From assembly GCF_058153355.1 (NCBI RefSeq), contig NZ_CM177019.1: 64,000 bases of DNA; one strand, written 5' to 3'. Below, one piece after another: positions 1 through 64,000 of this stretch. The notes below the pieces were generated by a model. It had not been told where the DNA came from, ran no database searches, and saw only the letters and a list, made by a program, of their open reading frames with translations. Both the position numbers and the translations under genes were made by a program. Every line of letters starts with the position of its first letter. Position 1 is the first letter of the stretch.

Positions 1-23024: not shown

Positions 23025-24518
23025 TTAGCCCCAGGTTACCGCTTCCGGTTTATCACCTCTGGCTTTCATTAATGAATCATTATCAATATCGGCTTTATAC
23101 TTTAAGAACTTACCATACATTTGTTTTTCAATGTCTGGATTTTTACCTATCTGATTAATGGTCTCAAAACGATCGGTTTTGAGGTTGTATAAGTACTTTG
23201 GCTTATTGTTACGATCGATGATCATTTTCCAGTCACCATCACGTATCGCCCATTCGTCGGTTGGATCATCCTGGAATGGCATGTCAATTCCGAAGATTAA
23301 TGGCTTTTCACGTTTTAGCGCCTTGTTCTCAAGGACAGGAACCAACGATTCGCCATCAAAAGTGCGGTCCGTCGGTAATTTGAAGTTCATCATTTTCGCC
23401 AGCGTAGGCATCCAGTCCAGACCATAAACGGGAGTATCTGAAACCATTCCCTTTGGAAGATGCTTTCCGTATTTAATAATCGCCGGAACACGGATGCCGC
23501 CTTCCCAAAGATTATCCTTGCGACCACGTAATCCATCAGTTTCCCCTGCCAAATTCAGTTCATAAACTTTACGTGCTTCACGGGTTACTGGGCCGTTATC
23601 ACTGGTAAAAATAACGATGGTGTTATCTTCTTCACCCATCGCTTTGATTTTATCCAGTACTTTTCCAACCTGAGCATCCAGATAACTGATGTTGGCATAA
23701 TATTCTCCTGTACCACGCCAGGGTTTATCCGCCCAGTCGCCATAAAATAAATCAGGATGCTGCTTCTGATAGTCGCTCATATAATGTGAGTACATGTCGA
23801 GGTATTTTTTGGGCGAAGCCAGGGGACTGTGCACTTCGGTAAAAGCGACATAAAGGAAGAAAGGCTTACTATCCTTTTTGTTATCCAACCAGTTAACGAC
23901 TTCCGAACTGACATACTCACCACTCATTTTATCGGCACGAGGTGTGGGTTGCCCGTTACGCAACCAACCCGTCGGATACACCATACCAAAACGGGGACGC
24001 TCCTTCGCATTATCCAGAGTAGCGTCGGTAACAAAACCCGCCGTATTAACCAGTGAGTAATCAAAGCCCATATCTTTTGCCTGAGGCTGATCGGTACGAT
24101 CGCCGCCTGCATTCAGATGCAGCTTACCCATCATGGCCGTGTCATACCCTTGCGCTTTGAGTAGATTAGCAATCGTGAGTTCATTACGCCCTAATGCCAC
24201 ATCTTTTCCCGTTGGGATCCATGAACGTATGCCGGTACGAAATGGCATCCGCCCCGTTAATAACCCCGCTCGCGAAGGAGAACTTAAGGGAGCTGGTGCA
24301 TAGTAGTCAGTAAATTTGACCCCTTCCTGGGCAAGCCTGTCGATATTAGGTGTTTTAACGATCTGATGACCATATGTTGCTAAATCGCCATAACCTAAAT
24401 CATCCGCCATAATAATGACTAAATTAGGTTGTTTAGCCTCTGCGGCTAAGGCAGGACTAAAAGCATTCCCTGTGCAAACTGCAAGGCCGATCAAACTGGC
24501 CATTAACGTTTTCTGCAT
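23025..24518 (-). CDS. periplasmic Ser-type sulfatase (arylsulfatase family)
   Basis: 497 aa with signal peptide MQKTLMASLIGLAVCTGNAFSPALA; metal-binding MADDLGYGDL; formylglycine motif present as S-S-P-S-R-AGLLTGR (Ser in place of Cys). Confidence 0.8.
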   Translation of the reverse strand: MQKTLMASLIGLAVCTGNAFSPALAAEAKQPNLVIIMADDLGYGDLATYGHQIVKTPNIDRLAQEGVKFTDYYAPAPLSSPSRAGLLTGRMPFRTGIRSWIPTGKDVALGRNELTIANLLKAQGYDTAMMGKLHLNAGGDRTDQPQAKDMGFDYSLVNTAGFVTDATLDNAKERPRFGMVYPTGWLRNGQPTPRADKMSGEYVSSEVVNWLDNKKDSKPFFLYVAFTEVHSPLASPKKYLDMYSHYMSDYQKQHPDLFYGDWADKPWRGTGEYYANISYLDAQVGKVLDKIKAMGEEDNTIVIFTSDNGPVTREARKVYELNLAGETDGLRGRKDNLWEGGIRVPAIIKYGKHLPKGMVSDTPVYGLDWMPTLAKMMNFKLPTDRTFDGESLVPVLENKALKREKPLIFGIDMPFQDDPTDEWAIRDGDWKMIIDRNNKPKYLYNLKTDRFETINQIGKNPDIEKQMYGKFLKYKADIDNDSLMKARGDKPEAVTWG

Positions 24519-24538
24519 AATTATTCCCTGATAAAAAA

Positions 24539-25300
24539 TTAGAAATCATAACCAAGCATATAAATCATTTGATCGCCAAAGCCATCGTAGCCCAGCTTAT
24601 TATCGAAATAACGCCACGTCACACTGGCTTTCCAGCGAGGATAGAACTTCCAGGCAATAGTTAAACCGCCATTTAACCCGTTCCGGCCAAATTGCTGCTC
24701 CGTGTAAGCATCGTTCCTGTCCAGTTCTATTTCATTCCAGTTAGATAAAACAAATTTTTCGTCAAATAACATAAATGGCAATACTGCTGTCCAGCCAACA
24801 ACATAACCATTCCAACCATTCGTTTGACCATATTTAGCTGATACGTAGTCACCAGATTGATTATGTAATCCAATATACGGTTTAAAAAAGCCCCACTCGC
24901 CGTTCCAGCCGAGGTAACCGAATCCATAAAACATGTCCAGATCGTCACCCCATGAGTTATCCCATTGGCCATAAATTTTGCCAAAGAATGTCATATCAGA
25001 GTCAAAGAGTCTGACATGCGTCATTGCTGAAACCGTATGATTTCTCCCTGCTACAGCATGATTGAGTACATTACTTTCATAAAATGAGTAAAATTCTGCT
25101 TCTTTAAAATTTACCCCAAAATCCGCAGTCACTTTCCATACTTCACCACGGTGAGTGTTTACAAATCCACTATTCCAGTCTGCATAACCCGCATTTATTG
25201 AACCAAAGGTTCCTTTATATTCTAATGAAGAATATGCAGGAAAATGATAGATAGCTGTTATCAGGGTACACGCAATAAGAAGTCGTCTTTTGGCAGACAT
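24539..25300 (-). CDS. small outer-membrane beta-barrel channel, Tsx/OmpK-family-like
   Basis: 253 aa, signal peptide then a W/G/Y-rich sequence ending ...MIYMLGYDF (C-terminal aromatic typical of OM beta-barrels); 20 bp upstream of the sulfatase gene on the same strand (operon-like). Confidence 0.5.
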   Translation of the reverse strand: MSAKRRLLIACTLITAIYHFPAYSSLEYKGTFGSINAGYADWNSGFVNTHRGEVWKVTADFGVNFKEAEFYSFYESNVLNHAVAGRNHTVSAMTHVRLFDSDMTFFGKIYGQWDNSWGDDLDMFYGFGYLGWNGEWGFFKPYIGLHNQSGDYVSAKYGQTNGWNGYVVGWTAVLPFMLFDEKFVLSNWNEIELDRNDAYTEQQFGRNGLNGGLTIAWKFYPRWKASVTWRYFDNKLGYDGFGDQMIYMLGYDF

Positions 25301-25811
25301 ATAATATGTTCTCCATTCATTGTTTTTATGATTCCATAGGAATTAATACACCAGACAATTCATTTTTATTAAGAATGACCAGGACAGTATATTTAAAGAT
25401 GACTATCGAAGCGTGATGAAGATCGCAGATTACTTTTGCGAACGGGCGGAGAGATATCGTGTTTCAGAAAATGTGTCTGTTTTAAATATCACCCTTTGAT
25501 TTATAGGCATTTTTCATGATGAACTTAGCATTGACTGCTGAACGTATTTCTTTGTCTCTCTATAGTATTACACTAACCTTTAATAATTAATTTCCTTTAG
25601 CTATTCACTTTTGAAAGAGGAAAACACCTTTTTTTGTGAATCCCTGGATATATTTAAGTTAAATAAATTGATGTATTGAAATATTATTCCGTAAAAATGC
25701 GAGGCGTCTTCAGAAAAAGAATTGATAAAACAGAAGTGAATTAAAAGCGCTGTATAATAGCGGCGGGTGCTTGAGGCTATCTGTCTCAGGCATTAGCTGA
25801 ACGGCAGATAG

Positions 25812-25866
25812 AGAAAAGCCCCGAGTGATATTTTACCATCAACCCGAGGCCCCCTATATGCTGAAC
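25812..25866 (-). ncRNA. sokC: SokC antisense RNA (approximate position, placed from K-12 geometry)
   Basis: hok/sok loci encode a short antisense RNA overlapping the mok start; coordinates are inferred relative to the mokC start at 25858, not seen directly. Confidence 0.35.
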
Positions 25867-26067
25867 ACATGTAGAGTGCCTCTTACTGACCGTAAGGTCA
25901 AGGAGAAGAGAGCAATGAAGCAGCATAAGGCGATGATTGTCGCCCTGATCGTCATCTGTATCACCGCCGTAGTGGCGGCGCTGGTAACGAGAAAAGACCT
26001 CTGTGAGGTTCACATCCGAACTGGCCAGACGGAGGTTGCTGTTTTCACGGCTTACGAATCCGGGTAA
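25858..26067 (+). CDS. mokC: mokC, overlapping reading frame regulating hokC translation
   Basis: ORF MLNTCRVPLTDRKVKEKRAMKQHKAM... overlapping hokC in the same frame (track ORF 25825..26067 trimmed). Confidence 0.6.
   Translation: MLNTCRVPLTDRKVKEKRAMKQHKAMIVALIVICITAVVAALVTRKDLCEVHIRTGQTEVAVFTAYESG
25915..26067 (+). CDS. hokC: Hok/Gef-family small membrane toxin
   Basis: 50 aa, MKQHKAMIVALIVICITAVVAALVTRKDLCEVHIRTGQTEVAVFTAYESG, a near-exact Hok/Gef sequence. Confidence 0.85.
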   Translation: MKQHKAMIVALIVICITAVVAALVTRKDLCEVHIRTGQTEVAVFTAYESG

Positions 26068-26170
26068 GAGCAACGGCGGGGAGTGATCCCCGCCACTTTA
26101 CAGGTGCTCGCATATCTTCAACGCACCCTGTTTTTTACCTGGCCTGCCCACGGGCAGGCTTTTGGGGAGG

Positions 26171-27301
26171 TTAGCGAGTCAGGTCGTCGAAAAACTTCTT
26201 CACACCATCAAAGAAGCTCTTTGAACGCGGGCTGTTGTGCTCGCCGGTTGGGCCACCGAAGCTTTCCTGCAGCTCTTGCAGCAGCTGTTTCTGCTTCTCG
26301 TTCAGACCTACCGGTGTTTCGACGACAACGCGGCACAGCAAGTCACCTTGCGCACCGCCGCGAACAGACTTGACGCCTTTACCGCGCATACGGAACAGCT
26401 TACCGGTCTGGGTTTCGCCAGGCACTTTCAGTTTGACGCGACCATCAAGGGTCGGTACTTCGATTTCGCCACCCAGCGCTGCCATAGCGAAGTTGATCGG
26501 GACTTCGCAATACAGGTTGTTACCTTCACGCTCGAAAATCGGGTGCTGTTTAACCTGAACCTGAACGTACAGATCGCCTGCCGGTGCGCCATGCTCGCCC
26601 GCTTCACCTTCGCCCGCAAGACGGATGCGGTCTCCAGTGTCCACTCCTGCCGGGATTTTAACGGACAGCGTTTTGCTGCGCTCAACACGACCATGACCAT
26701 GACATTTGTTGCACGGATCTTTGATCAGCGTACCGCGGCCCTGACAGTGTGGACAGGTCTGCTGTACAGCGAAGAAGCCCTGGCGCATCTGCACCTGACC
26801 AGAGCCATGACAGGTCGGACAGGTCTGCGGCTGTGTACCTGGTTTTGCACCGCTACCGTGGCAAACGTCACACTCTTCCAGAGTCGGAATGCGGATCTCT
26901 TTGGTCACGCCACGTACAGCTTCTTCGAGGGTGAGCTCCATGTTATAGCGTAAATCAGCACCGCGCGCCGCACGTTGACGACCACGTCCGCCGCCAAAAA
27001 TATCGCCGAAAACGTCACCAAAAATATCGCTGAAGTCTGCGCCGCCGCCAAAACCGCCGCCGCCCATGCCGCCTTGCTCAAACGCAGCATGACCATACTG
27101 ATCGTATGCCGCACGTTTTTGCGAGTCGGTCAGAACTTCATAAGCTTCCTTGATCTCTTTAAATTTCGCCTCGGCCTCTTTGTCACCCTGGTTACGGTCC
27201 GGGTGGTATTTCATGGCCAGGCGTTTGTAGGCCTTTTTGATTTCACGCTCTTCCGCTGTTTTGGAAACGCCTAAAATCTCGTAATAATCTTGCTTAGCCA
27301 T
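26171..27301 (-). CDS. dnaJ: chaperone DnaJ (Hsp40)
   Basis: Track ORF trimmed to [40 protein letters not shown] (J domain); G/F-rich region and four CxxCxGxG zinc-finger repeats visible. Confidence 0.95.
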
Positions 27302-27389
27302 CTTTTTTGATTTGCCCCTAGATGAATGCACGGGCGGAGAGGAAATTCCCCTTCGCCCGTGTCAGTATAATTACCCGTTTATAGGGCGA

Positions 27390-29306
27390 TTATTTTTTGT
27401 CTTTGACTTCTTCAAATTCAGCGTCGACAACATCGTCATCTTTCTCGTTGTTTGCAGAAGCATCAGCACCGGCAGTCTGCTGCTGGGCATGTTGCTGCTG
27501 GGCGATTTCCATCAGTTTCTGGGAAACCTGTGCCAGTTCCTGCATTTTCGCTTCGATAGCGGCTTTGTCTTCACCTTTCAGAGCAGTTTCCAGTGCAGTC
27601 AGCGCAGACTCGATAGCAGTTTTGTCGTCAGCCGGCAGTTTGTCGCCTGCTTCTTCAACCTGCTTACGGGTGCTGTGCAGCAGATGGTCGCCCTGGTTGC
27701 GAGTCTGTACCAGCTCTTCAAACTTACGGTCAGCTTCGGCGTTCGCTTCTGCGTCGCGTACCATTTTCTGGATTTCATCTTCGTTCAGACCAGAAGAAGC
27801 CTTGATGGTGATCTTCTGCTCTTTACCGCTGTTTTTATCTTTCGCGGAAACGTGCAGGATACCGTCAGCATCGATATCGAAGGTAACTTCGATCTGCGGC
27901 ATGCCGCGCGGTGCCGGGTTGATACCATCCAGGTTGAACTGACCCAGAGATTTGTTATCAGCTGCACGTTTACGTTCACCCTGCAGCACATGGATGGTTA
28001 CCGCAGACTGGTTGTCTTCAGCGGTAGAGAACACCTGGCTGTGCTTGGTCGGGATAGTGGTGTTTTTCGCGATCAGCGTCGTCATCACACCGCCCATGGT
28101 TTCGATACCCAGAGACAGCGGGGTAACGTCCAGCAGCAGTACGTCTTTTACGTCACCAGTCAGAACACCACCCTGAACAGCAGCACCGATGGCTACAGCT
28201 TCGTCCGGGTTAACGTCTTTACGCGGCTCTTTACCAAAGAATTCAGCAACTTTCTTCTGAACCATTGGCATACGAGTCTGACCACCAACGAGGATAACGT
28301 CGTCGATATCAGATACGGACAGGCCAGCGTCCTGCAGTGCAACTTTCAGCGGCTCAATGGAACGGTTTACCAGGTCTTCAACCAGGCTTTCCAGTTTCGC
28401 ACGAGTCACTTTGATGTTCATGTGTTTCGGACCGGTCGCGTCTGCAGTGATATACGGCAGGTTAACGTCGGTCTGCTGAGCGGAAGAAAGTTCGATTTTC
28501 GCTTTTTCTGCCGCTTCTTTCAGGCGCTGCATTGCCAGCGGATCGTTGCGCAGGTCAATGCCCTGATCTTTTTTGAATTCTTCAACCAGATAGTTAATCA
28601 GACGGCTGTCGAAGTCTTCACCACCCAGGTGGGTATCACCGTTGGTTGCCAGAACTTCGAAGGTTTTTTCGCCGTCAACTTCGTCGATTTCGATAATAGA
28701 AATATCGAAAGTACCACCACCCAGGTCATAAACCGCGATAGTACGGTTGCCAGTACCTTTGTCCAGACCATAAGCCAGCGCAGCTGCGGTCGGTTCGTTG
28801 ATGATACGTTTTACTTCCAGACCAGCGATACGGCCTGCGTCTTTGGTTGCCTGACGCTGAGCATCGTTAAAGTATGCCGGTACGGTAATAACCGCTTCAG
28901 TTACCGGTTCGCCCAGGTAATCTTCCGCGGTTTTCTTCATTTTTTTCAGCACTTCAGCAGAAATCTGCGGCGGTGCCATTTTTTGGCCTTTAACTTCGAC
29001 CCAAGCGTCGCCGTTATCAGCAGCAATAATTTTGAACGGCATGATGGAAACATCACGCTGTACTTCTTCGTCCTGGAAGCGGCGGCCAATCAGGCGTTTA
29101 ATCGCAAACAGGGTGTTTTGCGGGTTTGTCACTGCCTGACGTTTAGCCGGCTGACCAACCAGAGTTTCACCATCCTGGGTATAGGCAATGATAGAAGGCG
29201 TGGTGCGATCGCCTTCGGCGTTCTCCAGTACACGAGGAGTGGTGCCATCCATAATCGCTACACAAGAGTTGGTAGTACCCAGGTCGATACCAATTATTTT
29301 ACCCAT
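27390..29306 (-). CDS. dnaK: chaperone DnaK (Hsp70)
   Basis: 638 aa, [42 protein letters not shown]... Confidence 0.97.
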
Positions 29307-29683
29307 CTAAACGTCTCCACTATATATTCGGTCATCATGTGGTTGTGAGTCTGTAATAGGGGCGAAACGTTTGGTTTCAACAGCCCAATTTCATTTTTTT
29401 TGCAGACTCACTCACTGCGGTTGACTACTAAATGGGGTCGTAACCCACGTCATCAAGGGGGAGATGCAAAAATTTTTTGTGCTTTTGCGCAGAAATTTCG
29501 CGATATGCCAGAAGAAGCCATGAAACAGACTGTAATTTCATTCATATAAAGAATGAATCACAACCAAGGCATTCACCAAAAAATTGTAATAAAAAGAAAA
29601 GATTACATGACTGAAACTTCTTTTCATCAGCAGTAAACTAGTGGGTATTCTTCCCCCTTCCCCTCCCTACGAAGAGAATCCTT

Positions 29684-30088
29684 ATGAAATCCGTTTTTAC
29701 GATTTCCGCCAGCCTGGCAATTAGCCTGTTGCTTTGCTGCACAGCGCAGGCAAACGACCATAAAATCCTCGGCGTCATTGCGATGCCGCGTAACGAAACC
29801 AACGATCTGGCGCTGAAACTTCCTGTTTGTCGCATTGTTAAACGCATTCAACTTACTGCCGACCATGGCGATTTACAGTTAAGTGGTGCATCGGTTTATT
29901 TCAAAGCCGCCCGTAGCGCCAGTCAGAGCCTGAATATTCCTTCAGAAATAAAAGAAGGGCAAACCACTGACTGGATCAACATTAACAGCGATAACGACAA
30001 TAAACGCTGCGTCTCAAAAATCACCTTTTCCGGCCATACGGTGAACTCATCGGATATGGCCACGCTGAAAATTATCGGCGACGACTAA
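29684..30088 (+). CDS. yaaI: uncharacterised secreted protein YaaI (DUF2541)
   Basis: 134 aa with signal peptide [23 protein letters not shown]; position next to dnaK. Confidence 0.8.
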
Positions 30089-30113
30089 CGCCAGAATATA
30101 GAAGCCACAAAAA

Positions 30114-30827
30114 ATGAATGTTAATTACCTGAATGATTCAGATCTGGATTTTCTCCAGCATTGTAGTGAGGAACAATTGGCAAATTTCGCCCGGCTGCTC
30201 ACCCATAATGAAAAAGGCAAAACTCGCCTCTCCAGCGTACTGATGCGCAACGAACTGTTTAAATCGATGGAAGGACATCCCGAGCAACATCGCCGCAACT
30301 GGCAGCTGATTGCCGGAGAATTACAGCATTTTGGTGGCGATAGTATCGCCAACAAACTGCGTGGACACGGTAAATTGTATCGGGCCATTTTGCTCGATGT
30401 TTCAAAACGATTGAAGCTGAAAGCCGACAAAGAGATGTCTACGTTTGAAATTGAGCAACAGTTACTGGAACAATTTCTGCGTAATACCTGGAAGAAAATG
30501 GACGAGGAACATAAGCAGGAGTTTCTGCACGCGGTCGATGCCAGGGTGAATGAGCTGGAAGAGCTGCTGCCGCTGCTGATGAAAGACAAATTATTGGCAA
30601 AAGGCGTGTCGCATTTGCTTTCCAGCCAATTGACCCGCATTTTACGCACCCACGCAGCAATGAGCGTACTTGGGCATGGTTTGCTGCGCGGCGCGGGGCT
30701 GGGAGGCCCTGTAGGCGCGGCACTAAATGGGGTTAAAGCGGTCAGCGGCAGCGCCTATCGCGTGACGATTCCAGCCGTACTGCAAATCGCCTGCCTGCGC
30801 CGGATGGTTAGTGCCACTCAGGTCTGA
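30114..30827 (+). CDS. yaaW: uncharacterised protein YaaW
   Basis: 237 aa, MNVNYLNDSDLDFLQHCSEEQLANFARLLTHNEKGK...; conserved position between yaaI and satP. Confidence 0.8.
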   Translation: MNVNYLNDSDLDFLQHCSEEQLANFARLLTHNEKGKTRLSSVLMRNELFKSMEGHPEQHRRNWQLIAGELQHFGGDSIANKLRGHGKLYRAILLDVSKRLKLKADKEMSTFEIEQQLLEQFLRNTWKKMDEEHKQEFLHAVDARVNELEELLPLLMKDKLLAKGVSHLLSSQLTRILRTHAAMSVLGHGLLRGAGLGGPVGAALNGVKAVSGSAYRVTIPAVLQIACLRRMVSATQV

Positions 30828-30975
30828 TACCGGAAACCGGGGAAAATTTTCATTTTCCCTTCAAAAGATCGTAGACACTGCCCCACTGGCTGATTATTAT
30901 GCCGCGCCCTGAAAACACTACAGTTATTCAGGGAAATTATTTCACCATTCATTCGATGATGATTTTTGAGGAATT

Positions 30976-31542
30976 ATGGGCAACACTAAGTTGGCTAATC
31001 CGGCACCGCTGGGCCTGATGGGCTTCGGCATGACCACCATTCTGCTTAACCTGCACAACGTGGGTTATTTCGCTCTTGACGGTATTATTCTTGCAATGGG
31101 CATTTTCTACGGCGGCATCGCGCAAATTTTTGCTGGTCTGCTGGAGTACAAAAAAGGCAACACTTTCGGTTTAACCGCATTCACCTCTTACGGTTCTTTC
31201 TGGCTGACGCTGGTTGCGATTCTGCTGATGCCGAAACTGGGTCTGACCGATGCGCCAAATGCACAGTTCCTTGGTGTCTACCTTGGTCTGTGGGGCGTAT
31301 TTACGCTGTTTATGTTCTTCGGCACGCTGAAAGGCGCACGCGTTCTGCAATTCGTTTTCTTTAGCCTGACCGTGCTGTTTGCCCTGCTGGCGATCGGTAA
31401 CATTGTCGGTAATGCCGCGATCATCCACTTTGCCGGCTGGATTGGTCTGATCTGCGGTGCCAGCGCAATCTATCTGGCGATGGGTGAAGTACTGAACGAG
31501 CAGTTTGGTCGCACCGTTCTGCCGATTGGTGAATCCCACTAA
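30976..31542 (+). CDS. satP: succinate-acetate/proton symporter (GPR1/FUN34/YaaH family)
   Basis: 188 aa, MGNTKLANPAPLGLMGFGMTTILLNLHNVGYF..., six-TM profile. Confidence 0.92.
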   Translation: MGNTKLANPAPLGLMGFGMTTILLNLHNVGYFALDGIILAMGIFYGGIAQIFAGLLEYKKGNTFGLTAFTSYGSFWLTLVAILLMPKLGLTDAPNAQFLGVYLGLWGVFTLFMFFGTLKGARVLQFVFFSLTVLFALLAIGNIVGNAAIIHFAGWIGLICGASAIYLAMGEVLNEQFGRTVLPIGESH

Positions 31543-31552
31543 TTGTTTTGAG

Positions 31553-31580
31553 ATCCCCCCGCTCGGGGGGATTTTTTTAT
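31553..31580 (+). terminator. rho-independent terminator after satP
   Basis: cccccc-gctc-gggggg hairpin followed by a T7 run. Confidence 0.8.
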
Positions 31581-32164
31581 TCGCTAACTTCGCGTCTTGC
31601 ACTCTTCGGTCTGAATGCTGCAACTACTTCCGGTGCCGTTTCAACGTATGGCCCTTCCAGCAACTGAATGCAGTACGGTACGCTGGCAAAAATACCGTGT
31701 ACCACAACGTTACCCTCTGCATCCTTCACCCCTTCCAGCGTCTCTTTAATAGACTTCGGCTGACCGGGTAAGTTAAGGATTAGTGCTTGTTTGCGAATCA
31801 CGCCCACCTGGCGCGAAAGGATCGCGGTTGGAACAAAATGCAGGCTAATTTGGCGCATCTGTTCACCAAAGCCCGGCATCTCGCGGTCCGCTACTGCCAG
31901 CGTCGCATCGGGCGTTACGTCACGACGCGCCGGACCAGTTCCGCCCGTGGTGAGCACCAGATGGCAACTCATTTCATCCACCAGCTCACTCAACGTTTGC
32001 TCAATGATCGCCTGCTCATCGGGGATTAAGCGGGTTTCCAGTTCAAACGGCGTGGTTAGCGCCGATGTCAGCCATTCTTCCAGCGCAGGGATGCCTTTAT
32101 CCTGATAAACGCCGCTGGATGCGCGATCAGAGATGGAAACTAAGCCAATACGTAAAGTATTCAT
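31577..32164 (-). CDS. mog: molybdopterin adenylyltransferase
   Basis: Track ORF trimmed to MNTLRIGLVSISDRASSGVYQDKGIPALEEWL... (195 aa). Confidence 0.92.
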   Translation of the reverse strand: MNTLRIGLVSISDRASSGVYQDKGIPALEEWLTSALTTPFELETRLIPDEQAIIEQTLSELVDEMSCHLVLTTGGTGPARRDVTPDATLAVADREMPGFGEQMRQISLHFVPTAILSRQVGVIRKQALILNLPGQPKSIKETLEGVKDAEGNVVVHGIFASVPYCIQLLEGPYVETAPEVVAAFRPKSARREVSE

Positions 32165-32278
32165 CAAGATTTTTCCGTTTAAACAGTCTCGTTAAACAGA
32201 ATGATACACTGCGAAGGGAGTGACAGACAGGCTTCAGAAGAGGTAGCGTGACCGACTTCCCGGTCACGCTAAGAATGA

Positions 32279-33232
32279 TTACAGCAGATCGCCGATCATT
32301 TTTTCCAGTTTTTCCTGGTCAACAGCAAACTTACGGATACCTTCTGCCAGTTTATCTACTGCCATTGGATCCTGGTTGTGCTGCCACAGGAACTCGGACT
32401 CAGTGATACGCGCCGGACGCGCTTTCACTTCGCCGGTGTAAGACAGTTTACGCTCGATAGCCCCTTCGCTCTCAGCCAGCTCTTTCAGCAGTGCCGGTGC
32501 GATGGTCAGACGGTCGCAGCCTGCCAGTTCCAGAATTTCGCCGATGTTACGGAAGCTTGCGCCCATAACCACGGTTTCATAACCGTGCTCTTTGTAGTAC
32601 TGGTAGATTTCAGATACAGAAACCACACCCGGATCTTCTGCCGGAGCGTACTCTTTCTTATCGGTATTCGCTTTGTACCAGTCAAGAATACGGCCAACAA
32701 ACGGCGAGATCAGGAACACGCCCGCTTCCGCACAAGCACGAGCCTGAGCGAAGGAGAACAACAGGGTCAGGTTACAGTTGATACCTTCTTTTTCCAGCTG
32801 TTCTGCAGCACGGATACCCTGCCAGGTAGAAGCCAGTTTGATCAGAATACGATCGTTGCTAATACCTGCATCGTTGTAGAGTTTGATCAGGCGTTTTGCT
32901 TTCGCAATTGACGCTTCGGTGTCATAGGAAAGACGCGCATCAACCTCAGTTGAGATACGGCCCGGAACCAGTTTCAGGATTTCCAGACCAATATTTACTG
33001 CCAGTTTGTCGGTCGCGTCCACGATCTGCTGCGCGCGATCGTTGCTCTGCTGTTTCGCCCAGGCGACAGCATCATCAATCAACTTACGATATTCCGGAAT
33101 CTGCGCTGCGTTAAGAATGAGAGAAGGGTTAGTTGTGGCATCCTGCGGTTGATACAGCTTCATTGCCGCGATGTCCCCAGTGTCGGCCACTACGGTGGTG
33201 TACTGACGAAGGGAGGTCAATTTGTCCGTCAT
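32279..33232 (-). CDS. talB: transaldolase B
   Basis: Track ORF 32279..33295 trimmed to [40 protein letters not shown]... (317 aa). Confidence 0.95.
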
Positions 33233-33510
33233 GATAGTATTTCTCTTTAAACAGCTTGTTAGGGGGATGTAACCGGTCTGCCCTGATGATATCACGACGC
33301 AACGTCAGCGCAACCGCCGACAAGACGGTTATCGCCTGGCGAGACTGTTTCGGATTTCTGACACTGCGTTGATATCGCCCGCCATTTTTATACAAAACCT
33401 CATGTATGCTACGCAGAAGTTATCAAGTACCTCGTAGCGTATATACTTCTTAAACAATTGGTAACGTTTACACAGGAAAGTCATCGCGACCGGCAATAAG
33501 AGGGATATGC

Positions 33511-34941
33511 ATGCCAGATTTTTTCTCCTTTATTAACAGCGTCCTTTGGGGATCGGTAATGATTTACCTGCTCTTCGGCGCAGGTTGTTGGTTCACTTTT
33601 CGCACCGGTTTTGTGCAGTTTCGCTACATCCGCCAGTTTGGCAAAAGTCTTAAAAATAGCATTCATCCACAGCCAGGCGGTTTAACCTCATTTCAGTCAT
33701 TGTGTACCAGTCTTGCGGCGCGCGTGGGTAGCGGTAACCTGGCTGGCGTTGCACTGGCTATTACCGCCGGTGGACCAGGTGCCGTCTTCTGGATGTGGGT
33801 TGCCGCGTTTATCGGCATGGCGACCTCGTTTGCCGAATGTTCCCTTGCACAACTTTATAAAGAACGTGACGTTAATGGGCAGTTTCGTGGCGGACCGGCA
33901 TGGTATATGGCGCGCGGGCTGGGGATGCGCTGGATGGGCGTTCTGTTCGCCCTCTTTTTGCTCATCGCCTACGGCATAATTTTCAGCGGAGTTCAGGCGA
34001 ACGCCGTTGCCCGCGCTCTGAGTTTTTCTTTCGATTTCCCTCCGCTGGTGACAGGTATTATTCTCGCTGTCTTTGCTCTGCTGGCGATTACTCGCGGTCT
34101 TCATGGCGTCGCCCGGCTCATGCAGTGGTTTGTCCCGTTGATGGCGTTAATCTGGGTACTGACCAGTCTGGTGATTTGCGTAATGAATATCGGGCAACTT
34201 CCCCACGTCATTTGGTCTATTTTTGAGAGTGCTTTTGGCTGGCAGGAAGCGGCAGGCGGCGCGGCGGGATATACCTTAAGCCAGGCGATTACTAACGGTT
34301 TTCAGCGCAGTATGTTTTCCAATGAGGCAGGAATGGGTTCGACGCCAAACGCGGCAGCGGCAGCTGCGTCCTGGCCTCCGCATCCCGCAGCGCAAGGGAT
34401 TGTCCAGATGATTGGCATTTTTATCGACACCCTGGTCATCTGTACGGCAAGCGCCATGCTGATATTACTGGCTGGCAACGGCACAACCTACATGCCACTG
34501 GAAGGTATTCAGCTTATCCAGAAGGCGATGCGGGTGTTAATGGGTTCCTGGGGTGCGGAGTTTGTTACCCTCGTGGTTATTCTGTTTGCCTTCAGCTCCA
34601 TCGTTGCCAACTACATTTATGCCGAAAACAATCTCTTCTTCTTACGCCTGAACAACCCTAAAGCGATCTGGTGTCTGCGAATCTGCACCTTCGCAACGGT
34701 CATCGGCGGCACCTTGCTAAGTCTTCCGCTGATGTGGCAACTGGCAGATATCATAATGGCCTGCATGGCTATTACCAATTTGACCGCCATATTACTGCTC
34801 TCGCCTGTGGTTCATACCATTGCCAGTGATTATCTACGCCAGCGTAAACTCGGCGTGCGCCCGGTGTTTGATCCGTTGCGTTATCCGGATATTGGTCGCC
34901 AGCTTTCTCCGGACGCGTGGGATGATGTTTCGCAGGAGTAA
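33511..34941 (+). CDS. yaaJ: sodium:alanine symporter family transporter
   Basis: 476 aa polytopic membrane protein, MPDFFSFINSVLWGSVMIYLLFGAGCWFTFRTGFVQFRYIRQFG... Confidence 0.9.
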   Translation: MPDFFSFINSVLWGSVMIYLLFGAGCWFTFRTGFVQFRYIRQFGKSLKNSIHPQPGGLTSFQSLCTSLAARVGSGNLAGVALAITAGGPGAVFWMWVAAFIGMATSFAECSLAQLYKERDVNGQFRGGPAWYMARGLGMRWMGVLFALFLLIAYGIIFSGVQANAVARALSFSFDFPPLVTGIILAVFALLAITRGLHGVARLMQWFVPLMALIWVLTSLVICVMNIGQLPHVIWSIFESAFGWQEAAGGAAGYTLSQAITNGFQRSMFSNEAGMGSTPNAAAAAASWPPHPAAQGIVQMIGIFIDTLVICTASAMLILLAGNGTTYMPLEGIQLIQKAMRVLMGSWGAEFVTLVVILFAFSSIVANYIYAENNLFFLRLNNPKAIWCLRICTFATVIGGTLLSLPLMWQLADIIMACMAITNLTAILLLSPVVHTIASDYLRQRKLGVRPVFDPLRYPDIGRQLSPDAWDDVSQE

Positions 34942-35010
34942 TCACAACTATCGATCAACTCATTCTCTTTTTTTGCTAAAGTCGGCATAAATTTCCTGCA
35001 AGGACTGGAT

Positions 35011-35787
35011 ATGCTGATTCTTATTTCACCTGCGAAAACGCTCGATTACCAAAGCCCGTTGCCCACCACGCGCTATACGCTGCCGGAGCTGTTAGACAAC
35101 TCCCAGCAGCTGATCCATGAAGCGCGGAAACTGACGCCTCCGCAGATTAGCACCCTGATGCGCATCAGCGACAAACTGGCGGGCATCAACGCCGCTCGCT
35201 TTCATGACTGGCAGCCAGATTTCACGCCAGAGAATGCCCGACAGGCGATTCTGGCATTTAAAGGTGATGTCTATACTGGCTTGCAGGCCGAAACCTTCAG
35301 CGAAGACGATTTTGATTTTGCCCAACAGCATTTGCGAATGCTTTCCGGCTTGTATGGCGTACTGCGCCCGCTCGATTTAATGCAGCCTTATCGTCTGGAA
35401 ATGGGGATCCGTCTTGAGAATGCCCGAGGGAAAGATCTGTATCAATTCTGGGGAGATATCATCACCAACAAGCTGAACGAGGCGCTCGCAGCACAAGGCG
35501 ATAATGTGGTGATTAATTTGGCGTCAGATGAGTATTTTAAATCGGTGAAGCCGAAGAAATTGAATGCCGAGATTATCAAGCCAGTGTTCCTCGATGAGAA
35601 GAACGGCAAATTTAAGATAATCAGCTTCTACGCTAAGAAAGCACGCGGTCTGATGAGTCGTTTCATTATTGAAAATCGGCTGACCAAACCAGAGCAACTG
35701 ACTGGTTTTAATAGCGAAGGTTACTTCTTTGATGAAGCTTCCTCCAGTGATGGGGAACTGGTGTTTAAACGCTACGAGCAGCGTTAA
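35011..35787 (+). CDS. yaaA: peroxide stress resistance protein YaaA (UPF0246)
   Basis: 258 aa, [41 protein letters not shown]... Confidence 0.92.
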
Positions 35788-35799
35788 GTTTGCATAAAT

Positions 35800-35833
35800 G
35801 CCGGATGCGGCGTGAACGCCTTATCCGGCCTAC
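35800..35833. repeat. REP element downstream of yaaA (one half of the BIME hit by the IS)
   Basis: gccggatgcggcgtgaacgccttatccggcctac, canonical REP sequence. Confidence 0.8.
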
Positions 35834-35928
35834 AAAAGCATGCAGATTCAATATATTGCAGAATTAACGTAGATACTGTTATGGCCTGCAAGTTTTTTTC
35901 TACCCCGGTTTCCCAGATTGCAGGCATG

Positions 35929-37195
<1,267 letters not shown>

Positions 37196-37218
37196 GATTG
37201 TTACCCGGCATTTGTCAT

Positions 37219-37515
37219 TTAGCGGTGATGTTTGCCTGGACCATGACCGCCGTGATGATCATGAGGAGCTTTCTTATGGTGGCGCGGCGGTGGCGGCGGT
37301 CCGTGTGGGTGCCAGCGATTGCCTCGCCATTCATAATGTTGTTTCCACCAGCCGTGGTCGCGCCAGTGACCGCCATCCCAGTAATAGCCACGATTATCAC
37401 GATCGCCTATCTGTAATTTTACTGACGGGACTAACGTAATTTCCGCAGCCTGTGCTGCCATGGGAGCGACCAGAACCAGGGAAAGTGCGAGTACGATAGA
37501 TTGCATCTTTTTCAC
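37219..37515 (-). CDS. yaaX: small secreted His/Pro/Trp-rich protein YaaX (DUF2502)
   Basis: 98 aa, [57 protein letters not shown]... Confidence 0.85.
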
Positions 37516-37728
37516 AGGTTACTCCTTTTATCATTGCCCGTTATGGGTCGATATCCGGAGATTACGCGATGAGAACGGCGGTTGTTATTCTCCGCAATCC
37601 TAATCTCTAAGTTACCGCATTTATTGAGAATTTCTCCTTTTTTCCTGTCGTTTTTCTCCATATTTTCTTCATAAAAAAGCCGGGCTGTATAAAAGCAAAC
37701 CCGGCCTGATTGAGATAATGAATAGATG

Positions 37729-39015
37729 TTACTGATGATTCATCATCAATTTACGCAACGCAGCAAAATCGGCGGGCAGATTATGCGAAAGCAAGGGTAA
37801 ATCAGCACGTTCTGCCAGCTCTTTTGGCAGATCCAATGTTTCACCGAGAATCGCTTCCACGCTCTCTTTAAATTTCGCCGGATGCGCGGTGCCGAGGAAC
37901 AAGCCATATTCGCCTGGATGCAACTGGTCACGCAGCGCACGATAAGCTACGGCAGCGTGCGGCTCCGAGGTATAGCCCAGTTCTTTTAACTCACGCATTG
38001 TCTGTTGCGTGGTTTCATCATCTACGGCTGCATAACCCAGCTCTTTCAGTTGCCAGATTTTGCGGCGGAACAACTCTTCCACACGCGGCCAGTTGTTCGG
38101 TTGACTCACGTCCATCGCATTGGATAATGTCGCCTGAGTCGCTTTAGGGGACCACTGCCCGTCGTGCAGGAAACGCGGCACGGTATCGTTCACGTTAGTG
38201 GCAGCGATAAAACGCTTCACCGGCAGGCCAAGAGATTTCGCCAGCAGGCCCGCAGTCAAATCGCCGAAGTTACCGCTCGGCACCGAGACAACCAGCTGGT
38301 TGCGCGCTTCCTGCGGCAGCTGCGCAACAGCTTCAAAGTAGTAGCAAATCTGCGCCAGCAAACGGCTGATGTTAATGGAGTTAGCAGAGTTTAGCCCCAG
38401 CGCCACTTTCAGTTCTTCATCATCAAACGCCTGCTTCACCAGCGCCTGACAGGCATCGAAATCGCCGTCGATGGCAACAGTTTCAATATTGCCGCCCAAT
38501 GTACAGAACAGTTTTTCTTGCAGTGGACTGATTTTGCCTCTTGGATAGAGGATAACCACTTTCACATTCGGTAAACCGTAGAAAGCATGAGCCACTGCCG
38601 CTCCAGTATCACCGGAGGTCGCGGTCAGAATGGTCACTGGCTTATCGCCCGCAATATGGGTCAGCATTTGTGCCATAAAGCGACCGCCGAAATCTTTAAA
38701 TGCCAGCGTTGGCCCGTGAAACAATTCCAGACAACCGACATCGCTTTCTACATTGGCGACCGGAGCCGGGAAGGCAAACGCCGCGCGCACGCGCTCTTCC
38801 AGTATTTCCTGCGGGATCTCATCACCAATAAACGCCGAGAGGATCTTCGCACTGCGGGTGACAAAATCCAGTTTCAGCATCTCATCAATTTCAGTCAGGC
38901 TGAATTCCGGCAGGTCGTGCGGGAAAAACAGCCCCTGATTTTTGCCCAACCCCTGGGTTACGGCTTGCGCAAAGCTGACCTGCTCATTGTGATCTTTCAG
39001 ATTGTAGAGTTTCAT
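37729..39015 (-). CDS. thrC: threonine synthase
   Basis: 428 aa, MKLYNLKDHNEQVSFAQAVTQGLGKNQGLFFPHDLPEF... Confidence 0.95.
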   Translation of the reverse strand: MKLYNLKDHNEQVSFAQAVTQGLGKNQGLFFPHDLPEFSLTEIDEMLKLDFVTRSAKILSAFIGDEIPQEILEERVRAAFAFPAPVANVESDVGCLELFHGPTLAFKDFGGRFMAQMLTHIAGDKPVTILTATSGDTGAAVAHAFYGLPNVKVVILYPRGKISPLQEKLFCTLGGNIETVAIDGDFDACQALVKQAFDDEELKVALGLNSANSINISRLLAQICYYFEAVAQLPQEARNQLVVSVPSGNFGDLTAGLLAKSLGLPVKRFIAATNVNDTVPRFLHDGQWSPKATQATLSNAMDVSQPNNWPRVEELFRRKIWQLKELGYAAVDDETTQQTMRELKELGYTSEPHAAVAYRALRDQLHPGEYGLFLGTAHPAKFKESVEAILGETLDLPKELAERADLPLLSHNLPADFAALRKLMMNHQ

Positions 39016-39948
39016 TTAGTTTTCCAGTACTCGTGCGCCCGCCGTATCCAGCCGGCAAATATGAACAAAACCTTCCTGATTTTGCAGGTAGTTCTTACCC
39101 AACCAGTCGGCAACGCGCTGGGCGGTATCCGGCTTGTCACACAGAGCGAACAAAGTCGGGCCGGAGCCGGAGATACCGCTCGCTACCGCGCCGATTTCCG
39201 CGACCGCCTGCCGCGCCTGCCGGAAGCCTGGCAGTAACCGTTCACGGTAGGGTTCAGCGATAACATCTTTCATCAGCTTCGCGGCAAGCTCAGGCTGACG
39301 GGAATAGCAGGCGTGAATGAAGCCTGCCAGATGTCGCCCGTGCGCAATGCAATCCTGGCGGCGATACTGCGCCGGTAAAATCGCCCTGGCTTCTGCCGTC
39401 GAGACTTTAATCCCCGGATATGCCAGCACCCACAGCCACTCATCAAACCCAGGCACTTGCTGGCTGATGATGTCGTTTTCTTCGATCATCAACTGCATAC
39501 CACCAAGAAAACACGGTGCCACGTTGTCGTAATGAATGCTGCCGGAGATACGCCCTTCCAGCTCGCCCATCAAAGCCAGCAAACGGGTGTCATTAAGCGG
39601 CTTGCCGCAATGTTCATTCATCGCCATCAGCGCCGCCACCACCGAACAAGCGCTGGATCCTAAACCCGAACCGATCGGCATATTCTTTTCCAGCGTCATT
39701 GCCACTGGAATTTGCTTGCCCAGCTCCTGGCAAAAACGCTCCCAGCACTGATAAACGATATTTTCCCTTGGTTCTGACGGCAGCTTATCGGCAAAGCGTC
39801 CGAGATTGTTGAGACTGAATGTCTCTGCCGCCTCAACCGTTACTACATCTCCGAGCAATGCACCATCAACAGGTGTCACCGCCGCCCCGAGCACATCAAA
39901 CCCGACGCTCATATTGGCACTGGAAGCCGGGGCATAAACTTTAACCAT
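39016..39948 (-). CDS. thrB: homoserine kinase
   Basis: 310 aa, [34 protein letters not shown]... Confidence 0.95.
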
Positions 39949-39949
39949 G

Positions 39950-42412
39950 TCAGACTCCTAACTTCCATGAGAGGGTACGTAGCAGATCGGCAAAGACACC
40001 AGCAGCTGTAACGTCATTGCCCGCGCCATATCCGCGCAGAACCAACGGCAGCGGCTGATAATAGTGGCTATAGAAGGCCAGGGCGTTTTCGCCATTTTTC
40101 ACTTTGAACAGCGGATCATTGCCATCCACTTCGGCAATCTTCACGCGGCAGATGCCATCTTCATCAATATTGCCAACATAGCGCAAAACTTTGCCCTCAT
40201 CACGAGCCTTCGCCACGCGTGCGGCAAAGAGATCGTCGAGCTGTGACAGATTCGCCATAAAAGCTGCAACATCACCCTCTGCGTTAAACTCTGCGGGCAG
40301 CACAGGTTCAATTTCAATATCCGCCAGTTCCAGTTCACGTCCCGTTTCACGGGCGAGAATCAATAGCTTACGCGCCACATCCATACCAGAAAGATCATCT
40401 CGCGGGTCCGGTTCGGTATAACCCATTTCCCGCGCCAGCGTGGTCGCCTCAGAGAAACTCATGCCTTCGTCTAACTTGCCGAAGATATAAGAAAGCGAAC
40501 CGGAAAGAATGCCGGAGAACTTCATTAATTCATCACCTGCGTTGAGCAGATTTTGCAGGTTCTCAATAACCGGTAATCCAGCCCCAACGTTAGTGTCATA
40601 GAGGAATTTACGCCGCGATTTTTCCGCCGCATAACGCAACTGATGGTAGTAATCCATCGACGAGGTGTTGGCCTTTTTGTTTGGCGTAACCACGTGGAAA
40701 CCTTCGCGCAGGAAGTCAGCATACTGATCCGCCACCGCCTGGCTGGAGGTACAGTCGACAATCACCGGATTCAGCAAATGATATTCTTTCACCAGGCGAA
40801 TTAAGCGCCCGAGGTTAAACGGCTCTTTGGCTTGCGCCAGTTCTTCCTGCCAGTTCTCCAGATTAAGGCCATGCACATTGGTGAGCAGAGCCTTTGAGTT
40901 GGCAACGCCGCAGACACGTAAGTCGATATGTTTATTCTTCAGCCAGCTTTGCTGGCGCTTCAGTTGCTCCAGCAGCGCACCGCCAACACCACCGACGCCA
41001 ATCACAAACACTTCGATAACCTGATCGGTATTGAACAGCATCTGGTGGGTAACGCGCACGCCAGTGGTCGCATCATCGTTATTTACCACGACAGAGATTG
41101 AGCGTTCAGAAGATCCCTGAGCAATGGCGACAATGTTGATATTGGCGCGGGCCAGCGCGGCAAAGAATTTCGCCGAGATCCCACGCAAGGTGCGCATACC
41201 ATCACCTACCACCGAGATAATGGCTAGCCGTTCCGTCACCGCCAGCGGCTCCAGCAAGCCTTCCTTCAGTTCAAGATAGAACTCTTCCTGCATCGCCCGT
41301 TCAGCTCGCACACAGTCGCTTTGTGGAACGCAGAAACTGATACTGTATTCAGAAGACGATTGCGTAATCAGCACCACTGAAATGCGAGCGCGTGACATTG
41401 CCGCAAAGACGCGCGCCGCCATGCCGACCATCCCTTTCATTCCCGGACCGGATACGCTAAACATTGCCATGTTATTCAGATTGGAAATGCCCTTGACTGG
41501 TAATTCGTCTTCATCACGGCTGGCGCCAATGAGCGTACCTGGTGCTTGAGGATTTCCGGTGTTTTTAATCAGGCAAGGGATCTGGAACTGAGCGATGGGG
41601 GTAATGGTGCGGGGGTGAAGAACTTTAGCGCCGAAGTAGGAAAGCTCCATCGCTTCCTGATAGGACATCGACTTCAACAACCTCGCATCGGGCACCTGAC
41701 GCGGGTCGCAGGTATAGACCCCGTCAACGTCCGTCCAAATCTCGCAACAATCGGCGCGTAAACAGGCAGCCAGTACCGCGGCGGAGTAGTCGGAACCGTT
41801 ACGTCCAAGCACCACCAGTTCGCCTTTTTCATTACCCGCAGTGAAACCTGCCATCAGCACCATGTGGTCAGCCGGAATGCGGCTTGCCGCAATACGGCGG
41901 GTGGACTCAGCAATATCGACGGTAGATTCGAGGTAATGACCGACTGCCAGCAGTTTTTCGACCGGATCGATTACGGTAACGTTGTGACCACGCGCTTCTA
42001 AAACTCCGGCCATAATGGCGATCGACATTTTCTCGCCACGGCAAATCAGTGCCGCGTTGATGCTATCCGGGCACTGCCCTAACAAACTAATACCATGCAG
42101 GACATGTTTAATTTGGGCAAATTCCTGGTCGACGAAAGTTTTCAGCTGCGCCAGCGGGAATCCCGGCTGGGCGGCGGCGAGTCCCGTCAGAAGTTCGGCA
42201 AAAATACGTTCGGCATCGCTGATATTGGGTAAAGCATCCTGGCCGCTAATCGTTTTTTCAATCATCGCCACCAGGTGGTTGGTGATTTTGGCGGGGGCAG
42301 AGAGGACGGTGGCCACCTGCCCCTGCCTAGCATTGCTTTCCAGAATATCGGCAACCCGCAGAAAACGTTCTGCATTTGCCACTGATGTACCGCCGAACTT
42401 CAACACTCGCAT
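39950..42412 (-). CDS. thrA: bifunctional aspartokinase I / homoserine dehydrogenase I
   Basis: Track ORF 39950..42454 trimmed to [33 protein letters not shown]... (820 aa); the in-frame upstream extension runs into the attenuator. Confidence 0.95.
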
Positions 42413-42438
42413 GGTTGTTACCTCGTTACCTTTGGTCG

Positions 42439-42475
42439 AAAAAAAAGCCCGCACTGTCAGGTGCGGGCTTTTTTC
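42439..42475 (-). terminator. thr operon attenuator (rho-independent terminator)
   Basis: Minus strand reads AAGCCCGCACCTGACAGTGCGGGCTTTTTTTT between thrL and thrA. Confidence 0.85.
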
Positions 42476-42492
42476 TGTGTTTCCTGTACGCG

Positions 42493-42561
<69 letters not shown>

Positions 42562-42771
42562 TGTTGTGTACTCTGTAATTTTTATCTGTCTGTGCGCTAT
42601 GCCTATATTGGTTAAAGTATTTAGTGACCTAAGTCAATAAAATTTTAATTTACTCACGGCAGGTAACCAGTTCAGAAGCTGCTGTCAGAGACTCTTTTTT
42701 TAATCCACACAGAGACATATTGCCCGTTGCAGTCAGAATGAAAAGCTGAAAAATACTTACTAAGGCGTTTT

Positions 42772-43458
42772 TTATTTGGTGATATTTTTTTCAATATCAT
42801 GCAGCAAACGATGCAACATTGCCGTGTCTCGTTGCTCTAAAAGCCCCAGCCGTTGTTGTAACCAGTCGACCAGTTTTGTGTCATCTGCCACTGCCAGGGT
42901 CGTCAGCAATGACATGGCTCGTTCGCGTAAAGCTTGCAGTTGATGTTGGTCTGCCGTTGTGTCACTTTTGGCCGGTTGTTGTATTAATGTTGCTAATTGA
43001 TAGCAATAAACCATCACCGCCTGTCCCAGATTCAGCGAAGGATAATCTGCCACCATCGGCACACCAGTAAGAACGTCAGCCAAGGCTAACTCTTCGTTAG
43101 TCAGCCCGGAATCTTCGCGACCAAACACCAGCGCTGCATGGCTCATCCACGAGGATTTTTCCTCTAACAGCGGCACCAGTTCCACCGGCGTGGCGTAGTA
43201 ATGATATTTCGCCCGACTGCGTGCAGTGGTGGCGACAGTGAAGTCGACATCGTGTAACGATTCAGCCAGAGTTGGGAAAACTTTAATATTATCAATAATA
43301 TCACCAGATCCATGTGCGACCCAGCGGGTAGCTGGCTCCAGGTGTGCCTGACTATCGACAATTCGCAGCTCGCTAAACCCCATCGTTTTCATTGCCCGCG
43401 CCGCTGCCCCAATATTTTCTGCTCTGGCGGGTGCGACCAGAATAATCGTTATACGCAT
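42772..43458 (-). CDS. lasT: SpoU-family tRNA/rRNA methyltransferase
   Basis: 228 aa, MRITIILVAPARAENIGAAARAMKTMGFSELRIVDSQAH... (SPOUT fold); K-12 position of yjtD/lasT. Confidence 0.85.
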   Translation of the reverse strand: MRITIILVAPARAENIGAAARAMKTMGFSELRIVDSQAHLEPATRWVAHGSGDIIDNIKVFPTLAESLHDVDFTVATTARSRAKYHYYATPVELVPLLEEKSSWMSHAALVFGREDSGLTNEELALADVLTGVPMVADYPSLNLGQAVMVYCYQLATLIQQPAKSDTTADQHQLQALRERAMSLLTTLAVADDTKLVDWLQQRLGLLEQRDTAMLHRLLHDIEKNITK

Positions 43459-43857
43459 ATTGCCACTCTTCTTGACCTAATAACCGCGCACAGGGTGATC
43501 ATTGTCAACTTATTACGCGGATCGAATTTACAAACTCTTAACGTAAGTCGCAGAAAAAGCCCTTCACTTAGCTTAAAAAAGACTAAACTATTTCATGACT
43601 GTACTAATGGTTGAATTGTTAAAAAATGCTACATATCCTTCTGTTTACTTAGGATAATTTTATAAAAAATAAATCTCGACAATTGGATTCACCACGTTTA
43701 TTAGTTGTATGATGCAACTAGTTGGATTATTAAAATAATGTGACGAAAGCTAGCATTTAGATACGATGATTTCATCAAACTGTTAACGTGCTACAATTGA
43801 ACTTGATATATGTCAACGAAGCGTAGTTTTATTGGGTGTCCGGCCCCTCTTAGCCTG

Positions 43858-43998
43858 TTATGTTGCTGTTAAAATGGTTAGGATGACAGCCGTTTTTGAC
43901 ACTGTCGGGTCCTGAGGGAAAGTACCCACGACCAAGCTAATGATGTTGTTGACGTTGATGGAAAGTGCATCAAGAACGCAATTACGTACTTTAGTCAT
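43858..43998 (-). CDS. yjjY: small protein YjjY
   Basis: Minus-strand 46-codon ORF MTKVRNCVLDALSINVNNIISLVVGTFPQDPTVSKTAVILTILTAT, below the track's length cutoff; read manually from the sequence. Confidence 0.6.
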   Translation of the reverse strand: MTKVRNCVLDALSINVNNIISLVVGTFPQDPTVSKTAVILTILTAT

Positions 43999-44093
43999 GT
44001 TACGCCGATCATGTTAATTTGCAGCATGCATCAGGCAGGTCAGGGACTTTTGTACTTCCTGTTTCGATTTAGTTGGCAATTTAGGTAGCAAAC

Positions 44094-44810
44094 ATGCAGA
44101 CCCCGCACATTCTTATCGTTGAAGACGAGTTGGTAACACGCAACACGTTGAAAAGTATTTTCGAAGCGGAAGGCTATGATGTTTTCGAAGCGACAGATGG
44201 CGCGGAAATGCATCAGATCCTCTCTGAATATGACATCAACCTGGTGATCATGGATATCAATCTGCCGGGTAAGAACGGTCTTCTGTTAGCGCGTGAACTG
44301 CGCGAGCAGGCGAATGTTGCGTTGATGTTCCTGACTGGCCGTGACAACGAAGTCGATAAAATTCTCGGCCTCGAAATCGGTGCAGATGATTACATCACCA
44401 AACCGTTCAACCCGCGTGAACTGACTATTCGTGCACGCAACCTGCTGTCTCGTACCATGAATCTGGGTACTGTCAGCGAAGAACGTCGTAGCGTTGAAAG
44501 CTACAAGTTCAATGGTTGGGAACTGGACATCAACAGCCGTTCGCTGATCGGCCCTGATGGCGAGCAGTACAAGCTGCCGCGCAGCGAGTTCCGCGCCATG
44601 CTTCACTTCTGTGAAAACCCAGGCAAAATTCAGTCCCGTGCTGAACTGCTGAAGAAAATGACCGGCCGTGAGCTGAAACCGCACGACCGTACTGTAGACG
44701 TGACGATCCGCCGTATTCGTAAACATTTCGAATCTACGCCGGATACGCCGGAAATCATCGCCACCATTCACGGTGAAGGTTATCGCTTCTGCGGTGATCT
44801 GGAAGATTAA
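44094..44810 (+). CDS. arcA: aerobic respiration control response regulator ArcA
   Basis: 238 aa, [43 protein letters not shown]... (OmpR-family receiver plus winged helix). Confidence 0.97.
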
Positions 44811-44826
44811 TCGGCTTTACCACCGT

Positions 44827-44863
44827 CAAAAAAACGGCGCTTTTTAGCGCCGTTTTTATTTTT
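44827..44863. terminator. bidirectional rho-independent terminator between arcA and creD
   Basis: aaaaacggcgc-ttttt-agcgccgttttt: palindromic hairpin flanked by A and T runs, between convergent genes. Confidence 0.8.
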
Positions 44864-44868
44864 CAACC

Positions 44869-46221
44869 TTATTTCCAGATACGTAACTCATCGTCCGTTG
44901 TAACTTCTTTACTGGCTTTCATTTTCGGCAGTGAAAACGCATACCAGTCGATATTACGGGTCACAAACATCATGCCGGCCAGCGCCACCACCAGCACACT
45001 GGTTCCCAACAACAGCGCGCTATCGGCAGAGTTGAGCAGTCCCCACATCACACCATCCAGCAACAACAGCGCGAGAGTAAACAACATGCTGTTGCGCCAG
45101 CCTTTTAATACCGCCTGCAAGTAAATACCGTTCATTAACGCCCCTATCAGGCTGGCGATTATCCATGCCACGGTAAAACCGGTATGTTCAGAAAGCGCCA
45201 GCAAGAGCAAATAAAACATCACCAATGAAAGCCCCACCAGTAAATATTGCATCGGGTGTAAACGTTGAACGGTAAGCGTTTCAAAAACAAAGAAGGCCAT
45301 AAAAGTCAGCGCAATCAGCAAAATAGCGTACTTAGTCGCCCGATCCGTTAATTGGTATTGATCGGCTGGCGTCGTCACTGCGACGCTAAACGCCGGGAAG
45401 TTTTCCCAGCCGGTATCATTACCTGAAGCAAAACGCTCACCGAGATTATTAGCAAACCAGCTGCTTTGCCATTGCGCCTGAAAACCAGACTCGCTGACTT
45501 CCCGTTTGGCTGGCAGAAAATCACCTAAAAAACTGGGATGCGGCCAGTTGCTGGTTAAGGTCATTTCGCTATTACGCCCGGCAGGCACCACAGAAAGATT
45601 GCCGGTACCGCTTAAATTCAGCGCCATATTCAGCTTCAGGTTCTGCTTCCGCAAGTCCCCTTCGGGTAAAGGGATATGCACGCCCTGCCCGCCTTGCTCT
45701 AACCCGGTACCGGGTTCAATGGTCAGCGCCGTTCCGTTAACGTCAGGTGCTTTCACCACACCTATACCACGCGCATCCCCGACGCCAATCACAATAAATG
45801 GCTTGCCTAAGGTGATATTTGGCGCATTGAGTTCGCTAAGACGCGAAACATCAAAATCGGCTTTTAGCGTTAAATCACTATGCCAGACCTGACCGGTATA
45901 AATCCCAATCTTGCGTTCTTCCACGTTCTGATTGCCATCAACCATCAATGACTCAGGTAACCAAAAATGGATAAAACTTCGTTTCCGCTCCACGGTTTTA
46001 TCCTCTTCCTGCACCGTATAAAGCTCGGTCACAGGAATAGCGATGAGCGGTCCAACAAGTTTCTGCGGCCCGCTGGTACTTTGCCGAATCGCATCTTCCA
46101 CATCGCTACGATAATCGGCACGTTCGACAATCACCTGCCGAATCAGCATTATCGGAATCAACAACAGCAATACTGCAGCAAACAGGGGGGTCATTTTCCA
46201 GAACAGGGGGGATTTCAACAT
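44869..46221 (-). CDS. creD: inner-membrane protein CreD
   Basis: 450 aa, MLKSPLFWKMTPLFAAVLLLLIPIMLIRQVIVERADYR... Confidence 0.9.
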   Translation of the reverse strand: MLKSPLFWKMTPLFAAVLLLLIPIMLIRQVIVERADYRSDVEDAIRQSTSGPQKLVGPLIAIPVTELYTVQEEDKTVERKRSFIHFWLPESLMVDGNQNVEERKIGIYTGQVWHSDLTLKADFDVSRLSELNAPNITLGKPFIVIGVGDARGIGVVKAPDVNGTALTIEPGTGLEQGGQGVHIPLPEGDLRKQNLKLNMALNLSGTGNLSVVPAGRNSEMTLTSNWPHPSFLGDFLPAKREVSESGFQAQWQSSWFANNLGERFASGNDTGWENFPAFSVAVTTPADQYQLTDRATKYAILLIALTFMAFFVFETLTVQRLHPMQYLLVGLSLVMFYLLLLALSEHTGFTVAWIIASLIGALMNGIYLQAVLKGWRNSMLFTLALLLLDGVMWGLLNSADSALLLGTSVLVVALAGMMFVTRNIDWYAFSLPKMKASKEVTTDDELRIWK

Positions 46222-46278
46222 AGTCTTCTCCTTTGCAAGGACCGCAGGTTACAAAGGCTATGTGGGAAGAATTTGAAG

Positions 46279-47703
46279 CTATGTGAAGTGACGGTGAAGT
46301 CGAAGCGAAGCCAGCACACCGCCTTGTGGCACGTTGCACAGTGTGACTTCGCCATTAAGCAAACGGGCAACCTCACTGACGAACGCCAACCCCAAACCAC
46401 TACTTTTTTGCCCATTCGCACGCGGCAAAGAGTAAAAGCGCTCAAAAACACGCGACAGGGCGTAGTCAGGAATACCACTACCGGTATCCAGCACCTTAAG
46501 CGTAACGTGTTCATGATCCACTTCAGCGCTTAGCGTTATGCTACCGCCCTCGGGGGTAAAATCGATGGCGTTATCCAATAAATTCCCCAGCGCCTGCTCC
46601 AGTAACGCCGATTCAGCAGCAACGTTAACCTCGGTGGGCATAACATGTAGAGTGATGTTTTTTTCCGCCAACTGCACGGTGCGCGCTTCGCTGATGCGGC
46701 GAAATAATGCCGTCACATCAACAGCAGTCAGAACGACTTCCTGACGATTCTCCAGTCTTGCCTGGCGTAGTAACGTTTCCACCAGCGCCTGCATTCGCGC
46801 ATTTTGCGTCAGAATGTTGTCGGTAAAACGAGCCACCACTTCCGGCGGCGGACCTTCGCGTAAAATTTCCGCCGCACCACGAATCGCCGCCAGTGGGCTT
46901 TTTAGCTCATGAGTTAATGCGTAAACATACTGCTCAATATAGTTTTTCCCTTCCAGCTTCACGCGCATACTTTCCAGCGCCTGCGCGAGTTTACGCAGCT
47001 CGCTACTACCGAGATCGGGGAGAGGAACGGGCTTATTGTCAGTGACGGAATCAGCATAGCGAGTGAGCCGGGCAATGGAGCGGTTGATCCACCAAACCAT
47101 GCCTGCGCCAATCACCAGTGCAATCCCCAACAAAATGGCGCTGGCCCATAAAATTCGCCGCTCGCTGCGCTTAATGACCGGAGCCATCGCCGCGTTCGGT
47201 TTGCCTACGCTCAAAACGCCAATAAGCCGCGAGCCGTCCATAATTGGCGCGGCAACATACATCACAGAACTTTCGGGATCGTCAGGATTTTGCAACGTGC
47301 TGCGCGCACCATACTGACCACGCAACGTTAGCCAGACGTCATTCCAGCGCGAGTAATCCTGTCCAACGGCTTTATTTGCCGAATCGAACAATACTTTGCC
47401 CTGCGCATCAGTCATGTAGACATGATATTCATTACGAACTTTGTGAATGCCACCGATATTGGCGCGAAACGGGCGATGTTGTAGCTGATTAAACGCCTGC
47501 GCCAGTTGCCCATGCGTTGGATCACCAGAGAGCAAATCGGAACGCGCCAACTCTGCCAGCAATGTTGCGGTGTCGATCAACGTTCCCTCCGTTGCTCTTC
47601 GCACGCCCGGTTTAACTTCTTTGACAAAAATTGCCAGTACGAACCAGGCCGCCACTGCCACCAGTAAAAAATAGCCCAGCAACAACCTCATGCCGATACG
47701 CAT
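46279..47703 (-). CDS. creC: sensor histidine kinase CreC
   Basis: 474 aa, MRIGMRLLLGYFLLVAVAAWFVLAIFVKEV...; histidine-kinase H-box (ALTHELKSPLAAIRGAAE) visible. Confidence 0.93.
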   Translation of the reverse strand: MRIGMRLLLGYFLLVAVAAWFVLAIFVKEVKPGVRRATEGTLIDTATLLAELARSDLLSGDPTHGQLAQAFNQLQHRPFRANIGGIHKVRNEYHVYMTDAQGKVLFDSANKAVGQDYSRWNDVWLTLRGQYGARSTLQNPDDPESSVMYVAAPIMDGSRLIGVLSVGKPNAAMAPVIKRSERRILWASAILLGIALVIGAGMVWWINRSIARLTRYADSVTDNKPVPLPDLGSSELRKLAQALESMRVKLEGKNYIEQYVYALTHELKSPLAAIRGAAEILREGPPPEVVARFTDNILTQNARMQALVETLLRQARLENRQEVVLTAVDVTALFRRISEARTVQLAEKNITLHVMPTEVNVAAESALLEQALGNLLDNAIDFTPEGGSITLSAEVDHEHVTLKVLDTGSGIPDYALSRVFERFYSLPRANGQKSSGLGLAFVSEVARLLNGEVTLCNVPQGGVLASLRLHRHFT

Positions 47704-48392
47704 TACAGTCCCCTCAGGCTATATCCCATGCCGCGATGAGTATTAATCGGGGAAAGATCGGGGTTAATGGCGCGCAGCTTGGCACGCAGCGTTTTAATGT
47801 GGGTATCGACGGTGCGATCGTAGGTGTCCTGCGCATCTTCCCACACGCTATCCATCAGTTGCTGGCGGGACCAGACGCGGCCCGGCGACTTGAGTAATGT
47901 TTTCAGCAGCAAAAACTCATACCGCGTCAGCGTTAATGGCGTGTCAAACCAGCTGATCTGCGCCGCAGGTTCATTCAATTCAAAATGACCAATACGGATA
48001 ACGGGAGACGGCGTCGAGAACTTCCTCACCCGACGCAGTAAGGTGCGCACTCTGGCGCACACTTCGCGAGGTGAAAACGGTTTAGCCACGTAGTCGTCAG
48101 CGCCAATTTCCAGCCCAAGCAGGCGATCGACCTCTTCACTTCGGGCCGTCAGGAACAGTACAGGTAACGCCGGATGGAGCGCCAGTAACTGGCGGCACAA
48201 TTCAAAGCCGCTGATATCAGGCAAACCAACATCGAGAATCATGACATCGGGAACCTGCTGGCGAGCTTTATCCAGCACCGGCAAGCCTCGCTCAAAGACC
48301 TCGACGGCAAAACCTTCCTGTTGCAACATGTAGACTAGCGTGTCGGCTATCCCTTGCTCATCTTCCACTAACCAGACCGTTTCCCGTTGCAT
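47703..48392 (-). CDS. creB: response regulator CreB
   Basis: 229 aa, MQRETVWLVEDEQGIADTLVYMLQQEGFAVEVFERG...; its stop overlaps the creC start at 47703. Confidence 0.93.
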   Translation of the reverse strand: MQRETVWLVEDEQGIADTLVYMLQQEGFAVEVFERGLPVLDKARQQVPDVMILDVGLPDISGFELCRQLLALHPALPVLFLTARSEEVDRLLGLEIGADDYVAKPFSPREVCARVRTLLRRVRKFSTPSPVIRIGHFELNEPAAQISWFDTPLTLTRYEFLLLKTLLKSPGRVWSRQQLMDSVWEDAQDTYDRTVDTHIKTLRAKLRAINPDLSPINTHRGMGYSLRGL

Positions 48393-48404
48393 AAATCGCC
48401 TCTG

Positions 48405-48878
48405 TTATTGCCGCCACGGCATGACAGGAACCGCGCTAATCGCGTTTTTCGGCGAACCTTCTACGACTTTGTCGGAGTAAGCCAGATAAGCGAGCGCGTT
48501 GCGTTTGGCGTCATAAAAGCGCACGACCTGTAACGACTTAAAGACCAACGACGTGCGTTTTTTGAATACTACCTCGCCCTGAGCTTTGCCGTTTTTAATG
48601 CGATCTGACAGTTCAATCGGCCCGACTTGCTGACAAGAAATAGCCGCATCGGAAGTATCTTCCGCCAGGCCCAATCCCCCTTTAATACCGCCGGTTTTCG
48701 CCCGGCTCACATAACAGGTGACATTTTTCACATCGGGATCGTCAAAGGCTTCCACAACAATTTTGTGATCAGGACCGATCATTTTAAATACGGTGTCGAC
48801 CGAACCAATCTCTTCTGCATGAGCCAATGGCCCCAGCATTATCAGGCTTAAAGACAGGATCAAATGCTTGTATTTCAT
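48405..48878 (-). CDS. creA: periplasmic protein CreA
   Basis: 157 aa with signal peptide [21 protein letters not shown]. Confidence 0.9.
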
Positions 48879-49088
48879 ATTGTTACCATTTTTATCTATT
48901 ACACGAGCAATTAGTTCGTCACGGTAAATAACATATTGATTAAGAACAAAATCTCAATACTTTTATTTCCGTCAAGCCCTAAAACATACGCTACTAAGAA
49001 AAAAACACTGAATGCTAAAACAGCAAAAAATGCTATTATCCAATTACCTGATGTCAGGTGCTCGTTGTTGAAAGGATGAGGATATTTT

Positions 49089-49958
49089 ATGGATCAGGCC
49101 GGCATTATTCGCGACCTTTTAATCTGGCTGGAAGGTCATCTGGATCAGCCCCTGTCGCTCGACAATGTAGCGGCGAAAGCAGGTTATTCCAAGTGGCACT
49201 TACAGAGAATGTTTAAAGATGTCACTGGTCATGCTATTGGCGCGTATATTCGTGCTCGTCGTTTGTCGAAATCGGCGGTCGCACTACGCCTGACTGCGCG
49301 TCCGATTCTGGATATCGCGCTGCAATACCGCTTCGACTCTCAACAGACATTTACTCGCGCATTCAAGAAGCAGTTTGCCCAAACTCCTGCTCTTTACCGC
49401 CGTTCTCCTGAATGGAGCGCCTTTGGTATTCGCCCGCCGCTGCGTCTGGGTGAATTCACCATGCCAGAGCACAAATTTGTCACCCTGGAAGATACGCCGC
49501 TGATTGGTGTTACCCAGAGTTACTCCTGTTCGCTGGAACAAATCTCTGATTTCCGCCATGAAATGCGTTATCAGTTCTGGCACGATTTTCTTGGCAACGC
49601 GCCGACCATTCCGCCTGTGCTCTACGGCCTGAATGAAACGCGTCCGAGCCAGGATAAAGACGACGAGCAAGAGGTGTTCTATACCACCGCATTAGCCCAG
49701 GATCAGGCAGATGGCTATGTATTGACCGGGCATCCTGTGATGCTGCAAGGCGGTGAATATGTGATGTTTACCTATGAAGGTCTGGGAACAGGCGTGCAGG
49801 AGTTTATCCTGACGGTATACGGAACGTGCATGCCAATGCTTAACCTGACGCGCCGTAAAGGTCAGGATATTGAGCGATACTACCCGGCAGAAGATGCCAA
49901 AGCGGGAGATCGCCCAATTAATCTGCGCTGTGAACTGCTGATTCCGATCCGTCGTTAA
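49089..49958 (+). CDS. rob: AraC/XylS-family transcriptional regulator Rob
   Basis: 289 aa, MDQAGIIRDLLIWLEGHLDQPLSLDNVAAKAGYSKWHLQRMFKD... Confidence 0.95.
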   Translation: MDQAGIIRDLLIWLEGHLDQPLSLDNVAAKAGYSKWHLQRMFKDVTGHAIGAYIRARRLSKSAVALRLTARPILDIALQYRFDSQQTFTRAFKKQFAQTPALYRRSPEWSAFGIRPPLRLGEFTMPEHKFVTLEDTPLIGVTQSYSCSLEQISDFRHEMRYQFWHDFLGNAPTIPPVLYGLNETRPSQDKDDEQEVFYTTALAQDQADGYVLTGHPVMLQGGEYVMFTYEGLGTGVQEFILTVYGTCMPMLNLTRRKGQDIERYYPAEDAKAGDRPINLRCELLIPIRR

Positions 49959-50602
49959 CGCTGCAGCTCATCTAATGCAGGGGCGTCCAGATGCGAGATG
50001 TCCCCTGCGGTTTCAACCACCCAGCCAGACGCCAGCCACAAGCTTTCCTGATAATCCACGCGCGAAATAGAACAGTTACGCAGACGTAAGCGACGCTCTG
50101 CCCATGCTGGTAATCCGAGAATCGTACTCACCAGGCATCCCAGTGCAATACCGTGGCTCACCAGCAGCGGTCGGCTTCCCTGCGGTAATTCCCGACAAGA
50201 TTCCAGTGCCGCATTGACACGATCGCTGAGCTCCTGCATAGACTCGCCTTCAGGAATACGTCCGTCGACAGTGCCATTGACCAGTTGGCGACGCCAGTTT
50301 TCTTCTTCTTCGGTGAGTGAATCGATATTTCTTGTTTCCAGTACACCCATATTTAATTCACGCAGACGAGAATCAAAGATGATGTCACAGCCGCAGGCCT
50401 GGGCGATGATTTCCGCCGTGCGGCGGGTGCGCCCTAAATCGCTACTGATGATATGCGTAATGCCAAGCTCTTTGGCACGGGTCGCCACCTGCATCGCCTG
50501 TTGCTCACCTTTGGCAGTCAGCGGGCTATCAGACTGGCCCTGAATACGTCGCTCGGCGTTCCACTGCGTTTCACCGTGGCGGACTAGGTATACCTGTAAC
50601 AT
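49955..50602 (-). CDS. gpmB: probable phosphoglycerate mutase GpmB
   Basis: 215 aa, MLQVYLVRHGETQWNAERRIQGQSDSPLT... (histidine phosphatase RHG motif); 4-bp convergent overlap with rob. Confidence 0.93.
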   Translation of the reverse strand: MLQVYLVRHGETQWNAERRIQGQSDSPLTAKGEQQAMQVATRAKELGITHIISSDLGRTRRTAEIIAQACGCDIIFDSRLRELNMGVLETRNIDSLTEEEENWRRQLVNGTVDGRIPEGESMQELSDRVNAALESCRELPQGSRPLLVSHGIALGCLVSTILGLPAWAERRLRLRNCSISRVDYQESLWLASGWVVETAGDISHLDAPALDELQR

Positions 50603-50641
50603 GCTTTTTTTCCGTATACTGCTGTAACGTTAATTTTCTGA

Positions 50642-51504
<863 letters not shown>

Positions 51505-51578
51505 TTAGCGGGGGAAGCAAAATACCTCCCCCGGTTGTACTCGCTAAAGAGTACGATAGCATATCATAAACGTGCGGA

Positions 51579-53516
51579 TCAGTAACGACGTCCCCATTCC
51601 GTGGCGCTCATCAACGTTGGTTTATCCCCCATGAAATAGCGGTAGTAAGCGTCATAAGCCAGCACGTTCTTCACATAACCGCGCGTCTCGGAGAACGGAA
51701 TACTCTCGACAAATGCCACTGCGTCGATACGACCAGCGCTATTGCCAAGCCAGGTGCGCACTCGTCCAGGTCCGGCGTTATAAGCTGCTGAGGCGAAAAT
51801 ACGGTTATTGCCAAACTGCTGATAAACATATTGCAGGTAACTGGTGCCGATGTTGATGTTCGTTTCCGGATCCAGCAATTGCCCAGGGCTGCTGTAGCCA
51901 GGAATAGAGAACATCTTCACCGTATGGGTCGCCGTACCAGGCATAATCTGCATCAGCCCGCTGGCCCCTACCGGTGACTTCACTTTCGGATTCCAGGCAC
52001 TCTCCTGACGGGCAATCGCCATCGCATAGCTTTGCGGGATCTCCTTACCGCTGGTGTAACGTTTGAAAAAATCGTTGTAGGCCAGCGGGAATCGTTCTTC
52101 CAGATGATCCCACAACTTCCCGGCGATCGTCGCCTGAACGCTGAGATCCCACCATTGGTTGTTGAAAGCATACCGTGCCAGCTGTGCCTGCTCTGTTTTT
52201 GACTTGCTCTTCACCAGATTGGCCCACTCGCTACGCGCGGTGTTATCGAGATTCCAGTACATCAACTCGCGCACGCGCGCCATCTCCGGCCCCTGAGTCA
52301 GGGCGCTGTCAACATTCTGCGGCGCTTTATCAATCTTCAGCTCATACTCTTCACCGATGCGTTGTGCAGCAACCATCGGGTAGAAACCACGCTGTTGCAT
52401 GAGTTGATGCAGAATCTCTTTCGCTTCAGCTTCACGTCCGCGTTCCAGCAATAAATCGGCCTGCCAGTAACGCCATTCATCTTTCTCTTTCGCTTCCATC
52501 GGCAAACGCGCCAGCCAGGTATTCAGGCCACGCCGATCGCCAGTGCCAAGCGCCATCCGTACTCGGCGTTCAATCAACGAGGTGGATTGCGAGCGCATAA
52601 TGGCGTCATCGCGCCATTTCGCCTGCTCGTCGGTGACATCGTTGCCCATCAAACGCCAGGCGACGATATCGCGCAGTTCCTGAATCTGATCTTCATTAAG
52701 CTGCTGTGCCTGAGCAAGCGATGGAATCATCAGCCGTGCATTTTCAGCATCCTGCCGCGCCACGCTGGCAAACGCCACCGCCGCCATTTGACGGGTAAAA
52801 TCGGTCGCACCGGTTGTACGCGCGAAGGTCAGTACCGTATTAGGGTTGTTCGCCAGAGAAATAATCGCCGAGGCGATAGTTTGGTAATCAGCAGGCATCT
52901 GCCCTGCCAGCACTGTCACCAGGCCTGTGTTACCCGCTTTCATCGCCAGACGGATACGCTCCAGATACGCCAGCGGATCTTGTTTGCCTGACGCACGCCA
53001 GACGCTAAATAACTTGTCACAGGCGTTAGGCTGGCTCTTGCCGGTTAGCCACAGCTCTTTCGCCCCTTGCCAGGCTTCTTCACTCTGCCCGGTGTTCCAT
53101 TTCGCATAGTAGTAATTACATTGCGCTTCGGTAGTTCCGGGCTTTTCCGGGCTAAAGGCTAACAAGCCACGCCAGTCTTCACGCCGCGCCAGTTCATTGA
53201 CGAAACGAGATTGCAGCGTGCGAGCGGGAGGAAGCGTGGGGTTAGCGCGAACAAAGTTAGTGACCGTCACCGCCGGTTGATTCATCAGGTCATCGGTGAT
53301 CTGGCGGTATTCCAGATAGGGATAAAGTGGATAATCCTTCAATCCAGGCATCATTTGTTCGACCACATCCATTTGTCGATTATCCCAGGCCTGCTTAATT
53401 TGCGCGTAACGGCTACGCTGCTCATCCAGTGAGTCGGCTCGCGCCACGCTGCTGACCGTCAGCAGACAGACACCGACAGCCAACAGCCGCCAGGTAACGT
53501 GTTTGGCTTTTTCCAC
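51579..53516 (-). CDS. slt: soluble lytic murein transglycosylase Slt70
   Basis: 645 aa with signal peptide (MEKAKHVTWRLLAVGVCLLTVSSVARA) and C-terminal lysozyme-like domain (...ESAWNPKVKSPVGASGLMQIMPGTA...). Confidence 0.95.
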   Translation of the reverse strand: MEKAKHVTWRLLAVGVCLLTVSSVARADSLDEQRSRYAQIKQAWDNRQMDVVEQMMPGLKDYPLYPYLEYRQITDDLMNQPAVTVTNFVRANPTLPPARTLQSRFVNELARREDWRGLLAFSPEKPGTTEAQCNYYYAKWNTGQSEEAWQGAKELWLTGKSQPNACDKLFSVWRASGKQDPLAYLERIRLAMKAGNTGLVTVLAGQMPADYQTIASAIISLANNPNTVLTFARTTGATDFTRQMAAVAFASVARQDAENARLMIPSLAQAQQLNEDQIQELRDIVAWRLMGNDVTDEQAKWRDDAIMRSQSTSLIERRVRMALGTGDRRGLNTWLARLPMEAKEKDEWRYWQADLLLERGREAEAKEILHQLMQQRGFYPMVAAQRIGEEYELKIDKAPQNVDSALTQGPEMARVRELMYWNLDNTARSEWANLVKSKSKTEQAQLARYAFNNQWWDLSVQATIAGKLWDHLEERFPLAYNDFFKRYTSGKEIPQSYAMAIARQESAWNPKVKSPVGASGLMQIMPGTATHTVKMFSIPGYSSPGQLLDPETNINIGTSYLQYVYQQFGNNRIFASAAYNAGPGRVRTWLGNSAGRIDAVAFVESIPFSETRGYVKNVLAYDAYYRYFMGDKPTLMSATEWGRRY

Positions 53517-53726
53517 AAGCGCATCCTCTAAGTGTCAATACATCAATGCAGCGTCATGCCGCGTAATAGATTTATGCTAACCAGTCATTGCCGTTTACGC
53601 CACGTTACGGACACTTTTTTACTTTTACTGCGAGGGGGATCGACCGGCTGGGATTAGATAAGGAAACAGGCTACACTTCGCCTTTGAAAACTCATCATCA
53701 CGATAAACATAGAGGCGAAGTCCAAC

Positions 53727-55394
53727 GTGGCTCAATTCGTTTATACCATGCATCGTGTCGGCAAAGTTGTTCCGCCGAAACGTCATATTTTGAAAAACAT
53801 CTCTCTGAGTTTCTTCCCTGGGGCAAAAATTGGTGTCCTGGGTCTGAACGGCGCGGGTAAGTCTACCCTGCTGCGCATTATGGCGGGCATTGATAAAGAC
53901 ATCGAAGGTGAAGCGCGTCCGCAACCGGATATCAAGATTGGTTACCTGCCGCAGGAACCTCAGCTGAACCCGGAACACACCGTGCGTGAGTCCATTGAAG
54001 AAGCGGTTTCTGAAGTGGTTAACGCTCTGAAACGTCTGGATGAAGTGTATGCGCTGTACGCCGATCCGGATGCCGATTTTGACAAGCTGGCTGCTGAACA
54101 AGGCCGTCTGGAAGAGATCATTCAGGCTCATGACGGTCATAACCTGAACGTTCAGCTGGAGCGTGCGGCTGATGCGCTGCGTCTGCCGGACTGGGACGCG
54201 AAAATCGCTAACCTTTCCGGTGGTGAGCGTCGTCGCGTGGCGTTGTGCCGCCTGCTGTTGGAAAAACCAGACATGCTGCTGCTCGACGAACCGACCAACC
54301 ACCTGGATGCGGAATCCGTGGCGTGGCTGGAACGCTTCCTGCACGACTTCGAAGGCACCGTGGTGGCGATTACCCACGACCGTTACTTCCTCGATAACGT
54401 TGCGGGCTGGATCCTCGAACTTGACCGCGGTGAAGGTATTCCGTGGGAAGGTAACTACTCCTCCTGGCTGGAGCAGAAAGATCAGCGTCTGGCGCAGGAA
54501 GCTTCACAAGAAGCAGCGCGTCGTAAGTCGATCGAGAAAGAGCTGGAGTGGGTACGTCAGGGAACTAAAGGCCGTCAGTCGAAAGGTAAAGCACGTCTGG
54601 CGCGCTTTGAAGAGCTGAACAGCACCGAATATCAGAAACGTAACGAAACCAACGAACTGTTTATTCCGCCTGGACCGCGTCTGGGCGATAAAGTGCTGGA
54701 AGTCAGCAACCTGCGTAAATCTTACGGCGATCGCCTGCTGATTGATGATCTGAGCTTCTCGATCCCGAAAGGGGCGATCGTCGGGATCATCGGTCCGAAC
54801 GGCGCGGGTAAATCAACCCTGTTCCGTATGATCTCTGGTCAGGAACAACCAGACAGCGGCACCATCACTTTAGGTGAAACGGTGAAACTGGCATCTGTCG
54901 ATCAGTTCCGTGACTCAATGGATAACAGCAAAACCGTTTGGGAAGAAGTTTCCGGCGGGCTGGATATCATGAAGATCGGTAACACCGAGATGCCAAGCCG
55001 CGCCTACGTTGGCCGCTTTAACTTTAAAGGGGTTGATCAGGGTAAACGCGTTGGCGAACTCTCCGGTGGTGAGCGTGGTCGTCTGCATCTGGCGAAGCTG
55101 CTGCAGGTTGGCGGCAACATGCTGCTGCTCGACGAACCGACCAACGACCTGGATATCGAAACCCTGCGTGCGCTGGAAAACGCCCTGCTGGAGTTCCCGG
55201 GCTGCGCGATGGTTATCTCGCACGACCGTTGGTTCCTCGACCGTATCGCCACACACATTCTGGATTACCAGGATGAAGGTAAAGTTGAGTTCTTTGAAGG
55301 TAACTTTACCGAGTACGAAGAGTACAAGAAACGCACGCTGGGCGCAGACGCGCTGGAGCCGAAGCGTATCAAGTACAAGCGTATTGCGAAGTAA
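53727..55394 (+). CDS. ettA: energy-dependent translational throttle protein EttA (ABC-F ATPase)
   Basis: 555 aa, MAQFVYTMHRVGKVVPPKRHILKNISLSFFPGAKIGVLGLNGAGKSTLL...; two ABC domains with Walker A and LSGGERRR signature motifs. Confidence 0.95.
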   Translation: MAQFVYTMHRVGKVVPPKRHILKNISLSFFPGAKIGVLGLNGAGKSTLLRIMAGIDKDIEGEARPQPDIKIGYLPQEPQLNPEHTVRESIEEAVSEVVNALKRLDEVYALYADPDADFDKLAAEQGRLEEIIQAHDGHNLNVQLERAADALRLPDWDAKIANLSGGERRRVALCRLLLEKPDMLLLDEPTNHLDAESVAWLERFLHDFEGTVVAITHDRYFLDNVAGWILELDRGEGIPWEGNYSSWLEQKDQRLAQEASQEAARRKSIEKELEWVRQGTKGRQSKGKARLARFEELNSTEYQKRNETNELFIPPGPRLGDKVLEVSNLRKSYGDRLLIDDLSFSIPKGAIVGIIGPNGAGKSTLFRMISGQEQPDSGTITLGETVKLASVDQFRDSMDNSKTVWEEVSGGLDIMKIGNTEMPSRAYVGRFNFKGVDQGKRVGELSGGERGRLHLAKLLQVGGNMLLLDEPTNDLDIETLRALENALLEFPGCAMVISHDRWFLDRIATHILDYQDEGKVEFFEGNFTEYEEYKKRTLGADALEPKRIKYKRIAK

Positions 55395-55403
55395 TGCGTA
55401 AAA

Positions 55404-55507
55404 TGCCGGATGCGGCGTGAACGCCTTATCCGGCCTGAAAACCAAGCGATTTCAATACGTTGTGAAACTCCAGGCCTGATAAGACGCGGTAAGCGTCGCA
55501 TCAGGCA
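55404..55507. repeat. BIME (two REP units) between ettA and nadR
   Basis: gccggatgcggcgtgaacgccttatccggcct ... aggcctgataagacgcggtaagcgtcgcatcaggca. Confidence 0.8.
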
Positions 55508-55514
55508 TTGGTGC

Positions 55515-56747
55515 TTACCTCTGCTCCCCCATCATCTCCCGCACCAGCTCCACGCAGCGCAGGAAACGGCTGTCGTAATCGTCCTCTTCAACCCGCACAA
55601 ATTCGATATTGTTCTCTTCCAGCATCTCCACCAGCAAGTTCTGGAACTCTTTGCGATCCACCGAACTGCCGAGACTGCGTAAACCATCCGCCACCCACGG
55701 CGTGTTGTTCTCCAGCAGAATCACCAGATCAAAACGGTATTCATCGATCAGCGCCTGTACGAACGGATGCTCGCGCCCTTCGTACTTTTTGCAGAACGCC
55801 TGAGTTGTCACAAAATCGGTGTCGATAAACGCCACTTTATTGGCATATTTTACTGCAAAATCAATATATTGAGCGTGTCCAAGCGCGATTTTATCGTAGT
55901 CGGAATACTGCAATGCAATCTCATCGCCGCCAAGATGCGAAAAGACATAATCGCGACCATATTCCCATGCACTGGTAGTGTTGAAGATATTGGCAAGTTT
56001 GTTTACCAGGGTGGATTTACCGCTCGACTCGCCGCCGAGGATCGCCACGGTGCGCACAAAGAACGGCTTCACTTCGGTAGGAATATATTCCCAGTAGCGG
56101 AACGGATTTTCGCGGATCTGCGCACCACTGATACTCATAAAAGTACGTTTCGGATCGACCAACACCGTTTCGATCCCCAGATGCTCCATATACTGCGGCG
56201 CGTCGGCTTCTTCCGAGGTGTAGATCAGATCCGGCTGGATCCCTTTTTCAGCCATAAACTTTTTGATGCCGTTGCTCCACACATCCCAGCCATGCGGATA
56301 CGGCTCCATGCCCTCTTCGTTGAAGGCATGAATGCGAATATTTTTCTGATATTTAAAAGTTTGCAATAACCAGCGCAGACGATCCGGCACCGTGGGCTGC
56401 TGCGACATGGCGCTGTCTTCGAACAACGCGCGGTCGCGGGTATCGTCAAAGCCCATAATGATATGCAGCTCGTCAACCTGACTACAGGCACGCTGGATAA
56501 GGTAGATATGTCCGGTATGCAGCGGGTAAAACTTACCGAATACAACACCAATAGTTTTCTTCTGCCGGGGAAATTCAAGTCCCAAATAACGGTGCAACGC
56601 CTCCAGCTTTTGCGCGCTGGGGCTTTTAATTTTGGCATTCAGTAACTGGCTTAAATACCCTTTGGTCATACCGCTGGCATCAGCCACCTGCTGTAGCGTA
56701 CAGCCCTGTTGCTTGATGGCAGTTTTCAGATAATCAAATGACGACAT
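55515..56747 (-). CDS. nadR: trifunctional NadR (NMN adenylyltransferase / ribosylnicotinamide kinase / repressor)
   Basis: Track ORF 55515..56768 trimmed to MSSFDYLKTAIKQQGCTLQQVADASGMTKGYLSQLLN... (410 aa). Confidence 0.92.
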   Translation of the reverse strand: MSSFDYLKTAIKQQGCTLQQVADASGMTKGYLSQLLNAKIKSPSAQKLEALHRYLGLEFPRQKKTIGVVFGKFYPLHTGHIYLIQRACSQVDELHIIMGFDDTRDRALFEDSAMSQQPTVPDRLRWLLQTFKYQKNIRIHAFNEEGMEPYPHGWDVWSNGIKKFMAEKGIQPDLIYTSEEADAPQYMEHLGIETVLVDPKRTFMSISGAQIRENPFRYWEYIPTEVKPFFVRTVAILGGESSGKSTLVNKLANIFNTTSAWEYGRDYVFSHLGGDEIALQYSDYDKIALGHAQYIDFAVKYANKVAFIDTDFVTTQAFCKKYEGREHPFVQALIDEYRFDLVILLENNTPWVADGLRSLGSSVDRKEFQNLLVEMLEENNIEFVRVEEDDYDSRFLRCVELVREMMGEQR

Positions 56748-56767
56748 ATCTCCCTCCCTATCTCTCA

Positions 56768-58150
56768 TTATAAGTCGTCGAACACGCTAAGCGCGTCGGA
56801 GAGTTTTTTAACGCCAAAAATCTGCATCCCTTCCGGCGCTTTTTTCGGCACGTTGGCTGCCGGAACAATCGCCCGCCGAAAACCATGTTTCGCCGCTTCA
56901 GAGATTCGTTCCTGGCCGCTGGGCACCGGGCGGATCTCCCCTGCCAGCCCGACTTCACCAAACACCACCAGATCCTGCGGTAGCGGTCTGTCGCGCAGGC
57001 TGGAAACCATCGCCAGTAGTAACGCTAAATCGGCACTGGTTTCCGTCACCTTCACGCCGCCGACCACATTCACAAATACATCCTGATCGGCCATTTGCAA
57101 CCCACCGTGACGGTGCAGCACCGCCAGCAGGATCGCCAAACGGTTTTGCTCCAGCCCTACTGCGACGCGGCGTGGATTCGCCATCATCGAGTGATCGACC
57201 AGCGCCTGGATCTCCACCAGCAGCGGACGCGTTCCTTCCCACACCACCATCACTGAGCTGCCGGAGGTCACTTCATCGCCGCGACTTAAGAAAATTGCCG
57301 AAGGGTTACTGACTTCACGCAGCCCCTGCTCGGTCATCGCAAATACGCCCAGTTCATTTACCGCGCCGAAGCGGTTTTTATGGCTGCGCAGGGTGCGGAA
57401 ACGGGAGTCGGCATCGCCGTCCAGAAGCACCGAACAGTCGATACAGTGTTCCAGCACTTTAGGGCCAGCCAGCGAACCATCTTTGGTTACGTGCCCCACC
57501 ATGACAATCGCCACACCGCGCGTTTTGGCGAAGCGCGTCAGATAAGCCGCCGTTTCACGCACCTGTGCCACGCTGCCAGGCGATGACTGAACATCCGCCA
57601 TATGCATCACCTGGATGGAGTCAATGACCATCAGCTTCGGTTGCTCTTCTTCGGCAATCAGGCAGATCTGTTCAATGCTGGTTTCCGACAACATATTGAG
57701 ATTGTCAGTCGGCAGGCCGAGGCGATGAGCGCGCATTGCCACCTGTTGCAGCGACTCTTCGCCAGTGACATACAGCGTTTTCATCTGCTGCGCCAGTTTG
57801 CACAGCGTTTGCAGTAGCAGCGTGGATTTCCCTGCGCCTGGATTACCGCCAATCAGAATGGCGCTTCCCGGCACCACCCCACCGCCTAATACGCGGTCGA
57901 ACTCTTTAAATCCGGTTGAAAAACGCGGCAACTCCTCAAGGCTGATATCGGAAAGTTTCTGGACTTTTGCCACTCCGGCGCTACCGGCATAGCCACTGAG
58001 ACGCTCGTTACGCGCCACCGTTGGCGACGCAGCAAGACGCACCTCGGTGATGGTGTTCCAGGCATGACAGGCACTGCACTGCCCCTGCCAGCGCGGATAA
58101 TCGGCCCCGCATTCATTACAAACAAAGGCGCGTTTTGGAGCTTTTGCCAC
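56768..58150 (-). CDS. radA: DNA repair protein RadA (Sms)
   Basis: Track ORF 56768..58198 trimmed to a GTG start giving (V/M)AKAPKRAFVCNECGADYPRWQGQC... (460 aa); zinc finger, Walker A (GGNPGAGKST) and Lon-like C-terminus visible. The GTG start is from memory of the E. coli annotation. Confidence 0.88.
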   Translation of the reverse strand: MAKAPKRAFVCNECGADYPRWQGQCSACHAWNTITEVRLAASPTVARNERLSGYAGSAGVAKVQKLSDISLEELPRFSTGFKEFDRVLGGGVVPGSAILIGGNPGAGKSTLLLQTLCKLAQQMKTLYVTGEESLQQVAMRAHRLGLPTDNLNMLSETSIEQICLIAEEEQPKLMVIDSIQVMHMADVQSSPGSVAQVRETAAYLTRFAKTRGVAIVMVGHVTKDGSLAGPKVLEHCIDCSVLLDGDADSRFRTLRSHKNRFGAVNELGVFAMTEQGLREVSNPSAIFLSRGDEVTSGSSVMVVWEGTRPLLVEIQALVDHSMMANPRRVAVGLEQNRLAILLAVLHRHGGLQMADQDVFVNVVGGVKVTETSADLALLLAMVSSLRDRPLPQDLVVFGEVGLAGEIRPVPSGQERISEAAKHGFRRAIVPAANVPKKAPEGMQIFGVKKLSDALSVFDDL

Positions 58151-58198
58151 GGTGTACCTCGTTAATGCTGTGCCGCCCGCAGGATGACGGGCAGGCAA

Positions 58199-64000: not shown

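Follow-up and report, generated by a model that had tools for sequence, protein, structure and literature searches.

An IS186-free hokC-mokC-sokC locus beside dnaJ in Escherichia coli with an intact toxin frame and a complete set of predicted hok regulatory elements

We analyzed a 64,000-nucleotide stretch of DNA (the window) and find that the region next to dnaJ is the E. coli chromosomal hokC-mokC-sokC type I toxin-antitoxin locus in its IS-free configuration. We assign this reading a probability of about 0.93. The toxin frame and every regulatory element of the published hok scheme are intact, and the pairings between these elements are recovered by RNA folding. The feature is real but already known, as the IS-free form was described in 1999.

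The hokC product was called a 50-aa Hok/Gef toxin in the initial annotation of this DNA, and the family search agrees: Pfam PF01848 (HOK_GEF) matches it with 85.5 bits (cut-off 22; E = 1.8e-24) over residues 6-47. The NCBIfam Hok-family models gave 48.5 bits, which is under their curated cut-off of 73. The mokC ATG at 25858 opens the hokC frame 57 nt upstream, and the two genes share one stop codon. An overlapping mok frame had been claimed. The mok ORF is present, but it is not a separate frame, since mokC is an in-frame extension of hokC, exactly as in the K-12 annotation (b0018 relative to b4412). The canonical mok frame of plasmid R1 differs from the hok frame, whereas mokC is in frame with hokC. 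The 69-aa MokC has an exact match in public databases, where it is named MokC of E. coli; RefSeq annotates mokC beside dnaJ in every neighbouring genome inspected, and annotated orthologues are present in thousands of genomes. The two genes hokC and dnaJ are convergent, with 103 bp between hokC and the dnaJ stop, close to the ~100 bp given previously.

Searching Rfam, we obtained a match to RF01794 at 25765-25917 on the plus strand (120.5 bits, gathering score 59, E = 4e-28) that covers the full model (1-157). This family carries the name 'sok antitoxin', yet the match lies on the hok-sense strand, from the mRNA +1 to the hok AUG; it thus marks the hok mRNA leader and not Sok itself. The initial annotation had begun the locus at 25812, which falls roughly at the SokC 3′ end (25808) and leaves out tac, a part of ucb and the promoter. 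The predicted transcription unit runs from ~25765, and the locus start should better be set at ~25753-25765. All features are collected in Table 1.

Table 1. Features of the hokC-mokC-sokC locus and its surroundings in the window, with the substitutions that distinguish its transcript from K-12.
Feature	Position	Strand	Description
426-aa protein	21651-22931	-	islet; IS1/IS1595-type zinc-binding domain
Sulfatase	23025-24518	-	islet
Tsx/OmpK-like porin	24539-25300	-	islet
hokC -10 box	25753-25758	+	TATAAT; read from sequence; conserved in K-12 and five other strains
Predicted full-length hokC mRNA	25765-26167	+	~403 nt; 5′ end from RF01794 start and R1 hok 5′-end alignment; 3′ end inferred from hairpin and UUUU
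tac (translational activator element)	25765-25776	+	GGGUGCUUGAGG; predicted to pair with fbi in full-length and with ucb in truncated RNA
Substitution	25779		window A, K-12 G; pair kept, A-U in place of G-U
SokC antisense RNA	25808-25866	-	59 nt; gap-free coordinate transfer from K-12 ncRNA sokC (b4413)
ucb (anti-SD of mok)	25816-25823	+	AAAGCCCCG region; predicted to pair with mok SD in full-length and with tac in truncated RNA
mok Shine-Dalgarno (SD)	25846-25849	+	GAGG; 8 nt upstream of mokC ATG
Sok-target hairpin, truncated mRNA	25846-25882	+	from truncated-mRNA folds; corresponds to third helix of Rfam consensus
Substitution	25852		window C, K-12 T; sole difference within SokC
mokC CDS	25858-26067	+	69 aa; in-frame N-terminal extension of hokC
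Putative sokC promoter	25873-25901	-	-35 TTGACC (25901-25896), 17-nt spacer, -10 CACTCT (25878-25873); identical to K-12
dcb (downstream complementary box)	25878-25882	+	GCCUC; predicted to pair with mok SD in truncated fold
hokC Shine-Dalgarno	25902-25905	+	GGAG; read from sequence; paired to 26059-26061 in all predicted folds
hokC CDS	25915-26067	+	153-nt ORF; 50-aa Hok/Gef toxin MKQHKAMIVALIVICITAVVAALVTRKDLCEVHIRTGQTEVAVFTAYESG
TACG motif at Tyr47	26053-26056	+	retained; known TadA A-to-I (Tyr to Cys) editing site
Substitution	26063		window G, K-12 A; yields HokC E50G
3′ stem-loop	26075-26094	+	GGCGGGGAGUGAUCCCCGCC; in every predicted fold; IS186 splits the hairpin in K-12
Empty IS186 target site	26080-26089		GGAGTGATCC; single copy; duplicated around IS186A in K-12
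fbi (fold-back inhibitory element)	26116-26128	+	CUUCAACGCACCC; predicted to pair with tac; downstream of K-12 IS186 site
Substitutions	26130, 26136, 26137, 26140		differ from K-12; between fbi and terminator
Terminator-like hairpin	26142-26163	+	GCCUGCC/GGCAGGC and UUUU; from sequence and fold
dnaJ stop	26171-26173	-	dnaK next after dnaJ

The orthologous hokC (gef)/mokC/sokC locus of K-12 MG1655 (b4412, b0018, b4413) likewise lies between nhaA and dnaJ. As previously noted, K-12 carries an IS186 copy between hokC and dnaJ, annotated there as IS186A. Reading the K-12 junctions, we find the order GGCGG-GGAGTGATCC-IS186-GGAGTGATCC-CCGCC, with a 10-bp duplication of the target. The element (1339 bp between the repeats) sits inside the 3′ stem-loop and parts fbi and the terminator from the mRNA, while nothing is cut off in the window. 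Here, the target sequence occurs once and is followed by unbroken sequence up to dnaJ, which identifies it as an empty site; the earlier description of an uninterrupted locus is thereby borne out. The interrupted K-12 type has IS186 between the hokC stop and fbi, an interval that holds no IS186 in the window.

The K-12 comparison sequence was made by removing IS186A and one copy of the target repeat, with the cuts placed at the inverted-repeat/TSD junctions. This IS-excised sequence aligned to the window without a gap from the promoter to dnaJ. The transcript differs from it by 7 substitutions, none of which breaks a frame or a regulatory pairing. The K-12 HokC shares 49 of the 50 residues of the window toxin, and mokC, the SokC region and the putative Sok promoter of K-12 are the same as here except for the one base at 25852. 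Further differences from K-12 are a distinct haplotype at 25665-25752 and a 4-kb islet in place of 81 bp. Alignment with the K-12 and R1 loci, the check that the initial annotation had proposed, turned up no inactivating mutation in the toxin frame or the regulatory elements: the Sok promoter region equals that of K-12, and the tac, ucb, dcb and fbi pairings are all predicted with a probability of at least 0.93.

We also checked how common the two configurations are among 5426 complete E. coli genomes, counting matches at 80% query coverage or more. The uninterrupted junction (171-bp query from the hokC stop to dnaJ) was present in 3814 of these genomes (~70%), and the K-12 hokC/IS186 junction query in 1279. 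IS-free hokC is the majority state and K-12 is a minority type.

The regulatory elements (tac, ucb, dcb, fbi and mok SD) were defined after PMC9841398, in which the R1 mok SD is the same GAGG motif. All RNA structures described here are thermodynamic predictions. The full-length hokC RNA (25765-26167) folds with an MFE of -170.2 kcal/mol (z = -6.18 versus shuffles). In this fold, tac is predicted to pair with fbi across ~350 nt by 12 pairs (probability 0.93-0.99) with one bulge at 26122, the mok SD with ucb (25818-25823; 0.96-0.98), and the mok start codon region with 26102-26115. When the RNA was truncated to 25765-26115 or 25765-26100, tac moved to ucb (0.96-1.0) and the mok SD to dcb (0.99-1.0). 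This modelled closed-to-open refolding would reproduce the R1 hok model. As controls, an equivalent 5′-3′ pairing was predicted for the R1-type hok/sok locus of an IncFII plasmid, while the IS-interrupted transcript of K-12 was predicted to be permanently in the open form.

The loop CUGAACA (25861-25867) of the predicted Sok-target hairpin is complementary to nt 1-6 at the 5′ end of SokC. The start of this loop, CUGA (25861-25864), fits the YUNR U-turn pattern. In a single R1/hokC comparison, we noticed one compensatory tac/fbi difference, with C3-G in R1 and U4-A in hokC. Covariation across hok paralogues was reportedly described by Gultyaev and colleagues in 1997. By analogy with R1 (PMC9841398), the 3′ stem-loop is expected to form the last, protective hairpin once the mRNA is processed.

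In the alignment, the R1 hok mRNA +1 falls 7 nt downstream of the hokC -10 box, and we found no recognizable -35 box in the hokC promoter. A weak promoter is in keeping with R1 hok. SokC lies antisense across the mok translation start and is putative, assigned by its sequence identity with K-12 bar the one base at 25852. It folds at -23.1 kcal/mol (z = -4.95) into a predicted 9-nt single-stranded 5′ tail, a hairpin and a U-rich tail. The -10 box of its putative promoter is a poor match. Performing a consensus scan of both strands over 25500-26300, we obtained no call for a sigma-70-type promoter, neither that of hokC nor that of sokC. A terminator scan did not call the hairpin at 26142-26163 either, because its tail has four U only. 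With these scans negative, we assigned the promoters and the terminator by homology and position.

From the R1 hok/sok model and the folds computed here, we infer the following mechanism. The weak promoter would give an mRNA of roughly 400 nt. In the closed form, the 5′ tac would sit on the 3′ fbi, with ucb holding the mok Shine-Dalgarno; thus, neither MokC nor HokC would be made and SokC would be unable to bind. Slow exonucleolytic trimming of the 3′ end would take off fbi, after which a tac/ucb stem would form at the 5′ end and the mok SD region would join dcb in the target hairpin. When SokC is present, this antisense RNA would bind the open form and the mRNA would be destroyed, in the hok/sok scheme by RNase III acting on the Sok duplex. 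When SokC is depleted, translation from mok would instead yield the membrane toxin HokC. TadA editing at Tyr47 could recode this residue from Tyr to Cys.

Among the known systems, the hok/mok/sok (parB) locus of R1 encodes a Hok of the same family, 40% identical to the window HokC. The order of its elements is the same as here (tac, ucb, mok SD, dcb, hok, 3′ stem-loop, fbi and terminator), and R1 Sok is antisense to the mok start, as the putative SokC would be. The R1 locus is plasmid-borne while hokC is chromosomal, and the -10 box of sokC (CACTCT) is weaker than that of R1 sok (TATCCT). R1 brings about post-segregational killing, which IS-free hokC reportedly does not, going by a preprint (10.1101/2025.08.07.668861). 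The chromosomal paralogue hokB/sokB of E. coli shares with hokC the TadA Tyr-to-Cys editing within a TACG motif (PMC5630033, PMC12214031). In hokB, the editing affects position 29, reaches a high level and is linked to persistence. In comparison, the editing in hokC falls on the other cysteine position (aligned position 46; Tyr47 in HokC numbering) and is low in K-12, at ~9% (PMC5630033, PMC12214031).

Upstream of the locus, a 4,010-bp islet (21637-25646) stands in place of 81 bp of the K-12 nhaA-hokC spacer. The initial annotation had the sulfatase insert bordering the hok/sok regulatory region, and we locate its right edge at 25646/25647; the predicted mRNA 5′ end follows 118 bp downstream. 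The islet was detected in 918 complete E. coli genomes by a hokC-proximal flank query and in 1269 by a 12-kb query (~17-23%, about a fifth). The ~90 bp at 25665-25752, which lie between the islet and the -10 box and extend right to the latter, show 24 differences from K-12. This haplotype is not unique to the strain, being found in Rb-50 and WL297 as well, while K-12, NRZ14408 and O18 have the other haplotype from ~25714 onward, with a third sequence further upstream in O18.

Several other features of the surroundings were recorded. An ISSso6 element (20037-21554) lies between nhaA and the islet; its transposase ORF (20114-21289, plus strand) matches the NCBIfam IS110-family RNA-guided transposase with 273.7 bits. 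The same insertion site is occupied, without the islet, in E. coli CFSAN029787, RMDEC364 and VL46, which fits site-specific targeting. Directly abutting the left end of ISSso6 is a tandem duplication of ~208-212 bp (19617-19828 and 19825-20036), comprising the nhaA 5′ end (first 55 nt) and a 157-bp upstream region. CFSAN029787 has the same IS insertion without the duplication, which could be IS-associated or an assembly artefact. The fimbrial genes beside nhaR (15302-17502), with a 409-aa usher-like ORF, look fragmentary, and RefSeq marks the usher found at this place in CFSAN029787 as a partial pseudogene. The extra IS and the fragmentary usher gene had suggested a Shigella origin for the window; against it, the exact HokC and MokC proteins are catalogued under E. 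coli, and the strain CFSAN029787 with the same ISSso6 insertion is an E. coli. Other Rfam matches at the gathering level, all on the minus strand, were the tpke11 sRNA in the dnaK-dnaJ spacer (27302-27379), the threonine operon leader (42438-42557) and the ES003 sRNA (2734-2786).

The above observations raise the question of whether an intact locus is also a working one. The initial annotation had suggested that hokC may be fully functional. Its intactness holds in silico; full functionality goes beyond the evidence, and published results on ECOR24 argue against R1-style killing. According to PMC3562002 and a 2026 preprint (10.1101/2025.08.07.668861), both relaying Pedersen & Gerdes 1999, the hokC (gef) copy of K-12 carries IS186, thought to disrupt fbi, and ECOR24 hokC is IS-free. 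As far as this published description goes, ECOR24 hokC resembles the window in lacking IS186 and retaining its own 3′ end with fbi; the window hokC carries E50G in addition to this configuration. The preprint (10.1101/2025.08.07.668861), summarising Pedersen & Gerdes 1999, states that the IS-free hokC of ECOR24 gave no post-segregational killing and no activation by rifampicin. Thus, a killing cycle of the R1 type may stop short of completion at hokC.

We consider the odds even that an intact structure here goes with physiological silence, the locus being a conserved relic, transcribed but kept repressed, that never kills. The ECOR24 result is what such a relic would give; moreover, hokC is regarded as inactive in the papers that report its limited editing in K-12 (PMC5630033, PMC12214031), and our consensus scan called no promoters. 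Yet the cis elements are all conserved, with the correct pairings predicted for each, and HokC is toxic when overexpressed, according to the preprint (10.1101/2025.08.07.668861). From the mRNA start to the hokC stop, six strains differ at few positions, against the 24 differences from K-12 in the block just upstream. A near-invariant transcript beside a divergent upstream block suggests, at the level of sequence comparison, purifying selection on the transcript. That hokC, being intact, works in this lineage as an active toxin under conditional triggering, and not as a silent relic, seems very improbable to us nonetheless. Its own upstream haplotype, its rare R1-like C-terminus (E50G) and its closeness (103 bp) to the heat-shock operon dnaKJ, with which it converges, could alter how hokC behaves.

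A cryptic, strain-specific inactivating change (E50G, the C at 25852 or the changes at 26130-26140) that leaves the window copy no more functional than that of K-12 is, in our estimate, highly unlikely. HokC ends in YESE in all of the six strains compared, in an alignment that leaves out O157:H7, and in YESG in the window. The exact protein (WP_201794702.1, catalogued as E. coli MokC) is a rare allele found on a handful of contigs only, some islet-positive and some islet-negative; this rarity, together with the placement of the 26130 and 26136-26140 changes between fbi and the terminator, is what such an inactivation could draw on. However, Gly50 aligns with Gly51 of R1 Hok (YESGK), so there is no reason to expect a loss of activity. 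The C at 25852 and the variants at 26130-26140 are common to the natural strains Rb-50, WL297 and O18, the predicted pairings are undisturbed, and the frame and the start codons are intact.

On other E. coli contigs that encode HokC with Gly50, either an IS1 InsA gene follows hokC directly (L009, 7204-7479) or the contig breaks off right at the hokC stop (L010, L012 and L013). The hokC 3′ flank looks like a recurrent IS target, beyond IS186 alone.

A chance origin of the ORF and the structures in intergenic DNA, for which the small size of the ORF and nothing further would speak, is refuted by the Pfam (E = 1.8e-24) and Rfam (E = 4e-28) matches, the full-length fold (z = -6.18) and the thousands of mokC orthologues.

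For the IS-free locus as we read it, two consequences could follow if hokC is active. We found no canonical terminator facing dnaJ between hokC and dnaKJ. Read-through from dnaKJ, being antisense to fbi, could open the mRNA and tie the release of HokC to heat shock. Alternatively, the locus could help to retain the adjacent sulfatase/OmpK islet. At hokC, K-12 is the exception; therefore, conclusions on hokC derived from K-12 concern a disrupted allele. In the window, each of the published hok regulatory elements can be assigned cleanly to its bases, and the sequence may serve as a template for work on the role of an undisrupted chromosomal hok locus.
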